From IMG/VR virus record IMGVR_UViG_3300017991_000062, positions 32,001-96,000 of that record: a DNA stretch of 64,000 nt, one strand, 5' to 3'. The notes below the pieces were generated by a model, which worked only from the letters and a program-made list of their open reading frames with translations, made no database searches and had not been told where the DNA came from. A program made the position numbers and the translations under genes. The DNA comes from a virus. Positions 1 through 64,000 of the stretch are shown in pieces. Each line of letters begins with the position of its first letter. Position 1 is the first letter of the stretch.

Positions 1-330
1 AACCGCTGCGCGGCCATCGTCTCTGATGTCGGTGTCGAGAACCAGGCCGACATCTCCACCCTCCGCGGCAAGCTCCAGGGCATCGAGGCGTCTGCCAAGG
101 CCATCGAGCGTCGGTTCGCGACCGAGCTGGCGAAGTACGAGCGCCACAAGCGCATGGAGGAGGAGGACGAGGAGGAGCGGGAGGAGCGCGGCCGGCCGGC
201 GCTCCCTGCCAGCCTGACCGACCGCCGCGCGAAGAAGGCCGTCGCCGACCGGAACAAGGCCAGGAAGGCGGCCAAGAAGAAGCCGACCAAGAAGAAGCCG
301 GCCAAGCCGCGCAAGCGGCCGAAGAAGTAG
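1..330 (+). CDS. Partial (5'-truncated) hypothetical protein with acidic patch and Lys-rich C-terminal tail
   Basis: Frame +1 open from base 1 to TAG at 328-330: NRCAAIVSD...MEEEDEEERE...KAAKKKPTKKKPAKPRKRPKK; phage-like codon usage; not in ORF track. Confidence 0.75.
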   Translation, partial: NRCAAIVSDVGVENQADISTLRGKLQGIEASAKAIERRFATELAKYERHKRMEEEDEEEREERGRPALPASLTDRRAKKAVADRNKARKAAKKKPTKKKPAKPRKRPKK

Positions 331-337
331 AGGCGCG

Positions 338-832
338 ATGGGTGGGACTCCCGACAGGTTTCCAGGGACGCGGCACGAGGACGAGATTGTCCTCGACCCG
401 CAGACTGACGGTGACCCCACCGAGCAAGGTGCGCTCAAGTACGTCGGCGGCGAGATGCGGTTCCGCGATGCTGCCGGTGTGTTCAACCCCCGCACAGGCG
501 GCAGTGGTATCACAGCCGAGCAGCACCGCGTCCTTCGCCAGCTCATTCACTTCGTAACCACTGGCGGCCCGGCCGGTGGGTTCGCATCTGGCGCGTTCTA
601 TGAGGCTCTTCCGGTCGGCCCGTTCCCGACGACTGCGACGTGGTGGGAGTCGAACAGCAAAGTGAAGAAGATCGTGGAGCTGACCGTGGCCTGGACAGCC
701 GCGAACCCCACCGAGGAGAAGTGGGAGATGTACGACACGGACGGGGTCACGGTCATCGCTCGTGTCACTGACACGATCACTTATACCGGGGCGTTCGAGT
801 CTGGCCGCACCCGGGCGATTTGGGTGGCGTGA
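338..832 (+). CDS. Hypothetical protein, probably virion-associated
   Basis: 164-aa ORF, stop overlaps next ATG (TGATG); lies in structural module. Confidence 0.7.
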   Translation: MGGTPDRFPGTRHEDEIVLDPQTDGDPTEQGALKYVGGEMRFRDAAGVFNPRTGGSGITAEQHRVLRQLIHFVTTGGPAGGFASGAFYEALPVGPFPTTATWWESNSKVKKIVELTVAWTAANPTEEKWEMYDTDGVTVIARVTDTITYTGAFESGRTRAIWVA

Positions 833-1785
833 TGGGTTTGCTCTCACCGGCTGCACTCCTGATCGACTCGGCGGGGAACTACCTCAAGGTCGTTGCTGAC
901 GGCGCGACCGACAAGCTGCTCGGCGTAGCTGCCAAGATACGCGACGTCGCGGGTGATGTGATCAACCCATCGACCGAGGAAACCCTCGCCGCGATCAAGG
1001 ACACGGACGGCATCAAGAAGGTTGTCGACCAGCTCCCGGCCGGGACCAATGAGATCGGCAAGGTCGCGCAGGGAACCAAGGCCGTTGGAGCCGGGGCGTG
1101 GCCCCAGGTGCTCTATGACTCGGCGGGGCATGCGGTCGGCGTCATGCTTGACGGAGCCGTGTATCGTATCCAGGGCGACAGCAAAGTCGCCAAGGGCGCG
1201 ACGAACTTGGTTCACCTGGACGTCATCGACACGGTGGCCGGCCAGGGGCGTCTCAAGGCTTCGCTCTACACACCGGACGGGGATGCTGTCGCGTTCCCAT
1301 CGGTGTCGCCTGACCCGAGCAACATCAAGAACGACTTCGTGAAGAGCGGTGGGTCGCCGTCGCTTCTGGCGGACGGCGACCCGACCCCGGTGGTCTTCAG
1401 CTACGACGCCGACCCGACGCGCGACATCTCGCTCCAGGAGATCAAGTTCGTCCTCGTCTCCAACTCCGTCACCTTCGGCAGCGATTACTTCGGCGCAAAG
1501 TCCGGCCCGCTGGCGAACGGGTTGCTCGTGGAGGTTATCTCCGGCGGCACCACCGGCACCGTTGCGCTGCTCAAGCAGAACGAGGACTTCGTCAACTTCG
1601 CGTCGCCTGGTGGCTTCGAGTGGGTCGTGTCGTCGAAGGATATGATGTCGTCGAACTGGCTGGTCGGCGGCGGCATCAAGCTCAAGGCTGGCGGAACCGA
1701 CAAGGTGCGCGTGACGGTGCAAGATGACATCGACAGCGCGGGCGTCTACTTCCAGTGCTACGTGAAGGGCAATATCCTCGGGTAG
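832..1785 (+). CDS. Putative virion structural protein (beta-rich)
   Basis: ATG at 832 coupled to previous stop; G/V/D/T-rich composition typical of virion proteins. Confidence 0.7.
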   Translation: MGLLSPAALLIDSAGNYLKVVADGATDKLLGVAAKIRDVAGDVINPSTEETLAAIKDTDGIKKVVDQLPAGTNEIGKVAQGTKAVGAGAWPQVLYDSAGHAVGVMLDGAVYRIQGDSKVAKGATNLVHLDVIDTVAGQGRLKASLYTPDGDAVAFPSVSPDPSNIKNDFVKSGGSPSLLADGDPTPVVFSYDADPTRDISLQEIKFVLVSNSVTFGSDYFGAKSGPLANGLLVEVISGGTTGTVALLKQNEDFVNFASPGGFEWVVSSKDMMSSNWLVGGGIKLKAGGTDKVRVTVQDDIDSAGVYFQCYVKGNILG

Positions 1786-1794
1786 GGGGCAACG

Positions 1795-2478
1795 ATGCCG
1801 ACGCGCACGACCATCGACGGGCCGAAGACGAGCGACGACAAGCTCATCATGCTGAACAGCGGCTACGGCTCCGACCGTATCCTGGACATCGCAGGCCGCG
1901 TGGATGACACTCAATTCAAGTTGCAGAAGTCCGGTGCTGGTGACGTGGCGCTGGAGGTGTCCTTCGCTGGCACCCGCTCACTAGCCGGCGGATTCGTCCA
2001 GTGGAAGAACGGCGGCATCGAGGACGGGGTGGACTTCGAGGTCTTCGCGCCTGCCTCGCAGGTAACGGCCACACCAGGCGTCGGGAACTGCAACCTCGTC
2101 GGTGAGCCAGCGATCCTCGTCGTCCCGGCAGCCGGCAACGGCTCGCATACCATCGACCTCTATAACGATGCCGTTCCGGTCCCGGCACCAGCGGGGAACG
2201 GCTACTACGACCTCGACACCGCTGGCAACCCGACCCCGAACCAGGACAGCCCACCGACAGGGGCTTGGAACCTGTACCTCGCGACGATTCAGATCGCACA
2301 CCACATCACCGACTTCCCGATCTGGGGCGACGGCATGGCAAAGATCGGGGAGGACAACATCAAACCCGAGGATCTGCTTCGCCAGTGGACCCTCAAGACC
2401 ACGCTGCACAACCGCAGCGGCAACGCCGACCTCGGTATCCGGTGGGCGCTGGTCAGCGGCAAGCCGAAGGGGAGCTGA
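1795..2478 (+). CDS. Putative virion structural protein
   Basis: 227-aa ORF with G-rich RBS; structural context. Confidence 0.7.
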   Translation: MPTRTTIDGPKTSDDKLIMLNSGYGSDRILDIAGRVDDTQFKLQKSGAGDVALEVSFAGTRSLAGGFVQWKNGGIEDGVDFEVFAPASQVTATPGVGNCNLVGEPAILVVPAAGNGSHTIDLYNDAVPVPAPAGNGYYDLDTAGNPTPNQDSPPTGAWNLYLATIQIAHHITDFPIWGDGMAKIGEDNIKPEDLLRQWTLKTTLHNRSGNADLGIRWALVSGKPKGS

Positions 2479-2579
2479 TGGTGTCCTGGTGCCTGGAGAG
2501 GATCGGAGCCGCAGTCATCCTGGGCCTGGTCGCCGCGAAGCTCCTTGGGAAAGGGCTCTCCGGGAAGCTGCGGGTATGA
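2478..2579 (+). CDS. Small hydrophobic peptide (33 aa)
   Basis: TGATG coupling at 2476-2480; MVSWCLERIGAAVILGLVAAKLLGKGLSGKLRV. Confidence 0.4.
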   Translation: MVSWCLERIGAAVILGLVAAKLLGKGLSGKLRV

Positions 2580-2598
2580 CCCGCGAGGAGTTCTGGGC

Positions 2599-3159
2599 AT
2601 GGCGCGAGATGTGGAACCGCGAGTACCGCCGGGTGACGGCGCGGTGCTGCTCGTCTTCACGGCCAGCTCGCACCCCATCAGCAGGGCGATCCGGTGGCTC
2701 ACCCGTTCCCCGGTGAGCCACGTCTTCATCGAATACGAGAGCGAGGGGTGGGGTGGCCGGTGGGCGGCCGAAGCTACCACCACCGGGGTTCGCAAGGTTC
2801 AGGCCCAGGTCGCGCGTAAGAGCGTGTACGCCGAGATCGAGTGCCTGTTCGACCCAAGGCCCGGATACGAGGCTGTCGGCGCTCTGGTGGGCAAGCGGTA
2901 CGACTACTTCGGTGTCGCACTTCTCGGGCTCGTCGTTGCGGCCTGGCGATGGTTTCGGGTCAAGCTGCGGGTGCCACACCGCTCGGCGCTGTCGCAGTTC
3001 TGTTCCGAGTTCGCTGCGCGGTGGCTGATGGGGTGCAAGGTGCCCAGGACGGAGCACTGGGACCCGAACCGTGCCGCTCCCGGGCGGCTCTACAAGTTTG
3101 CCTTGACCCACCCCCGTCATTTCAAGCTACGATGGCGCCGCAGGAAGGGCGATGGCTGA
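2599..3159 (+). CDS. Permuted papain-like NlpC/P60 (YiiX/YebB-type) enzyme
   Basis: GAGGAG RBS at 2585-2590; ISRAIRWLTRSPVSHV (His first), LVGKRYDY, FCSEF (Cys last): permuted catalytic order; start uncertain. Confidence 0.75.
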   Translation: MARDVEPRVPPGDGAVLLVFTASSHPISRAIRWLTRSPVSHVFIEYESEGWGGRWAAEATTTGVRKVQAQVARKSVYAEIECLFDPRPGYEAVGALVGKRYDYFGVALLGLVVAAWRWFRVKLRVPHRSALSQFCSEFAARWLMGCKVPRTEHWDPNRAAPGRLYKFALTHPRHFKLRWRRRKGDG

Positions 3160-3457
3160 CAGCTACTACCAGGGGAAGATCGTCGACCTTATCGGCGTCC
3201 CTGACGGGGTCGAGCGCGAGTTTGTGACTCCGAGTGCATTCGCGCCGGACACCATCAAGGTCTTCTGGAACGGCGTCGAGTACCGTGCCGACGATGACCT
3301 GAAGGGGTGGGTCGAGGTGTCCACGAGCCGCATCCGGTTCAACGTGGCGCCCCTGGCCAACGACATCCTCCAAGCCTACTACCACGAGACGAACCCCGTG
3401 CCTGGGCTTGACAACGTGGTCGGAACACCGTTTGATCCAGACGGTGTCCTGCCGTAG
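3152..3457 (+). CDS. Small Ig-like virion protein
   Basis: DGVEREF..P...IKVFWNGV...IRFNVAPLANDILQAYY pattern typical of phage tail/baseplate beta-sandwich repeats. Confidence 0.65.
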   Translation: MADSYYQGKIVDLIGVPDGVEREFVTPSAFAPDTIKVFWNGVEYRADDDLKGWVEVSTSRIRFNVAPLANDILQAYYHETNPVPGLDNVVGTPFDPDGVLP

Positions 3458-3469
3458 GAGGGAAGAGAC

Positions 3470-4642
3470 ATGCCGAGCATCGCACGCGGCCAGGAGTGCA
3501 CCACCTCGATCCTGAACTGGTTCATCCTGGTGAACGGAACCAAGACCGACGCCTTTGACGTCGGATGCCAGATTTGGGACATCAGCGGCGGCCTGCCGGG
3601 CTCGGTGGTGTGGCCGACCCCTGGTGACGACACTGCCTGGGAGAACGTGACGAACGCGCCTGGCAAGTTCTCGGTCGGCTCCTACTACCCGTATGACAAC
3701 ACGCTCGGCGCCGGCTGGACGCCGGCCCTGGGCGAGCCCCTGGGCGACCACCTCATCAAGTGGCGCTGGAAGATCACGGCGGCGGCGCCCTACATGGCGG
3801 GGCAGGAGGCATTCACCGTCCTCGCCGAGTCGAGCGGCACGACGCAGGACGAGTACATCACCGTTCAGCAGGTGCGGGACGAGGGCGTGCCCCTGCCAGC
3901 AGACGGCGGCCCGAGCGACGATGAGATCCTCGCGCTCATCCAGCTCTTCAGCGGCCTGGTCGACAAGGTGACCAGGTGCTTCTTCACGGCCCGCACCTTC
4001 GAGCTACGCCTCGACGGGAGCGGTCACGACACCCTGTTCCTCCCGTGGCCCGTCATCGAGATCACGGCGGTCGAGGTGAACCTGCTCGCTGGCACTTCGC
4101 CACGCTCGGGCACGGTGCTCACGGAGGACCAATACGAGGTCTACAACCGCGACCTGCCCAACGACAAGCGGACGCCGCGGATCGAGCTGGTGAGTCAGGG
4201 GCAGAGCATCTACGCCGGAACCGACCTGGGCAACTTCGCTGTCGGCACCCTGAACCAGCGCATCAGCGGGACGTTCGGGTGGGTCGAGAACGGCCAGGTG
4301 CCCCTCCCCATTCAGCAGGCGATGAAGCGCCTGGTCATCCGCAACCTGGGCAAGCTGGCCACGGGCGAGGGCGGCTCGGAGTCCTGGGGTGGCGGCGGCG
4401 CGGCGGCCGGCTCGTGGGGCATCCTCGAAGAGCAGACCGACCGGCACCGGATCAAGTTCACGGATGCCAAGGCCGGCGAGGGGATGGGCGCGGACGCGAC
4501 GGCGCTCCAGCTCATCAACGACCCGGTGGCCTACGCGATGATTATGCAGTACCGCATCGCGACTCCCGCGATTGCCTGGTCGAGCAGGCCCGTCGAGCGT
4601 GGTATGATGAACGGCGGCGAGTCGAACCGTAGGTGCTACTGA
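3470..4642 (+). CDS. Head-tail adaptor (HK97 gp6/SPP1 gp15-like C-terminal domain) with N-terminal extra domain
   Basis: YITVQQVR...SDDEILALIQ...VDKVTRCFF...LDGSG..TLFLPWPVIEITAV...GTFGW...VPLPIQQAMKRLV; position upstream of closure/tail genes. Confidence 0.75.
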   Translation: MPSIARGQECTTSILNWFILVNGTKTDAFDVGCQIWDISGGLPGSVVWPTPGDDTAWENVTNAPGKFSVGSYYPYDNTLGAGWTPALGEPLGDHLIKWRWKITAAAPYMAGQEAFTVLAESSGTTQDEYITVQQVRDEGVPLPADGGPSDDEILALIQLFSGLVDKVTRCFFTARTFELRLDGSGHDTLFLPWPVIEITAVEVNLLAGTSPRSGTVLTEDQYEVYNRDLPNDKRTPRIELVSQGQSIYAGTDLGNFAVGTLNQRISGTFGWVENGQVPLPIQQAMKRLVIRNLGKLATGEGGSESWGGGGAAAGSWGILEEQTDRHRIKFTDAKAGEGMGADATALQLINDPVAYAMIMQYRIATPAIAWSSRPVERGMMNGGESNRRCY

Positions 4643-5046
4643 TGCCGAACCCGAACCTCATTCACCCGATCCCGGTCGTGCTTGAGCAGCTCGACAAGGC
4701 TGCCACGCTGTACGACGAGGACGCGCAGGAGCCCATCGGCCGGCCGGAGTACACCCAGGTCAGGCTCCAGGCCCAGGTGAAGTGGAGGGCCATCGACGAT
4801 CCCGACTGGATGTGGTCGGGACGCCGGGAGAGCTGGAAGGGCTACCTGCTCTTCAAGCGCTCGACCCTGGTGACCAGGGGTGTCACCATCGCGAAGGGCG
4901 ACCAGATCACGACCATCGGGCACCGCGCCTGCCGGCTCTACGTGGAGGAGTTCGAGGACGCCGGCCACTACCCCGACATCGGCGGGAACGGTCTCATGCT
5001 CGCGTTCTTCTCCGACCGCAGCCCGGCCGAGCCCCAGGAGGTCTGA
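4642..5046 (+). CDS. Putative head closure (stopper) protein
   Basis: 134 aa, coupled TGATG, directly follows adaptor; 'IAKGDQI' type motif. Confidence 0.6.
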   Translation: MPNPNLIHPIPVVLEQLDKAATLYDEDAQEPIGRPEYTQVRLQAQVKWRAIDDPDWMWSGRRESWKGYLLFKRSTLVTRGVTIAKGDQITTIGHRACRLYVEEFEDAGHYPDIGGNGLMLAFFSDRSPAEPQEV

Positions 5047-5765
5047 TGGCCACGAAGCGCGACTCCAAGGGCCGGTTCGTCGGAGGCGGCGGAAGCGGCA
5101 GCAAGGGCGGGAGCAGTTCACCCACGGCTGGCGGGACGAAGATCGGCGCGGCTGCCATCAAGAAGTCGGGGCTTGTCCTGTCGGGCGACTGGAAGAAGTA
5201 CGGCGCAACCCTGGACACCTTTGCTGACAACTTCAGCCGGCTTGTGGGCCTGGCGACAGAGCGGAACGCTATCGAGGTCCGCGACGAGATCCGGCGGCGC
5301 ATCGACCAGAAGAAGTACGGCGAGAACGCACCGCGCACCCTCATCCTCAAGGGCGGCGGATACCCCCTGGTCGGAAAGAGCGGTTCCCCGGAGAAGGCCA
5401 AGGGCGCCTCTGGTGGTGGAACCGGGGCGGCCCTGCTGAAGTCGCTCGCCTACGAGATGGAGGGGCCGCTGGCCGCGGTCGTCGGTGTCAACCGATGGGC
5501 GGTGTGGAAGGGCCGGAAGAACATCGGCAAGATCGTCCATGATGGCATCGTCATCAACGTCACCGATAAGATGCGCAAGTACTTCCTCTTCCTCGCGTTC
5601 AAGTACGGCGACAAGGGCTTCAAGCCGCTGCACCCGAAGACGACGAAGATCCGTATCCCGCCCCGGCCGTTCATCAAGACGGTGGTGGACGATGGCATGG
5701 TGCAGGCCCGCATGAAGAAGGAGTGGTCCAAGGCGGTCGACGCGGCATTCGCGGGAGGGAAGTGA
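5046..5765 (+). CDS. Tail completion / virion morphogenesis protein (HK97 gp10/Mu gpG-like)
   Basis: LLKSLAY...AVVGV...VHDG...IPPRPFI motif; basic; N-terminal KRDSKGRF motif; coupled starts/stops. Confidence 0.7.
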   Translation: MATKRDSKGRFVGGGGSGSKGGSSSPTAGGTKIGAAAIKKSGLVLSGDWKKYGATLDTFADNFSRLVGLATERNAIEVRDEIRRRIDQKKYGENAPRTLILKGGGYPLVGKSGSPEKAKGASGGGTGAALLKSLAYEMEGPLAAVVGVNRWAVWKGRKNIGKIVHDGIVINVTDKMRKYFLFLAFKYGDKGFKPLHPKTTKIRIPPRPFIKTVVDDGMVQARMKKEWSKAVDAAFAGGK

Positions 5766-7009
5766 TGCGCGAGCAGGTGCTCATCAAGGCGTTCAACTAC
5801 GGGGAGGAGTGGCGCGCCGACCTCGTGTTCAGCGACACCGACATCTACCTGGAAAGCCGCAACGCTGGTCGCGGGGTCCAGCTCCGCGCCGACAGCGAGG
5901 GGGAGTACCCCACCACGGGTGAGCACTTCGTGCGGCACCGGGTCACCGAGCCCCTCGCCCTGCGCGAGTGGGAGAGCTTCGCCTGCGAGGCCATCGAGCC
6001 GGCCGGCACCAGTGTCACCTTCCGGCTCTCGGACGGGACCGACGACTACTACTGGGACGGGGGCGCCTGGGTCACCCCTGCTACGGCCTGGTCTTCCGCA
6101 CAAGAGCTGAACGACAACGCCTCCAGCTTCCGGGGCGTGGTCGACTCGAAGAAGCTCCAGGTCGTCGCTAGGCTGGCCACGACCGATCCGAACTTGACTC
6201 CGCGCCTCACCACGACTAAACTCCTGTATCGAGTCTGGATCAACTTCACGGAGGACTTGCTGTTGCGCTCCCTGGTTCCCACCATCAAGAGCCAGATCCG
6301 GCCGTGGAAGGACACGGCCTTCAAGCTCAAGAGCGACACCGACACGCTCGCCATCGGCGAGGGCGGCGCCTACACGGTGCGGCCCTACAAGGCGCTCGAA
6401 ATCGTCGGCGTCTGGGACCACGACAGCGACCCCGACCACCGAACCAACCTGCTCCAGAGCTACGACGACTCGGCCGAGGAGATCACGCTCACCAGCGTCC
6501 AGGCTACCGGGACGCGGCTGTGGGTCGCGTTCCGCTACGCCCCGTCCGTGAGCGTGGCGAAGCATCCCGACTACACCGAGGTCGAGGACCTCGTGCCCGT
6601 GCTCGTCCTGGAGAACCTCCGCGCTGTCGACGTGCTCCGCGGCACCCCGGCCCGGCGTGACTCGGTCATCGACCAGGCCACGGGCGCGGCCAAGGTCATC
6701 AGCAAGGTGGACGCGACCACGTTCGATCTCGACATCCTGGTTTCAGCAGACCGGGACACCGACCGCATGCGCCTCGCAGACGCGGTCAAGGACTACTTCG
6801 ACGACAACCCGCTGCTCAACCTCGCGGGCGTCGACGAGGCCACCCCTGTTCGCATCCTGAACGACCCCTCCTTCACCGGGCGACCAGATGGGAGCGGGCT
6901 ACTTCAGGACCAGATCACGCTTCGGCTCGACCGCCTTCACTACTTCCCCAGAGCGGAAGATAGGTGGGCGGTCCAGACTTTTGTACCGGCACTGGCACCG
7001 CGCCCCTAG
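5765..7009 (+). CDS. Putative tail terminator with N-terminal accessory domain
   Basis: 414 aa immediately upstream of sheath; C-terminal half (PVLVLE...FDLDILVSA...RMRLADAVKDYF) fits terminator-like fold; inference from position. Confidence 0.55.
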   Translation: MREQVLIKAFNYGEEWRADLVFSDTDIYLESRNAGRGVQLRADSEGEYPTTGEHFVRHRVTEPLALREWESFACEAIEPAGTSVTFRLSDGTDDYYWDGGAWVTPATAWSSAQELNDNASSFRGVVDSKKLQVVARLATTDPNLTPRLTTTKLLYRVWINFTEDLLLRSLVPTIKSQIRPWKDTAFKLKSDTDTLAIGEGGAYTVRPYKALEIVGVWDHDSDPDHRTNLLQSYDDSAEEITLTSVQATGTRLWVAFRYAPSVSVAKHPDYTEVEDLVPVLVLENLRAVDVLRGTPARRDSVIDQATGAAKVISKVDATTFDLDILVSADRDTDRMRLADAVKDYFDDNPLLNLAGVDEATPVRILNDPSFTGRPDGSGLLQDQITLRLDRLHYFPRAEDRWAVQTFVPALAPRP

Positions 7010-7063
7010 CAACACGGGGTCGGCACAGGCCGGCGAGACGAGAACGGAAGGACAGGTGCAGAC

Positions 7064-9475
7064 ATGGCGCAGCGGCGTTTCGGTCCAGTGCTCGGCCCCG
7101 GTACGGCAGTCGTGGAGAAGGAGGCCCAGAAGCAGATCGTGCCCGGCGCGCTCGGCATCACGGGCCACATCGGCATCTACGAGAAGGGGCCTGTGAGCGA
7201 GCTGGATGGCTGCCTCAAGCGGGGCGACTTCGTCAACAAGTTCGGCGGCCGGATCTCGCAGTCGCTCTGCCCCGACGCGGCCCAGGACTTCTTCAGCCTG
7301 GGCGACGGCGCGGGCGAGCTGTGGCCGGTGCGCGTCACGGACGGCGAGGAGGAGAACGCGCACGCGACCTTCTGGACGCGCCACGACGACAGCAACCCGG
7401 GCAGCGGCACCTTCTTCAACGGCGCGCTGCCCTCCCTCAAGGTCGAGGGCAAGAGCGCCGGGATGTGGGCCGGCGGTGCCTTCCACTACGAGCAGAGCGT
7501 GGCCGCGGCTGACGTGACCGCCACCACCATCGACCTCGGCCTGGGCGCCGGGGCGCTCGCCGTCGACATCATGCTCGGCGCCACCATCCACGTCGAGGAG
7601 CCCTACGGTGCCGGCCGAGCTGGTCCCTACAAGGTAACGGGCAACACCGATGCCGGCGTGGTGAGCGTCGAGGCTCACAACGACATGGCGACCGACTGGC
7701 CGGCCGACCCGAGCATCGTCATCATCGAGCGCCAGAACACCCACCCGGTCACCGACAACCCGCGGCACGTCAGCGTCGTGTTCGGCGACGGCGTGGAGAA
7801 CCCGCTCACCGAGTTCTCGATGACGGTGTACGTCGACGGTGTCGAGGTGCGCACCTACGAGAACCTCTCGATGGACCCGGCCTCGGGCCGCTACGTCGAG
7901 AACGTGGTCAACAACGACTCGGGGAACCACTGGGTCACGGTCACGAACCAGTGGACGGGCGGCGTCACCGCCCTCTCCCGCCCGACCAACGCCTGGCGCG
8001 GCGAGTCGGCGGCCCTCGTCGACCCGCTGGACAGCGACCCCGACCTCCTGACGGCCATCACCCAGGTCGTCGCCTATGGCGGCACGAACACGGGCGACGG
8101 CACGGCCACGGTGACGGCCTTCACGGACGACTACCTGGAGGACGAGATCCTCCTGACCTGCACCACCCTCGGCGGCGACGGTGTCGGTAAGTTCTCGGTG
8201 GCGTCCAACATCTACGGCACCAGCGCGGCCGACGTGCTCACCAGCGGCACGGCCTTCGCACTCGGTGACCGAGGCGTGACCGTGTTGGTCTCTGGCGGCG
8301 CGACCGATTGGGCCGTGGCCGACACCATCACCATCAAGGTCTACCGGCTCGCGAAGAACGACGCGCTGGTCGGTGGCTACCTGTGGCCCGACGTGGATGG
8401 CGCCCCGAACGACAGCTACCGCATCATCGAGAACAAGGGCAACACCATCCGCGTGAGCATCGGCTCCGACCTGACCAGCGTGGCCACCCCGGGCGACACC
8501 TTCAAGGTCGAGGCGCCGCAGCAACTCACCGAGGGGTGGGACGGCTTCGGTGGCCTCAAGACCAATCTGAACCCGTGGCTCGTCGCCCTCGATGTGGCGA
8601 GCTGCCCCTGGAACGGGCTGCGCGGCCAGGACAAGGGTCTCGTGAAGCTCGCCTCCCCGGGAATCGGGTGGTGGGGTGAGGAGTACACCCTGCTCTCCGA
8701 GCTGGTCGAGAAGGCCGGCCTGGAGTACGCCGAGAGCCGCGGCTACGAGTGGCGGGTCGAGGTGCCCCCGAGCACGGTGGACGAGATCAACGCGGACGCC
8801 TACGTGAACTCCACGGTCGGCAAGAACGACTTCGGCGTCACGAGCTTCCCGACCTACTGCTACGTCCTGGACCCCGACAGCACGGACGGCGCCCTCAAGC
8901 TGGTGTCGATGGTCGGCATGGCTCACGGCCGCGAGGCCGCGGTCGCCCGCGACTACAAGGGGTATCACAAGGCCGCGTCCGGTATCGAGGTCACGCTGCC
9001 CCGGGTGGTGAAGCTCGCGACGGACGGCCTGGTCATCAACCTGGAGTACACCAACCCGCGGGGTCTGAACGCGATCCTGAAGAAGGGCGGGAACTACGTG
9101 CTCTGGGGCGACCGCACCATCGCCCAGGACCCGGCCTGGAAGTGGAAGCACCAGCGCGAGCAGATGAGCCACTACGAGCTGTCCCTCATGGAGAGCTTCG
9201 ACTGGATCATCTGGGCGATCAACGACCAGTCGACCTGGCAGCTCGCGCTCACGGCGCTCTACTCCTTCTTCCTGCCGGAGTACCGCAAGGGCGCCCTCCA
9301 GGGCGACACCTTCGAGCAGGCCGCGGCCATCAAGGTCGACGGCGACATCAACGACGCGGCCGAGCGAGCGGCTGGCAACCTGAACGCCGAGACGACGCTC
9401 TGGCTGGCCGACACGGTCGAGCGCTTCGTCATCACGATGGGCAAGAAGGGCATCTTCGAGGAGGTCGTGGCCTAG
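7064..9475 (+). CDS. Contractile tail sheath protein
   Basis: PGTAVVE...ITGHIG..EKGPV N-terminus; C-terminal HKAASG, GLNAI...VLWGDRT...W..WAIND...EYRKGALQG...ERFVI; 803 aa with large central insertion. Confidence 0.93.
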   Translation: MAQRRFGPVLGPGTAVVEKEAQKQIVPGALGITGHIGIYEKGPVSELDGCLKRGDFVNKFGGRISQSLCPDAAQDFFSLGDGAGELWPVRVTDGEEENAHATFWTRHDDSNPGSGTFFNGALPSLKVEGKSAGMWAGGAFHYEQSVAAADVTATTIDLGLGAGALAVDIMLGATIHVEEPYGAGRAGPYKVTGNTDAGVVSVEAHNDMATDWPADPSIVIIERQNTHPVTDNPRHVSVVFGDGVENPLTEFSMTVYVDGVEVRTYENLSMDPASGRYVENVVNNDSGNHWVTVTNQWTGGVTALSRPTNAWRGESAALVDPLDSDPDLLTAITQVVAYGGTNTGDGTATVTAFTDDYLEDEILLTCTTLGGDGVGKFSVASNIYGTSAADVLTSGTAFALGDRGVTVLVSGGATDWAVADTITIKVYRLAKNDALVGGYLWPDVDGAPNDSYRIIENKGNTIRVSIGSDLTSVATPGDTFKVEAPQQLTEGWDGFGGLKTNLNPWLVALDVASCPWNGLRGQDKGLVKLASPGIGWWGEEYTLLSELVEKAGLEYAESRGYEWRVEVPPSTVDEINADAYVNSTVGKNDFGVTSFPTYCYVLDPDSTDGALKLVSMVGMAHGREAAVARDYKGYHKAASGIEVTLPRVVKLATDGLVINLEYTNPRGLNAILKKGGNYVLWGDRTIAQDPAWKWKHQREQMSHYELSLMESFDWIIWAINDQSTWQLALTALYSFFLPEYRKGALQGDTFEQAAAIKVDGDINDAAERAAGNLNAETTLWLADTVERFVITMGKKGIFEEVVA

Positions 9476-9536
9476 CGGCCCGGCAGCCTTTGGATTGACC
9501 AGCCCCGGGGTACGGGGCGCCGAGAGGAGGATCGAC

Positions 9537-9848
9537 ATGGCAAGCGGTGGCAGCAGGTGCAAGACGGGCATCGTGACCGGGACCGGCTCCGACATGAGCG
9601 TCGAGGGCGTGGGCTTCCGGCCGCGGCGTGTCCAGCTCATCAACATCGACGGCAACTCCCGCGCCGACTGGGGCGAGCAGATGCCGGACGACGCGATGGC
9701 GAAGATCGTGGACAGCGGCGCGGGCGCGACCGACCTGTCCTACGTCACCACGGACGGCGTGACGCCCTCGCACGACGGCTTCGACCTGGGCGCCGACACC
9801 GACCTGAACGTCAGCGGCGAGCAGGTCATGTGGACGTGCTGGGACTAG
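9537..9848 (+). CDS. Small virion protein (hypothetical)
   Basis: GAGGAG RBS; TGTG...VGFRP..VQL...DGFDLG..LN.SGE pattern common in virion appendage proteins. Confidence 0.65.
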   Translation: MASGGSRCKTGIVTGTGSDMSVEGVGFRPRRVQLINIDGNSRADWGEQMPDDAMAKIVDSGAGATDLSYVTTDGVTPSHDGFDLGADTDLNVSGEQVMWTCWD

Positions 9849-9908
9849 GCTGACCCGGCTACCGTTCACCGGGGCGATGCGCTGACCTGAACGGAGGAGG
9901 AGGTCGCT

Positions 9909-10358
9909 ATGCTCGGCAAGGCGACGCTGGAGCCGGACCACAACCCGGTTTCCCGATTCGATCTGCTCGTGGTGGGCATTCCGGTCCCCATCCACTTCAT
10001 CACCCTCTCGGGCATCGAGGAGGAAGGTGAGGTGGTGGACCTGCCCGACAAGACCCGGGCGACGGGTGGCCGCACGAACGCGGTGGAGTTCACGGCCACG
10101 ATCCCGATGCACCACACCGCGGAGTACCTCGCCCTGGAGCAGTGGTTCGCCGCGGCCCACGACAAGGTGACGCCCGACTACAAGCGGGCGGCGACCCTGC
10201 TCGTGTGGAACCTCTCGCAGGGGCTCCCCCGGAGCTTCCTCCTGGAGGGCGTCTGGATCTCCCGGCGAGGGCTGCCCGACCTGGACGGCGGGAATGACGG
10301 CGAGATGGCCGTCATCGAGTACACCTTCCAGGCCGACAACGTCGCCATCGGGACCTAG
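9909..10358 (+). CDS. Tail tube protein (T4 gp19-like)
   Basis: FITLSGIEEE...LEQWF...KRAATLLV...LEGVWISR...DLDG..GEMAVIEYTF; strong GGAGG RBS; follows sheath. Confidence 0.85.
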   Translation: MLGKATLEPDHNPVSRFDLLVVGIPVPIHFITLSGIEEEGEVVDLPDKTRATGGRTNAVEFTATIPMHHTAEYLALEQWFAAAHDKVTPDYKRAATLLVWNLSQGLPRSFLLEGVWISRRGLPDLDGGNDGEMAVIEYTFQADNVAIGT

Positions 10359-10445
10359 ACCGCTTCGAGCTGACGCGCGCCTGGCGCGTCGAACCCGGCA
10401 ACACGCCTCACAACCGCCCGGCGACGGGCCGACTTGGAGGAGCCA

Positions 10446-11303
10446 ATGACCGACCCCGCAGAGACCCAGGGCACCGAGACGGCAGCCGAGCCCACGGCTG
10501 CCGCTGTGCGTACCGCCACCCTCGCCGACCTGGGGTACAACCTGCCCCTCGGAATTCCGACTGGAGCTGTACTCGCCAAGGCATTCGCGTTCCGCCCCTA
10601 CACGATGGCACAGGACAAGGCCATCGCACGGGACTTTGAGGCGAACGCGGACTCGACCGAGGCGGCCAAGGTCACCTCGACCCTGAAGCACCTGCTCGTC
10701 ACCCTGGGCGACATGGACCTGTCGGAGGCCAAGCCCGAGGAGGTCGAGGCCCACGTCAAGGGCATGTTCTTCGGCGACGTGATGTTCGCCTACGTCATGG
10801 CTCGGGTAGCGAGCCTCGGGAAGGGGTTGTCCTTCCCGTACCGCTGCCCTTTCTGCGGCACCCCGTTCGTGTTCGAGGGAGACCTCACCACGATCCGGGT
10901 CAGGGCTTTCGACACCCCCGAAAGCCTGGAGCAGTTCGTCACGCTGCCTGTGCCGTGGAAGCTACGCGACAAGGCGGTCACCCGGCTGCTCCTGCGGCCG
11001 TCGCCCTGGGGCATGATCGAGGGGAAGATGCACACCCCGGTCCACTACCAGGCGGCCATCATGCAGGGCGCGATCCTGGGTGCGGACGACAAGGAAGATG
11101 GGCCGCTCGATGGCGAACGGCTGCGGCTGACCCCGTTCGAGGTGGACAGCATGCCGAAGCGCATCATCAACTTCCTCAACGACGAGGTGGCGCGCACGAA
11201 CGGCGGCCCAGAGCTGTCGGTGCGGACCACCTGCCCGTCGCCAGGCTGCAAGCGCGAGCTGGACCAGCCGCTCGACTGGAGCTACGAGTCTTTTTTCGGC
11301 TAG
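10446..11303 (+). CDS. Tail assembly chaperone / T4 gp26-like hub assembly protein (two CxxC-type motifs)
   Basis: FRPYTMAQD...GDVMFAYVMARVASLG...YRCPFCG...TCPSPGC...ESFF; between tube and tape measure. Confidence 0.75.
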   Translation: MTDPAETQGTETAAEPTAAAVRTATLADLGYNLPLGIPTGAVLAKAFAFRPYTMAQDKAIARDFEANADSTEAAKVTSTLKHLLVTLGDMDLSEAKPEEVEAHVKGMFFGDVMFAYVMARVASLGKGLSFPYRCPFCGTPFVFEGDLTTIRVRAFDTPESLEQFVTLPVPWKLRDKAVTRLLLRPSPWGMIEGKMHTPVHYQAAIMQGAILGADDKEDGPLDGERLRLTPFEVDSMPKRIINFLNDEVARTNGGPELSVRTTCPSPGCKRELDQPLDWSYESFFG

Positions 11304-11503
11304 TGCGGCCGGGCCTGGGGCTGTCCCGGGAGGAGCTGGTGGAGCTGACCTACCAACTTGCACACCGGACCAAGGGCGGCATCCCGGCGCAATACATCGA
11401 CACGCTACCCGTCACCGAGGTAGGATTGTACGTGGACGCCTACCTCAAGCAACGCGACCGCGACGAGAAGGCGCTCGACAAGGCCAAGCGGGGGCAGAAG
11501 TAG
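11291..11503 (+). CDS. -1 frameshift extension of the tail chaperone (G-T-type fusion, C-terminal ~70 aa)
   Basis: T TTT TTC slippery heptamer at 11291-11297 in the chaperone frame; -1 frame open to TAG at 11503 (…FFRLVRPGLGLSREELVELTYQLAHRTKGGIPAQYIDTLP…), no own ATG. Confidence 0.75.
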   Translation, partial: FFRLVRPGLGLSREELVELTYQLAHRTKGGIPAQYIDTLPVTEVGLYVDAYLKQRDRDEKALDKAKRGQK

Positions 11504-11512
11504 GAGCCTAGC

Positions 11513-14134
11513 ATGCCGACGAAGATGGGGCTGTTCGCACGGCTCTCTTTCGACGGAGGCAAGGCCGTCACCGGCATGCGACAGGCCAGCGGAGCGTTCC
11601 GCGGCATGTCGCAGGCGGCTCGCGGTGCGCAACAGGCCGCGACCGGCGTGAAGCAGGTGATGGGCGGCATGACCATCGCTGCGACCGCGATGTCGGCCGG
11701 CGTGGGCGTCGCCCTGAAGAAGGCATCCAACTTCGAGTCCCAGATGGCCACGGTCAAGGGCCTGGTCACCCTCAACGCGAAGCTCCAGAAGCAAACCGCC
11801 GCGGAAGCTGCTCGCGACGTGGGCAAGCTCAACAACCTCGCGAAGAAGCTCGGCGCGAGCACCCGGTTCACCGCGACCCAGGCGGCCGAGGGAATCGAGG
11901 TGATGACCCGGGCCGGCTTCGCGGTGGATGACGTGGTGAGCGGCCTGCCCGGTGTGCTCCAAGCTGCGGCGGCCGAGAACATCGGCCTCGCCGACGCCAC
12001 GAACGTCGTCGCTGGTGTGCTGCGGCAGTTCAACCTCGATAGCTCGCAGGCGACCAAGGTCGCCGACATCCTCGCGGCGACCAGTGCTGCCACGAACACG
12101 AACATCCTGGAGCTAGGCGAGGCGTTCCGCTACGGCGGCCTCCAGGCGGCCACCCTTGGCATCAGCGCCCAGGACACCGCGGCGATGATGGGCCTGCTCG
12201 CCAACTCCACCCTCAAGGCCAGCGTGGGCGGCACCAGCCTCACAAACATGCTGGTGAAGCTGGCCAAGCCCACCTCCAAGGGCGCGAAGCTCATCAAGGA
12301 GTGGGGCGTCAGGCTGAAGGACGCCCGCACGAAGGAGCTTCGCCCGATGGGCGACATCGTCAAGGACCTGACCAAGGCCCTCGCCGGTCAGGATGACGTG
12401 CTCCAGCGCACGGCCGATCTCCAGGAGGTGTTCGGGCGCCGCGGTGCTCGGGCCGCCATCGCCCTCGTCGCTGCCCAGAAGAAGGTCGAGAAGCAGTTCG
12501 GCAAGTCGGCCACGGCCATCACCGACCTCTCCGAGCGCCTCAACCAGGACGGCGCCGCGGCCGACCTCGCGGAGGCCAAGCTCGACTCGCTGTCAGGCCA
12601 GATCACGATCCTCGGGTCGGCTCTGGAGGGCTTCGCTATCGAGGCGATGGAGCCGTTCATGCGCTCCATGACCGGCGGGGTCAAGGGCTTCTCGACCCAG
12701 GTGCAGGACGTGGCGACCGCGCTGCGGCTGCTGAACGCGGACACGACCAGGTCAACCGAGGAGTTCAAGGCCCAGTGGTCTACCGTGCCCGAGAGCGCCC
12801 GAGAGTTCGCCGAGGGCGTGATGGAGGGCATCGCCGGGGTGAAGGAGGGCTTCCAGTCGTTGAAGCAGACCTTCAGCGGCGTGATGAGCTTCTTTGGCAT
12901 GGGCGGCAGCCCCAGGGAGACGGCGAAGCTGATGACCCAGGTGGTCGGGCTCGCCCCGGCGATTCTGGGCCTGGCGGCGGCGCTGAAGGTGCTGTCGATG
13001 GGCTTCGGCATGGCGGCCGGCGGCGCGAAGATCCTCGCTGGCTCGTCCAAGATGCTGCTCGGTGCTGGCCGAGCCGGCGTGGGGGCTGGCAAGGGCGTCT
13101 TCGGCGCTCTGGCCCGCTTTGGCGCGGGGCGTATCCCGGGCGGCAAGGCGGCGGCTGCGGCGGCTGGTGTCGGGCTGTCGGCCGCGGCCCAGGGGCAGCC
13201 GGTCTACGTCACCAACTTCCACGAACTTGCGATGATGGGCGGCGTGGGCGGTGCGGCCGGAAAGCTCGGCAAGGGCGCGGCGGCTGCGGCAGGCGGCAAG
13301 GCTGCCGGCGGGTGGGCGTTCACCGGGGCTCGCGGCCTCGGCCGGTTCCTGCTCGGGGGTGCCGGGGCCACGGCCGGCGCGGCAGCCCTGGGGATCTTCG
13401 GGTCCATCTTCGAGGTGCTGCGCGCGAGTGCCGAGTCGATCAACCTCATCGGCGACTACGAGAAGCTCGCCCGATACAACCCGCTCCGGGAAATGGCCGA
13501 GAAGGAGAAGAGGCAGGCCGAGGCCCGCAAGAAGTCCGAGCAGGTGAAGCGCACCATCGAGGCACGGACCAAGCGCGCGGAGTTCGGCGGCGAGATGGAC
13601 TTCGGGACGCTGGCCACGGCGCGGCAACTCGGCGGCCGGTTCCTGGAGAAGGCCAGGGCCGGGCTCATGGCCCAGGCGGAAACCCTCGCAGCCGAGGGTG
13701 AGACGAGCAAGGTGACGCGCATCCTGCGCGAGCTTGGCACCTCGTTCCGCCTGGACGAGTCGGGTGACCTGCCGAAGCTGGCGATGGCCGAGCAGGAGCG
13801 CAAGCGGCTCGCGAAGCTGCGGCGGATGAAGTCGTTCACCCCGGAGCAGCGTGGTGAACTGGCACGGCTGGCCGGGCTGGAGAAGCAGCTCGCAGACCTC
13901 ACCCGGCTGCTCGGCGTCACCCTCGCGGGCCGGCAGGCCGGCGCTGATGTCCCGACCAGGGCCGAACTCGACATCCGGCTGGAGGTCGAGGGCCAGCAAC
14001 TCGCCCGCGCCATGAAGGTCGCCGAGATGAACTGGCTCAAGGGCACGGGCGAGACGCCCGACCCCGAGGTGCAGCGGACGATGGAATACACCGGATTCGC
14101 ACCACCCCCCTCCGCGACGGGCGAGACGAGGTAG
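11513..14134 (+). CDS. Tape measure protein (TP901-family core)
   Basis: FESQMATVK...AKKLGASTRFTATQAAEG...LPGVLQAAAA...KVADILAATSAATNTNILELGEAF...GTSL; Ala/Gly-rich 873 aa. Confidence 0.93.
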   Translation: MPTKMGLFARLSFDGGKAVTGMRQASGAFRGMSQAARGAQQAATGVKQVMGGMTIAATAMSAGVGVALKKASNFESQMATVKGLVTLNAKLQKQTAAEAARDVGKLNNLAKKLGASTRFTATQAAEGIEVMTRAGFAVDDVVSGLPGVLQAAAAENIGLADATNVVAGVLRQFNLDSSQATKVADILAATSAATNTNILELGEAFRYGGLQAATLGISAQDTAAMMGLLANSTLKASVGGTSLTNMLVKLAKPTSKGAKLIKEWGVRLKDARTKELRPMGDIVKDLTKALAGQDDVLQRTADLQEVFGRRGARAAIALVAAQKKVEKQFGKSATAITDLSERLNQDGAAADLAEAKLDSLSGQITILGSALEGFAIEAMEPFMRSMTGGVKGFSTQVQDVATALRLLNADTTRSTEEFKAQWSTVPESAREFAEGVMEGIAGVKEGFQSLKQTFSGVMSFFGMGGSPRETAKLMTQVVGLAPAILGLAAALKVLSMGFGMAAGGAKILAGSSKMLLGAGRAGVGAGKGVFGALARFGAGRIPGGKAAAAAAGVGLSAAAQGQPVYVTNFHELAMMGGVGGAAGKLGKGAAAAAGGKAAGGWAFTGARGLGRFLLGGAGATAGAAALGIFGSIFEVLRASAESINLIGDYEKLARYNPLREMAEKEKRQAEARKKSEQVKRTIEARTKRAEFGGEMDFGTLATARQLGGRFLEKARAGLMAQAETLAAEGETSKVTRILRELGTSFRLDESGDLPKLAMAEQERKRLAKLRRMKSFTPEQRGELARLAGLEKQLADLTRLLGVTLAGRQAGADVPTRAELDIRLEVEGQQLARAMKVAEMNWLKGTGETPDPEVQRTMEYTGFAPPPSATGETR

Positions 14135-14137
14135 AGT

Positions 14138-14974
14138 ATGGGTCACGGATACGCATTCAAGCCCCTCCCGTGGCGCCTGTGGAATACGGAGACCTGGGAG
14201 GTCATCGAGTCGGGCTACAACGTCGACGGCGACATCGTGGAGTCATTCGGCGGCAACTGGGTCACGGTTGCGGCGCCTGGCATGGCCGACCCGATTCAGC
14301 AGTGGAGCAGCGGCCGGCAGAAGACGGTCAGCCTGGACCTGTTCTTCTTCGCCGAGCACTTCTACGACGAGATTGTCAGCAAGGTAAACCAGATCAAGCG
14401 GTGGGCCGAGATCGACTCCAAGCTGTCGCCGGCCCGCGTGCCCCGGCTCCTGTTCGACTACGGCGAGGCGTTCCAGATCCCGTGCAAGCTGGACGCGGTG
14501 GGCGCGCTCCGGTGGCAGGGCCGGCTCCGCGACGACGGAACCCCGCGAGTCGCCCGGGTGAGCCTGGTGCTGCGACGGTGGGTCGACTCCATCCAGTACG
14601 TGCCCACCGACCCCTCGGCTCGGCCGTCCACCACGGTCTACCACACCGTCAAGGAGGGGCAGACCTTCGAGCACGTCGCGGCGCGCCGCTACGGCCCAGA
14701 GAACGCGATCCTGGGCGTGCTCCTGCGGCAGGACAACCCCGACATGATTCCGCTGCTCGAAGGGCAGACAGTAGAGGTGCCTGACCTCGACAAGATGACC
14801 GACCGCACCATCGAGGGCACCTTCCCGCTCTTCTCTGGGACCGACTCGGCCGAGACGGCGCTGGAGGACCACTGGGATCTCCGCAGTGACGCGACCGAGG
14901 CGCCAGGCTCGGGCGACTTCCCGGCCGATGCTGGTCAGGCCGAGCTGTCGGTCGTGTTCAGCGTGGGGGCGTAA
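14138..14974 (+). CDS. Tail tube initiator / hub protein with LysM domain
   Basis: PIQQWSSG..KTVSLDLFF...PRLLFDYG...DGTPRVARVSLVLR then YHTVKEGQTFEHVAARRYG...LRQDNP LysM. Confidence 0.8.
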   Translation: MGHGYAFKPLPWRLWNTETWEVIESGYNVDGDIVESFGGNWVTVAAPGMADPIQQWSSGRQKTVSLDLFFFAEHFYDEIVSKVNQIKRWAEIDSKLSPARVPRLLFDYGEAFQIPCKLDAVGALRWQGRLRDDGTPRVARVSLVLRRWVDSIQYVPTDPSARPSTTVYHTVKEGQTFEHVAARRYGPENAILGVLLRQDNPDMIPLLEGQTVEVPDLDKMTDRTIEGTFPLFSGTDSAETALEDHWDLRSDATEAPGSGDFPADAGQAELSVVFSVGA

Positions 14975-14976
14975 CG

Positions 14977-15459
14977 ATGGCTGACTTCGCGACAGTCCTG
15001 TTCGAGCGGCTCGACGGTAGCACCTGGGTCCGCACCGGGCTCGAAGACCTGGGCACGCTGCTCGCCGGCACCCCGGGCTCCACCATCGACCTCCGGGTGC
15101 GTAACGTCGGGGTCGACCGGACAGGTGTGCTGCTCTACACCGGCAGCGAGAGCACGACCCTCGGCACAGCCGATCTTGTGGAGCTTGCCGCCTGGGGCGA
15201 TGCCGGCTACGGCTTGCAGGTGCAGCAGAAGAACGGCCCGCTCCCGGCCGACTGGGGCTCCTGGACCAGCTTCACCAGCACCGTCACGACCATGACCCTG
15301 TCGCGCTACGGGGTGGACCCGAACCAGACGACGGACGGTGACTTGCCGAAGTCGCTGGCCTGCCAGTTCCGCATCCGGCTCTACGTCCCGCCCGGCGAGG
15401 AGGGGCGCAGCCGCAAGTTCAAGCCTCGCCTGGGCGTGCGCTACGCCTCGGCGGCGTGA
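14977..15459 (+). CDS. Hypothetical baseplate-region protein
   Basis: 160-aa ORF with in-register codon usage between initiator and hub. Confidence 0.65.
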   Translation: MADFATVLFERLDGSTWVRTGLEDLGTLLAGTPGSTIDLRVRNVGVDRTGVLLYTGSESTTLGTADLVELAAWGDAGYGLQVQQKNGPLPADWGSWTSFTSTVTTMTLSRYGVDPNQTTDGDLPKSLACQFRIRLYVPPGEEGRSRKFKPRLGVRYASAA

Positions 15460-15467
15460 GGTGAGGC

Positions 15468-16700
15468 GTGCCTGACTACTGGGACGTCCAGGGTGTGCCG
15501 ACCTTCGCACTGAAGGTGAACGGCACCCGCGTCGAGTCGGACTACGCTCGCCTCATCGAGCAGGTGACGTATCGCAGCTCTCACGACACCGCGGACAGCA
15601 TCGGGCTCACGATCAAGGACCCGACCCTGCGCCTGGTAGACGCGAAGGTGTTCGCCGAGGGCAACATCCTCGACCTCTGGATGGGCTACGGTCACCAGAA
15701 CTTCTACATGGGGCGCGGTATCATCTGGGAGCCTCCGCAGGGGGCGGCGCCCGAGGGTGGCGATGCCACGATTCGGATCACGGCGCACAGCGCGGCCCGG
15801 TGGATGATGGAGCAGGGCCAGAAGAAGGGCGGCCGGCGCTTCGGCGGCTACCGGGACCGGCGCCACGACAAGGAGATCGTGGAGGCCCTCGCGTGGGACT
15901 ACGGCTTCAAAGCCCAGGCCGCGGCCACCGAGCAGAAGCGCAAGGCGTTCAAGGCCAAGGGGAAGAGCGACTGGGAGTTCGTGCGGCGCATGGCCTTCCT
16001 CGACGGCTTCCGGGTGTGGGTCGAGTGGATTCCCGAGGGATGGATCGTCAACAACACCGAGGTCAGCTCGGGCCAGTGGAATCTCTGCTTTCTGCCGCCA
16101 GGCCAGCAACCGAAGCGACCGCGGTTCATGCGGCCGAAGGAGTACGAGTTCGTCTGGGGTCCGAACATCTCGCAGCGCGACAACCGGCTGCTCGACTATT
16201 CCTGGAGCTTCGCAGCCGGTGCAGGTGCGAGCGAGGTGGAGGTGCTGCGCTTCGACCGTAGGACCTACAATTACGCGAAGTACATCGCGCAGCTCAACGA
16301 GACTGGCAAGCCGACCACGTTCCACGGGCCGGATGCGACCGTGCTCGACACCGAGAAGATCACAACCGGCTCGCGCGTGCTGTTCACCACCTTTGGCCGG
16401 CAGGTGCACGTCATCCGCGACAAGCCATTCCAGAACGAGAAGGAAGCGCTGGAGTTTGCGAAATCCTACCTGGCTCGCATCGCGACCAGCTTCATCCATC
16501 TCCAGGGCCGAGCCCCTGGCCTGCCCGACGTGAGGAAGTACACGCACCACACCTTCCGCGGCTTGCCGAATCGAATCGCTGGCCAGTACGAATTCATGGA
16601 TGTCGAGCACACCATGAGCAGGACCGGCGGCTACACCATGCGCTTCTCTGGGCGGCGCGCCCCGGAGGACACCCTCGGCATGAGCGCGTTCAGGGTGTGA
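15468..16700 (+). CDS. Baseplate hub (phage late control D / gp27-like)
   Basis: IEQVTY..S.DTADSIGLTIKDP...G..LDLWMGYG...SDWEFVRRMA..DGF...G.Y....VEHTMSRTGGYTMRF. Confidence 0.85.
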   Translation: MPDYWDVQGVPTFALKVNGTRVESDYARLIEQVTYRSSHDTADSIGLTIKDPTLRLVDAKVFAEGNILDLWMGYGHQNFYMGRGIIWEPPQGAAPEGGDATIRITAHSAARWMMEQGQKKGGRRFGGYRDRRHDKEIVEALAWDYGFKAQAAATEQKRKAFKAKGKSDWEFVRRMAFLDGFRVWVEWIPEGWIVNNTEVSSGQWNLCFLPPGQQPKRPRFMRPKEYEFVWGPNISQRDNRLLDYSWSFAAGAGASEVEVLRFDRRTYNYAKYIAQLNETGKPTTFHGPDATVLDTEKITTGSRVLFTTFGRQVHVIRDKPFQNEKEALEFAKSYLARIATSFIHLQGRAPGLPDVRKYTHHTFRGLPNRIAGQYEFMDVEHTMSRTGGYTMRFSGRRAPEDTLGMSAFRV

Positions 16701-16703
16701 TTG

Positions 16704-17774
16704 ATGGCAAAGACCGAATGGTTCCAAGCAACCGTGACCGACGTGATGGACCCGGAGCGCCGTGGCCGCATCAAGGTTAGCTGCTCGGAGCTGCTCGACG
16801 CCGACAGGGAGGCTGGTGAGACCGAGCCCCCCGAGCTGCCGGATTGGATCGAGCCGATGTTCTTCGCGGCTGGCAACCCGGCCAAGACCGGCGGCCAGCC
16901 CTACGGGTTCTTCTTCGTCCCGCGGCCTGGTGACCTCGTAGAAATCGAGGTCAACGACGGTGCCGACATGGAGACCGAGGGAGGGATGCGGTGGCGCTGC
17001 GGCTTGTATCCCGACAGAGATGCTGTACCGGGCTTCTTCCAGGGTCAGTTCTCGGACGAGGTGGAGGAGGAGCTGTACCCCCACATCCACGGGTTCATCT
17101 CACCTGACGGGAACGGCTGGATGATTTTCGATGGCCGGTCGTTTAGTGGTGGTGCTGACGACGAAGAGAATTCGATGGTGTTCCTGTTCACAGGGATGCG
17201 AGGACAGGGCGGCAACCTGGCTTTTTCCCCGACGACGATGGTGTGGATGGGCAACGTCGACGGCGCCGAAGGCCCGAGCATCCTCATCACCGACGCGCGG
17301 CACAACCGGCTCGTCATCGAAGGCGGCGCAGCCGAGGGTGAGGGGGTTGTCTACCTGCTCACCAATACCGGTCACCGTATCGCTCTACGCGACGACAACA
17401 ACACCATCGAAATCACACACAAGGACGGCCCGATCTTCAAGCTCACCGACACCGACATCGAGGCCAGGACGCCGAGCGGCGACCGGCTTCTGATCCGGGA
17501 CGGGAACGACATCCGCATCGAGCAGGCCGGCGGTGAGCTGGTGCAGGTGAGCGCGACCGCTGGTATCCTCATCGGCAGCGGCTCGTCGGAGCCCCTGGTT
17601 CTGGGCAACACATTCAGCAACCTGCTCAACACGGCACTCGGCGCGATCCTCGCGCATGTTCATCCGACGCCAGGCGCGGTGATGGGGCCGCCGCAGTATG
17701 CCGCGCTCCAGGGAGCGATCAACACGCTCATCACTGGAGCCCACCTTTCCGACTTGGCAAAGACGAAGAAGTGA
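16704..17774 (+). CDS. Baseplate central spike (gp5/gpV OB-fold, beta-helix, C-terminal HxH)
   Basis: ATVTDVMDPERRGRIKV...GFFFVPRPGDLVEIE; C-terminal AHVHP metal-binding apex motif as in P2 gpV-type spikes. Confidence 0.88.
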   Translation: MAKTEWFQATVTDVMDPERRGRIKVSCSELLDADREAGETEPPELPDWIEPMFFAAGNPAKTGGQPYGFFFVPRPGDLVEIEVNDGADMETEGGMRWRCGLYPDRDAVPGFFQGQFSDEVEEELYPHIHGFISPDGNGWMIFDGRSFSGGADDEENSMVFLFTGMRGQGGNLAFSPTTMVWMGNVDGAEGPSILITDARHNRLVIEGGAAEGEGVVYLLTNTGHRIALRDDNNTIEITHKDGPIFKLTDTDIEARTPSGDRLLIRDGNDIRIEQAGGELVQVSATAGILIGSGSSEPLVLGNTFSNLLNTALGAILAHVHPTPGAVMGPPQYAALQGAINTLITGAHLSDLAKTKK

Positions 17775-17783
17775 GGCTATGAT
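17754..17783 (+). promoter_or_regulatory. Possible sigma70-type promoter
   Basis: TTGGCA (17754-59) - 18 bp - TATGAT (17778-83) upstream of 17822 ORF. Confidence 0.35.
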
Positions 17784-17821
17784 AGGGCACCTGACTCCGA
17801 CCAACCCAGGAGGGAAGTGAG

Positions 17822-18268
17822 ATGAGCACCGAGACCCAGTTCGAGAAGATCGCGAAGGCCGCGCCCGACTTCGACAAGGAGAGTGTCGATGCCTTCGTCG
17901 GGCGCGTGCGGGCCGGCTTCAGCATCGGCATCATCGTCCCCATCGAGGAGGCGAACAAGGCCGAGTCCAAGCTCGGGCGCCTGCGCATGAGCCGCAAGTA
18001 CCGCGAGGGCGACTACCAGCGCGTCCAGACCTGGTGCCTGTGGCTGAAGCGCATCTTCGGCACCTTCGCCATCATCGAGAACGACTACGCCTCGAAGCTG
18101 TTCAAGGTGCCCTTCTCGGACGACGGCAGCGAGGTCAAGTTCGACCTCGACAAGGCCCAGGAGGTCAAGGAGGACTTCGTGGCCAAGGCCGGCTTCCACA
18201 TCGAGCTGACCCCGGCCATCTGGTCGCCGGTCATCTTCGGCACCACGGACACCCCGGCCAAGGAGTAG
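17822..18268 (+). CDS. Hypothetical protein
   Basis: GGAGGG RBS, strongly biased codon usage, 148 aa. Confidence 0.75.
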   Translation: MSTETQFEKIAKAAPDFDKESVDAFVGRVRAGFSIGIIVPIEEANKAESKLGRLRMSRKYREGDYQRVQTWCLWLKRIFGTFAIIENDYASKLFKVPFSDDGSEVKFDLDKAQEVKEDFVAKAGFHIELTPAIWSPVIFGTTDTPAKE

Positions 18269-18271
18269 TCC

Positions 18272-18709
18272 GTGACCGAGAAGGCCAAGGGCAAGCTCGG
18301 CCAGTGGGCCGGCATCCTCACCGGGCTCGCGGCACTCATCGGAGCGCTGGTCGCCGCCTGGACGACGGTGGTGGTGCCGGCCCTGGACGCGGCCGAGAAG
18401 CAGGGCTCCGAGCAGGGCCAGAAGCTCGACGGCTTCTATGGGCTGTTCCGCGACCGGGTGGAAGGCCAGGGCGACAGCATCGAGGATCTTCGGCGGCAGG
18501 TGCACAGCCTGCGCGAGGCCCTCGCGGAACTGCGCTCTGACCTCCGCGATAGGCGGCGACTGCGGAGCCCCACGCGCCGCACAGAGCCCGAACGAGCCCC
18601 GGAGGCTGTGGCAGCCCCTCCCCCGCCACCCGAGGCCCCTGCGTCGTTGCCAGCGAGCCTGGACGTGTTCGTGCAGCAAGAGGCGGCCGAACCGCCTCCC
18701 GGGGAGTAG
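18272..18709 (+). CDS. Membrane-anchored coiled-coil protein
   Basis: N-terminal hydrophobic helix (WAGILTGLAALIGALVAAWTTVVV), heptad region, Pro-rich tail. Confidence 0.65.
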   Translation: MTEKAKGKLGQWAGILTGLAALIGALVAAWTTVVVPALDAAEKQGSEQGQKLDGFYGLFRDRVEGQGDSIEDLRRQVHSLREALAELRSDLRDRRRLRSPTRRTEPERAPEAVAAPPPPPEAPASLPASLDVFVQQEAAEPPPGE

Positions 18710-18712
18710 CTC

Positions 18713-19114
18713 ATGGCCGAGCCCCAGGGCATCAGTGTCCCGATCCGGCCCAACCCCCGCGGCGGCCTCGCCCTGGTCAAGGGCGACGACTACATCCGCG
18801 AGATCGTGCTGCGGGCCGTGTCGCCGAACTACAGCGAGCATCCCTTCGAGGTGCTGTTCATGGAGGAGGCCACGGTCTTCGCGGTGGACAGCCCGGCGAT
18901 GCGAGCCCAGGCGGTGGACTCCATCAGCAAGGTGTTCGCCTATCTGGAGGGCCGGGGCATCGCCCGGCTCCAGAACGGCGCGTCGGGCTCGGTCTCCTTC
19001 AGCTCGACGCCAGGCACGGGCGAGCTGACCATCACCATCGAGTACCTCGACCTCAAGACCCAGGACCCGGCCGTGGTCACTCGCACGCTGCGGCCCAGGG
19101 CGACGGGGGTGTAG
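18713..19114 (+). CDS. Baseplate wedge / sheath initiator (gp25-like)
   Basis: GISVPIR....GGLALVKGDDYIRE...GELTITIEY; directly before baseplate J. Confidence 0.7.
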   Translation: MAEPQGISVPIRPNPRGGLALVKGDDYIREIVLRAVSPNYSEHPFEVLFMEEATVFAVDSPAMRAQAVDSISKVFAYLEGRGIARLQNGASGSVSFSSTPGTGELTITIEYLDLKTQDPAVVTRTLRPRATGV

Positions 19115-19115
19115 C

Positions 19116-21272
19116 GTGGCCACCGTCCCGAGCTTCAAGTTCGCGGTATTTTTCTACCCGGAGATCCTGTCCGAGCTGCGGACGTGGATGCGGATCAACG
19201 TCCCCGAGATCACGAATGAGAACGATTACGAGGTCGCGGTCCAGCTCATCAAGGCGTTCGCCCTGGTCGGGCACCTCAACAGCGTCCACCTCGATGCCGC
19301 TGCCAACGAGGCCATCTACGGCACGGCGAAACTCCTGGAGTCGGTGCGACAGCACCTCAAGCTCATCGGCGTCGAGCCCGACACGGCCACCCCGTCGACG
19401 GCCGGGATGGTGCTCCAGCTCTCGAAGCACTTCGACGTCGCGACGGACGTGGTGCAGCCCTACGCACAGGTGAGCACCGAGCCGGCCGACAACGAGCCCG
19501 GGGTGGTGTTCGAGTACGTCGCCGACTCGGCCCTCGGCCCGACCAGCAACACGGGACGCCTGACCTACATCTACGCCGAGGAGGCTGCCGTCTTCTCCGC
19601 GAACTACGCGAGTGACGCCGAGTCGGGAACGCCCTGGACACCGTTCGCGAGCCTGGAGGCTGGCGACAAGCTGTACTTCGGGCACGACTCCGTCCTGTGG
19701 TTCGGGATGGCGCTGGAGGTCAACACGCCCGGCGTCGACTACGAGGGTGTCTGGGAGGTCTACATCGGCGACAGCCTGGCACGGCCGCCGGGCTCCGTCA
19801 CCGACCTCGGAAGCACCCTCCGCTTCGGCTTGAACGACGTGCTCGGCAGCACCTCGGTCGCCGGGCTGGAGGTGCGGATCGCAGTCGCGAAGACCGGCGT
19901 CTCCGAAGACCTCGTGGTGCAGTGGGACGGCGTCGATAACTACATCGAGACGACCACGCTGCTCAACCAGGAGAGCCCGAGCACGGACCCCCTCGACTAC
20001 CGGCTTTCGATGGAGTGGCTCCCGCAGGGGATCTCGGACGACACCTCCAGCTTCCAGTCTGGCGGCACGAACCAGGTCCGCATGATTCCGCTCTTCGATT
20101 ACGGTATCGAGTGGCAGAAGACGGAAGTGAACGGGGTCGAGGGCTACTGGACCCGGTGGCGCTGCACCGGCATCGGGACGCCCACCGAGCCCATCCTCGC
20201 GGAGATCGACACGTCGTCACTCCCGGCTGTGCTCGCCTTCACCGTCACCCAGGGCCAGCGCGTCACGCAGGAGCCGCTCGCGACCGGAACCGGCGAGGTG
20301 TGGCAGGTGTACACCCTCGCTCGCACCGGCTACATCGGCGGCACCCTGGAGATCACGGTCGACGGTGTGGCTTGGAGCGAGGTGGAGAACTTCATCAACT
20401 CCAGCTCGCTCGACCGGCACTTCACGGTCGAGGTCGGGAGCGAGGACCTGGTGCTGGTCGGGTTCGGCGACGGCGACAACGGCGCCATCCCGGCCGCGGG
20501 TGCCGTCATCAACGCCTACTACCGCATCGGAGCAGACCAGGACGGCAACGTCGCGGCCCGGTCGATCACGGTCAACCGCAGCGGCATTCCCTACGTCACG
20601 GAGCTGTACAACTGGAGCGCCGGGGTGGGCTGGTCGGAGAAGGAGGGCGCCGACGAGGACAGTCTGGAGCGCCTCAAGATCGAGGGGCCGGCCGAGATGC
20701 GCACCATCGGCCGGGCCTGCACCGAACCGGACTTCGAGCCCGTGGCGAAGCAGTACGTCGGGGCGGGTGGGACGAGCCCCATCGTGCGGGCGTATCCCAT
20801 CATCAACGGGCTCGGCCCCAAGACGGTCGCGCTCTACGTCGTCGGCAGCGGCAGCGACTTCCTCACGTCGGCCGTGCTCGAAGATATCGAGGACTGGTTC
20901 AACGGCGACGAGGCCAAGGGCTACGAGTCGCGCATCTTCCTCAACTACCTCCTCGGCGCACAGAACTTCACCCCGCGCACGATCACGGTCGAGGCCGTGG
21001 TTACCGCCCGCGGGGTCACGGCCGGCCAGATCAAGGCGGCCCTGATGACCTACCTTTACCCGACCGCTGTGCATAGCGACGGGGTGACGTGGCGCTGGGA
21101 CTTCGGGGAGAAGGTGTCGCGGAATAAGCTCATCGCTGCCATCGACGCGGTCGCGTCCGAGCAGATCGAGGACATCGTGCTCACGACCCCGGCTGCTGAC
21201 GTGCTACTCAACCCCGACGAGCTGCCCTACACGACCAACGCCGACCTGACGATTACGGTGGTGGAGCCCTGA
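19116..21272 (+). CDS. Baseplate J-like wedge protein
   Basis: L..W....PE.T..N...V.VQLI..FA...D..ANE...TA....SV; FGDGDNGAIP...AYYRIG...GNV; G.DE.S.ERLK...RA.T..DFE. Confidence 0.9.
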   Translation: MATVPSFKFAVFFYPEILSELRTWMRINVPEITNENDYEVAVQLIKAFALVGHLNSVHLDAAANEAIYGTAKLLESVRQHLKLIGVEPDTATPSTAGMVLQLSKHFDVATDVVQPYAQVSTEPADNEPGVVFEYVADSALGPTSNTGRLTYIYAEEAAVFSANYASDAESGTPWTPFASLEAGDKLYFGHDSVLWFGMALEVNTPGVDYEGVWEVYIGDSLARPPGSVTDLGSTLRFGLNDVLGSTSVAGLEVRIAVAKTGVSEDLVVQWDGVDNYIETTTLLNQESPSTDPLDYRLSMEWLPQGISDDTSSFQSGGTNQVRMIPLFDYGIEWQKTEVNGVEGYWTRWRCTGIGTPTEPILAEIDTSSLPAVLAFTVTQGQRVTQEPLATGTGEVWQVYTLARTGYIGGTLEITVDGVAWSEVENFINSSSLDRHFTVEVGSEDLVLVGFGDGDNGAIPAAGAVINAYYRIGADQDGNVAARSITVNRSGIPYVTELYNWSAGVGWSEKEGADEDSLERLKIEGPAEMRTIGRACTEPDFEPVAKQYVGAGGTSPIVRAYPIINGLGPKTVALYVVGSGSDFLTSAVLEDIEDWFNGDEAKGYESRIFLNYLLGAQNFTPRTITVEAVVTARGVTAGQIKAALMTYLYPTAVHSDGVTWRWDFGEKVSRNKLIAAIDAVASEQIEDIVLTTPAADVLLNPDELPYTTNADLTITVVEP

Positions 21273-22711
21273 TGGTTACGACCGGCGACACGGCCTTCGA
21301 GAGGGACATCTACAAGTTTCTCCCGAAGATGCTGCGCGACATCGACCAGGATGAGGGCATGCGCCTCCTGGAGCGCTACCTCCAGGGCATGACCGACGTC
21401 TGGGATTCCATCGCGGATCGGATCGAGGACTTGCGCGGCCTGGCAAATCCGCTGAACATCCCCGACGCGGTGCTTCAGCACATCATGCCACTGCTCGGGT
21501 TCGGCGGCGACCTCTCCTACGTCTGGAACGCCCTGTCTCCGACCGACCTGCGCCGACTCGCGTTCGCAGCGGTTTCGCTGTGGCGGTTCAGCTCCACCGA
21601 GCAAGCTGTACGCATCGCAGCCCGGTTCCTCTCCGGGAAGCCGTTCCTAGTACGCAACCTGCACGACTTCCTCCCCGTCGCTGACGACCTCACATTCGGC
21701 ATCAGCTACGACACGAAGGCGCTGTGGGTGGTCGGCAGTGACCCGTCGCCGTACAACATGGACAGCGTCGACCTCCACATCGTTGACGAGGGCGACCTCG
21801 ACCACACCCTGCTCCGCAACCTCATCGGCATCACCCGGGCTGCCGGCGAGAAGGTGGTCATCGTCTACGCCCAGTTCCTTGACCGCTTCCGCGATGCCGA
21901 GCTGACGCAGTGGTCGCAGAACGGGCCGGTGACCGCAGCCGGCGACGGCATCGTCAAGCTCGGCCCCGGCAACGCATTCATCGTCGCAGAGTCGGTCAAC
22001 GCGCCTTTCGACAACTTCCTGCTCACCACCACCATGACCAGGCGGGACAGTGGGGCAAGCTCCGACGAGTCGATGACCATCTTCCGCCTGACCGATCTGG
22101 CCACGGCTCCCTCGGGCTACCTGTTCGGGTTCGAGTCCAGCTACGGGCTCGGCACCGGACCTGCGAGCTGGTTTCTCGCCAGGCTCGACGCAGGTGTCCC
22201 GACGTCGCTCGCTGGCGGGACACACCTGTTCGCAGACGAGCACGAGTACCATTTCGCCATCCACTGCTTCGAGGCGGGTGCCGGCACCTACATCCGCATC
22301 ACGGTCGACGGTGCCGTGCTCGCGGAGGTGACCGACGCCTATTCTGGCCGCAACCTGGAAGGCGACATCGGGTTCAGCAACGAGGGCGGCGACCAGGAGT
22401 ACACCGAGGTCGGAGTGGTCGAGATCCTGCCGCAGCCGGCAGACCTGGAGCTAGTCGCATCACCGATGAAGCTCACCCCGACCGCGGTGACTGTGAATGG
22501 CGGTGCGACCGTGCCGTTCACAGGCTTCGGCGGTGCCGAGGACTACTACTGGAGCATCCCCGTGAACAACTCGGGTGCGAGCATCGCGAAGCTCGACACG
22601 GACGAGGCCGAGTACACCGCTGGATTCCCTGGGAGCACTGTGGTAGACACGGTGCGCGCGACCGACGTGTTCGGGAACTACGCCGAGGCGCAAGTCACGG
22701 TCGAGCCGTAG
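21272..22711 (+). CDS. Baseplate wedge protein (P2 gpI-like N-terminus) with lectin-like and Ig-like domains
   Basis: IYKFLPKMLRDID...LERYL...PLNIPDAVLQHIMPLLGF...RRL...AVSLWR; beta-sandwich segment (ITVDG...VTD...GDIGF). Confidence 0.75.
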   Translation: MVTTGDTAFERDIYKFLPKMLRDIDQDEGMRLLERYLQGMTDVWDSIADRIEDLRGLANPLNIPDAVLQHIMPLLGFGGDLSYVWNALSPTDLRRLAFAAVSLWRFSSTEQAVRIAARFLSGKPFLVRNLHDFLPVADDLTFGISYDTKALWVVGSDPSPYNMDSVDLHIVDEGDLDHTLLRNLIGITRAAGEKVVIVYAQFLDRFRDAELTQWSQNGPVTAAGDGIVKLGPGNAFIVAESVNAPFDNFLLTTTMTRRDSGASSDESMTIFRLTDLATAPSGYLFGFESSYGLGTGPASWFLARLDAGVPTSLAGGTHLFADEHEYHFAIHCFEAGAGTYIRITVDGAVLAEVTDAYSGRNLEGDIGFSNEGGDQEYTEVGVVEILPQPADLELVASPMKLTPTAVTVNGGATVPFTGFGGAEDYYWSIPVNNSGASIAKLDTDEAEYTAGFPGSTVVDTVRATDVFGNYAEAQVTVEP

Positions 22712-22723
22712 CAGGAGGGCGTC

Positions 22724-25552
22724 ATGGCGACTGGCCAGAAGCTCGTCAACATGTACACGAAGAAGGTCGTCCCGGGTGACGAGATCCGCGACAACTGGAT
22801 CGAGTACCAGAACCAGCTCATTGAGGACAACCTCGCCGCGCTCTACCCGACCAGCGGGTTTTTCGGCGCACCTCCCCCGGTGACGGTCTCAAGCTCGGCC
22901 ATCGACACCTTCGAGATCAGTAGCTACAACGGGCTCCAGTCGAACGGCGTGGACCCCGTGCGGCGCTACGACTACGCGGGCGGCGACACCATCCCCTTCG
23001 AGAATGCGGCGACCGACTACTGGGTCCAGACGTGGCTCGCGCTCGCCCCAGAGTTCGCGTCGGCCGGGCTGGAGGGCAGCCCCGAGTTCGGGACCTACCG
23101 CTACTCCCACTTCGAGGAGCAGGTGGGGTACTTCACCGAGCCGGACAGCGTCTCCGATCTGGCGCCTGGCGTGCGACTCGTCATCGACGACGTGCTCACG
23201 GCCGGCGAGGGCACCACCTTCGACCAGAGCGGCCGGCAGGTCACGGTCATGCTGTGGCCGGACCCGATGAGCCTGGACCCGGCCGTGGCCTTCCAGACGC
23301 TCACGGTGCAGTGGAGCGGGACGAACAACTATGTCGACGCGCCCGACTACCTGGGCGACACCGCGATCCGCGCCGCGGCGCAGTACCGGGTCTTCGTGCC
23401 GGTGTGCACCATCAGCAAGTCCAACCCCACGGGCGACGGCAATTGGGTCGCGAAGATCACGGGCAACCCCGGCGGCTCGCCCACCGTGTTCGACTACAGC
23501 GGTCAGACGGTGCTCGGGTTCAGCCCGTCCACCATCACCGCCGCGTTCCAGCGCGAGCACACCCTGACGGGTGGCTCCTACGACGGCCTCCATGACAACG
23601 TCCACGCCGACAGCTACAGCAACCGCAGCGCGGCCGAGGGCGGCGCTGCGGGAACCAAGCTCTCCTTCCAGGGTGTCGACGGCAGCGACTACGGTCAGCA
23701 GTTCCAGTACTTCGACCACGTCGGCGGCCTGCGCTGGATGAAGGACGGGCACGGCCAGGATTACACCTACTGCAACGACTACGACCTGTCGCCCAAGAGC
23801 AACCCGTTCCTCGACATACTGTTCGTGGGATACACTGGTGAGGGCTCCAAGGTCGCAACGCAGTACCGGTCCATCGGACTCGACGACGAGATGGTGAGTG
23901 GCGAGCTTGACGTCGCCATGTATATCGGTGGCGGAAACTACCCGGCCGGGCTCACCTGCACCACGAAGAACGGCGGCACCATCGACGTGACGGGCGTGCC
24001 CGACATGACGACTGACCCGGTGCTGGTCGCGATGGGTGGTAGCGGGCTCGCCTTGTTCGCGAACGTGCTCGGCACCACTACCCGGAATAGCTGGTACGTC
24101 GTCGACGTCCTCGATGCTGATACCCTGACGGTCGCGAACCTGGACGGTAGCAGCGTGAGCTGGACCGGCGACGAAGCCGGCACCATGACCTTCTACCTCA
24201 TGCGTCGGCAGACGATGGTGAAGCAGGATAGCGCCACCGACGAAGCGCTACACCTGCTCGTCTCCCCGTTCGACACGGTGATGTGCCAGGGCGACTTCGT
24301 GATGGACCGGCCGCCGGATGGTGGGACGAACCAGTTCTTCGGGTGGGGCTTCGCCTACTACGACATCAACCGAGACCAGTTCATCTTCGAGGCCAGGGCC
24401 AGTGGCGCGGCGGCGGGGATGAGCTTCGCCGGGAACGACGAGTGCATCAGCGACCCGGCCGGTATCACCGGGCCGAGCGAGCGCTGGAGCGGCTTCGGCT
24501 CCTTCCAGGCCGCCGACGATGGCGACCTCCTGCTCTACACCGGCAACGACAGCTCGGGCTCCATCTACTTCGGCCGGCCGCACGAGGGCACGAGCTGGAG
24601 CTGGCTGACCTACACCGACCTCTACATGGCACTGACGCCGACCGCCAATTACAGCATGAAGTCGATCCATCCGTGGACCGACGGGTTGAGCCTCGGCACC
24701 ACGACGGGGCCGCTGCGGTGGGACATCGACGCGAAGGATCTCGGGGTCGGCGGAAGCGTCGTGACCAACCTCATCCCGAGCACGGGCGGCGGGCAGACCA
24801 TCGGCGACGCGACTTTCACCTGGGACGCCTACTTCCAGGACGTCGAGTTCAAGAGCGGCGGCTCCGTGCTGTTCGAGGTCAACCCCCAGATCAAACACGC
24901 GACCGACCCCTATCTGGAGCTGTGGGATACGGGGGCTTCGACCAACGAGGGCCGGGCATGGCTCCAGGCGGGAGCCGACCGGGTGCGCATGGTGCTGGTC
25001 AACGATGCTGGTGCGGAGATCGAGGAGGCGTTCTACATCGAGCGTGCAACCTCGACCGGCGCGATGGCCGGAATGTACGTCCGCGACAGCCTCTACCCGC
25101 TCACCGATGCCGGGAGCGGCAACGCGTACCTCGGCAAGAGTAACTCGCGCTGGGAAGGCTCGTTCAAGACCGCGACCTTCTGGGACGGCACGGCCGGGAC
25201 CTACTACTGCGACCTCGAAATGGCGACCTCGGTCGGCACCGACGACTTCCGCATCAAGCCCGGCGGGACGGACGCCTACTCCTTCCAGGCCACCGAGTTC
25301 AACACGCAGACTATCGCCCCCTTCGCTGCGGGCGACACCATCGGCAAGAGCGGTGACCGATGGTCCACAGCCTACATCGACACCATCGTCGGCAACCCGA
25401 GCGCCGACGACCGGGTGACGATCCAGAACGTGCTCCGGGTGACGCCGATCTCCAGCGACCCGAGCAGCCCGTCGAACGGCGACATCTGGTACAACTCGAC
25501 CAGCAACGAGCTGAAGGCTCGGGTCAACGGAGCCACTGTGGTCCTCGCATAG
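22724..25552 (+). CDS. Tail fibre / receptor-binding protein
   Basis: 942 aa G/T/S/D-rich, last gene of tail module; 'P.T....LG....RW' fibre repeats; C-terminal SDPSSPSNGDIWYNSTSNELK. Confidence 0.8.
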   Translation: MATGQKLVNMYTKKVVPGDEIRDNWIEYQNQLIEDNLAALYPTSGFFGAPPPVTVSSSAIDTFEISSYNGLQSNGVDPVRRYDYAGGDTIPFENAATDYWVQTWLALAPEFASAGLEGSPEFGTYRYSHFEEQVGYFTEPDSVSDLAPGVRLVIDDVLTAGEGTTFDQSGRQVTVMLWPDPMSLDPAVAFQTLTVQWSGTNNYVDAPDYLGDTAIRAAAQYRVFVPVCTISKSNPTGDGNWVAKITGNPGGSPTVFDYSGQTVLGFSPSTITAAFQREHTLTGGSYDGLHDNVHADSYSNRSAAEGGAAGTKLSFQGVDGSDYGQQFQYFDHVGGLRWMKDGHGQDYTYCNDYDLSPKSNPFLDILFVGYTGEGSKVATQYRSIGLDDEMVSGELDVAMYIGGGNYPAGLTCTTKNGGTIDVTGVPDMTTDPVLVAMGGSGLALFANVLGTTTRNSWYVVDVLDADTLTVANLDGSSVSWTGDEAGTMTFYLMRRQTMVKQDSATDEALHLLVSPFDTVMCQGDFVMDRPPDGGTNQFFGWGFAYYDINRDQFIFEARASGAAAGMSFAGNDECISDPAGITGPSERWSGFGSFQAADDGDLLLYTGNDSSGSIYFGRPHEGTSWSWLTYTDLYMALTPTANYSMKSIHPWTDGLSLGTTTGPLRWDIDAKDLGVGGSVVTNLIPSTGGGQTIGDATFTWDAYFQDVEFKSGGSVLFEVNPQIKHATDPYLELWDTGASTNEGRAWLQAGADRVRMVLVNDAGAEIEEAFYIERATSTGAMAGMYVRDSLYPLTDAGSGNAYLGKSNSRWEGSFKTATFWDGTAGTYYCDLEMATSVGTDDFRIKPGGTDAYSFQATEFNTQTIAPFAAGDTIGKSGDRWSTAYIDTIVGNPSADDRVTIQNVLRVTPISSDPSSPSNGDIWYNSTSNELKARVNGATVVLA

Positions 25553-25603
25553 CAGGACCATCCACTACAGGCCGCTCGACGCGGCACTGACTGGAGGAAC
25601 GAC

Positions 25604-26125
25604 ATGGGGAACAAGACCAAGAAGAAGACGGCGACCGCGGCCGGCAGCAAGAAGGCCCGGCAGCGGAAACGACCTGGCGGCAAGCCGGCCAAGGCCGCGG
25701 CCAAGCCGGGAGCCCAGGTGCGGCAGCTCACGCCCGGGATGCTGGGTACGGTATCCTCCAGCGGCGACAAGGAGGTTGACGGCATCGTTGACCGGCTGCT
25801 GAAGACAGACCCGGCCACGGTCGACGACGCGGTACTCTCCCACCTGCTCAAGGGGTGGCAGCCCAAGGCCATCGCCTTCGGTGGTGTGAATCAGCAGGTG
25901 ATGCAGCTCAAGGCGCAGCTCAAGCGCGCCGAGGAGGAGGCGGCCAAAAACAGCGGCGGCGTCCAGGCGGTCGAGGCCATGATTTTCGACCGCGTGCGCG
26001 AGATGCTGGAGGCCGGGAAGATCCTGTGCGATGGCTGCGGCACGAGGTTCACGGAAGGACACGTCACGACAGAGGACGGGGTGGTGCTCTGCGAGGCGTG
26101 CTTCAAGGCGGCGGTTCCCGAGTAG
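25604..26125 (+). CDS. Hypothetical protein: Lys-rich N-terminus, coiled coil, C-terminal CxxC-CxxC zinc finger
   Basis: GGAGG RBS; CDGC...CEAC. Confidence 0.7.
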   Translation: MGNKTKKKTATAAGSKKARQRKRPGGKPAKAAAKPGAQVRQLTPGMLGTVSSSGDKEVDGIVDRLLKTDPATVDDAVLSHLLKGWQPKAIAFGGVNQQVMQLKAQLKRAEEEAAKNSGGVQAVEAMIFDRVREMLEAGKILCDGCGTRFTEGHVTTEDGVVLCEACFKAAVPE

Positions 26126-26146
26126 GGGCTGCCCGAGGAGGACGAG

Positions 26147-26500
26147 ATGGAACAGGCAATCACTACGGCTCTCGGACGACTGCTCGGGTGGGACGTGCTG
26201 TCGCTGGCCGGCGGCATCTACTTCCTGATGGTCGCCCTCAAGGTGGTACTCGGGAACGAGCTGAAGGACAAGCCACTCGTCAACCGGCTGCTCTTCGTGG
26301 CGCCGCTGGTCATCTGCGTGGGCATCGCCTTCATCCCGGGCATGTTCGAGGACGTCACCACGGCCGGCGCGAAGGTGCGAATGGGCCTGTGGACCGGTGG
26401 TGTGTCGATGTGGTTCCACCTCATCCTCAAGTTCATCCTGGGTGACAAGGCGAGGGCTGCTATCGCCGGCAAGGTGAACAGCCTGATTCGGAAGGGGTGA
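26147..26500 (+). CDS. Putative holin (multi-TM)
   Basis: 117 aa, about three hydrophobic segments, basic C-terminus; follows tail module, precedes spanin-like genes. Confidence 0.6.
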   Translation: MEQAITTALGRLLGWDVLSLAGGIYFLMVALKVVLGNELKDKPLVNRLLFVAPLVICVGIAFIPGMFEDVTTAGAKVRMGLWTGGVSMWFHLILKFILGDKARAAIAGKVNSLIRKG

Positions 26501-26504
26501 CGCT

Positions 26505-26696
26505 GTGCCTGCACCGATCCTGAAGTACTTCGAGTTCGAGCACCTGCCTCCTGACCTCCAGGCGTTCAGCAAGCCCCTTGGCGAGCTGGCGCACAAGCTG
26601 GACGCGGACCTGCCCGACTGCGCCGAGAAGTCGGCCGGACTGCGCAAGCTCCTGGAGGCCAAGGACTGCTTCGTGAGGGCGGCCCTGGACAAGTAG
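26505..26696 (+). CDS. Small helical-hairpin protein, Acb2/Tad1-like candidate nucleotide sponge
   Basis: YFEFEHLPPDLQAFSKP...EKSAGLRKLLEAKDCFVRA: widespread phage family; resemblance to Acb2/Tad1 hairpin recalled, not searched. Confidence 0.5.
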   Translation: MPAPILKYFEFEHLPPDLQAFSKPLGELAHKLDADLPDCAEKSAGLRKLLEAKDCFVRAALDK

Positions 26697-26723
26697 CTCC
26701 AGCGCCAGGCCGCAGGAGGGGAC

Positions 26724-27080
26724 ATGCTCAAGGCCCGACTCACCAACCTCATCCTCCGTGCGAAAACCGGCGGCTGGAAGGTGTGGCTCGTCCTGGCCCT
26801 GGTGCTCGCCGGGGTGGCCCTCGTGCTGAAGCTGGTCTTGACCCCGCGCCCCAAGGGCGGCAGCGGTGGCGCCCCAGGCGAGCGGGCCACCGACGAGGCC
26901 CAGGAGGCGGCCGGCCGGCTGGAGGTTCACATCAAGGCCACCCGCGACCGCATCCGGCAGGCCGAGGCCGAGCTGGAGTCCCGGCGGGAGGAGCTGGACG
27001 AGATCAAGGCCGAGCCCGACAAGGCCGAGAAGCTGCGCAGGCTGGCCGAGCTGTCCAACCGGCAGGCTAGGCGCCCGTAG
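26724..27080 (+). CDS. i-spanin-like protein (N-terminal TM + coiled coil)
   Basis: VWLVLALVLAGVALVL TM then helical heptads; lysis-cassette position. Confidence 0.55.
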   Translation: MLKARLTNLILRAKTGGWKVWLVLALVLAGVALVLKLVLTPRPKGGSGGAPGERATDEAQEAAGRLEVHIKATRDRIRQAEAELESRREELDEIKAEPDKAEKLRRLAELSNRQARRP

Positions 27081-27091
27081 GAGGCCGAACG

Positions 27092-27628
27092 ATGCTCCGG
27101 AGGCCCAAGGACCCCCGTTTGGCCCCGTTCGTGCTCCTGGCGGCGGCCTGGGCAGCCCTGTCGGTGCTTCCAGCCGGCTGCGCAGGGGCGGATCGCACCC
27201 CACGGTCTGCCGATGCACTGCGCATCGGTTCAGGTGTCCGCGTGGAGCTGGCCAGCCTGCCCGAGTTCCAACTGCCGGCCGACCCCGAGCCCGTGCCCGA
27301 CGCGACCCCTCCGAACGAGGCCCTGGGCCAGGGGAGCCCGGCGCCATTCGACGGCATCCTGGTCACGGCCGAGTGGATGACGTGGCACCACGAAGTCGTC
27401 CTCCAGCGCGACGAGCTGAAGGTGAAGGCCGCGGCCTGGGCCGACCTGATACCGAAGCTCCACGGCGAATGCCTCGACGGGCTGGCCAGGACCGCAGCGG
27501 CGGCCGAGCTGAAGTGGTGGGAAGACCCGGCCCTGAACAGGTGGGCCGGCTTCCTGCTCGGTGTCGGGCTCACCATCGGCGGCATCTTCGCGGCCGACGC
27601 TATCGACGACCAGGTCGAGAAGCCGTAG
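27092..27628 (+). CDS. Spanin-like lipoprotein with additional C-terminal TM
   Basis: Signal peptide ending VLPAG-C; C-terminal hydrophobic WAGFLLGVGLTIGGIFAA. Confidence 0.55.
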   Translation: MLRRPKDPRLAPFVLLAAAWAALSVLPAGCAGADRTPRSADALRIGSGVRVELASLPEFQLPADPEPVPDATPPNEALGQGSPAPFDGILVTAEWMTWHHEVVLQRDELKVKAAAWADLIPKLHGECLDGLARTAAAAELKWWEDPALNRWAGFLLGVGLTIGGIFAADAIDDQVEKP

Positions 27629-27657
27629 ACCCGACCCCTCGCCCGATCCAGAACTGT
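27629..27657 (+). promoter_or_regulatory. Putative phage-sigma (middle) promoter, copy 1
   Basis: ACCCG-N17-GAACTGT, intergenic, upstream of UvsW-like helicase. Confidence 0.65.
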
Positions 27658-27692
27658 TGCTCACGGGCTACGCCCGGGGAGGAGGGTTCGCC

Positions 27693-29159
27693 GTGATCGT
27701 GTTGCGAGTGGGCGATAACAAGACCGTCATCGAGGGCGCGGACAAACCGACGATCAAGCTGCTCGACCAGCGCACCTCATACCGCGTCGAGGGCTTCCAG
27801 TTCAGCAGCGGCTTCCGTAACCGGAGCTGGGACGGCAAGGTGCACACCCTGCGCTATTCCGCGACCTACGGGCTGCGGCTCTACACCGGGCTCGTCCCGG
27901 TGGTGACGCAGTACCTCCGCAACCTGGGTCACGAGGTCGTGGTGCACGACGAGCGCCGCGGCTTCACCCGGCGCTTTACGGTGGGCTGGTACTCCGACAT
28001 GGAGCTGCGCGACTACCAGAAGGACGTCATCGAGGACGCCCTGTCGGAGAGCGTGACGTTGCCAGGCCGCGGGATGCTGTCGATGGCGGTGCGCTCGGGC
28101 AAGACCGTCACCGCGGCCGGGCTCATCCACCGCACCGGGGCTCGGACCCTGTTCATCGTCAACCAGGAACGGCAGCTCACCCAGACGGTGAAGCTGTTCC
28201 GGTCCATCTTCAAGCGCGACCGGGTGGGGCAGGTGGGCGGCGGCCAGCGACAGCTCGGACGCCCCGTCACCGTGGCGATGGTGCAGACGCTCTTCCGGCG
28301 CCGGAAGACGGCCGAGATCCGCGAGTTGATGAAGTCGGTCGACATGCTGTTCGTGGACGAGTGCCACCACCTGCGCTCGGCCGAGACCTGGAAGCGGCTG
28401 GTGCTGATGTGCGATGCCTACTACAAGTTCGGCCTGTCGGCGACCATCTACCTGTCGCACAAGAAGGACGATAACAAGAAGGGCGCGGTGTGGCTCCACG
28501 CCCTGACCGGCCCGCTGCTCAAGACGGTCAGCACGCGCACCCTCATCGGCCGCGGTGTGCTGGTGCCGGCAACCATCCGCTTCATCCGGGTCAACGGGCC
28601 CGAGGTGGCCGGCTCCGACTGGCACCTGCTGAAGCGCGAGGGCATCATCGACCACCGGCAGCGGAACAAGCTCGCGGCCCTCACCGCTGCGAAGCGGCTG
28701 CGGCGCGGCCGGCGCGTGCTGGTCATCGCGCACGAGATCCGGCACATGAACAACCTGGAGGAGGAGCTGTCGAAGGCCGGTGTCGAGAGCGACCAGATCG
28801 CACGGGTCGAAGGCAAGACCAGCCCTGGCCGACGCGACGACCTCATCGGCGACTTCACCAGTGGCCGGAAGCCGCTCCTGCTCGGCAACGTGTTCAAGGA
28901 GGCGGTCGACATCCCGGCCATCGAAGACGTCATCGTCTGCGAGGGTGGCAAGGATCGGAAGGCGGCCATCCAGCGGCTCCGCAACCTGACGCCCGGCCGT
29001 GGCAAGGCCCGGCGCGTGTACCTCTACGACTTCGCCGACATGCACAACCGCATCCTCGCAGCGCACAGCGCGTCCAGGCTGGCCGCGTACCGCGCCGAGG
29101 GCTGTTTCGACTTCGGGGTGGTGGACCACCGCAAGCGGAGGCGACCGCGTAGGGCTTGA
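27693..29159 (+). CDS. UvsW-like superfamily 2 helicase
   Basis: N-terminal WDGK...YTGL; LRDYQ, AVRSGKT, DECH, LSAT, EAVDIP, YDFAD; GTG start after GGAGGG. Confidence 0.85.
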   Translation: MIVLRVGDNKTVIEGADKPTIKLLDQRTSYRVEGFQFSSGFRNRSWDGKVHTLRYSATYGLRLYTGLVPVVTQYLRNLGHEVVVHDERRGFTRRFTVGWYSDMELRDYQKDVIEDALSESVTLPGRGMLSMAVRSGKTVTAAGLIHRTGARTLFIVNQERQLTQTVKLFRSIFKRDRVGQVGGGQRQLGRPVTVAMVQTLFRRRKTAEIRELMKSVDMLFVDECHHLRSAETWKRLVLMCDAYYKFGLSATIYLSHKKDDNKKGAVWLHALTGPLLKTVSTRTLIGRGVLVPATIRFIRVNGPEVAGSDWHLLKREGIIDHRQRNKLAALTAAKRLRRGRRVLVIAHEIRHMNNLEEELSKAGVESDQIARVEGKTSPGRRDDLIGDFTSGRKPLLLGNVFKEAVDIPAIEDVIVCEGGKDRKAAIQRLRNLTPGRGKARRVYLYDFADMHNRILAAHSASRLAAYRAEGCFDFGVVDHRKRRRPRRA

Positions 29160-29184
29160 CCGAGGTGCTGATGTGTCCTATGGT
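29156..29184 (+). promoter_or_regulatory. Host sigma70-type promoter upstream of initiator
   Basis: TTGACC (29156-61) - 17 bp - TATGGT (29179-84). Confidence 0.6.
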
Positions 29185-29258
29185 GCCACCCCTGCGCTCC
29201 GCTCCCTCCCAACTGCACAGGGCGGCGGGGATTGCAGGTTCGAGAGGGACGTGGTGAA

Positions 29259-30725
29259 ATGAAGGCGCGACGGCGTGATCCGGTTCGGGTAGGAGCCGGG
29301 AGCGGGGAACCCAGGTCGGCACGGCGGCGGCCTGGTCGCAGCGTCCCAACCCGCTCCCGTCCTGTGCAGCCCGACACCGACACGCATCCCCCTGACCCCC
29401 GTGCTGGTCGCCAGGCCAGCACGGGGGTCGTCCTCCCACCCCAATTCTCCGACCGCACCTGCCAACATCTACTCGACAAGCTGCTTGAGGTGACCGCCGC
29501 ACCTCTCGCGGCTCTCGTCGCGGGCTCGGGCCACTACGCCGGGTCACGGCCGGCCCAGGTGCTCCGACACGCTATCGAGTCAGCCTTCGCTGGTCGGCCG
29601 GTGAACCGTGCCGACCTGGTGCGCGACCTGGGGCTCACTCTCGACAAGGTGCGGGCCGACCGCGACAGGCTGATGAACCTGGGGGTTGACCTGCGCTTCC
29701 GCCGCGGCACCCGGCACGACTTCCGCATCGTCATCGACACGCAGCGAGCAGTCCGACCCCTGCGAAAATATGCCAGGAAGAACCCGGACTTGGATGGCCT
29801 TTGTGGGGTTTTCCCGGAGCCGGACCCCACAAAGGTCACGCAACCCCTTGATATTACTGGCACCGACCCCACAAAGGACCGGCCGCCCAAGTCGAGACCC
29901 CACAAAGGCGGCAGGCGCAGCGAGCCCAAGAACCCCACAAAGGGAAAGCAACGTCACAGAAAGACTGGCAAAAAGAAGCGGACCAAGGCCGGCTCCGCAC
30001 CCTGCACAGATGCAAGCGTACCCCCGCGCGTAATAGCTACTAGCTACAAAGGGGGTAAGGCTGGTGCTGTGCCCCGTCCTTGCTCCGCTACGCTCCGCAA
30101 GGACGGGGCCGGTCGCGCTGCGACCGCCGGCTCCCGGTCAGCGATTGCCGACCCCGACGAGATGCAAAGGCTGCTCACACTCGCCCGGCCCACCGGCTCT
30201 GACCTCACCCGGCGTCGGACCCTGGTGCGGGCGCTCTCGGCTCGGTTCAACCTCGCCTATCGAAAGGCGTGGCGGGCGGCCTACGGAAAGCGGCCGGCCC
30301 AGGACTACTCGAAGGCGTTCGAGGAGGTCGCTGTCTGGTGCGCGGTCGAGGGCATCGAGCCGGCCGAGTATATCAAGGTCAGCAGTGAGACGGCGAAGCG
30401 CTTCGCCAACTGGAAGCTCATCCCGGCGTCGGTGCTCGCGTCGGTCAAGACCCGCGATAGGTACGTCGAGGAGGTGGCCACGCGCAAGCGGGCCAGGTCG
30501 AAGCACGCGGGCTTCAGCTACGACTACGATCTAGACGTCGGCGACCTGAAACGACGGCTTGTGGGGGCGAAGCTGCCAGGCGCCCGCGAGCTGGACGAGA
30601 AGACCCTCCACCGTATCGAACGGCTCTGCAAACACGGGCTCGACGGGCGGCTGCCCGTGATGTCGCGCAAGCTGGAACCGTTTGTGAGGTGGGCACTGGA
30701 CCACGTATATCGGAAGCGGAGGTGA
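29259..30725 (+). CDS. Putative replication initiator (lambda O-like arrangement)
   Basis: HTH-like VNRADLVRDLGLTLDKVRADRDRLMNLG; internal iterons; immediately upstream of DnaC-like loader. Confidence 0.6.
   Translation: MKARRRDPVRVGAGSGEPRSARRRPGRSVPTRSRPVQPDTDTHPPDPRAGRQASTGVVLPPQFSDRTCQHLLDKLLEVTAAPLAALVAGSGHYAGSRPAQVLRHAIESAFAGRPVNRADLVRDLGLTLDKVRADRDRLMNLGVDLRFRRGTRHDFRIVIDTQRAVRPLRKYARKNPDLDGLCGVFPEPDPTKVTQPLDITGTDPTKDRPPKSRPHKGGRRSEPKNPTKGKQRHRKTGKKKRTKAGSAPCTDASVPPRVIATSYKGGKAGAVPRPCSATLRKDGAGRAATAGSRSAIADPDEMQRLLTLARPTGSDLTRRRTLVRALSARFNLAYRKAWRAAYGKRPAQDYSKAFEEVAVWCAVEGIEPAEYIKVSSETAKRFANWKLIPASVLASVKTRDRYVEEVATRKRARSKHAGFSYDYDLDVGDLKRRLVGAKLPGARELDEKTLHRIERLCKHGLDGRLPVMSRKLEPFVRWALDHVYRKRR
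29798..29943. repeat. Iteron-like repeats CCCCACAAAGG (1 inverted + 4 direct), probable replication origin
   Basis: Inverted copy 29798-29808; direct copies at 29825, 29867, 29898, 29933; one copy is out of protein frame; A/T-richer sequence follows. Confidence 0.75.
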
Positions 30726-30729
30726 GGCG

Positions 30730-31509
30730 GTGCTGAACCTGACCAGGGCCGCGGAGGAGGCCGAGCAGATGAGGGAGCGGGTGGTCGACGCCTGCGACCT
30801 CTGCGGCGGCCAGGGTGCCACCGTGCCTGACGAGGACGACATCGACCCCGACACGATGGAGCCGCGTGTCGTGCCCTGCACCTGCTACCTGGAGGCCGTG
30901 CGGCAGGTGCGGCTCATCGAGGGCAACGTGCCCCGGGAGTTCAGGGAGGAGGCCGAGGCCACATTCAAGGCGTTCGCGGAGGGGCCGAACGAAGTCGTGG
31001 CCGAGCTGCTCTCGGAGTACGTGAACCGGATGGAGGCGGCCCGGCGTCACGGCCTGGGCTTCTTCTTCTACGGCGAGAACGGGGTCGGGAAGACGCTGTG
31101 CGCGACGTGGCTCCTGTCGCAGGCCGTGCGCAAGGGGCTGTCGGTGTTCTACGTCACTGCCGACGAGTGGCTCGAAGGCGTCCGTGCCGGCTTCCGCGAC
31201 GAGGAGCTGGTGGAGTGGATGAGGTTGCAGACCGAGGCCGACCTGTTCGTGCTGGACGAGCTAGGCAAGGAGCACCGTGCGGCCGGCAGCACCTTCGCGC
31301 CGGCCGAGTTCGACAAGCTCATCCGGGGTCGGGCCAGCGCACTCAAGCCGACCGTGGTGGTGAGCAACATCCAGGACCGTGACCAGGTGCGCGAGGACCT
31401 CGGCAGTTCGCTCACCTCGATCCTGTCTGGGCGTCGGTTCCGGTGGGTCGAGTTTGAGCCTGGCGACTTCCGAGGCGCCGTGACCTGGGAGGAGCTGTTG
31501 AATGAGTAG
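30730..31509 (+). CDS. dnaC: DnaC/IstB-like helicase loader ATPase
   Basis: CDLC...CTC zinc site; GFFFYGENGVGKT; LFVLDELGKE; PTVVVSN. Confidence 0.88.
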   Translation: MLNLTRAAEEAEQMRERVVDACDLCGGQGATVPDEDDIDPDTMEPRVVPCTCYLEAVRQVRLIEGNVPREFREEAEATFKAFAEGPNEVVAELLSEYVNRMEAARRHGLGFFFYGENGVGKTLCATWLLSQAVRKGLSVFYVTADEWLEGVRAGFRDEELVEWMRLQTEADLFVLDELGKEHRAAGSTFAPAEFDKLIRGRASALKPTVVVSNIQDRDQVREDLGSSLTSILSGRRFRWVEFEPGDFRGAVTWEELLNE

Positions 31510-31723
31510 CCGACGCGACTGCGGCAACTGCGCCTTCGGGCCGGCGATCCGGTGGGTGTGCCCACACTGCGGCATCTGCCAAACCGAGAGCCGGCATGGC
31601 CGTCCACCTCCGTACTGGGCCAAGACGATGACGCGCGAGCTGGCGGCGCGTTCTGGCTGTGGTGCCTGCACCGGCTTCGGTGACTGTGCAGCGATGCAGA
31701 GGGCGGGGGTCGAGCGTGGCTAG
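31502..31723 (+). CDS. Small Cys-rich protein
   Basis: CGNC, CPHCGIC, CGACTGFGDC; overlaps neighbours at both ends. Confidence 0.55.
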   Translation: MSSRRDCGNCAFGPAIRWVCPHCGICQTESRHGRPPPYWAKTMTRELAARSGCGACTGFGDCAAMQRAGVERG

Positions 31724-33080
31724 CGTGAAGAAGTTCGATGCTGATATGGAGCGCGCCGTGCTCGCCCGGTGCCTCTCCGACCTGACGTTCCTGCGCGAGG
31801 CTGTCGGCGTGGCCGCGGCTCACGACTTCAGCTCGAAGCCTCTCGGGTGGGTGTTCGGCGAGATGAAGCGCCACTATGAGCGGCGGCGCGAGCTGATGTC
31901 GGGGCGCACCCTGGTCGGCCGGCTCAAGGCTACGATCAAGGATGCCGACGCTCGCGAGGCGCACGTCCGTTCCATCCGTGAGGTGCTCGCTGCCGACTCC
32001 GCTGATGCCGGTGCTGCCCTGGACCTGCTGACCGACTTCGTTCGCTTCCAGCGCCTTCACGCAACCGGCGCGGCCCTGGTCGAGAAGCTGGAGGCCGGTG
32101 ACCTGGAGGCGGCCGAGGCCGCCGTCGCTCGGCAGTACCGGCAACGGGTGGGCGGTCCCGACTACGACCGCCTCGACTGGTGGGGAACCTTCGATGAGCG
32201 GCAGTCCACCACCCTCGCGGAGATCAAGGCGGGGAAGCGGCTGTCGATCCGCACCGGCATCAGGAAGCTCGACAAGGTCATCCTCGGGCAGCACGTCGGC
32301 GAGCTTGGGATGCTGCTCGGCACCACCGGCAAGGGGAAGACGATCTTCCTGCTCAACTTCACCGTGGCGGCTGCGCTCCAGGGCTTCGGCGGTATCTTCT
32401 TCGCGCTGGAGATGCCGGCCCGGCAGGTGTGCCGGCGCCTGGACGCCCGCATCCTCAAGACGCCCTACACCCGGTTCCGCAGCCTGGACTTCGATGAGCG
32501 CGAGTGGAAGTCGCTGCGGAAGATGATGGTGCGGCGCAAGCGTTCCTTCGAGGGGATGATTGATGTGGTGTCGGTGCCCGTGGCCAAGTGCACCACGTCG
32601 CTCCTGGAGGAGGTGATTGAGGAGCGCCGCGCTGACGGCCTGCCGGTCGACTTCGTGATGTTCGACAGCCTCGACCATGTCCGGCCCGAGACCAGGCGCC
32701 GCACCGAGAGCAAGCGCATCGAGGCGAGCGACGTGTACTGGTGGGCCAAGGGCCTCGCGATGGGCAGCGGCGACACCCCAGGCTTCGCGAGCTGGACCAC
32801 CTGCCACGCTGGTCGGGAGTGGCGCTACCGCATCGCCACCCCGGAGGCTGCGAGTGAAGCCTACGACAAGAGCCGTATCTGCGACGACGTGGTCAGCATC
32901 AACCAGTCGCGGGCCGAGGAGAAGGTTGGGCTGATGACAGCCTACCTCGCCAAGTACCGCGAAGGCCCGAGCTGGATTAAGATCCCGCTGTCCACGAACT
33001 ACCAACTGATGACGTACCGCGAGCTTCGGGAAGCCGAGCGTGCTGCCATCGCTGGCGAGGAGGAGGAAGACGATGAATAG
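31716..33080 (+). CDS. dnaB: DnaB-like replicative helicase
   Basis: ERAVL...; TGIRKLD; GTTGKGKT; FALEM; MFDSLD; KYREGP. Confidence 0.9.
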   Translation: MASVKKFDADMERAVLARCLSDLTFLREAVGVAAAHDFSSKPLGWVFGEMKRHYERRRELMSGRTLVGRLKATIKDADAREAHVRSIREVLAADSADAGAALDLLTDFVRFQRLHATGAALVEKLEAGDLEAAEAAVARQYRQRVGGPDYDRLDWWGTFDERQSTTLAEIKAGKRLSIRTGIRKLDKVILGQHVGELGMLLGTTGKGKTIFLLNFTVAAALQGFGGIFFALEMPARQVCRRLDARILKTPYTRFRSLDFDEREWKSLRKMMVRRKRSFEGMIDVVSVPVAKCTTSLLEEVIEERRADGLPVDFVMFDSLDHVRPETRRRTESKRIEASDVYWWAKGLAMGSGDTPGFASWTTCHAGREWRYRIATPEAASEAYDKSRICDDVVSINQSRAEEKVGLMTAYLAKYREGPSWIKIPLSTNYQLMTYRELREAERAAIAGEEEEDDE

Positions 33081-33246
33081 CTGGACCTGGAAGCATGTCG
33101 TGACGATGTTGATCGTGGCCGGGTTGCTCGGGTGGTTCATGTTCAACGCTCGTGCCTGCGACACGACTAACCGCAAGACGAGTGCCGACAAGGAAGTTCG
33201 GTTGGAAGAGATCCGGCACGGGTGTCGGGCAGGGAGGCCGCATTGA
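33073..33246 (+). CDS. Small membrane protein
   Basis: MNSWTWKHVVTMLIVAGLLGWFMF... single TM; RBS GGAGG. Confidence 0.55.
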   Translation: MNSWTWKHVVTMLIVAGLLGWFMFNARACDTTNRKTSADKEVRLEEIRHGCRAGRPH

Positions 33247-33449
33247 GCCCGCTGGCGCCTGGCGACGGAGTGTCGCTCGCCGACCAGCCTTGCGAGCTGG
33301 CCAGCGACGGCCCTGGTGACTGGTCCTGCTATGCGGAGCGCAAGTTCTTCGACTCGGAGTATGAGCGCTGTGGGCCTTGCCAAGCGCGGGCCGACCTGGG
33401 CTTCGAGAGCGAGCTGGACTACGCGGAAAGGAGCGGGAGCGATGGCTGA
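33243..33449 (+). CDS. Small Cys-containing protein
   Basis: TTG start after AGGGAGG; PC...CYA-x-CGPC. Confidence 0.5.
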   Translation: MSPLAPGDGVSLADQPCELASDGPGDWSCYAERKFFDSEYERCGPCQARADLGFESELDYAERSGSDG

Positions 33450-33834
33450 TGACCTGTGCGACACCTGTGGAGGCTGCGGCGATGTTCCTGGCATGGGGCA
33501 TCGGGTGAGCTGTGACGACTGCGGCGGCACCGGGAAGAAGGGCGGGACGCCCGACACCTGGGTCATCCCCAGGTTCACCCCCATCGCGCCGGGCACGAAG
33601 CCTGACTTCCCCGTGCCGATGGACGAGTACCCGCGGCTCGCCGTGGGCACCGTGCTCGTCTCGAACGGCATGGTCTTCAAGGTGGCCGCGGTGAAGGAGG
33701 ACGGGGGCATGGTCAGCGCCCACTTCTGCGGCATGACCCAGTCCTGGGTGAAGAAGATGCGGCAGAAGTACGGCTCGCAACGCAAGCGCCGGGCTGAAAT
33801 GGTCGCCAGGCGCCACAAGGGCGGGAAGCGCTGA
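33442..33834 (+). CDS. Protein with DnaJ-type zinc-finger repeats
   Basis: CDTCGGCG and CDDCGGTG (CxxCxGxG). Confidence 0.65.
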   Translation: MADDLCDTCGGCGDVPGMGHRVSCDDCGGTGKKGGTPDTWVIPRFTPIAPGTKPDFPVPMDEYPRLAVGTVLVSNGMVFKVAAVKEDGGMVSAHFCGMTQSWVKKMRQKYGSQRKRRAEMVARRHKGGKR

Positions 33835-34073
33835 TGAAGGTGACCGTGAGCTACGCCTGCGACGCTTGCGGCCAGCCGTGGCCGACCAATGATGAGGCGT
33901 TCGCGTTTGCGGAGCTTGCGGTGAGCGGTGAGCCCTATCTCTGCCACGTCTGCGGGCGGCCGATGCGATATGGCTCGTGCGCTACCTGTGCCGACACCAC
34001 CTGCGGATTCCAGGGCACCGGCAGCGGTGTCGAGGAGTACACGTGCTGGAAGGAGTCTCCGGGTGAGGATTGA
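33834..34073 (+). CDS. Small Cys-rich (zinc-finger) protein
   Basis: CDAC, CHVC, CATC...C; TGATG coupling. Confidence 0.6.
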   Translation: MKVTVSYACDACGQPWPTNDEAFAFAELAVSGEPYLCHVCGRPMRYGSCATCADTTCGFQGTGSGVEEYTCWKESPGED

Positions 34074-35064
34074 CTTCGAGGAGCACCTCAACACCTTCAG
34101 CGAGTGCAAGGAGCGTCCAGGCCGCAGCGGGCCGCAGCTACTCACCCGTGACTGTCCGTTCTGTGGCGATGGAGGCTGGCACCTCTACGTGAACGCCCGC
34201 AACGGGCTGTGGAAGTGCATGAAGTGCAGCGAGGTCGGGAGCTACCTGCGCCTCGCCGCGGCGTTCCTGGGCATTCCTCTTCACGAGGCTGCGCGCACCA
34301 TTCGCGGGCTGCCGCCGCGGCGGGCTCCGCGGGTCAACGAGCTTGGCCGGCTGCGCGAGGCTGTCTACGACATCGACTGGGACGGGCTGCGCGGAAGTGA
34401 CCCGGTCACCGTGCCTCTGCCCGAGCGGTTCAAGCCTTGCTACCTGGACGGACGCTATCGCATTCCGAAGGCGCTGAAGCGGCGCCGGCTGAAGAAGCGC
34501 ACCATCCGCGAGTTCAACCTGGGCTACTGCGGCCTCGGCACCTACGGCAGGCGCATCATCATCCCAGTGGTGACAGGCACCGAGCACGCATTCCAGGCCA
34601 GGGCCTACGACAGCGACGTGTACGGCCCGAAGTATCTCTCTCCGAAGGTGGACATGGGCCGGCTCCTGTTCGGCGAGCCGTGGCTCGCTGCGGGCCTGCC
34701 GCGGGTGGTGGTGGTCGAGGGTGTCTTCGACGTCATGCGGCTGCACGAGTACGGCATCCCGGCAGTCGCCGTTCTGGGCAAGTCGGTCAGCGAGCGGCAG
34801 ATCACGATCCTCTTGAGCCGAGCCCCTCGCGAGGTGGTGCTGATGCTGGATGCCGACGACCCGAGGGCCGAGGGCTCGGCGTGGGATGCTGTCGACCGGC
34901 TGCGCGGCGAGGTGAAGTCGGTCAGGCTGGCGAGCTTGCCGCCAGGCCGCGATCCCGACACGGCCACGGCTCAAGAGGTGGACGACGCTATCGCTGCGGC
35001 CCGTGATGCGAGCCCAGTGTGTTCAACGCTGCGGGGCAGGCTGTCCAAGCTGCGACACGACTGA
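34063..35064 (+). CDS. dnaG: DNA primase (DnaG-type zinc finger + TOPRIM)
   Basis: CPFC...H...WKCMKC; RIIIP..FQAR..PKYL; VVVEGVFD; MLDAD; DPD. Confidence 0.88.
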   Translation: MRIDFEEHLNTFSECKERPGRSGPQLLTRDCPFCGDGGWHLYVNARNGLWKCMKCSEVGSYLRLAAAFLGIPLHEAARTIRGLPPRRAPRVNELGRLREAVYDIDWDGLRGSDPVTVPLPERFKPCYLDGRYRIPKALKRRRLKKRTIREFNLGYCGLGTYGRRIIIPVVTGTEHAFQARAYDSDVYGPKYLSPKVDMGRLLFGEPWLAAGLPRVVVVEGVFDVMRLHEYGIPAVAVLGKSVSERQITILLSRAPREVVLMLDADDPRAEGSAWDAVDRLRGEVKSVRLASLPPGRDPDTATAQEVDDAIAAARDASPVCSTLRGRLSKLRHD

Positions 35065-35138
35065 CCGCCACAAGCTGCGACAATCAAAGAAGCTGTAACC
35101 TACCGCTATCTCTGACGCATTTTCTGCGCATTTTTCGC

Positions 35139-35167
35139 TTGCATTGGATTCTGACCTGTCCTACTAT
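35139..35167 (+). promoter_or_regulatory. Host sigma70-type (early) promoter
   Basis: TTGCAT (35139-44) - 17 bp - TACTAT (35162-67) in the most AT-rich intergenic gap; T-tracts upstream (UP-like). Confidence 0.75.
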
Positions 35168-35200
35168 TGGTTCCAGCGTGAGAGGAGTCAGGAGGCTAGC

Positions 35201-36451
35201 ATGGCAACCCGAGAGTTCGACCGTAAAGGGCGCAAGCGGATTCGGTGCATGGAGTGTGGGGAGTTCTTCCACGCCCTCGCGCCGCACCTGAAGAAGCGCC
35301 ACGACATGAGCGTGGAGGAGTACCTGGGGAAGAACACCGTCGACGGTGAGCCTCCCCCGCCGACGATCTCCACCTACGCAAGCGAGGAGATCGACGCGAG
35401 TCGCAAGCGCAAGAAGAAGCGCGAGCGGCCGGCACCGCAGCCCGACACCGCGGTCGCCGGGCCGTCCGACGCCGACTTCGCGGAGAAGCCGCTCGATGCA
35501 CTGGTCATCGAAGGGTGGGAGATCCCGATCCGCGACCCCGAGTGCATCCCCGAGCAGGCCCGGCAGCACGTCCCGCCGCACGACGAGAACTACGAGCCCG
35601 ACAACGACCTGCTCGGGCGCGTGGCCCAGGCCGTCGAGCTGGACGAGGTGCTCATGCTCACTGGGCCGACCGGCAGCGGCAAGACGTCGCTCTGCTACAC
35701 GGTCGGCGCCCTGATGAACATGCCCTGCGTCCGCATCCAGTGCGACGGCGAAACCAGCTACGGCAAGCTCTTCGGCAAGACCCAGGTGAGGGTCGACTCC
35801 GAGAGCGGGAAGCAGGTGACGGTCTTCGAGCAGGGCCTCATCCCGGTGGCCGGCCGTTCCGGCGCGTTCATCATCGTGGATGAGGCCGACGCCCTGTCGC
35901 CCGACGTGCGCATCGCGCTTCACGAGTGTCTGGAGAAGGACGCCCTGGGGCGCCGCAAGTGCACCCTCGAAACCGGGGCCGAGGGCGACCTCGCCGAGGT
36001 GGTGTGGTTCCACCCGATGACGAGGTTCTTCCTCACGGGGAACAACCTCGGTTCCGACCTCGACGGGCTGTACGGTGGCACCGACAGCGCGCCGAACCTC
36101 GCCTTCCTGGACCGCTGCGAGCGCGTCAACGTCGGCTACCCCTCGCAGAAGATCGTCGCGAAGATCGTCGAGGCCAAGAGTGGCGGGCTGGCGCCGGCCA
36201 CCTGCAAGCTCATCGCCAAGGCGGTTCACGAGGTGCTCCAGGCCCACGTCACCGCGAGCCTGCCCTGGGTCCTGTCGCTGCGGCGGGCCGTGGTGCTCGG
36301 GACCAAGATGCGCCTCTATGAGGAGCGCGGCATCGACGCGAAGAAGGCGGTGCAGGTGGCGGTCCTGGACAACGTGCCGGTCGACGACGTGCGCAACGAC
36401 GTCCGCGGCATCCTCCAGCGTGTCGGCCTGCCGACCCCGAAGGCGGTGTAG
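35201..36451 (+). CDS. CobS/CbbQ/NorQ-like MoxR AAA+ ATPase with N-terminal Ros/MucR-like zinc finger
   Basis: CMECGEFFHALAPHLKKRHDMSVEEY; GPTGSGKT; IIVDEAD; TGN; NLAFLDR; SLR. Confidence 0.85.
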   Translation: MATREFDRKGRKRIRCMECGEFFHALAPHLKKRHDMSVEEYLGKNTVDGEPPPPTISTYASEEIDASRKRKKKRERPAPQPDTAVAGPSDADFAEKPLDALVIEGWEIPIRDPECIPEQARQHVPPHDENYEPDNDLLGRVAQAVELDEVLMLTGPTGSGKTSLCYTVGALMNMPCVRIQCDGETSYGKLFGKTQVRVDSESGKQVTVFEQGLIPVAGRSGAFIIVDEADALSPDVRIALHECLEKDALGRRKCTLETGAEGDLAEVVWFHPMTRFFLTGNNLGSDLDGLYGGTDSAPNLAFLDRCERVNVGYPSQKIVAKIVEAKSGGLAPATCKLIAKAVHEVLQAHVTASLPWVLSLRRAVVLGTKMRLYEERGIDAKKAVQVAVLDNVPVDDVRNDVRGILQRVGLPTPKAV

Positions 36452-36452
36452 C

Positions 36453-38567
36453 ATGGCGGTCAAGTCCACCCGGCGCATGGTCGCCAGCACGGCCGGCCAC
36501 TTCGAGACGCTCGCCCGCACCCTCACCCGGGACACGGGTATGCAGGTCATCCCCACGGCCGGCGAGTGCTGCACCGACTGCAAGACGTTCATCAAGGTGC
36601 CCATCCTGGCCGAGCACCTGCCGAAGCGGGCCAGCGAGATCCTCGACGGGATGCTGGACCACGAGAGCGGTCACGGCCGGTGCTGCAAGCTGGACGAGGA
36701 ACTGGGCCGGGTGCCCCTGCACCGGCTCTGGGAGGTGTACGGCAAGCCCTCGGACAAGGTCCACGGCGCCATGAACGCGGTTATCGACGCCCGGGACGAG
36801 GAGAAGATGGAGCGGCTCTACCCGGGCACCGCGGAGAACTTCCAGCGGAGCTTCGAGTTCTGCGCTGGCCGGCGCCGCGAGCTGGACCCGGTGGCGGCCT
36901 CCGATCCGAAGCGGCTTCTGTTCGACGTGCTCTGCGTCGTCAATGCCCGGCTGCGCCGCAAGGACGGCTCTGCCTGGGGCTCGATGGCGAACCAGGTGGT
37001 CGACGAGGTGCTGGAGGAGGAGGTCGAGGACGGACGGGAGCTGGTGGACGACTTCGCCGAGCCGGCTGCGTTCCTGGACCTCGCTCGCCGCATCCTGGAG
37101 AAGCTGGAGGCTGCCACGGAGGAGCCCGAGCCCGGCGAGGGCGACGGCGAGGGTGGTGAGGGCGACGGCGAGAACGAGGAGGGCGAGGGCAGCGGCGGCA
37201 AGGGTGACGAGGAAGGCGACGACGAGGGCGGCGGGAGCAGCGGCAGCTCGGGCGATGGCGACAAGGACGCAGGATCGTCGCCAGGCGATGAGAACGAAGA
37301 CGAGGGCGATGGCAGTGAGGACGACTCCTCGAACGGCTCGGACAGCGAGGATGGCGCTCCCACATCGCCCGAGTCGGGTGATGGCGGCTCCGCGGATAGC
37401 AGTGGCGCGGACGACGACCCCGAGCCGGGCAAGGCCGGCGACAGCCCCGACAGCCCCGACGAGAGTGACGGCAAGGCCGAGCAGTGCGAGGCCGGGCTGC
37501 CCGAGGGCACCCGCGAGGAGCTGGAGAAGACGCTCGACTCGAAGCTCGGTGACGACCCCGACCCCGTGAAGGAGTTCGAGCGCGAGGAGCTGGAGCGCGA
37601 GGCGAAGCGCGTCAAGCCGAAGATGGATGGCATCCACATCCCCGACCCCAAGGCGAAGGCCGCGGACAGGGTGCTCGACGCCCAGACCCAGGGCAGCCCC
37701 GAGGTCGGGTTCAGGACGTACAACGAGGCACGCAACCGGGCTCGCCGGGAGATCGGTGCGCTGCGGGCCAAGCTCTACCGGGCGCTCTGCTCCAAGCGGG
37801 CGAAGCGGCTGCGCGTGGAGCAGGAGGACGGCCCGCGGCTGCACGAGGCCAGCCTGCACAAGCTCGTCAGCAGCCGGCACGACACGCGGGTTTTCCGCAA
37901 GACGCTCCCCGGCATCGAGGTCGAGACCGCGGTCAGCATCCTGGTGGACCAGAGCGGGTCGATGAGCGGCTCGGGCAAGATCGGCAAGGCCAGGATCGCG
38001 ACGACGGCACTGGCCGAGACGCTCAACAGCCTGGGCATCCCGTTCGAGGTGCTCGGCTGGTGGACGAACGACCTGGGGCGCCCGAAGGTGACAGGCGAGG
38101 AGCGTGACTGGCACACCCGCTTCAATCGCTGCTATCCTCAAGTCTACTACGTCTACAAGGCGTTCAACGAGCCCTTCGGCAAGGTGCAGAAGTCGCGCAT
38201 CGGCGTGATGGACGCGCACAACCAGAATTGCGATTCGGAGGCCGTGGCCTGGGCCGCTGACCGGCTGGCCACGCGCCGCGAGCGCCGCAAGATCCTCATC
38301 GTGATGTCGGATGGCCAGCCCTGCTCGCCGGGCACCGACAGCGCGGTGGACGGCGGCAACATCCGCAAGGTCGTGAACCGCTGCTTCGACATGGGGCTGG
38401 AGGTCATCGGCCTGGGCATCCTGACCGATGCGCCGGCCTACTACTACCCCGTCAGCGTGGTGCTGCACGACATCAGCGACCTCGCGACGAAGCTGGTGAA
38501 GATCCTGGAGGCGCTGCTCCACAAGGGTAAGCGCCTCGCCAAGGTCGGGACCGGGAAGGTGGTGTGA
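36453..38567 (+). CDS. CobT-like protein: HExxH metallopeptidase-like domain, acidic linker, VWA domain
   Basis: LDHESGH...NAVIDARDE; long D/E/G/S linker; DQSGSMS MIDAS; MSDGQP. Confidence 0.85.
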   Translation: MAVKSTRRMVASTAGHFETLARTLTRDTGMQVIPTAGECCTDCKTFIKVPILAEHLPKRASEILDGMLDHESGHGRCCKLDEELGRVPLHRLWEVYGKPSDKVHGAMNAVIDARDEEKMERLYPGTAENFQRSFEFCAGRRRELDPVAASDPKRLLFDVLCVVNARLRRKDGSAWGSMANQVVDEVLEEEVEDGRELVDDFAEPAAFLDLARRILEKLEAATEEPEPGEGDGEGGEGDGENEEGEGSGGKGDEEGDDEGGGSSGSSGDGDKDAGSSPGDENEDEGDGSEDDSSNGSDSEDGAPTSPESGDGGSADSSGADDDPEPGKAGDSPDSPDESDGKAEQCEAGLPEGTREELEKTLDSKLGDDPDPVKEFEREELEREAKRVKPKMDGIHIPDPKAKAADRVLDAQTQGSPEVGFRTYNEARNRARREIGALRAKLYRALCSKRAKRLRVEQEDGPRLHEASLHKLVSSRHDTRVFRKTLPGIEVETAVSILVDQSGSMSGSGKIGKARIATTALAETLNSLGIPFEVLGWWTNDLGRPKVTGEERDWHTRFNRCYPQVYYVYKAFNEPFGKVQKSRIGVMDAHNQNCDSEAVAWAADRLATRRERRKILIVMSDGQPCSPGTDSAVDGGNIRKVVNRCFDMGLEVIGLGILTDAPAYYYPVSVVLHDISDLATKLVKILEALLHKGKRLAKVGTGKVV

Positions 38568-38643
38568 CGTGGGCGCCGCTCTCACGCAAGCTAGCCTCGC
38601 CCACGTCGGGCGCCCCGGGGCGGCACTCGCCCCGGGGCTGCCC
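38566..38643 (+). other. Tandem GC-rich stem-loops after CobT-like gene
   Basis: GACGTGGGCG/CGCCCACGTC (38566-75/38598-607) and GCCCCGGGGCG/CGCCCCGGGGC (38612-22/38628-38); no U-tract. Confidence 0.6.
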
Positions 38644-38663
38644 ACTTCCAGGGAGGGATGACG

Positions 38664-39248
38664 ATGGCACCGTCACTCGCAGAGATGAGGGACCGCTTCA
38701 GCAAGGGCGCTGCCGAGCAGCGTGCGCAGGAGGAGGCCGAGCGCAGGGCACGCGAGGCGGCCGAGGCCAAGCGGAAGCGCGAGGAGCAGGAGAAGAAGGA
38801 CCGCGAGCGCAAGGCCGCGGCCGAGGCCGAGGCGAAGCGGCAGCGGGCCAAGCGCGCGGCCGAGGAAGCCCGGCGGGCCAAGCTCCACGAGGACATGATG
38901 AAGGAGGCCGCCAGGCCCGGGAGAGGCCGAGCCGACCTGCGTGACGACGAGTATGAGGTCGAGTTCGACCACCTGGAGTATCGCCGCCGCGGCTCGCGGA
39001 AGTTCTGGATGGGCGCGGTCATCAACGACGGCGCCCGGGGCATCTACGGCTTTGTTCGTCGGTGGGGCCGTATCGGCACCACCGGTCAGGGCAAGTGGGT
39101 TGACTTCGTGACGGCCGGCCATGCCATCGAGAACGCCGGGAAGGTGATGGACGAGAAGCTCGGCAAGGGCTACAGCCGGGTCGGGACGGTGCGCTGCGCG
39201 GTGCGGCTGGACCCGAGCGGTGCGATTTCATGGCGCCCGCTGCGGTAG
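38664..39248 (+). CDS. WGR-domain protein with N-terminal charged coiled coil
   Basis: GSRKFW...RRWGRIGTTGQ...EKLGKGY; alternative ATG at 38658. Confidence 0.8.
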   Translation: MAPSLAEMRDRFSKGAAEQRAQEEAERRAREAAEAKRKREEQEKKDRERKAAAEAEAKRQRAKRAAEEARRAKLHEDMMKEAARPGRGRADLRDDEYEVEFDHLEYRRRGSRKFWMGAVINDGARGIYGFVRRWGRIGTTGQGKWVDFVTAGHAIENAGKVMDEKLGKGYSRVGTVRCAVRLDPSGAISWRPLR

Positions 39249-39257
39249 GAGGGGAGA

Positions 39258-39440
39258 ATGAACGACCTGGAGCAGTTCAAGGCCATGCTCGACGACTGGG
39301 GTGTCGACTATGCCAGCGCGGTTAGCTCGGGCGGGGAGGTCGCCCTCCACGTCTACGTCGGTGTCGAGCCCGACGAGCAGGTGCAGCAGTACGAGTTCAA
39401 GGACGGTCGGCTGACCATGTTTGCCGGCCGAAAGGTCTGA
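39258..39440 (+). CDS. Hypothetical protein
   Basis: GGAGG RBS, 60 aa, in-operon. Confidence 0.65.
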   Translation: MNDLEQFKAMLDDWGVDYASAVSSGGEVALHVYVGVEPDEQVQQYEFKDGRLTMFAGRKV

Positions 39441-39453
39441 CAGGAGGAGCCCG

Positions 39454-39783
39454 ATGCGATATACGAAGTGCTCGAACTGCGGACACGCAGTCGCCATCCC
39501 CCACGTTCGGCCCAAGGTGCCGTCGCGGCGGATCGAGGGCGTGCCTGGGCTGTGGCGGCCGACGGCCTACGGCGGCGTCCACCGCGGCGACGAGGTGCTC
39601 ATCATGCTCAACACCATCACCGGCAAGCGGGCGGCCCGCTACCACCGGGGCTTCGTGGTGAGGAAGTACCAGGGCCTTGCGATGCGGGTGGTCGGCACCC
39701 GGCGCGGCGGTCAGATGTTCGTTGACAAGGCTACGGTGAGCAACGCTGCGGCCATCTTCGTGCGAGTGAGGGACGAGGGATGA
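39454..39783 (+). CDS. Hypothetical protein (N-terminal CxxC)
   Basis: AGGAGG RBS; MRYTKCSNCGH; ATGA overlap with sigma gene. Confidence 0.6.
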   Translation: MRYTKCSNCGHAVAIPHVRPKVPSRRIEGVPGLWRPTAYGGVHRGDEVLIMLNTITGKRAARYHRGFVVRKYQGLAMRVVGTRRGGQMFVDKATVSNAAAIFVRVRDEG

Positions 39784-40454
39784 AGCAGGTTCGACGGGTG
39801 CGCCCCGAGCTGGCGCCGACCGAAGCGAATGTGATGCGCTTCGTGAACATGATGGCTGACCGCGCTCGCAAGCTGGCCGCGGCCCAGGGTATCGGGCTCG
39901 ACGACGCGCGGCAGGAGATCGCGCTCATGGTCATGGAGGCCCTGGACACCTACGAGCCCAGGAAGGGGCCGCTGAAGTACTGGGTCAAGCTCGTCGTGAG
40001 CTGCGAGGTGAGCACCAGAACCACGCGCGAGGGCTGCGCCAAGTCGCGGCCCTGGAACTGGTCGTATGACCAGGTGGAGGGGTGGCAGCGCGAGCGGAGC
40101 CGGGTGGTGTCCGACCTGGGCGTGCTGGATGACCTGCCCGAGCCCGAGGGCGACAGCCCGGCGACCCCCGAGGAGGAGTTGCTCCAGCGTGAGCGCCGCG
40201 AACGCTTCGCGTCGGCTATCATGGCGGCCGAGGCTGCCCTGGTGGAGCAGACCCCGGAGGCCTCCCGCGGCCTGGCGGCGAGAATCTTCCGAGCCCGCGT
40301 GAGCGAGGCCATGAGCAGCGGGAATCAGAAGTACGACGGCCTGACCGAGCACTTGCAAAAGAACCTCGGCGTGAGTCGCTATGTCGAGCGCCGGCATTGG
40401 CACATCGGCCGCCGACTGCTCGAACGCGAGCTGAAGGATCGGGGTGAGCGGTAG
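39780..40454 (+). CDS. Phage-encoded sigma-70-family (ECF-size) sigma factor
   Basis: Region 2-like DDARQEIALMVMEALDTYEPRKGPLKYWV; TPEEELLQRE linker; C-terminal HTH-like region. Confidence 0.72.
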   Translation: MKQVRRVRPELAPTEANVMRFVNMMADRARKLAAAQGIGLDDARQEIALMVMEALDTYEPRKGPLKYWVKLVVSCEVSTRTTREGCAKSRPWNWSYDQVEGWQRERSRVVSDLGVLDDLPEPEGDSPATPEEELLQRERRERFASAIMAAEAALVEQTPEASRGLAARIFRARVSEAMSSGNQKYDGLTEHLQKNLGVSRYVERRHWHIGRRLLERELKDRGER

Positions 40455-40460
40455 TTACTC

Positions 40461-40489
40461 GCCCGCTCGGTAGCGCGACCCAGAACTGT
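40461..40489 (+). promoter_or_regulatory. Putative phage-sigma promoter, copy 2
   Basis: GCCCG-N17-GAACTGT, intergenic, directly after sigma gene. Confidence 0.65.
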
Positions 40490-40538
40490 ATGAGGACGAC
40501 AAGGTGCACGGAGCACCACAAGACGAGGAGGTTCTGCG

Positions 40539-41690
40539 ATGGCGAAGAAGGACCCGAAGGACAAAGTCGCGGAGATCGAGGCGCCGAACTGCCTCGGGTT
40601 CCATGACGAGGACCCCACCTGCGACGGCGACCCGGAGGCGGCCGACGCCGAGATGCGCAAGGGGTGCCCGACGCGGGATACGTGCATCCGGCTCCAGCAG
40701 TACGCGGCCGGCACCGACGAGGATGCCGATGCGCTGCTCAAGGATGCCGGGCTCACCGGGGCGAAGGTGGGCAAGGTGGACGAGTGGCTGGAGGCCCAGG
40801 CCGAGGCCGAGGAGGAGCCCGAGGCCGAGGAGGAGCCCGAGGCCGAGGAGGAGCCCGAGGCCGAGGAGGAGCCCGAGGCCGAGCCCGAGGAGGAGCCCGA
40901 GGAGCCCGAGGCCGAGGAGGAGCCCGAGGAGCCCGAGGCCGAGGAGGAGCCCCCCAAGCCGAAGGCCAAGCCCAAGTCGAAGTCCAAGTCGAAGTCCAAG
41001 AAGAAGAGCGCCTCGAAGAAGGCGGCCAAGCCCGAGGCCAAGCCCAAGGGCAAGGGCAAGCCCAAGGGCAACGGCGGTGCCCAGGTGCCCGAGGGCGCGC
41101 CCGAGTGCTACGCCGACGAGGAGGTGCTCGATCCCAAGAGCGACCAGTGCAAGGCGTGCCCCGTGGCGAAGAAGTGCCGGACCCGGGTGTACAACGTCCG
41201 CGCCGACCGCAAGCGCAAGGAGGCGGCCGGCGACGAGTCCGAGCCGGCCAAGGCCAAGCCCAAGCCGAAGGCCAAGCCCAAGCCGAAGGCCGAGTCCAAG
41301 CCCGAGCCGAAGCCGGCACCCGCGGCCAAGCCCAAGGCGAAGCCCGCGGCCGAGCAGAAGCCGGCACCGACCAAGCCCAAGCCCAAGGCGCGCAAGGTGA
41401 AGGACCCCATCACCGCCATCGCCAAGAGCAAGGGCTGGCCGCTCACCGTCTACTCCGACCACTACGAGGTCAGCCGGGTCGTCGGCTCCCAGGTGCGCCC
41501 GTTCATGCGGGTGTTCACCACCGAGCCCCTCATCCGGGTCAGCGGTCTGCGCGCGAGCCCCGACGTCCTGGCCGGCCTGGGCGCCGAGGAGAGCGTGGCC
41601 CAGGGCTTCGACCACGACCTGTCGCTCACCAGCAAGACGGCGATGGCTCGGTTCCTCAAGGCGCTCGACGCCGAGCCGAACATCATCTAG
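40539..41690 (+). CDS. Low-complexity protein with acidic block, Lys/Pro blocks and two 4-Cys modules
   Basis: GAGGAGG RBS; (EAEEEP)n, KPKAKPK repeats; PNCLG...C...CPTRDTC and PECYA...CKACPVAKKC. Confidence 0.8.
   Translation: MAKKDPKDKVAEIEAPNCLGFHDEDPTCDGDPEAADAEMRKGCPTRDTCIRLQQYAAGTDEDADALLKDAGLTGAKVGKVDEWLEAQAEAEEEPEAEEEPEAEEEPEAEEEPEAEPEEEPEEPEAEEEPEEPEAEEEPPKPKAKPKSKSKSKSKKKSASKKAAKPEAKPKGKGKPKGNGGAQVPEGAPECYADEEVLDPKSDQCKACPVAKKCRTRVYNVRADRKRKEAAGDESEPAKAKPKPKAKPKPKAESKPEPKPAPAAKPKAKPAAEQKPAPTKPKPKARKVKDPITAIAKSKGWPLTVYSDHYEVSRVVGSQVRPFMRVFTTEPLIRVSGLRASPDVLAGLGAEESVAQGFDHDLSLTSKTAMARFLKALDAEPNII
40803..40952 (+). repeat. 18-bp coding tandem repeat GAGGCCGAGGAGGAGCCC (EAEEEP)
   Basis: Four perfect copies 40803-40874 then degenerate copies. 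Confidence 0.85.
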
Positions 41691-41697
41691 CGACCCC

Positions 41698-42249
41698 GTG
41701 AAGCTCACCGACCTCCGCAAGCGCTACAGCAAGGGCAAGCGCCCGAAGCGCACCCCGGCAGGCTCCAAGCCGAGAGCGACGGGCCTGCCGGGGCAGAAGG
41801 CGTGCCGGAACTGCGACGGGACCGGGAAGGTGCTGGTGGACGGTGGCCCGAGCGGGAGGCCACCGAGGGAAGTCACCTGCTCGCGTTGCGACGGCACCGG
41901 CATCGCGGTCGACCCCGACACGAAGGGTCCGCGCAAGCGGCACGTCGCTATCGAGGAAGAACACCCCGGCCTCGCAGGTGGTGAGCGCGATGGCACCACA
42001 AAGAAAAAGCTCGACCTGAAGAAGATAGCGGAACGCCGGGCCAAGGTGGGGCGTGCGAAGTACACCTTGGTCACCGACGTCGCTGGCCGCGAGGATGCGA
42101 TCCTGCTCTTCGGTAAGCACAAGGGCAGCAAGGTGTCAGCGCTCGCTGCTAGTAGAGAGACGCGGGGATACCTGATGTGGATGCTCGACGAGGGCTTTGA
42201 CGATGAGCTGAAGCGGGCGGTGCTCGTTCAGCTCGGGATGGATTCGTGA
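41698..42249 (+). CDS. DnaJ-type zinc finger + C-terminal FGKHKG (ExoX-C/DUF3820-like) domain protein
   Basis: CRNCDGTG, CSRCDGTG; LLFGKHKGSKV...GYLMWML. Confidence 0.7.
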   Translation: MKLTDLRKRYSKGKRPKRTPAGSKPRATGLPGQKACRNCDGTGKVLVDGGPSGRPPREVTCSRCDGTGIAVDPDTKGPRKRHVAIEEEHPGLAGGERDGTTKKKLDLKKIAERRAKVGRAKYTLVTDVAGREDAILLFGKHKGSKVSALAASRETRGYLMWMLDEGFDDELKRAVLVQLGMDS

Positions 42250-45200
42250 TGGCGCGCGACCCCTGGGCCAACCTCCACGTCCACAGCATGTTCAGCCTCC
42301 TGGACGGTGTGGGCTCATATGCCGACTACGCGAAGCGACTCAAGGCCGACCTGGAACGGCGTGACGACGACTCGCCAGGCGCGCTCGCAGCGACCGAGCA
42401 CGGTAGCATGAGGGGCATCGTCCAGCTCCAGAAGGCGGCCGACGAGCACGAGCTGAAGCCGGTGTTTGGTGTCGAGCTGTACGTGTCGGCTGACCACCGG
42501 GTCAAGGCCCTCTCCGAGGAGGACAAGGCCCTGGTGAAGGAGCAGCCGGCAAAGGAGCGGCGCTCGTTCCAGGTGGCCCTGGAAACCTACCGCGGCATCC
42601 GGCCGCGCTGGCACCTGACCGCCTGGGCGCTGAACAACGTCGGCCTGCGCAACCTCATCAGGCTGTCGAGCGCGGCCTGGGTCGACGGGTTCTACTACAA
42701 GCCACGGGTCGACTTGAAGTTGCTGGAGCAGTACTCGGAAGGCGTGGCCGTGGGCACCGCCTGCCTCGGCGGCATCCTCGCAGAGCCGCTGCTCAAGGAC
42801 GAGCCCGCGCTGGCCGTCGAACACGCCCACTGGCTCCGCGACGTGTTCGGTGACCGCGCCTATGTTGAGCTGATGCCGAATGGCCTCGCGGATCAGAAGC
42901 GGGTGAACCGCGGGCTTCTGAAGCTGGCGCGCTCGGTGGGGCTCACGCCCATCGCCACGGTCGACACCCACTATACGAAGCCGAAGGACTGGAGGCTTCA
43001 AGACACGCTGCTCGCGGTGCAGACCAACGACCGCATGAGCAATCCCCACCGCTGGACCATCCCGGCCCGCGACTTCTGGTACATGACCGCGGCCGAGGTG
43101 CGCAAGCTGTTCCGGCGGAACCACCCGTCGCTGAAGCACAGCACCATCGACAGCCTCATCCGCAACGCTGCCGAGCTGGCCGGCCGGTGCGAGGCGCGTC
43201 TGGAGTTCGACCGCTTCGCTGCCCTCCTGCCGAGCCCCACCGGACGGGACACCACTCCCGAGGAGGACTTCAACGAGCTGAAGAAGCTGTGCGTCGAGGG
43301 CTGGCACTGGCGCGACATCCACACCCGAGCGGCCTGGGTCGCCGGCCGCGACGGACGCAAGACCGAGCGAGTGGTGACGCAGTATCGCGAGCGGCTGAAG
43401 CGCGAGCTGCGGGTGTTCCGCGACATGAAGTTCTCCCGCTATGCCTTGGTCGTTCGCGACCAAGTGGACTGGGCCAGAGGCGAGGGCATCCTGGTCGGCC
43501 CAGGCCGCGGCAGTGCAGGCGGCAGCCTGGTCGTCTACCTGCTCGGTATCACCAGCATCGATCCCATCGAGCACGACCTGCTCTTCGAGCGTTTCATCGC
43601 GCCTGGCAGAATCGATCTCCCAGACATCGACATCGACTTCGAGAAGGAACGCCGGCAGGAGGTCATCGCGTACATGGTCGAGAAGTACGGCCGCGAGCAG
43701 ACCGCACAGCTCACCACCTACAGCTCGATGAAGGGACGCGGCTGCTTCCGCGACGTGGCGCGGGTGCACGAGGTGCCACCGCGCGAGCTGAACGCGACGG
43801 CCAGTGCCATCCTCCAACGGCTGCCCGGCCACGAGCGCGAGGACAAGTGCATCGCTGACTCGCTGGCCACCTCGCCCCAGTGCAAGGCGTTCGCGAAGAA
43901 GCGGCCTGTCGTGTTCAGCGTGGCCGAGCGCCTGGAGGGCACCATCCGGCAGGTCGGGCTCCACGCGGGCGGTGTCGTGGTGGCGCCGATGCCCCTGGAC
44001 GAGGTGGTGCCCCTGGAGAGCCGTGCTGACAAGGACGGCGGTGGACGGGTGCCGGTCATCGCGCTCGACTACCGTGACGCCCAGGAGTGCGGCCTGGTGA
44101 AGTTGGACGACCTCGGACTCACGAACCTGACGGTGGTGCGCTACGCCCTGGAGGCTATCGCGGAGCACCACGACGCCGAGCTGACGCTGGCCGACCTGGA
44201 GGCGAGTCACTACGACGACCGCGACGTCCTGGACGCATTCAACGAGCCGTCCAACCTCACCGGCATCTTCCAGTTCGACTCGACCAGCATGGTCGGCATC
44301 ATGCAATTCAAGGTCGAGCGCTTCGAGGACCTGATGGTGCTCAACGCGCTGAACCGGCCCGGCCCGATGCGCAGCGGCCTGGCGAACATCTACGCGGCGA
44401 GGGCCACCGGCAAGAAGAAGCGGAAGAAGGAGCACCCTATCGTCGAGCGGATCACGGCGTCCACCCTGGGCGCCCTGGTGTACCAGGAGCAGGTCGCGCG
44501 GCTGTTCGTGGACCTCGCCGGCTACAGCGCGGGCGATGCGGACAAGATTCGGAAGAAGATCGGCAAGAGCGAGGGTGAGAAGGCCATCGCCCCCGAGGAG
44601 GCCAAGTTCATCGACGGCGCTGTGCGCAACGGCATGAGGGCCGAGGTCGCTGCGAAGCTGTTCAAGCGAGTGTTGAAGTTCGGCGGCTACGGCTTCAACC
44701 GCTCCCACGCTGCCGAGTACTCCGCGCTCGGGTATTGGGAGATGCTGCTCAAGGTGCGCTACCCCGGCCCGTTCTACCTGGGCGTCTTGCAGGCGGCCAA
44801 GGATGACGCCGACAGAGCCCGCTACATCGAGGCGGCCCACCGCGACGGGGTGGAGGTGCTGACGCCCGACGTGAATGAGAGCCGGCGCGCCTACGCCCTG
44901 TCGGTGTCAGGCTCCATCCGGCCACCGTTGGAGGGCATCAAGGGTGTCGGTCCGAAGGCGAGCCTCGCTCTGCTGGAGGGGCAGCCCTACACGTCCTTCA
45001 CCGACCTGGTGAGCCGTACCGACTCCCGGCAGGTGCACCGCGGCATCGTGACCGCCCTCGCCGAGGCTGGCGCTCTGGACACCATCATCCCGAACCGGCG
45101 CTTCGCGGTGGAGAACGCCGAGGAGTTGATGAAGCGGGCTCGCAAGGGCGATGCTGCCGTGGACTTGGACATCGAGGTGAGCAAGACGGCGACCGATTGG

Positions 45201-45965
45201 GACGAGCGCGAGCGCGCCAGGCGTTCTATCGAGTTGGGAGTGTTCGGGCCAGGAGCTAGCATCCTCGACGCCTATGCCGACCTCTGGGAGGCCATCGAGT
45301 CGGCAGGTGTGGAGCTGACCACCCTGGGCGGCATCCAGTGGAACGAGTCCCTGGGCTGGTTCAAGGTGGTGGCACGCGAGTCGAAGGTCATCACGACCGA
45401 CGACGGCCGGGTCGCCTCGCTGGTGCTCACGGATGGCACCGGCCCTGACCTGCGCGCTCGGATGGAGAGCAACGAGCTGGACCGCTACGAGAAGGCGGTG
45501 AGCCGTGCCTCCGGGAAGGCCGTGCTGGTGCGGGCCAGCTTCAACGCGAAGACGAAGCAACTGCGAGCCCTGAAGGTGTACGACGCGGCGGCGCTCCACA
45601 AGGCATGGAGAACGGACGAGTTGTCCGACGATGAGGCGCAGGTGTTCGTGAACCCGCTGGCCGCGGTGAAACCGCGGCATGACCTGCGCAAGTCGCTCGC
45701 TGGCGAGCCCTCGCTGCTCAAGTTCGTTGGCCGCGTCGAGGCGATGAAGCTGTGGAAGGATCGCAAGAAGAACACGATGGCGTTCTTCGATGTGCAGGCG
45801 TACCGCGGCAGCGTGCCGGCGGTGTGCTTCGCGTCGTCGTTCCGTCACTACCGTTCGGACCTGTATGTCGGGGCCGTGGTGCGGATCGAGTTGATACGAA
45901 CCGAGGGCGGCGGGTGGGCGCTCGACCATGAGAGCGGCTGCGAGCTGGAGAACATCGGGGAATGA
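42249..45965 (+). CDS. dnaE: DNA polymerase III alpha subunit (family C)
   Basis: LHVHSMFSLLDG PHP; GPGRGSAGGSLV; LLFERF; PDIDIDF; HAGG; GIFQF; YQEQV; FNRSHA. Confidence 0.96.
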   Translation: MARDPWANLHVHSMFSLLDGVGSYADYAKRLKADLERRDDDSPGALAATEHGSMRGIVQLQKAADEHELKPVFGVELYVSADHRVKALSEEDKALVKEQPAKERRSFQVALETYRGIRPRWHLTAWALNNVGLRNLIRLSSAAWVDGFYYKPRVDLKLLEQYSEGVAVGTACLGGILAEPLLKDEPALAVEHAHWLRDVFGDRAYVELMPNGLADQKRVNRGLLKLARSVGLTPIATVDTHYTKPKDWRLQDTLLAVQTNDRMSNPHRWTIPARDFWYMTAAEVRKLFRRNHPSLKHSTIDSLIRNAAELAGRCEARLEFDRFAALLPSPTGRDTTPEEDFNELKKLCVEGWHWRDIHTRAAWVAGRDGRKTERVVTQYRERLKRELRVFRDMKFSRYALVVRDQVDWARGEGILVGPGRGSAGGSLVVYLLGITSIDPIEHDLLFERFIAPGRIDLPDIDIDFEKERRQEVIAYMVEKYGREQTAQLTTYSSMKGRGCFRDVARVHEVPPRELNATASAILQRLPGHEREDKCIADSLATSPQCKAFAKKRPVVFSVAERLEGTIRQVGLHAGGVVVAPMPLDEVVPLESRADKDGGGRVPVIALDYRDAQECGLVKLDDLGLTNLTVVRYALEAIAEHHDAELTLADLEASHYDDRDVLDAFNEPSNLTGIFQFDSTSMVGIMQFKVERFEDLMVLNALNRPGPMRSGLANIYAARATGKKKRKKEHPIVERITASTLGALVYQEQVARLFVDLAGYSAGDADKIRKKIGKSEGEKAIAPEEAKFIDGAVRNGMRAEVAAKLFKRVLKFGGYGFNRSHAAEYSALGYWEMLLKVRYPGPFYLGVLQAAKDDADRARYIEAAHRDGVEVLTPDVNESRRAYALSVSGSIRPPLEGIKGVGPKASLALLEGQPYTSFTDLVSRTDSRQVHRGIVTALAEAGALDTIIPNRRFAVENAEELMKRARKGDAAVDLDIEVSKTATDWDERERARRSIELGVFGPGASILDAYADLWEAIESAGVELTTLGGIQWNESLGWFKVVARESKVITTDDGRVASLVLTDGTGPDLRARMESNELDRYEKAVSRASGKAVLVRASFNAKTKQLRALKVYDAAALHKAWRTDELSDDEAQVFVNPLAAVKPRHDLRKSLAGEPSLLKFVGRVEAMKLWKDRKKNTMAFFDVQAYRGSVPAVCFASSFRHYRSDLYVGAVVRIELIRTEGGGWALDHESGCELENIGE

Positions 45966-45970
45966 CCTCG

Positions 45971-45999
45971 GCCCACTTGCTGCGGCGATTGGGAACTGT
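45971..45999 (+). promoter_or_regulatory. Putative phage-sigma promoter, copy 3
   Basis: GCCCA-N17-GAACTGT, intergenic, upstream of UvsY-like/SSB/RecA operon. Confidence 0.65.
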
Positions 46000-46026
46000 G
46001 GTGAGGCAACAGAAAGGGGGTCCGTA

Positions 46027-46521
46027 GTGGACCAGGTAATCGTGAACATCCGTGGCGAAGAGGTGGACGTCAGCGGGGAGCTGCGCATCGGCGGCGACCT
46101 CGGCAAGGAGATGAGCCGGCTGCCCGGTCAGGTCGCCTACTACGGCGGCGCGCTCGCCGAGGCCCAGGCGCTCGAAGCCCAGGTCACCGCCCAGTACCGG
46201 GCCTGGCGAGCGAAGCAGATCGAGGCCGTGCTGGAGAGCGAGCCCAAGCTGGCCGAGTGGAAGGTCAAGGCCAAGCTGGAGGCGCTGCCCCAGTTCATGC
46301 AGCACAAGGAGGCCATCGCCAGGACGGAGAAGGTCGTCCGCGACCTGTGGGCCGTCTACGAGGCGTTCCTGCGCAAGGCCGACATGCTGCGCAGCAAGGG
46401 CGCCCGGCAGCGTGCCGAGCTGGAGGCCAGCGGCGGCATCAGCACCAGCCTCGACCCCGACGAGAAGGCAACCCGGGCCGGCAAGGTGGTCAAGCGCCAC
46501 CGCGCCCGCCCGAAGAAGTAG
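46027..46521 (+). CDS. UvsY-like recombination mediator
   Basis: All-helical; LRI..DL..EM..LP...AYY...AF..K..ML.S.GA..R.E; adjacent to SSB and RecA. Confidence 0.65.
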   Translation: MDQVIVNIRGEEVDVSGELRIGGDLGKEMSRLPGQVAYYGGALAEAQALEAQVTAQYRAWRAKQIEAVLESEPKLAEWKVKAKLEALPQFMQHKEAIARTEKVVRDLWAVYEAFLRKADMLRSKGARQRAELEASGGISTSLDPDEKATRAGKVVKRHRARPKK

Positions 46522-46541
46522 GACCAGAAGGAGGAACCGGC

Positions 46542-47723
46542 ATGCCGAAGACGAAGAAGAAGGTGGATCTGGACCGTCTGCGCCAGTACAAGCGCGACCG
46601 GGCCACGGGGAAGTTCCTGAACATCCCCGAGGGCGACTCGCTCGTGTACCTGGCACCCCCGGCCCGCGACGACTGGGACCTGCCGTTCCTGGAGACGGCG
46701 GTTCACTACGGGCTCGGCGGGACCATCATGTGTCTCAACCCCGACAAGAACCCACTCCTCCAGGACGAGGAGTTCCTGCGCCTGTGCAAGAAGCTGAAGA
46801 TCGACGTCAGCGGCCCGTGCCCGGTGTGCCAGGTGCTCCAGGGCAAGCCGGGGCAGCCCGGCCTCTGGGACACCGACAAGGACGCGGCCCGCAAGATCAA
46901 GGTCAGCCCGCGCTTCCTGCTCGCCGCGGCCATCATGTACACCCGCAAGGACTCGACCGACGCCTGGTCGGCGCGCGAGAGCTTCGACCTCAAGCCCTTC
47001 TCCATCGGGAAGAAGGTGTGGGAGGCCATCGTCGACCAGTTCCTCGACCAGGACGCCGACCTCACCGACCCGCTGGAGGCGGTGCTGGTCATGATCCATC
47101 GCGAGGGCACCGGCATCAGCTCCCAGTACAACGTGAAGATCGACCCCAAGAGCAGCAAGAAGCCGCTCCGCATGTCCAAGGCGGCCCGCGCCGACCTGCG
47201 CGACATGCTCGCCTCGGGTGCCGAGTGCGACCCCTACACCCTGGCCCTCGACTGGGTGAAGCCGGCCGACGGGATGAGCGCGCTGCTCGACGGGCTCGAC
47301 GTGGACGAGGACGAGGAGGAGGACGAGGAGGAGCCTCCGCGTGGCCGTGGCCGCTCCACCCGCCGCACCCGCCGCGAGGAGGACGAGGACGAGGACGAGG
47401 AGGACGAGGACGAGCCCGAGGACGACGACGCGGGCGAGCGCCCCTCCTGCTTCGGCCTGGACTACGAGGCCGACGACGAGGACTGCCAGGAGTGCGGCCA
47501 CAAGGGGCCGTGCGCCAAGAAGTCGGGCGCCGAGGAGCCCGAGGACGACGAGGCCGAGGAGGAGCCCGAGGACGACGGCGAGGAGGAGGACGACGAGGAC
47601 CTCGCCGACCTGGAGGCCGCGCTGGACGAGAAGGCCGGCAAGAAGAAGGGCAAGGGCAAGCCCAAGAAGAAGGGCGCCAAGGGCAAGGGCGGCAAGGGCC
47701 GCACCCGGCGCCGGCCGTCGTAG
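46542..47723 (+). CDS. T4 gp32-like single-stranded DNA-binding protein with acidic/basic C-terminal extension
   Basis: PFLETAVHY...C...CPVC...RF...IGKKVW...DLTDP...IHREGTG..SQY; D/E tracts, 4-Cys module, Lys/Arg tail. Confidence 0.8.
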   Translation: MPKTKKKVDLDRLRQYKRDRATGKFLNIPEGDSLVYLAPPARDDWDLPFLETAVHYGLGGTIMCLNPDKNPLLQDEEFLRLCKKLKIDVSGPCPVCQVLQGKPGQPGLWDTDKDAARKIKVSPRFLLAAAIMYTRKDSTDAWSARESFDLKPFSIGKKVWEAIVDQFLDQDADLTDPLEAVLVMIHREGTGISSQYNVKIDPKSSKKPLRMSKAARADLRDMLASGAECDPYTLALDWVKPADGMSALLDGLDVDEDEEEDEEEPPRGRGRSTRRTRREEDEDEDEEDEDEPEDDDAGERPSCFGLDYEADDEDCQECGHKGPCAKKSGAEEPEDDEAEEEPEDDGEEEDDEDLADLEAALDEKAGKKKGKGKPKKKGAKGKGGKGRTRRRPS

Positions 47724-47741
47724 GCCACACCCTCCCCCACT

Positions 47742-47781
47742 GGGCGCCCCGGTCGGCCGCTGTGCCGACCGGGGCTTGCCC
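47742..47781 (+). other. Strong stem-loop between SSB and recA
   Basis: 12-bp perfect stem GCCCCGGTCGGC/GCCGACCGGGGC (47746-57/47764-75), outer GGGC/GCCC; no U-tract. Confidence 0.7.
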
Positions 47782-47795
47782 GTCAAGGAGCACGC

Positions 47796-48866
47796 ATGGC
47801 ACCACGGAAAAAGACGGCTCGCAAGCGGCCGTCCAGCTCGAAGTCCCTCGCCCGCGAATTGGTCGACGCCGATGCCAGCCTGCTCGTCGGCGCCACTGCG
47901 AAGGAGGCCCTGGCCCTGCGCGGTGTCATCCCCACCGGCATCGTCACGCTCGACATCGCCACTGGCATCGGCGGCCTTCCGATGGGTCGCCTGTCTATGA
48001 TTCAGGGCGCCGAGGGTGGCGGGAAGACGACGTTCGCCCTGTCGTGCTGCGCGTCGGTGCAGCAGATGGGCGGTGTCGCGGTCTACTACGATCCCGAGCG
48101 CAAGCTGCTCGGTTCCTTCGCGGAGAACATCGGCGTCGACCTGGATGCGGTGGTGTACCACAAGCCGTTGACGATGGAGGCGATGGCGCTCAAGCTGGTG
48201 CAGGTGCTCAACCGCACGAAGAACATGAGCCGCGACCGGGGCAAGGACGTCCCGGTGCTCGTGGTGGTGGACAGCATCACTGCGCTGAAGACCGGCCTCG
48301 ACACCAGCCTGGAGAAGATGGTGGACGAGGGCACCGCGCCCCGGGTCGGTGCGCTGGCGGCCATCATGTCGGCCACCCTGCGCGACGTGCTGCCGGCCCT
48401 GGAGAACAGCCCGGTCGCCCTCCTGTTCGTGTCGCAGCTCCGCACGAAGCTGACCAGCTTCGGCGCACAGCAAGACACCACCTGCGGCAACGCGCCCAAG
48501 TTCTACAGCACCGTCATCATCCAGGCGCGCCCCGACATCGCCCGGGAGAGCGGGAAGAAGGTGGGCCACCGTGTCGAGTGCGAGGTGGTGAAGAACCAGG
48601 TGGCGGCACCGTTCCGCCGCGGCTACTTCGAGATCCTGGGCAAGCGGGGCATCGACAAGGAGCGGGCGCTGCTCGATGCCTCTGTCGAGTTGGGCCTGGC
48701 AAAGAAGTCGAAGAAGGGGGGCTGGTTCACCTACGGGACCGCCCTGGACGAGCTGAAGGTGCAGGGCTCGCGCGGGCTGCGGGTGAAGTCCCGCAAGGAG
48801 CCTGACGCTGACTGGCCCGGCCGCATCCGCAAGGCGGTCATGGAGGCCGCCGAGGAGGAGCGATGA
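47796..48866 (+). CDS. recA: RecA/UvsX recombinase
   Basis: IPTGIVTLDIATGIGGLPMGR; GAEGGGKTT; VVVDSI; SQLR; GNAPKFYS; VVKNQVAAPFR. Confidence 0.93.
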   Translation: MAPRKKTARKRPSSSKSLARELVDADASLLVGATAKEALALRGVIPTGIVTLDIATGIGGLPMGRLSMIQGAEGGGKTTFALSCCASVQQMGGVAVYYDPERKLLGSFAENIGVDLDAVVYHKPLTMEAMALKLVQVLNRTKNMSRDRGKDVPVLVVVDSITALKTGLDTSLEKMVDEGTAPRVGALAAIMSATLRDVLPALENSPVALLFVSQLRTKLTSFGAQQDTTCGNAPKFYSTVIIQARPDIARESGKKVGHRVECEVVKNQVAAPFRRGYFEILGKRGIDKERALLDASVELGLAKKSKKGGWFTYGTALDELKVQGSRGLRVKSRKEPDADWPGRIRKAVMEAAEEER

Positions 48867-50071
48867 AGCGCGACCGCCGGTTTCTGGTATTCAGCGACCT
48901 CCATGCCGATAACAACCTGCCGATGAGCACCTACGACGCGGCCGGGGTCAGTAACCGGCTGCACGACACCATCGAGACGCTGACCCAGGTGTGGCGGCTG
49001 GCCGAAGAGCAGAAGGTCGAGGCGATCCTGTTCCTCGGTGACCTGTTCAACCGGCCGCGCCCCGACGCGACCACGGTGACGCTCATCTCGCGCGCCCTGG
49101 CCGACCTCCAAGGCATGTACGCTGCGCCCCTGGTGATGCTGCCTGGGAACCACGACGCCGGCACCCGCCGGTCGCTGTTCACCACGGTCGACTTCTTCGG
49201 TGCCGTGCGCCTCCCGAACACCGTGGTCATCCGCGACCTCGATCCCGACGACCCCCACGCGCCTCTCGGGTGGGAGTCAGAGAAGCTCTACTTCGTGGGC
49301 AAGCGCTACGACCGCCCCGACGAGTCTCTCGCCAGGCTGCGCGAGCTGTTCACGCAGGTCGGTTCCGACATGGGTTCGACGGTGCTGCTCCTGCACCACG
49401 ACATCGCAGGCGGCCGGGTCGGATCGTGGTCGCCGACCGACGCGCTGCCCCTGGAGCTGTTCAAGGGCTTCCCCCTGGTGTTGTCGGGCCACTACCATCA
49501 GCCCCAGGTCATCTACCCCGACGGTGAGCGGGTGTGGCCCGCAGCCGACGAGGAGCTGGTGGAGTTTGGTCCGCTGGAGCCCGGGACGGTGGTGTACGTC
49601 GGCTCGCCGCAGCAACACGACTTCGGGGACTGCGGCGGTGCCCGAGGGGCGTGGGTGCTCACGCATAGCCGGCGTGGAAAGCTCAAGCTCGACTTCCACA
49701 ACCTGTTCCGCCCCACCTTCGCAGAGGCCAGCTTCGCGCACACCGACCCGCCGGCCAAGGTGGCGCGCATGTTCGAGGAGGCTGCCGACTACGTGAAGCT
49801 GAAGGTGGTCGGCCCGAAGCACGGGCTCGACAGCCTGGAGCGTGGCGCCTACGAGGCCGCGGTGCGGGCGGCCATCGACCACGACCCACGCTCCTTCAAG
49901 TGGGAGCTACAGGTGGAGGCCCACCACACGAAGCGGGCTGACCTGGACTCGCACCTCGGGATCGACGCCCTGCTCGACGCCTACGTCAACAGCGGCTCCG
50001 TGAACCTGGGCGACCTGGACCCGGCCGACGTGCTCGCCTACGGCCGGGCGATGCTGGAGGAGGTGCGCTGA
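48863..50071 (+). CDS. SbcD/Mre11-like (gp47) nuclease
   Basis: SDLH, GDLF, GNHD, HH, SGHYH, GSPQQHDFGD. Confidence 0.9.
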   Translation: MKRDRRFLVFSDLHADNNLPMSTYDAAGVSNRLHDTIETLTQVWRLAEEQKVEAILFLGDLFNRPRPDATTVTLISRALADLQGMYAAPLVMLPGNHDAGTRRSLFTTVDFFGAVRLPNTVVIRDLDPDDPHAPLGWESEKLYFVGKRYDRPDESLARLRELFTQVGSDMGSTVLLLHHDIAGGRVGSWSPTDALPLELFKGFPLVLSGHYHQPQVIYPDGERVWPAADEELVEFGPLEPGTVVYVGSPQQHDFGDCGGARGAWVLTHSRRGKLKLDFHNLFRPTFAEASFAHTDPPAKVARMFEEAADYVKLKVVGPKHGLDSLERGAYEAAVRAAIDHDPRSFKWELQVEAHHTKRADLDSHLGIDALLDAYVNSGSVNLGDLDPADVLAYGRAMLEEVR

Positions 50072-52029
50072 TGCTGCGGCTACTCGAAGTTCGGTTCAGT
50101 GGCTTCCTGGCCTATTACGAGCAGCAACGGCAGCGGCTCTCTGACCTGGGGCTGTGCCTCATCATCGGGGAGAACCGCCAGGCCGGCGGCTCGGACTCCA
50201 ACGGGGCCGGCAAGACCACCATCTACGACGCGGTGACCTGGGCGCTCTACGGCGAAACCGTCACCGGGGAGAAGACGGAGGAGGTGCTGCACCGCGAGGC
50301 GGCATCGGCGCAGGTGGACCTCGACATTGAGGACGAGACGGCGGGGCGGCAGTATCGCATCACCAGGGTCCGCAAGCGCAAGGGCGGCGGTGAACTGGGG
50401 CTGCGCGACATCACCGACCTCGACGACGTGGTGGACCTCACCGAGTCCACGATGGCGGCAACGCAGGAGCGCATCATCTCCATCGTGGGGCTCGACTCGC
50501 TGGCCTTCCGCACCTGTATCCTCTTCGGGCAGGGCGAGTCCAAGCGGTTCGGCTCCGACGCGACCACGGACGGCGAGCGCAAGGCCATCTTCCGGTCGGT
50601 GACCAGGATGGGGGTGTGCGAGGACGCCCGCAAGGCGACCGCGACCAAGCGGCGCGAGCTGGAGAACCGGCTCGCCGACCTGGAGCAGGAGAAGCGGCAC
50701 CTGAATGACCAGTTCGACCAGGCGAGCGACGACCTGGAACGGACCCGCGAGCAGCACGAGGACTGGAACGCTGGTGCCGACGAGCGGGTCGCCGCCGACC
50801 AGGCCAAGCTCGACCGGCTCCTGGAGCGCGTGGACGAGGCCGACGGGGTGGACGACGAGCTGGCCGAGCTGGACGAGGCGGTCGAGGCGGCCGAAGCGCG
50901 GGTGGAACGGCTGGACGCCCTCAACGCCCGGTACGAGGAGGCTCGGGAGCAGGTGCGGGCGGCCGACAAGGTCATCAACGATGCCGAGCTGGAGGGTCGC
51001 ACGGCTACGGCCGACCTCCGCGCGGCCAAGGCCAGCCTGACCGAGTTGCTGGAGCAGGCCAAGGCCGGCCGGTGTGGCACCTGTGGCTCCGACCTGGCCG
51101 ACGAGGACAATACCGGCTTCATCCTGGAGCAGAAGCGGCGCAAGGACGCGGTCGAGGCTGCGATGGACGCCCTGGTGGAGGCCAACGAGGCAATCGAGGC
51201 GGCGCAGGACGCCGGAAAGGGGTGTACGGCTGCCGCATCCTCGCTGTGGGAGGAGATCGAGGCTCTGGACGACCCCAAGGCCGAGTTGACCCGGCTCGGG
51301 CGGCAGCGGGCGGATCTGGCGGCCAAGGCCGGCCAACTCGACGCGCTGCGTCAGCAGGCCGACGAGCTGGAGCAGCGCATCAAGGAGGAGCGGGCGCGCC
51401 CGAGCCCCCACAAGGAGGCCATCACCCGGCTCAAGACCAGGCGTGGCAAGCTGCGCCGCAAGCTCGGCCGGGCCGAGGCCCTGGCCAGCGAGGTCACGGC
51501 CGAGCTGGAGCTGGCGACCTTCTGGTCGAAGGGGTTCAGCACCCGCGGCGTCCAGAGCTTCGCCATCGATCACATCCTGCCGCGGCTCACCAGCGCGAGT
51601 CAGGAGTACCTGGACGCCCTGTCCAGCGGCGACCTCCAGATCGAGTTCGACACCGTGGCCAAGCTGAAGTCGCGCAAGGACGAGGTGAGGGACAAGTTCA
51701 GCATCAACACCCGCATCGAGGGCCACCTGGGCATGAAGGTGAGTGGGGCGCAGAAGACCAAGGTGGCGCTCTCCGCGTCGTTCGGGTTGTCGGACCTGGT
51801 AGCCGAGCGCGAGGGCGCGGCTCTCGATTGCTACTTCCTGGACGAGGTGTTCGACGGGCTCGATCCCACTGGCAAGGATCGGCTCCTGGAGCTGCTCCAA
51901 CTGCTCCGCAGCCGGCGGTCTACGATCCTCGCCGTGTCGCACGACCCCGACGTCGCCAGGCACTTTGACCACGTCATCCGCGTGGTGCGCGAGGACGGCC
52001 GCTCACGGCTGGAGGGAGGCCCGAAGTGA
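50071..52029 (+). CDS. SbcC/Rad50-like (gp46) ATPase
   Basis: SNGAGKTT; coiled coils with CGTC zinc hook; SGAQ signature; FLDEVFDGLD; VSH. Confidence 0.92.
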   Translation: MLRLLEVRFSGFLAYYEQQRQRLSDLGLCLIIGENRQAGGSDSNGAGKTTIYDAVTWALYGETVTGEKTEEVLHREAASAQVDLDIEDETAGRQYRITRVRKRKGGGELGLRDITDLDDVVDLTESTMAATQERIISIVGLDSLAFRTCILFGQGESKRFGSDATTDGERKAIFRSVTRMGVCEDARKATATKRRELENRLADLEQEKRHLNDQFDQASDDLERTREQHEDWNAGADERVAADQAKLDRLLERVDEADGVDDELAELDEAVEAAEARVERLDALNARYEEAREQVRAADKVINDAELEGRTATADLRAAKASLTELLEQAKAGRCGTCGSDLADEDNTGFILEQKRRKDAVEAAMDALVEANEAIEAAQDAGKGCTAAASSLWEEIEALDDPKAELTRLGRQRADLAAKAGQLDALRQQADELEQRIKEERARPSPHKEAITRLKTRRGKLRRKLGRAEALASEVTAELELATFWSKGFSTRGVQSFAIDHILPRLTSASQEYLDALSSGDLQIEFDTVAKLKSRKDEVRDKFSINTRIEGHLGMKVSGAQKTKVALSASFGLSDLVAEREGAALDCYFLDEVFDGLDPTGKDRLLELLQLLRSRRSTILAVSHDPDVARHFDHVIRVVREDGRSRLEGGPK

Positions 52030-52199
52030 TGTGCAAGTACCTGAAGATGATGCTCGGCCTGGGCGCCATGTCGGCCGCGGCGACGGCGTTCATGCTGGCC
52101 GAGGTGGTGGAGCGCGTGGCCCAGGCCATCGCGGACGGTGCCGACGTGGTGGATTACATCCTCGACGGCAAGTATGACGACTGGAGGGTCCAGCGGTGA
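52029..52199 (+). CDS. Small hydrophobic protein (56 aa)
   Basis: TGATG start, GTGA end coupling; MCKYLKMMLGLGAMSAAATAFMLAEVV...; not in ORF track. Confidence 0.55.
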   Translation: MCKYLKMMLGLGAMSAAATAFMLAEVVERVAQAIADGADVVDYILDGKYDDWRVQR

Positions 52200-52843
52200 G
52201 CCCGACCCGCAAGCGGCCGAAGAAGCCCAAGGGCAGGGCGCAACCCAGGTCGGCGGCCACCACCGGCACCGGCAAGGGCGGCGTCTTCGAGCGAGCTGTC
52301 GCGCTCGCCCTGTCGCTGTGGTGGGGCGACGAGAAGGGCCTCCACCATACCGAGCGGAGCTTCCGTCGCACGCCCGGCAGCGGCGGCATCGACCCGCACG
52401 AGTGGCCCGGCGATGTGATGCCCACCCGGCGCTTCGCCCACCTGTGGCCGCTCGTGATCGAGTGCAAGGCCCGCGACAGCGAGTTCGGCGACCTCATCGA
52501 GCTACTGACCGCGCCCGGCCACAAGCTCTTCGAGTGGATGGACCAGGCGCAGCGGGACGCCCAAGGCGTCGGCCGGTGGTGGTGGCTCGTGGTGCGCCGT
52601 GTTCACTATCCGTGGCTCCTGTTCCAGGACTGGAGGACGTGGCAGCGGCTCACCGGAGAGATGAGCGAGGGGAGCCCGATGGACGGCGAGCCATTCTTTC
52701 GGTTCAGGCGGCCGGGGCCTAGCGCCAGATTCGTGTCTATCTGCCGGTTCGATCCGTTCCTTGAGTCGATCACACCAGACGCCCTGTGCAGGGCGCTTCC
52801 GATCCGGGAGACGAGATATGAGCAGCCGCGACGACGGAGGTAG
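52196..52843 (+). CDS. Holliday junction resolvase (PD-(D/E)XK, T5 D14-like)
   Basis: KGGVFERAVA...FRRTPGSGG...GDV...IECK. Confidence 0.8.
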   Translation: MSPTRKRPKKPKGRAQPRSAATTGTGKGGVFERAVALALSLWWGDEKGLHHTERSFRRTPGSGGIDPHEWPGDVMPTRRFAHLWPLVIECKARDSEFGDLIELLTAPGHKLFEWMDQAQRDAQGVGRWWWLVVRRVHYPWLLFQDWRTWQRLTGEMSEGSPMDGEPFFRFRRPGPSARFVSICRFDPFLESITPDALCRALPIRETRYEQPRRRR

Positions 52844-53837
52844 GCGGCCCGCGATCCTGGTCGACGGGCTCAATGTGCTCTACCGCGGGGCATTCGCGAT
52901 GCTCCACGGCGGGACTGGGCTATCGGTCGCGCTCGACGGGGAGGAGACCGCCACCGGGGCGGCCTACCGGATGCTCCGTACCCTGGTCGAAGTGGCGGCC
53001 AGCTACGGCGCCCTCCCGGTGGTCTGTTGGGACCCCATCGGCGGCCGGGAGTCGCTGGTGCGGCACAAGCGCTGCAAGGACTACAAGGCCGGCCGCGAGC
53101 CCAAGAACGAACTCGACCGCGACTTCCACCGCGAGGTCCACGACCAGCGGCGGCTCCTGAACGACCTGCTCATCAAGATGGGGGTGTGGCAGGCTGTAGC
53201 GACGAAGGGGTGGGAGGCTGACGACGTCATCGCCACGCTGGCCCGCCGGCTGCACCGAGGCGGCCCGGTGTTCATCCTGTCGAACGATAAGGACATGCTC
53301 CCGCTGATACAGCTCGACGGCGTCAGCGTCATCAACATCGGCTCGAAGAAGGCGCAGCCCGGCGAGCGCTACGAGCGCCGTGACCGGGCGTGGTGGGATG
53401 AGAAGTACCCCGACACGGCGCCGGGGCAGTGGCTCCAGATGCGGGCGCTGATGGGCGACCGGAGCGACGGCATCGCCGGGGTGAAGGGCATCGGCGAGGT
53501 GTGGGCCTACAAGCTCATCCGTGCCTACGGCAACGCGGTCACGGCGGTGGACTTCGCGGAGAGTATCGAGGCCGACGACGGCACGAGCACCGGCCACTTG
53601 TCCGGCCCGCTCAAGACGGCGAAGGGCGTCAGGAAGAAGCTGCTCGGGCAGCGGCCCACGGTGGAGTCGGCGCTGGACCTGCTGAAGCTGAACGAGAAGG
53701 CGCCGTTCACCTGGTATGACCGCGAGCATGACCGCAAGGCGGCGACCCGCGAGCTGCGCCGGCTGCGCTTCAAGTCGTTCCTCGCCGGCACGCTGCGCCG
53801 GCAGTTCGCAGACCTGCTCGCAGCCTGCGCGGCGTAG
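52818..53837 (+). CDS. 5'-3' exonuclease / flap endonuclease (Pol I N-terminal-like)
   Basis: ILVDG; YKAGR; EADDVIAT; SNDKDM; GDRSDGIAGVKGIG. Confidence 0.92.
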   Translation: MSSRDDGGRRPAILVDGLNVLYRGAFAMLHGGTGLSVALDGEETATGAAYRMLRTLVEVAASYGALPVVCWDPIGGRESLVRHKRCKDYKAGREPKNELDRDFHREVHDQRRLLNDLLIKMGVWQAVATKGWEADDVIATLARRLHRGGPVFILSNDKDMLPLIQLDGVSVINIGSKKAQPGERYERRDRAWWDEKYPDTAPGQWLQMRALMGDRSDGIAGVKGIGEVWAYKLIRAYGNAVTAVDFAESIEADDGTSTGHLSGPLKTAKGVRKKLLGQRPTVESALDLLKLNEKAPFTWYDREHDRKAATRELRRLRFKSFLAGTLRRQFADLLAACAA

Positions 53838-53850
53838 GGAGGCACAGACG

Positions 53851-54459
53851 ATGGAACCGATGGAGCTGGACAAGCTCGACCGGGTGCGCGCCATGTTGCA
53901 GGGCTGCCAGCTCTGCGGCGAGCTGGCCTCGCACCGTCGCCGGGTGGTGTTCGGCGAGGGGCCGCACGACGCCCGCTGGATGGTGCTCGGTGAGGCGCCG
54001 GGCAAGGACGAGGACTTTCGTGGCATCCCGTTCATCGGCCGGGCTGGTCGTAAGGTGTGCCTGGCGATGGACGACGTGGGGCTCGATGCTGACGACGCCT
54101 TCTGGTTCAACGTGCTGTGCTGCCACCCGCCGAAGAACCGCAACCCGAGGGCCGATGAGGTGGCCAACTGTCGTGAGCGGCTGGAGCTGACGGTCTGCCT
54201 GGTGCAGCCCGACGTCATCCTCACCCTGGGCTTGCCGGCTGCTCGCGCGGTGCTCGGACCGGTGGCCAAGGGCCAGTCGATGCACAAGCTGCGAGGCAAG
54301 TTGGTCGATGCCGAGTTCCGCACTCGCAAGCGCGAACACTACTGCCGGATCTTGCCGACATACCATCCAGCGTATATCCTACGGCCTGACGGTCGAAGAG
54401 AGGAGTCGGTGTGGCGAGAAGACCTCGCACGGCTCCGCGAGCTGGTGGAGGGGAGATGA
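53851..54459 (+). CDS. Uracil-DNA glycosylase family 4 (Fe-S)
   Basis: CQLC; GEAPG..ED..G.PFIGRAG; N..CC.PP.NR.P...C; TYHPAYILR. Confidence 0.92.
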   Translation: MEPMELDKLDRVRAMLQGCQLCGELASHRRRVVFGEGPHDARWMVLGEAPGKDEDFRGIPFIGRAGRKVCLAMDDVGLDADDAFWFNVLCCHPPKNRNPRADEVANCRERLELTVCLVQPDVILTLGLPAARAVLGPVAKGQSMHKLRGKLVDAEFRTRKREHYCRILPTYHPAYILRPDGRREESVWREDLARLRELVEGR

Positions 54460-54749
54460 GATACAAGGTCATCGCCGAGCGGCTGGCACCGCGCGACCAG
54501 GACACGCTCCGGGAGTTGCGGCAGGCCAAGGCCGAGGCCGAGGCTGCTACGGCCAAGGTGACCGCAACTCGGGCGCGACTGTGGCGCGACCTCCAGGCTA
54601 CCTTCGACCTCGACCTGGACACCTTCCACTATCGCATCGACGCGGCTGGCCGGTTGGTGCAGGTGGGAAGTGACTCGGTTGACGCGACCGAGGAGCAGAG
54701 CACCGCTGTCGCCGCCATGCTCGCGCTGGACAGCGAATCGAGGCACTAG
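54456..54749 (+). CDS. Hypothetical protein
   Basis: ATGA overlap, GGAGG RBS, helical. Confidence 0.65.
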   Translation: MRYKVIAERLAPRDQDTLRELRQAKAEAEAATAKVTATRARLWRDLQATFDLDLDTFHYRIDAAGRLVQVGSDSVDATEEQSTAVAAMLALDSESRH

Positions 54750-54758
54750 GAGGGCAAC

Positions 54759-55505
54759 GTGCACACCGACATCGTTCGCGAGCTAGAGGCGAGGCTGGTT
54801 GACCTGGGCGCGGTGTGGATGCCGACCCCGAATGTGGGCGGCCGGTTCCTTGCCTCGGACCCCATCGGCATCGTCATCCACTACACGGGCGGTCCTCATG
54901 GCACCGCTGCGAAGTGGCTCTGCAACCCGAAGGCAAAGGCGAGTGCTACCCTGGTCATCCAGCGCGACGGTGGTCTGTACTGGCTCGTCAACCTGGACCG
55001 GATCGCGTGGCACGCTGGTCGGTCGGAGCTTCACGGCCGCTACGGCTGCAATGACTTCACCTGGGGTATCGAGCTGGAGAACTGGGGACCGATTGTGCGG
55101 CGCGGTGATGGATACTACGTCTGGCCGCCTGTGAAGGACGGGGTGCCCCAGTTCCAGCGGCGCTTCAGCGGTGGCGAGGTGCGCCACTACCCCGAGCATC
55201 GCGAGTACGAGTTCTGGGAGGGCTACACCGAGGCCCAGATCGGCAAGCTCAACCAGGTGCTTCAGGCGCTCCTGTGGCCGTCGCTTATCAACGGCCCGCT
55301 CTTTCCCCGCGAGAGCATCGTCGGGCACGAGCACGTCTCGCCAGGCCGCAAGCTCGACCCTGGTCCGGCCTTCCCGTGGCGCGATGTGCTGCGCGAGGCG
55401 TACCACGGAAGCATCGCCGTCGCTGACCTGGACAAGGCCCTGGACGACGAGAGCGACGAAGCGTTCTTCGCCGCGATGGGTGCCAAGCCAATCGACCGGA
55501 GATGA
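54759..55505 (+). CDS. N-acetylmuramoyl-L-alanine amidase (Amidase_2/AmpD-like), probable endolysin
   Basis: IVIHYT; AWHAG.S; GIELEN; YTEAQ; VGHEHVSPGRKLDPGPAFPW. Confidence 0.9.
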   Translation: MHTDIVRELEARLVDLGAVWMPTPNVGGRFLASDPIGIVIHYTGGPHGTAAKWLCNPKAKASATLVIQRDGGLYWLVNLDRIAWHAGRSELHGRYGCNDFTWGIELENWGPIVRRGDGYYVWPPVKDGVPQFQRRFSGGEVRHYPEHREYEFWEGYTEAQIGKLNQVLQALLWPSLINGPLFPRESIVGHEHVSPGRKLDPGPAFPWRDVLREAYHGSIAVADLDKALDDESDEAFFAAMGAKPIDRR

Positions 55506-55620
55506 GGCGAGGGGGGTAGCAGAGTAGAGGTCGCTTGGAATGGGTGCAGGCCGTGGGGGCTGTGCTCTGTGCACTCTGCTCATTTGTCGGGATCTGGTTA
55601 CTGACGGGAGGGAATAGAAG

Positions 55621-57015
55621 GTGAAGCGCAGCCGGCCACAACTTCAGCGCGGGACGTGCCTGTTCGACCTGCACACTTGGGCCGGCGGCAAGCCTCCCCT
55701 CTCGGTGCAGTACTTCGTCAACCGGCATTCGCTGCCTGTGGTGACCGACCCTTCCGACCTGGGCGAGTTCCGAACCGTGCTGTTCTCCCTGCACACTGCC
55801 CGCGACGCGCTCAAGGTGGCGCGGCTCGCTCACCACAAGGCCCCGGGTCAGGAGTGGATTGCCGGCGGCGGCGCCGCGGTGAACCCGACGCCCGTGTCGT
55901 GGCTGATGGACTATGTGCTCGTCGGTGATGGCTTCGAGGCGTTCCCGCTCCTGCTCCAGGGTGAGCGTGAGCTAGAGGGCCTGTTCGATTGCCAAGCCCG
56001 CGACCCGGTGCGCTACCGGGACGAGGGGATCTTCCCCGAGCCGTATGCTCCGCGCAACCTGCTCCTGACCGTGGGCTGCCGGCATCGGTGCGCGTTCTGC
56101 ATCAGCCCTTGGAGGCGTCAGTACCGCGAGCAGAGCCCGGCCGTGGTGCAGCGCTTCATCGCTGACGCGCCTTGCTCGCAGCTCGGGCTCACCACGACCA
56201 GCGCGGTCGACGTGTCCTACCACGCCGACCTCCTGGAGTGGCTTCGCGAGCACGGCCGCATCAACAACTCGATGAGCAACACGGTTCGCGGCGTCTCTGA
56301 GGGCGCCCTCACCGGCTGGAAGGGCAACATCCTCTTCGGCCTGGAGGGCATGCGCGAGGAGGTGCGCGGCTTCGTCAACAAGCCCATCCCGGAGTCGCTG
56401 GCCCTGGAGAAGGTGTTGCTCGCGCTGCGGCACGGGTGGAAGGTGCGGCTCACCTATCAGTTCAACCTCCCGGGCGACCGCCCCTCCGGCGTGGAGAACG
56501 TGCGCAGCCTGGTCGAGAAGGTACGCCGCGAGCTGCGCAAGGGCCAGCTCGAAGTCTCGTTTATCCCGCATCAGCCGTCGCCATTCACTCCGATGCAGTG
56601 GGAGCGGCCACGGTGGGACGAGGAGACGCGACGGGCGATCCTGGACATGCGCAAGTCCTACTTCGGCAGCGGTAAGACCGGCGTGAGCGTGTTCGTGCCG
56701 ACGCCGCTCGGCGCCCCGAGGTGGGTGACCCAGATCGTGTCCGAGCGCATCCCGGTGACGCCCGGCGTGGTGAAGGCGATGGATGCCATCCCGGCCACGG
56801 CCAGCTTCGAGAAAGCGGTGGACGTGCTGGAGTCCCACGGTGTCGATGCTGCGCGCTGGTTCAGGCGCCAGAGCACGAACGAGGCGCTCCCCTGGGAGTA
56901 TGTCGAGGTCCATACCAGTCGCGAGCGTCTGCTCGCGGAGTTCAACAAATTGCGGCGCCGTGTCCAGCGGCGTGAACGTCAACGGCCAACTGCGGGGGAA
57001 TCCGATGCCGCGTAG
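55621..57015 (+). CDS. Radical SAM protein with B12-binding-like N-terminal region
   Basis: GCRHRCAFC (CxxxCxxC); IAGG...NPTP...DYVLVGDG; FGLEG..E..R..VNKPI; FIP.P.TP.QW. Confidence 0.88.
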   Translation: MKRSRPQLQRGTCLFDLHTWAGGKPPLSVQYFVNRHSLPVVTDPSDLGEFRTVLFSLHTARDALKVARLAHHKAPGQEWIAGGGAAVNPTPVSWLMDYVLVGDGFEAFPLLLQGERELEGLFDCQARDPVRYRDEGIFPEPYAPRNLLLTVGCRHRCAFCISPWRRQYREQSPAVVQRFIADAPCSQLGLTTTSAVDVSYHADLLEWLREHGRINNSMSNTVRGVSEGALTGWKGNILFGLEGMREEVRGFVNKPIPESLALEKVLLALRHGWKVRLTYQFNLPGDRPSGVENVRSLVEKVRRELRKGQLEVSFIPHQPSPFTPMQWERPRWDEETRRAILDMRKSYFGSGKTGVSVFVPTPLGAPRWVTQIVSERIPVTPGVVKAMDAIPATASFEKAVDVLESHGVDAARWFRRQSTNEALPWEYVEVHTSRERLLAEFNKLRRRVQRRERQRPTAGESDAA

Positions 57016-58405
57016 GAGTGAGGGCCTGTCTGCGGGCCTGGCGGAAAGATACGACGAGGCGATGGTGGTGTTGCTGGAGCACGAGCCCCCCGAGGGCTAC
57101 CACCTCGCATTCAGTGGCGGCAAGGACAGCATCGTCCTCAAGGCCCTGGCCGACGACGCGATGGTGCGGTACGACGCCCACTACAACGTCACCACCATCG
57201 ACCCCCCGGAGGTGACTGCCTTCATCCGCGAGCACCACCCCGACGTCGTGTGGGACCGCCCCTCGCGTTCGTTCTTCCGGTGGATGCAGACGCAGGGCTT
57301 CCCCCTGCGTCACAAGCGCTGGTGTTGTCGCAAGCTGAAGGAGCGCAAGGCGCCCGGTCGCACGGTGCTGCTCGGGCTGCGCCACGAGGAGAGTTTCGGG
57401 CGGTCGGGCAAGGAGGTCGTCGACACCCGCGGCGACGAGGTACACGTCCACCCGATCCTGGAGTGGTCGAGCGACGAGGTGTGGGAGTTCATCAGGGCGC
57501 GCGGGCTGCCGTATCCGTCGCCCTATGACGAGGGCTTCCACCGGCTCGGCTGTCTGTTCTGCCCGTTCAAGTCGCAGGCGGTGCGGGATGCCGAGGCGGC
57601 TCGCTACCCGAAGTTCGTGCGGGCCTTCGAGCGGGCCTTCGTCCGAGCCTGGACCCGTGGCCAGGAGCGGGGCCTCAAGGGCTTCGCCCGGTGGCGGTCG
57701 GGCGAGGAGATGTTCGCCTGGTGGATGCAGCGCGACGAGAAGCTGCCCCCCATCATCCAGCCCGAGCCCCGGGTGCTCCCGCCCGTGAAGCGCCGGGTGC
57801 TGACCAGCGTGGTGAGCTACCCTGACCGCGGGCCGTGGGGCGACCACGCCTTCCGGGGCAACTGCTCCGGTCACCTGCTCGTGGACCTGTGCTGCTACTT
57901 CGCCCCGGCGTGCGTCATGGACCCGATGGAGGGCAGTGGCACCACCCGCGATGTCTGTGCCGACCTGGGTATCGACTACACCGGCTTCGACCTGTCCAAT
58001 GGCGAGGACCAGAACGTGTTCAAGCAGCCGTGGCAACCGGAGCGGTTCGACCTGGTGTTCTGTCACCCGCCCTACGCAGACATGATTCCCTATGGCGAGG
58101 AACCGCCCTGCCTCTCGACGTTGAAGCCCGCGCAGTTCGGCAAGGTGCTCGTCAAGCTGGCCGAGCTGCTACTCACCCACGCTGTAGCCGAGGGCGGCCA
58201 CCTCGCGATCCTGGTCGGCTCGCTGCGGCGCGGTGGGCGCATCTGGAACTTCGCCCGCGACCTCATCGAGTGGCGTGAGCCGAGCGAGCCAGAGATTATC
58301 AAGGTGCAGCACCACGTCACCAGCTCGGCCACGCGCACCGGGATGATGTACGGCAACCCGTTCATCCCCATCGTGGACGAGCGCGTCTTGATCTGGAGGA
58401 AGTGA
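57005..58405 (+). CDS. Fusion: PAPS/APS-reductase-family (PP-loop, Fe-S) domain + amino-DNA methyltransferase domain
   Basis: AFSGGKDS, RWCC...KE, G.R..ES..R, PI..W...VW, YDEGF.RLGC..CP; then RG.WGD..FRGNCSG, DPMEGSGTT (motif I), HPPY (motif IV); one continuous frame. Confidence 0.88.
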   Translation: MPRRSEGLSAGLAERYDEAMVVLLEHEPPEGYHLAFSGGKDSIVLKALADDAMVRYDAHYNVTTIDPPEVTAFIREHHPDVVWDRPSRSFFRWMQTQGFPLRHKRWCCRKLKERKAPGRTVLLGLRHEESFGRSGKEVVDTRGDEVHVHPILEWSSDEVWEFIRARGLPYPSPYDEGFHRLGCLFCPFKSQAVRDAEAARYPKFVRAFERAFVRAWTRGQERGLKGFARWRSGEEMFAWWMQRDEKLPPIIQPEPRVLPPVKRRVLTSVVSYPDRGPWGDHAFRGNCSGHLLVDLCCYFAPACVMDPMEGSGTTRDVCADLGIDYTGFDLSNGEDQNVFKQPWQPERFDLVFCHPPYADMIPYGEEPPCLSTLKPAQFGKVLVKLAELLLTHAVAEGGHLAILVGSLRRGGRIWNFARDLIEWREPSEPEIIKVQHHVTSSATRTGMMYGNPFIPIVDERVLIWRK

Positions 58406-58587
58406 TGCCCGTCATCGGCCGGCACAGCTTCGGCGCTAAGTGCATCCGCTGCGGTGCTCCGGGCGCCGAGGAAAGCAAGGTGCGCGCCCCGAGCACTGCG
58501 GACAAGCCCGCGAAGATCGGGGCCGGCTACTTCCACGTCGTCCGCAAGTGCAAGCGCTGCGGCTTCACCTGGAAGAAGAAACAATGA
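58405..58587 (+). CDS. Small zinc-ribbon protein
   Basis: CIRCG...CKRCGFTW; TGATG coupling. Confidence 0.65.
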   Translation: MPVIGRHSFGAKCIRCGAPGAEESKVRAPSTADKPAKIGAGYFHVVRKCKRCGFTWKKKQ

Positions 58588-58883
58588 GGGCCGCGGCTGT
58601 CGCCCTGCTTCTGGTGCTCGTGGGCTGCTATCCCGAGCCGCGGCCATGCCCCGACGTGGCGGCCCTGCGCGAGCGTCTGAAAGCGCTGGAGGCCGAGGTC
58701 GCTGCGATGCACTCCGGGTCGATTCGGTCCTGTGCCATCCTGGCCGAGCGGTGCGAGAGCATGGCGGCCCTCGTGGACGGTTCGCTGCGGAGCTTCATCG
58801 AGGCTCACGTCGACCCCGCCGAGCGCGCCAGGCGTGAAAACCGGGTGAGCGAGTTCCGAGGCGTCGGTGGTGGCTCGGACTGA
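58584..58883 (+). CDS. Putative lipoprotein with coiled coil
   Basis: MRAAAVALLLVLVG-C lipobox. Confidence 0.65.
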   Translation: MRAAAVALLLVLVGCYPEPRPCPDVAALRERLKALEAEVAAMHSGSIRSCAILAERCESMAALVDGSLRSFIEAHVDPAERARRENRVSEFRGVGGGSD

Positions 58884-58889
58884 CCTGAT

Positions 58890-58918
58890 GCCCGACAGCC
58901 GACCGGATCTGGAACTGT
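58890..58918 (+). promoter_or_regulatory. Putative phage-sigma promoter, copy 4
   Basis: GCCCG-N17-GAACTGT, intergenic, upstream of 58956 ORF and ARH-like gene. Confidence 0.65.
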
Positions 58919-58955
58919 CCTGTGCCGACCCGCTGCGAGCGGGTGGAGGAAGACG

Positions 58956-59285
58956 ATGCTGAACAGCGCACAGCTCAAGGAGGCACTCCAGGCCGCGGCC
59001 GAGCCGACGATGCTGACGCCTGCCGAGCGGCGCGGTGCGAACAAGCTGCTCGCGAGCACCGGCTTCGTCCGACGCCTACACAAAGCGCTGGACGAGCACA
59101 CGAAGGAGCGAGTGGTGCGCGCCCCGACGCTGGCGAGTGAGCTGGCCGAGTTGTTCAGTAGCACCACGACCACGGCCATCAAGGCGGCCGAACGCCTGTG
59201 CGAGCTGTACCTGGTGCTCCCCGCCTTCCCTGACGTGAGATACCTGCGAAGCCCGAAGGCACGGGCGAAGAAGAGGAGGAGATGA
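58956..59285 (+). CDS. Hypothetical protein
   Basis: GGAGG RBS; ATGA overlap with next gene. Confidence 0.65.
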   Translation: MLNSAQLKEALQAAAEPTMLTPAERRGANKLLASTGFVRRLHKALDEHTKERVVRAPTLASELAELFSSTTTTAIKAAERLCELYLVLPAFPDVRYLRSPKARAKKRRR

Positions 59286-60151
59286 TGGACTACGACCGCT
59301 TCCTGGGCGGCTGGATTGGCGCGGCCCTGGGCAGTGCCCTCGGCCGGTTCACCGAGGGCCAGTCGCCGCAGTGGGTGGAGGACCAGTACCCCCGCGGCCT
59401 GCGCCGCTTCCCCGAGGAGAGCCGGCCCGGCGCCGATGCGATCCTCGCCTACGACACCAGCGACGTCATCTCCAGCCGGCGCGAGTTCCCGCGGGCGGTC
59501 GGCTCCATCGCCAACCCCTACTCGGCCTTCCTGCGCGTCCTGCCGGCCGGCCTCGCCGCCGCGGCGGCCGGGCTCACCGAGGCCGAGCTGGACGACATCG
59601 CCGTCGAGGCCATGCTCCAGGACCGCGAGCCCAAGCCGGCCGCGGCCATCCTTGGCGCGCTGCTCTACGCCCGGCTCCTGCGGCAGCTCGTGCTCGGGAT
59701 GCCGGCCGACGAGGAGATCGACCAGTGTCTCTTCGGCCCCATCGAGCACATCGAGCGGCCGTCGCCGGCCCTGGTGCTCACCGAGCCCGGCGAGACGCAG
59801 ACCGAGGCGTGGGGCGTGGCCCGCATCACCGTCACCGAGGGCGTCGGTGCTGGCCTGCGCAGCCTGGAGCGCTTCGACTTCCTGGACGACCTGCTCGACC
59901 CGAACCTGCTCGCGATGGCGGTCGTCGCCTGGGCGCTCACCACCGACAAGGCGGTCGACCGTGGTCTGGAATACCTCATCGCCCGCGGCGGTTCGGCCAG
60001 CGACCTCGGCATGATTGGCGGCGCCGTCATCGGCGCCCGCGACGGCTTCAAGGACATCCCCCAGGGCTTCCTCCGGGGCCTGTCCGAGCTGCCGAGCATG
60101 GTCGAGGCCGGGAATCGCCTGTTCAAGGCGGCCGAGGACTACCGGCGGTGA
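59282..60151 (+). CDS. ADP-ribosylglycohydrolase (DraG/ARH)-fold protein, catalytic motifs degenerate
   Basis: DRFLGGWIGAALGSALG..TEG; AFLRVLP; GGSASDLGMIGGAVIGARDGFKDIP. Confidence 0.75.
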   Translation: MMDYDRFLGGWIGAALGSALGRFTEGQSPQWVEDQYPRGLRRFPEESRPGADAILAYDTSDVISSRREFPRAVGSIANPYSAFLRVLPAGLAAAAAGLTEAELDDIAVEAMLQDREPKPAAAILGALLYARLLRQLVLGMPADEEIDQCLFGPIEHIERPSPALVLTEPGETQTEAWGVARITVTEGVGAGLRSLERFDFLDDLLDPNLLAMAVVAWALTTDKAVDRGLEYLIARGGSASDLGMIGGAVIGARDGFKDIPQGFLRGLSELPSMVEAGNRLFKAAEDYRR

Positions 60152-60228
60152 GGGCTTGGCTCCTGCGGGCTGCGCTCGTGGCGGCCGTAGCAGCGGCCGG
60201 CGCGGGCTGGACGCTGCTACTCGGACGC

Positions 60229-60256
60229 ATGCTGGAGGGATGCTGGAGGGATGCTG
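60229..60256 (+). repeat. 11-bp tandem duplication ATGCTGGAGGG (2.5 copies)
   Basis: 60229-39, 60240-50, partial 60251-56. Confidence 0.8.
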
Positions 60257-60583
60257 ATGGCGAAGTACCGACCATGCGACAACTGCGGAGCGGTTCGCAA
60301 GCGCGAGCGCGACCAGGGTATCTGTATCGCGGCGCGCCCCAAGGGCAAGCCGACGCGCTACTACTGCGCGAAGCCGGGCTGTCAGGCCGCGGCCTCGGCC
60401 TACCTGGGCGTCCTGGGCACGACCGACCTCATCCCGAAGTCGGTGCGTGACCGCAGAGCGCGTGAGGCGCGGGAGAACCGCGAGGCCGCGGCTGTGCCTG
60501 CGCCGGCCGCACCGAAGCCGAAGAAGGCCGTGAAGCGGGCGCGCCCCAAGCCCATCCGGCAGCGGCCGGTCCTGGCGAGCTGA
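60257..60583 (+). CDS. Small zinc-binding basic protein
   Basis: CDNC...C...CAKPGC; Lys/Pro-rich tail. Confidence 0.65.
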   Translation: MAKYRPCDNCGAVRKRERDQGICIAARPKGKPTRYYCAKPGCQAAASAYLGVLGTTDLIPKSVRDRRAREARENREAAAVPAPAAPKPKKAVKRARPKPIRQRPVLAS

Positions 60584-61248
60584 TGGGCAAGGCGATTATG
60601 AAGCGCTCGGCCGAGGAGCGCCGGCTCCTGGTCGAGCTGACCCGGCAGGCTCTCGCCGAGCACAAGGGCGACCAGGAGATTCTGAACGAGGTGCTCGCGC
60701 GGTTCGACCTCGACGGTATCCGCGAGCTGACTACCCTGAAGCGCATGGTCCGCGACGAGGAGCGTGGCGAGATCGAGGGTCGGTCTGCGATGGACTCGTT
60801 CCTGGACTACCGCCGCGACATGCTGGCCGTCGCCCGCAAGCTGGATGAGTTCGTGGAGGACCTGTCGGGCAAGGACGTTCACCAGGGCGCCATCCCGACA
60901 GCGCTGCGGGCCAAGGCCGACATCATCGACAAGGTGTTCACCCGTGGCCAGGAGGCCGGCGTCATCCAGGGCCGCGCCGCGGGGCCTGGCGGTGTCCTGG
61001 TCGGTGGGCTCATCATCGGCGACTTGTCCGACGCCGACATCGTGAAACACCTGCACGAGCTGCAAGCCGGCTTCCGAGAGCTGGTGAAGCGGGTGAGCGC
61101 CCCGATGTTGCCCGGCGGCTACAGGTTCACCAAGTCGCCCGAGGAGCTTGGCGAGGATGTGGTGGATGTATCCCCTGCCCCGGCCAAGGCCGAGCCCGAG
61201 AAGAAGCGCAGCCGCAGGAAGCGGCCTGTGCGCAGGAGGCCCGTCTGA
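60583..61248 (+). CDS. Helical DNA-binding protein, possible terminase small subunit
   Basis: N-terminal HTH-like region, helical core, DLSDADI motif and basic tail reminiscent of TerS; not verified. Confidence 0.4.
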   Translation: MGKAIMKRSAEERRLLVELTRQALAEHKGDQEILNEVLARFDLDGIRELTTLKRMVRDEERGEIEGRSAMDSFLDYRRDMLAVARKLDEFVEDLSGKDVHQGAIPTALRAKADIIDKVFTRGQEAGVIQGRAAGPGGVLVGGLIIGDLSDADIVKHLHELQAGFRELVKRVSAPMLPGGYRFTKSPEELGEDVVDVSPAPAKAEPEKKRSRRKRPVRRRPV

Positions 61249-62327
61249 TGCTGGTGCGCCTGCCGTGGGAGTGGGAAGTCGCCATCTGCTGCGCCCTCAA
61301 CCTCGCCGAGATGTGGTCGCTCCGACCGGAGCAGCGGCCATCGAGCCAGGAGATTTCGGACGACGAGGGGCTCGGCAGGACGCCCCACTACCTGTCGCGC
61401 TCGATCCTGCCCAACCTGGTCAAGGCCGGGGTGCTCACTCACCAGCGGAAGCAGCCGATGGGCTACCGGCTCGCTCGTACCCCGTCGCGCATCACGCTCT
61501 ATGACATCGTCGCCGGGGTGTTCAACTACCGTGGCGAGGGCGTCGTCAACCACCTGTCCAAGCGCCTGCCGAGGGCAGAGATCCGACGCTACCGCTCTTC
61601 GCGCGGCCTGCGCTGCCCCGGGGAGTATGCCTTCGGCGGCCTGGACGAGTTCGTGACTGCCTACCTGAAGCGGATTACGCTGTCGAAGATGCTCGCGGCC
61701 AACCTGGGCCTGACGGCGAAGGTGCTGTATCGGGACGCCTATGCGAAGTCCCGCTACCCCGTGTCGCTGCTCGACAGGGTGCGCCCGGTGCTCTTGGAGT
61801 TCTGTCCGCTGGTCGAGAATTGGAGAGGCTCCATCATCGCCTGGGCGCACAGCCCGGTCGCTGACCCGCTGCTCAACGGGTTCGAGATGTGGATGCGCGC
61901 TCTTCACAAGCGCTACCTGACCGCACCGCGCCGTATCGGGTCGCAGCAACTCTACGAGCTGCGCCTGGAGGTGCAGAGCTTCGCAGGGCGAACCGAGCCT
62001 GGCGCCACCTTCGGGAAGTACCGGATCTGGGAACGCAACCTCGCGACTCACCACTGCCACGACCGGGCCGGCTACATCGCCGCGGTCCAGGTGCAGCCGT
62101 GGCGAGGCTACGAGTCCTTCCAGGTGTTCTGCACCGACAGGGAGCGGCTACTCGACTTCGCTGCGTCGGTGCGCTTCAAGGACACGGACGGCATCACCGA
62201 GGATGGCCCAGGCGCGCCGCTGCCACCGGCTGACGTGGGCCAGCTCACCGCGGATGGATGCTGGAGCTACATCGACCGGCGCAGGGACGCGAACGACATC
62301 TACCGGGGGCTGGCAGGTGAAGGCTGA
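61248..62327 (+). CDS. Rrf2-family (IscR/NsrR-like) winged-HTH regulator fused to unknown C-terminal domain
   Basis: AI.C.L.LA...SQEIS...PHYL...L..LVKAGVL...GYRLARTPSRITLYDIV...YLKRITL. Confidence 0.8.
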   Translation: MLVRLPWEWEVAICCALNLAEMWSLRPEQRPSSQEISDDEGLGRTPHYLSRSILPNLVKAGVLTHQRKQPMGYRLARTPSRITLYDIVAGVFNYRGEGVVNHLSKRLPRAEIRRYRSSRGLRCPGEYAFGGLDEFVTAYLKRITLSKMLAANLGLTAKVLYRDAYAKSRYPVSLLDRVRPVLLEFCPLVENWRGSIIAWAHSPVADPLLNGFEMWMRALHKRYLTAPRRIGSQQLYELRLEVQSFAGRTEPGATFGKYRIWERNLATHHCHDRAGYIAAVQVQPWRGYESFQVFCTDRERLLDFAASVRFKDTDGITEDGPGAPLPPADVGQLTADGCWSYIDRRRDANDIYRGLAGEG

Positions 62328-63405
62328 CGAGCTACGACGGCGCTTCGCCAAGCGGCCCTCCTGCTTCGGCCAGTACGAGGAGCACCGGGAGGGGGACGGT
62401 TGCCTCGTGTGCGCATCGTTTGGCGAGTGCCTGGAGGAGAGTGCTGGTGAAGCCGAGGAGCCCGATCCCGAGATAGTCGAAGCGCAGTGCGGTCACTGCC
62501 GCCACTTCCAACTCGAAATCGATGGCGGCCCTGTCGGGCACTGCACCGGCCACGGCAAGGCCGTCTTCTCGGCGGATACCCCGTGCCCCACGTTCCACCC
62601 TGCGGATGTCCCTCCTATGCTGCGGGCCGATGCCCGGTGCAAGGACTGCGCGCACCTACAGTTCGACGGGCATGCTCTCCTCAAGTTCTGTGAGCTGCGG
62701 TCGATGGACCGCCACGGCGACGACAGAGCGTGCGACCGCTTCAACCCGCGCGAGCCGAAGCATGCTGCCGGTCAGACCCCGATCAACCTGCCGGGGTGTT
62801 TCGCCACCTACAACCCGGGGCGCACGGACGGCAAGGACTGCACCGACTGTGAGTTCAGTCGGCAGTGCGAGGGCGTGCGCCGCAGAGCTTTCGAGCACCC
62901 GCCACCGAAGCGGGTTATCAAGTTCGACCGTGGCGAGTTGGACGACGAGGCCATCGAGCGTGTCAGGGAGTTTGTCGAGCAGCAGAGGCGGGGGATGTCC
63001 GATGCGCTTGTGGTCCCGAAGGGGATGCTAGCAGAACCGATCCCGCCTGTCAGCGCGCCAGAGCCAGAGCCCGACAAAGAGCCGCGCGAAGAGACGGCCA
63101 TGTTCAAGTCGCGGGCTGGCGACGAGAGCTACGTCGTGCCGGCTATCGCGCTCACTAGCCGTGCCCAGGGCACAGCCCACAAGATAGCGAGCTACGCTTG
63201 CGGCGACTACCCTGACCCGGCCGTGCTTCAGCTCGCGAACTACGCGATCCGGTGCCTCGCTGCCACGTCCGACAGCGTAGATGCCGCGGCACAGCGGCTC
63301 GATGTGGTGGTGCAGCGGCAAGTTCCCGCCACGACATCGCAGCCGCACCGGCAGCGGCAGGTCGTGTCGATCCTGGCCAGCGTTATCAAGACCAGAGCCC
63401 TGTGA
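62317..63405 (+). CDS. Multi-Cys protein (two PxCF[GA]...Cx2Cx5C modules + two CxxC...C...C repeats)
   Basis: GTG at 62317; PSCFG..., CGHCRHF...C...CPTF, CKDCAH...C...CDRF, PGCFA... Confidence 0.7.
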   Translation: MKADELRRRFAKRPSCFGQYEEHREGDGCLVCASFGECLEESAGEAEEPDPEIVEAQCGHCRHFQLEIDGGPVGHCTGHGKAVFSADTPCPTFHPADVPPMLRADARCKDCAHLQFDGHALLKFCELRSMDRHGDDRACDRFNPREPKHAAGQTPINLPGCFATYNPGRTDGKDCTDCEFSRQCEGVRRRAFEHPPPKRVIKFDRGELDDEAIERVREFVEQQRRGMSDALVVPKGMLAEPIPPVSAPEPEPDKEPREETAMFKSRAGDESYVVPAIALTSRAQGTAHKIASYACGDYPDPAVLQLANYAIRCLAATSDSVDAAAQRLDVVVQRQVPATTSQPHRQRQVVSILASVIKTRAL

Positions 63406-63415
63406 GGAGGAACCG

Positions 63416-64000
63416 ATGAGTGAGCACAAGCCGACCGTCGTGGTCGACCTGCTCGGTGTGCTGTGCGTGACCGAGACCGACCTCGAACTGGATGACCCGG
63501 CCATCTTGCGGCCTGGCGCGCGAGCCTTTCTCGTGGCGCTGAACGCGAAGGGCTATCAGGTGCAGGTGCACTCCCTGCTCCCTGCCCCGGTGGCCAAGGA
63601 GTTCCTCAAGCAACACAACCTCGTCGGCTTGGTCGCCACGGTGACGGAGGGCAAGGCTCCCCTCACCCGCTATCTGGACCCGCTCGCTGTGCGGTTCGAG
63701 GGTGACTTCAACGCGGTCTACTCGGCGCTCGATGCCGAGCCGTTCTGGGCTGGCAAGCCGTCCGCGGCCAAGGGGCCGTTCAAGAAGACCGAGACGGTCC
63801 AGAGCTTGCGGATCAAGCTCCTGGAGGCCGAGCAACGCATGGCGACGACGCTGCGGGTGCAGCTCCATCGGTGGGCCGAGGAGATGGGGTGGCCGGATGA
63901 CATGCTGGAGGCCCTGGTGGAGCTGCTCTCCGCGAAGCTGGTGCCCGGCCGGGACTGGTCCGTGTTCGAGATTGCCCGCGAGGAGGCGGCCGGCTACAAG
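63416..64000 (+). CDS. Partial (3'-truncated) HAD-superfamily-like protein, degenerate active site
   Basis: GAGGAGG RBS; VVVDLLGVL, RPGARAFL..L..KGY.V.VHS, VTEGKAP..YLDPLAVRFEGD; open to window end; not in ORF track. Confidence 0.65.
   Translation, partial: MSEHKPTVVVDLLGVLCVTETDLELDDPAILRPGARAFLVALNAKGYQVQVHSLLPAPVAKEFLKQHNLVGLVATVTEGKAPLTRYLDPLAVRFEGDFNAVYSALDAEPFWAGKPSAAKGPFKKTETVQSLRIKLLEAEQRMATTLRVQLHRWAEEMGWPDDMLEALVELLSAKLVPGRDWSVFEIAREEAAGYK

Follow-up and report, generated by a model that had tools for sequence, protein, structure and literature searches.

The window analyzed here (64,000 nucleotides, positions 32,001 to 96,000 of the IMG/VR record IMGVR_UViG_3300017991_000062) belongs to a high-GC, 113-kb phage genome and contains a locus that we interpret, with a probability of roughly 0.55, as an accessory DNA-modification or anti-restriction island built from separately mobile cassettes, one of them now fused to a gene that the phage already carried. 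The novelty lies in the evolutionary history of this locus and in a fusion of a PP-loop (PAPS-reductase-like) domain with a methyltransferase that is unprecedented in the databases searched.

A preliminary description, made from the letters alone, had pointed to a radical SAM gene overlapping an open reading frame (ORF) that joins these two domains, and ORF calls and a motif check bore out both the ORFs and the motifs. The radical SAM gene overlaps the fusion ORF (57005-58405, 466 aa) by 11 bp, each of the two has a Shine-Dalgarno sequence ahead of its start, and a search between the two genes found no terminator above the shuffle expectation, all of which indicates operon-like packing. The longest frame of the fusion is 56783-58405, and alignment of homologues places the true start at the ATG at 57005. 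Given that homologues reach E-values of 1e-77 for the PP-loop half, 1e-116 for the methyltransferase half and 1e-100 for the radical SAM protein, these ORFs are not products of chance. The DNA-directed role suggested previously is supported by the setting: neighbor annotation, which covered 40.5-63.4 kb of the window, places the cassette within a phage DNA-metabolism block that includes DnaE, RecA, SbcCD, an exonuclease and UDG (Table 1).

Table 1. Features of the locus, in positions of the window
Feature	Position	Strand	Evidence
N-acetylmuramoyl-L-alanine amidase gene (left flank)	54759..55505	+	Pfam Amidase_2, 5.9e-23
Lineage-specific insertion, ~2.28 kb: 115-bp leader, radical SAM gene and PAPS-reductase-like coding part	55506..57784	+	tblastn synteny, junction DNA alignment
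Radical SAM gene (predicted), 464 aa	55621..57015	+	CxxxCxxC motif, Radical_SAM/TIGRFAM profile matches, homologue alignment
PAPS-reductase-like PP-loop ATP-pyrophosphatase domain (predicted), 260 aa, without its own stop codon	57005..57784	+	PF01507, phrog_424 and BrxP matches
Resident orphan amino-methyltransferase domain (predicted), 'HPPY' family, 206 aa	57785..58405	+	Identity to stand-alone proteins, profile matches, AF2 model
Fusion joint, CCGCCC followed by GTGAAGCGCCGG	57779..57796	+	Junction alignment; bridged by Logan contig
61-aa conserved gene (right flank), 4-bp overlap with the fusion stop	58402..58587	+	56-64% identity in L083-L085

Insertion at the start codon of a resident methyltransferase gene

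Two near-complete relatives of 107 kb, G001 and G002, have their gene order in common with this phage, and in both of them a stand-alone methyltransferase gene directly follows the amidase gene. The common synteny detected with tblastn is Rad50-PDDEXK-exonuclease-UDG-h112-amidase-[MTase]-h61-h109-ARH-h110-h221-Rrf2. The amidase is 61% and 55% identical to its counterparts in L084 and L085, in which only about 8 bp separate its end from the start of the methyltransferase gene, and the 61-aa gene of the right flank also stands after the stand-alone methyltransferase in relatives. Neither a PF01507 match nor a homologue of the radical SAM protein was found anywhere in the G001 and G002 genomes (positive controls accompanied the PF01507 search). 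Because these relatives carry only the methyltransferase behind the amidase, with no PAPS-reductase-like or radical SAM gene, the ~2.28 kb in question (55506-57784) is an insertion. Its 3' boundary is exactly the methyltransferase start codon: the GTG at 57785-57787 occupies the place of the ancestral ATG, with no stop codon before it. The genome comparison thus shows that a 2.28-kb piece carrying a predicted B12-type radical SAM gene and a putative PP-loop gene entered at the start codon of the resident methyltransferase, and the joint absence of the two genes from the relatives, together with their overlap, suggests that they probably arrived as a unit. A small orphan HPPY methyltransferase just behind the amidase is thus a feature of the phage lineage, and since the cassette was inserted without an intervening stop, the PP-loop enzyme and the methyltransferase are translated as one 466-aa protein.

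The fusion joint occurs in a single record, and no further fusion of a PAPS reductase with an HPPY methyltransferase was detected among the best 150 methyltransferase and the best 120 PP-loop relatives. The joint includes a GTGA that yields a TGA in the +1 frame, resembling a start/stop overlap one base out of register, so that one nucleotide within a C-run decides whether the two frames are joined. The single ORF could accordingly be artefactual, or have arisen very recently by a neutral accident: the PP-loop and methyltransferase genes would then be truly separate, overlapping by GTGA, with their frames merged through the mutation or misreading of one base in that C-run. The shape of the joint (CCGCCCGTGAAG, with the +1-frame TGA directly over the ancestral start codon), its restriction to one record and the depth of ~5.6 in the only run found are all compatible with such an event. 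Nevertheless, we consider it highly unlikely. Misassembly, which the preliminary description had listed among the ways in which the fusion could prove spurious, was checked against a 1605-bp Logan contig, a separate build that spans 56249-57853 and both junctions with 0 differences and no variant; this contig derives from the sole run holding the sequence, probably the source sample, at a depth that leaves some room for a single-base error. Furthermore, frame 0 fits the tail of stand-alone homologues to the last residues (...RVLPP versus ...SVLFE), which confines any frameshift to the last ~3 codons of the PP-loop part. In G001, a Shine-Dalgarno sequence stands ahead of the methyltransferase start; its loss in the present phage is what one would expect of a start that has become internal.

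The PP-loop domain

The N-terminal half of the fusion matches PF01507 (PAPS_reduct, 5.4e-22) and phrog_424 (2.1e-31), aligns end to end with stand-alone homologues of 256-263 aa at 42-54% identity, and contains all 40 family-invariant residues. That the PP-loop is intact, as originally proposed, is supported by the invariance of SGGKDS (aa 37-42), CC (107-108) and CxxC (183-186) in 22 aligned family members; the four cysteines, C107, C108, C183 and C186, form the ligand pattern of APS reductases (CC...CxxC), and binding of a [4Fe-4S] cluster is predicted.

This pattern, the PF01507 match and the PHROG name 'phosphoadenosine phosphosulfate reductase' would be consistent with a viral cysH that serves assimilatory sulfate reduction as an auxiliary metabolic gene, the annotation that genes of this kind usually receive. 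In accord with the original argument against sulfate assimilation, such a role appears extremely improbable. Every curated CysH/APS-reductase cut-off is missed by far (TIGR00434, 52.2 vs 165.1; TIGR02057, 38.6 vs 254.2; TIGR02055, 38.4 vs 235.3; NF002537, 45.3 vs 154), and the similarity to solved PAPS/APS reductases is remote, approximately equal to that with FAD synthase. The catalytic cysteine of CysH sits in an ECGLH-type C-terminal tail; in the 22-sequence alignment, no cysteine beyond C183/C186 is conserved, and the domain ends with WW, eight residues and a tail that leads into the methyltransferase, so that the catalytic tail is absent. The fusion to a methyltransferase and the lack of other cys genes among the neighbors annotated across 40.5-63.4 kb also argue against this role.

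Among defence models, the domain is nearest to DNA-modification enzymes of the BrxP/SspD type: the PADLOC profiles, which come without cut-offs, gave a match to BrxP at 7.7e-19 (65 bits) that is limited to the core, one to SspD at 3.5e-6, and none to the DndC model at E<=0.01. BrxP is an SspD-SspB fusion that makes phosphorothioate together with BrxC and, in type 4 BREX, stands in place of the PglX methyltransferase; a P-loop NTPase partner (DndD, SspC or BrxC) is essential to phosphorothioate synthesis (PMC12914056). By analogy, the PP-loop part would be a DndC/SspD/BrxP-like ATP pyrophosphatase that adenylates a target, its Cys4 Fe-S site would probably transfer sulfur from a host cysteine desulfurase, and the fusion might lend it a DNA-binding, base-flipping scaffold, as in BrxP. 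The net effect would be the escape of phage DNA from restriction or from phosphorothioate-based defences.

Weighing against the proposed modification island, known phosphorothioation requires the P-loop NTPase, and no DndD/SspC/BrxC-type partner was found among the genes annotated across 40.5-63.4 kb, where the sole ABC-type ATPase is SbcC, the partner of SbcD, which relatives without the cassette encode as well. Likewise, no cysteine desulfurase (PF00266) was detected in the 113-kb phage genome (14/14 positive controls). Both components could be supplied by the host. Such reliance on the host would also fit a PP-loop protein that acts as a counter-defence factor, interfering with or mimicking host Dnd, Ssp or BREX-4 systems, for example by hijacking DndD/SspC-type partners; the radical SAM gene would then be incidental, as would the fusion. 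A phage PAPS reductase is reported to aid evasion of Dnd (Piel 2022, as cited in PMC13551039), and genes of this type are found in Aca-regulated operons and at hot spots of anti-defence genes (PMC13551039); another paper describes what phage PAPS reductases do as an open question (PMC11437467). The predominance of the stand-alone form among phage homologues is in line with this explanation, but it leaves the tight coupling to the radical SAM gene unaccounted for, and we deem it unlikely.

The radical SAM protein and the methyltransferase domain

The radical SAM gene has a GTG start preceded by the Shine-Dalgarno sequence GGGAGGG. The CxxxCxxC motif (C153/C157/C160) is kept in the sole close homologue, the only one among 5.8 billion proteins. 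Against the Pfam profile Radical_SAM (PF04055), the protein reaches 27.8 bits in hmmscan, below the cut-off of 29.5, and 28.3/30.4 bits in the genome search (30.4 with neighbors); distant relatives score 77-85 bits. The motif and the PF04055 core together assign the protein, by sequence, to the radical SAM superfamily. The N-terminal region may resemble B12-binding domains, with weak matches to TIGR03960 (1.8e-11), TIGR04013 (1.3e-5) and PF19864 (0.0018), and the layout appears to comprise this Rossmann-like region, a partial TIM-barrel core and a helical C-terminus, with secondary structure taken from a low-confidence AF2 model (pLDDT 49). The nearest ESM-Atlas clusters consist of viral 450-500-aa Radical_SAM/Radical_SAM_N2 proteins. 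The enzyme would either share a substrate with the fusion protein or simply occupy the same slot as a passenger with a role of its own.

The methyltransferase half is likewise full-length; it contains DPMEGSGTT followed by HPPY and is 80/75/72/60% identical to stand-alone ~207-aa proteins starting MKRKPLTTVVSYPERG. On its own, it matches N6_N4_Mtase weakly (0.015); the family profile identifies solved beta-class N4/N6 DNA methyltransferases (2zie, 7.4e-14; also M.MboIIA, DpnA, CcrM and N4C methyltransferases). These matches point to a SAM-binding motif I and a catalytic core homologous to amino DNA methyltransferases (PF01555). Compared with the beta class, the motif order is permuted, motif I (DPMEGSGT) preceding motif IV, and the canonical motif IV, (D/N/S)PP(Y/F/W), is replaced by HPPY both here and in 119 of the best 150 relatives; a literature search for a link between HPPY and methyltransferases found none. 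Most members of the HPPY family do not reach the Pfam cut-off and carry the label 'hypothetical protein'. The AF2 model (pLDDT 87.5) has a class I methyltransferase fold consisting of a bare Rossmann core, and there is no target-recognition domain in the 206 aa, which makes little sequence specificity probable. Other fusion partners within the family are ParB_N+HTH, NADAR and ASCH. This part of the fusion would retain its stand-alone role, namely SAM-dependent methylation of an exocyclic amine, the target being most likely N6-adenine or N4-cytosine of phage DNA.

The non-canonical HPPY tetrapeptide and the structural neighbors of the model weigh against a DNA target and make an RNA substrate possible. 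The nearest folds are those of tRNA m2G and rRNA m6A methyltransferases, namely TrmN (Z 12.9, rmsd 2.5, 145 aligned), Trm11 (12.5, 3.9, 165) and METTL5 (11.7, 3.2, 157), with T4 Dam close behind (11.2, 3.3, 139). Hence the locus might encode a thiolation-methylation set for tRNA or rRNA, with the PP-loop enzyme resembling TtuA/TtcA, the radical SAM protein MiaB/RlmN and the methyltransferase Trm11/TrmN/METTL5. The best NCBIfam matches of the PP-loop half, the 'hypothetical protein' equivalog models PRK13795, PRK08557 and PRK08576, point in the same direction; we take these to be archaeal PUA-PAPS-reductase-like proteins, PUA being an RNA-binding domain. However, the Z scores are only 1-2 above those of generic class I methyltransferases (10.5-11), the family profile is closest to DNA N4/N6 methyltransferases, the ParB_N+HTH, NADAR and ASCH partners are typical of DNA methylases of mobile elements, and the genomic setting is one of DNA metabolism. 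RNA targets therefore seem quite improbable.

Co-occurrence of the partners and comparison with known systems

Stand-alone PP-loop homologues are abundant in phages and are by far the commonest form. In a survey of 65-80 of them, DNA methyltransferases were the commonest neighbors, accounting for 16 of the 118 genes at most 2 genes away; at most 16 of 65 loci (about a quarter, a raw rate that takes no account of the phage replication-module background) have one within this distance. Tight packing is exemplified by phage NatCom_17901 (MTase-PAPS-MTase) and by MetMV (PAPS, then methylase). A short radical-SAM-like family, phrog_9298, different from the radical SAM family of the cassette, is present in 12 of 80 PP-loop loci (~11-15% of such loci have it nearby), with 7 of the 9 copies located at most 4 genes away being directly adjacent; reciprocally, a PP-loop gene lies no more than 5 kb away in 9 of 80 phrog_9298 loci and is the adjacent gene in 5 of these. 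About 85% of the PP-loop homologues have no radical-SAM-like gene inside 6 kb. This short family is no fixed partner but comes and goes beside similar PP-loop genes: in the pairs L044 and L045, and L076 and L025, PP-loop genes with 84-86% DNA identity occur with and without it, and the radical-SAM-associated copies are scattered over the tree. The radical SAM family of the cassette itself was found beside a PP-loop gene only here, apart from one very distant cousin in L010. The expectation that homologues of the two genes would co-occur thus largely failed, given the unique fusion, the radical SAM pairing seen only here and the relatives with the methyltransferase alone.

These observations bear directly on the notion of an integrated pathway, in which the methyltransferase, PP-loop and radical SAM enzymes would work one after another at a single base or backbone position of DNA, yielding a hypermodification not described so far. 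The shared absence of the radical SAM and PP-loop genes from both relatives and their 11-bp overlap are compatible with it, as are the 1:1 stoichiometry and co-localisation that an in-frame fusion imposes on its halves and the recurrence of two unrelated radical SAM families (the long one including the L010 cousin, and phrog_9298) beside PP-loop homologues. Conversely, the fusion is unique among the relatives compared, the methyltransferase is used alone in related phages, the majority of PP-loop homologues lack both partners in their vicinity, similar PP-loop genes differ in whether a radical-SAM-like gene is present, and the joint has the appearance of a side effect of insertion between two genes. 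We regard such a pathway as rather unlikely; methylation followed by radical and sulfur chemistry is possible but unsupported and purely conjectural. A bolder idea, to which we assign a low likelihood, is that the fusion is a self-contained DNA-modifying enzyme: the methyltransferase scaffold would bring a DndC/BrxP-like PP-loop Fe-S domain to DNA and, with the B12-type radical SAM enzyme, install a non-methyl mark (e.g., of phosphorothioate, thio or methylthio type) with no NTPase partner. If so, the mark would be made without the component on which every known phosphorothioation system depends.

An accessory island assembled from separate cassettes, the reading that we favor, can be set against several known systems. 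The stand-alone phage 'PAPS reductase' proteins (phrog_424; ~257 aa), of which the N-terminal half of the fusion is a full-length member, have similar neighborhoods, with DNA methyltransferases, replication and terminase genes and radical-SAM-like genes; their genes, however, end in a stop codon of their own, and among the best matches listed there is no fusion to an HPPY methyltransferase. The beta-class PF01555 enzymes (TTHA0409, 2zie; M.MboIIA; DpnA; CcrM) have a homologous core with motif I DPxxGSGT, whereas the HPPY family is permuted, has the non-canonical motif IV, is only ~200 aa long and lacks a target-recognition domain; family members fused to ParB_N+HTH resemble orphan methylases of plasmids and phages, and these relatives acquire DNA binding through the ParB/HTH fusion. 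The 'B12-binding' radical SAM proteins of the TIGR03960/PF19864 type, which include the distant relatives L082 and L109 as clear PF19864+PF04055 proteins, have the CxxxCxxC core, a Rossmann-like region at the N-terminus and an extension at the C-terminus in common with the protein described here, which scores far below the TIGR03960 cut-off (43 vs 462 bits) and, by ESM-Atlas, belongs to a viral lineage. Finally, BrxP, SspD and DndC share with the fusion a PF01507-type PP-loop domain with conserved cysteines and a context of mobile elements and conflict. BrxP, in which a PAPS-reductase domain is joined to a DNA-targeting SspB-like module, offers a parallel to the fusion itself, although the match is limited to the core (profile positions 135-338 of 779) and the DUF4007/SspB part has no equivalent here; in contrast to all three, the domain described here comes from a phage, forms one protein with a methyltransferase and has a coupled radical SAM gene.

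Insertion of the cassette upstream of a methyltransferase gene

The phage under study (G000) is represented by a 113,077-bp record (100% complete according to CheckV, GC content of ~67%). The window contains one long run of plus-strand genes, as indicated by third-position GC analysis, and the cassette, which consists of the radical SAM gene and the PAPS-reductase-like PP-loop coding part of the adjacent 466-aa fusion ORF, is located at the end of the DNA-metabolism block. The locus is genuine, and the motifs reported in the preliminary description, namely CxxxCxxC (C153/C157/C160 of the radical SAM protein), SGGKDS, CC, CxxC and HPPY, are all present in ORFs that coincide with those described there, including the overlap between the two genes. 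A megablast search against GenBank phages produced no matches, and no sigma-70 promoters or terminators above the shuffle expectation were predicted over 55300-59300.

Features of the cassette locus (window coordinates)
Feature	Position	Strand	Remarks
DnaE-type polymerase	42246-45965	+	
RecA; SbcD/Mre11; SbcC/Rad50; PDDEXK nuclease; 5'-3' exonuclease; UDG-family glycosylase; small ORF	between DnaE and amidase, in this order	+	
Amidase	54759-55505	+	left neighbor of the radical SAM gene
Radical SAM gene	55621-57015	+	GTG start, GGGAGGG ribosome-binding site upstream
Fusion ORF	57005-58405	+	true start ATG 57005; 11-bp overlap with the radical SAM gene
Methyltransferase half	57785-58405	+	
61-aa ORF	directly 3' of the fusion ORF	+	
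ADP-ribosylglycohydrolase-family gene	59282-60151		kept in all three phages
Rrf2-like protein, 359 aa	61248-62327		N-terminal Rrf2 domain

Using the methyltransferase half as the query of a profile scan, we identified three viral contigs that encode this protein with 61-71% identity, two of which are near-complete genomes, G001 (107,406 bp, direct terminal repeats, 100% complete) and G002 (107,749 bp, 95% complete). Between Rad50 and the Rrf2-like gene, G000, G001 and G002 have the same genes in the same order, with protein identity of 36-75%, and the cassette is the sole difference at this site. In both relatives, the methyltransferase is encoded by a separate gene (~207 aa) that starts a few bases 3' of the amidase stop codon; the records of these phages contain no matches to PF01507 (positive controls were found in 14/14 genomes) and no relatives of the radical SAM protein. 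The four closest homologs of the methyltransferase half (80, 75, 72 and 60% identity) are all stand-alone proteins, and the N-termini examined (the homolog P0275 and the G001 copy) start with MKRKPLTTVVSYPERG. In the DNA alignment, similarity between G000 and G001 restarts exactly at the methyltransferase start codon, which is a GTG at 57785 in G000. Given that similarity returns exactly at this old start codon and that the relatives lack the cassette, the segment 55506-57784 (~2.28 kb) is a lineage-specific insertion, made up of a leader followed by the radical SAM gene and a PP-loop gene that is complete except for its stop codon. This insertion history is the main new result of the analysis, and the natural comparison of G000, which has the cassette, with G001 and G002, which lack it, is a rare handle that defines which constructs to compare. 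The product of the ADP-ribosylglycohydrolase-family gene could undo the ADP-ribosylation of protein or DNA that DarT-type and comparable defenses carry out. The Rrf2 protein, which combines an IscR-like, iron-dependent regulator domain with an unassigned C-terminal half, is common to both relatives, and because of this conservation we place it outside the cassette.

The C-terminal end of the PP-loop part coincides with that of its stand-alone homologs (...RVLPP vs ...SVLFE-stop), and this part has no stop codon; the old methyltransferase start codon follows directly (CCGCCC-GTG-AAG), so that the fusion is end-to-end with zero linker. The GTGA at the joint yields a TGA in the +1 frame over the old start, and the arrangement resembles a classic start/stop overlap shifted one base out of register. 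Because of this TGA, a single-base change in the C-run, real or artefactual, determines whether the genes are coupled but separate or fused into one. Misassembly, considered in the preliminary description as a possible source of the fusion, was checked against an independently assembled contig from the only public run that contains this DNA, a sediment metagenome that is probably the source sample (depth of only ~5.6); the contig spans both junctions (56249-57853) with 0 differences. We consider the fusion genuine with a probability of about 0.9 and, fused or not, the three coding units are one translationally coupled operon. The fusion appears to be unique: among the best 150 relatives of the methyltransferase half, we found no PAPS-reductase domains, and the best 120 relatives of the PP-loop half do not exceed 305 aa. 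The 284-aa protein P0099 was considered as a second fusion and dismissed since the extension at its N-terminus shows no relationship to PAPS reductase. Along with the exact insertion history and the large, unnamed family of HPPY methyltransferases described below, this end-to-end fusion is one of three new points.

The methyltransferase and PP-loop families

The last 206 residues of the fusion ORF are a full-length member of a family with 760 cluster representatives at E<=1e-3 (clusters at 50% identity; P0125-P0393 are among the members). These minimal proteins (~200 aa), mostly annotated as 'hypothetical protein', share the motifs YPxRGPxGD-x4-RGNCSG, DPMEGSGT, HPPY (119 of the best 150 relatives of the methyltransferase half) and IIKxQHN; in the literature, we found no paper tying HPPY to methyltransferases. 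The family profile matches solved β-class N4/N6 DNA methyltransferases (2zie, 7.4e-14; M.MboIIA, DpnA, CcrM and N4C enzymes), with the motif order permuted compared to the β class because motif I precedes motif IV. The best 150 relatives are either stand-alone or fused to ParB_N+HTH, ASCH, HTH or NADAR domains, the latter being a DarT1-associated domain. The identification with DpdM was rejected given that DpdM is an unrelated DUF3109 protein. An AF2 model (pLDDT 87.5) represents a bare class I methyltransferase core without a recognition domain, and the nearest folds are amino-methyltransferases, namely TrmN (Z 12.9, rmsd 2.5, 145 aligned), Trm11 (12.5, 3.9, 165), METTL5 (11.7, 3.2, 157) and T4 Dam (11.2, 3.3, 139), with scores that barely exceed those of generic methyltransferases (Z 10.5-11). 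Most likely, the methyltransferase part would serve as an orphan protective methylase of low specificity, acting on the exocyclic amine of either adenine or cytosine in the phage DNA; action on RNA, to which the Trm11/TrmN-like fold points, is a minor alternative.

Residues 1-260 of the fusion ORF correspond to a complete member of a very large phage/metagenome 'PAPS reductase' family (~257 aa; PF01507, 5.4e-22; phrog_424, 2.1e-31), with more than 1000 homologs at 42-54% identity and with SGGKDS, CC and CxxC invariant across the alignment. Few viral 'auxiliary metabolic genes' are reported as often as the phage 'PAPS reductase' genes, and the literature either counts them as sulfur metabolism or terms their role an open problem, a question on which this locus bears. 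Like the preliminary description, we argue against sulfate assimilation, and we rule this function out: every CysH/APS-reductase model scores the PP-loop half far under its cut-off, the family alignment lacks a catalytic cysteine conserved at the C-terminus, the solved PAPS/APS reductases are only remotely similar, to about the same degree as eukaryotic FAD synthase, and no cys genes are found among the annotated neighbors (40.5-63.4 kb of the window). The in-frame fusion, a second rare handle, which ties a PAPS-reductase-like domain to a DNA-methyltransferase-type domain, also argues for a role in nucleic acid transactions rather than in metabolism.

Outside the window, at 3601-5142 of the record (L110:769-2307), G000 encodes a 513-aa Gat-QueC fusion (QueC, 2.7e-42; GATase_6/7, 1e-13); QueC is stand-alone in G002 and missing in G001, and a PF01702 (TGT) search of the G000 genome produced no matches. 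As judged from these domains, G000 probably also carries 7-deazaguanine DNA modification. The PP-loop half as a substitute for QueC was rejected because the deazaguanine genes vary among the relatives independently of the cassette: G000 has its own Gat-QueC, in G002 QueC is present and the cassette absent, and in G001 both are absent.

Radical SAM proteins and the neighborhoods of PP-loop genes

The radical SAM protein has a single close homolog among 5.8 billion proteins (P0124, encoded on a 1.8-kb contig; 42% identity). Neither the radical SAM protein nor the fusion protein matched any viral contig in single-sequence scans, alignment-based scans with the radical SAM protein found no relatives in viral contigs and 185,579 species genomes, and an alignment-based metagenome scan retrieved one 22%-identical relative with no PP-loop gene beside it. 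The profile has no matches among solved structures, and the AF2 model from a 2-row alignment has a pLDDT of 49; in the ESM-Atlas, the protein falls among viral radical SAM clusters of 450-500 aa. Three distant cousins were detected (loci L082, L109 and L010), the first two without a PP-loop gene nearby. The L010 cousin (19% identity over 302 aa, E 3e-6, collinear) is encoded two genes upstream of a PP-loop gene. In that locus (L010:1452-4596), the PAPS-reductase-like gene is flanked by the genes for the two terminase subunits, and the 478-aa cousin immediately precedes the gene for the small one; the large-subunit gene is on the other side.

We surveyed the neighborhoods of stand-alone PP-loop homologs in 80 viral loci. 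Among 118 neighbors within two genes (65 loci), the commonest family is DNA methyltransferases (9 N6_N4, 3 C5, 2 Dam and 2 D12), as in Methanosarcina virus MetMV, where the PAPS gene is followed by a methylase gene, and in the gut phage NatCom_17901 (L107, PV036423.1, 14495-18812), which has a tightly packed MTase-PAPS-MTase run whose first two genes overlap by 4 bp. The large terminase gene follows a few genes downstream of the latter run.

A short radical-SAM-like family, phrog_9298 (~280 aa, CxxxCxxC), is represented in 12 of the 80 PP-loop loci; nine copies are no more than four genes away from the PP-loop gene, seven of these directly adjacent. Conversely, a PP-loop gene is found within 5 kb in 9 of 80 phrog_9298 loci and is adjacent in five. 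This family is separate from the G000 radical SAM protein, the hhalign match between the two (62% probability) being confined to the surroundings of the cluster motif. The radical-SAM-associated PP-loop proteins are scattered over the tree (74 proteins; a quick tree with a weak backbone). Next to PP-loop genes with 84-86% DNA identity, the radical-SAM-like gene is inserted in L044 and L076, and absent or replaced at the same spot in L045 and L025; the association is thus not obligatory. Directly upstream of the PAPS-reductase-like genes, phrog_9298 accordingly appears as an insertion/replacement polymorphism (L044:5069-5971 vs L045; L076:2341-3354 vs L025), with a 162-aa gene filling its slot in L025. 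Because such neighbors are swappable, the PP-loop enzymes would seem to need no radical SAM protein, whereas in G000 the 11-bp overlap and the joint absence from the relatives suggest that the two genes arrived and are expressed together.

The preliminary description read the radical SAM, PP-loop and methyltransferase parts as one multistep hypermodification pathway. The DNA-modification framing is reasonable; co-occurrence gives no support to the multistep pathway, as the fusion does not recur and, outside G000, the only relative of the radical SAM protein with a PP-loop gene nearby is the distant cousin in L010. We regard such a pathway as an unlikely, minority hypothesis; the results agree better with a swappable island.

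Possible roles of the cassette and comparison with known systems

A new DNA mark, should the cassette make one, would be relevant to phage-defense biology and to restriction-resistant DNA tools; if it makes none, the locus still warns against reading viral cysH-like genes as sulfur auxiliary metabolic genes. As far as sequence similarity indicates, the nearest functionally studied proteins to the PP-loop part are the phosphorothioation subunits BrxP, SspD and DndC, which insert sulfur into the DNA backbone with the help of ATP and a cysteine-ligated Fe-S site. An argument against simple phosphorothioation by the PP-loop part is that G000 encodes neither the obligatory NTPase partner (annotated region 40.5-63.4 kb) nor a cysteine desulfurase (PF00266, 113-kb genome). 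The PP-loop protein may rely on host factors, follow a different chemistry or be a counter-defense factor; in line with the last option, a phage PAPS reductase has been reported to aid Dnd evasion, according to a second-hand account in PMC13551039.

With respect to architecture, BrxP consists of a PAPS-reductase-type domain fused to a DNA-targeting module and takes the place of the methyltransferase present in other BREX types (PMC12914056). Both BrxP and the G000 fusion join such a domain to a second module and, by analogy, the G000 fusion would tether its PP-loop domain to DNA.
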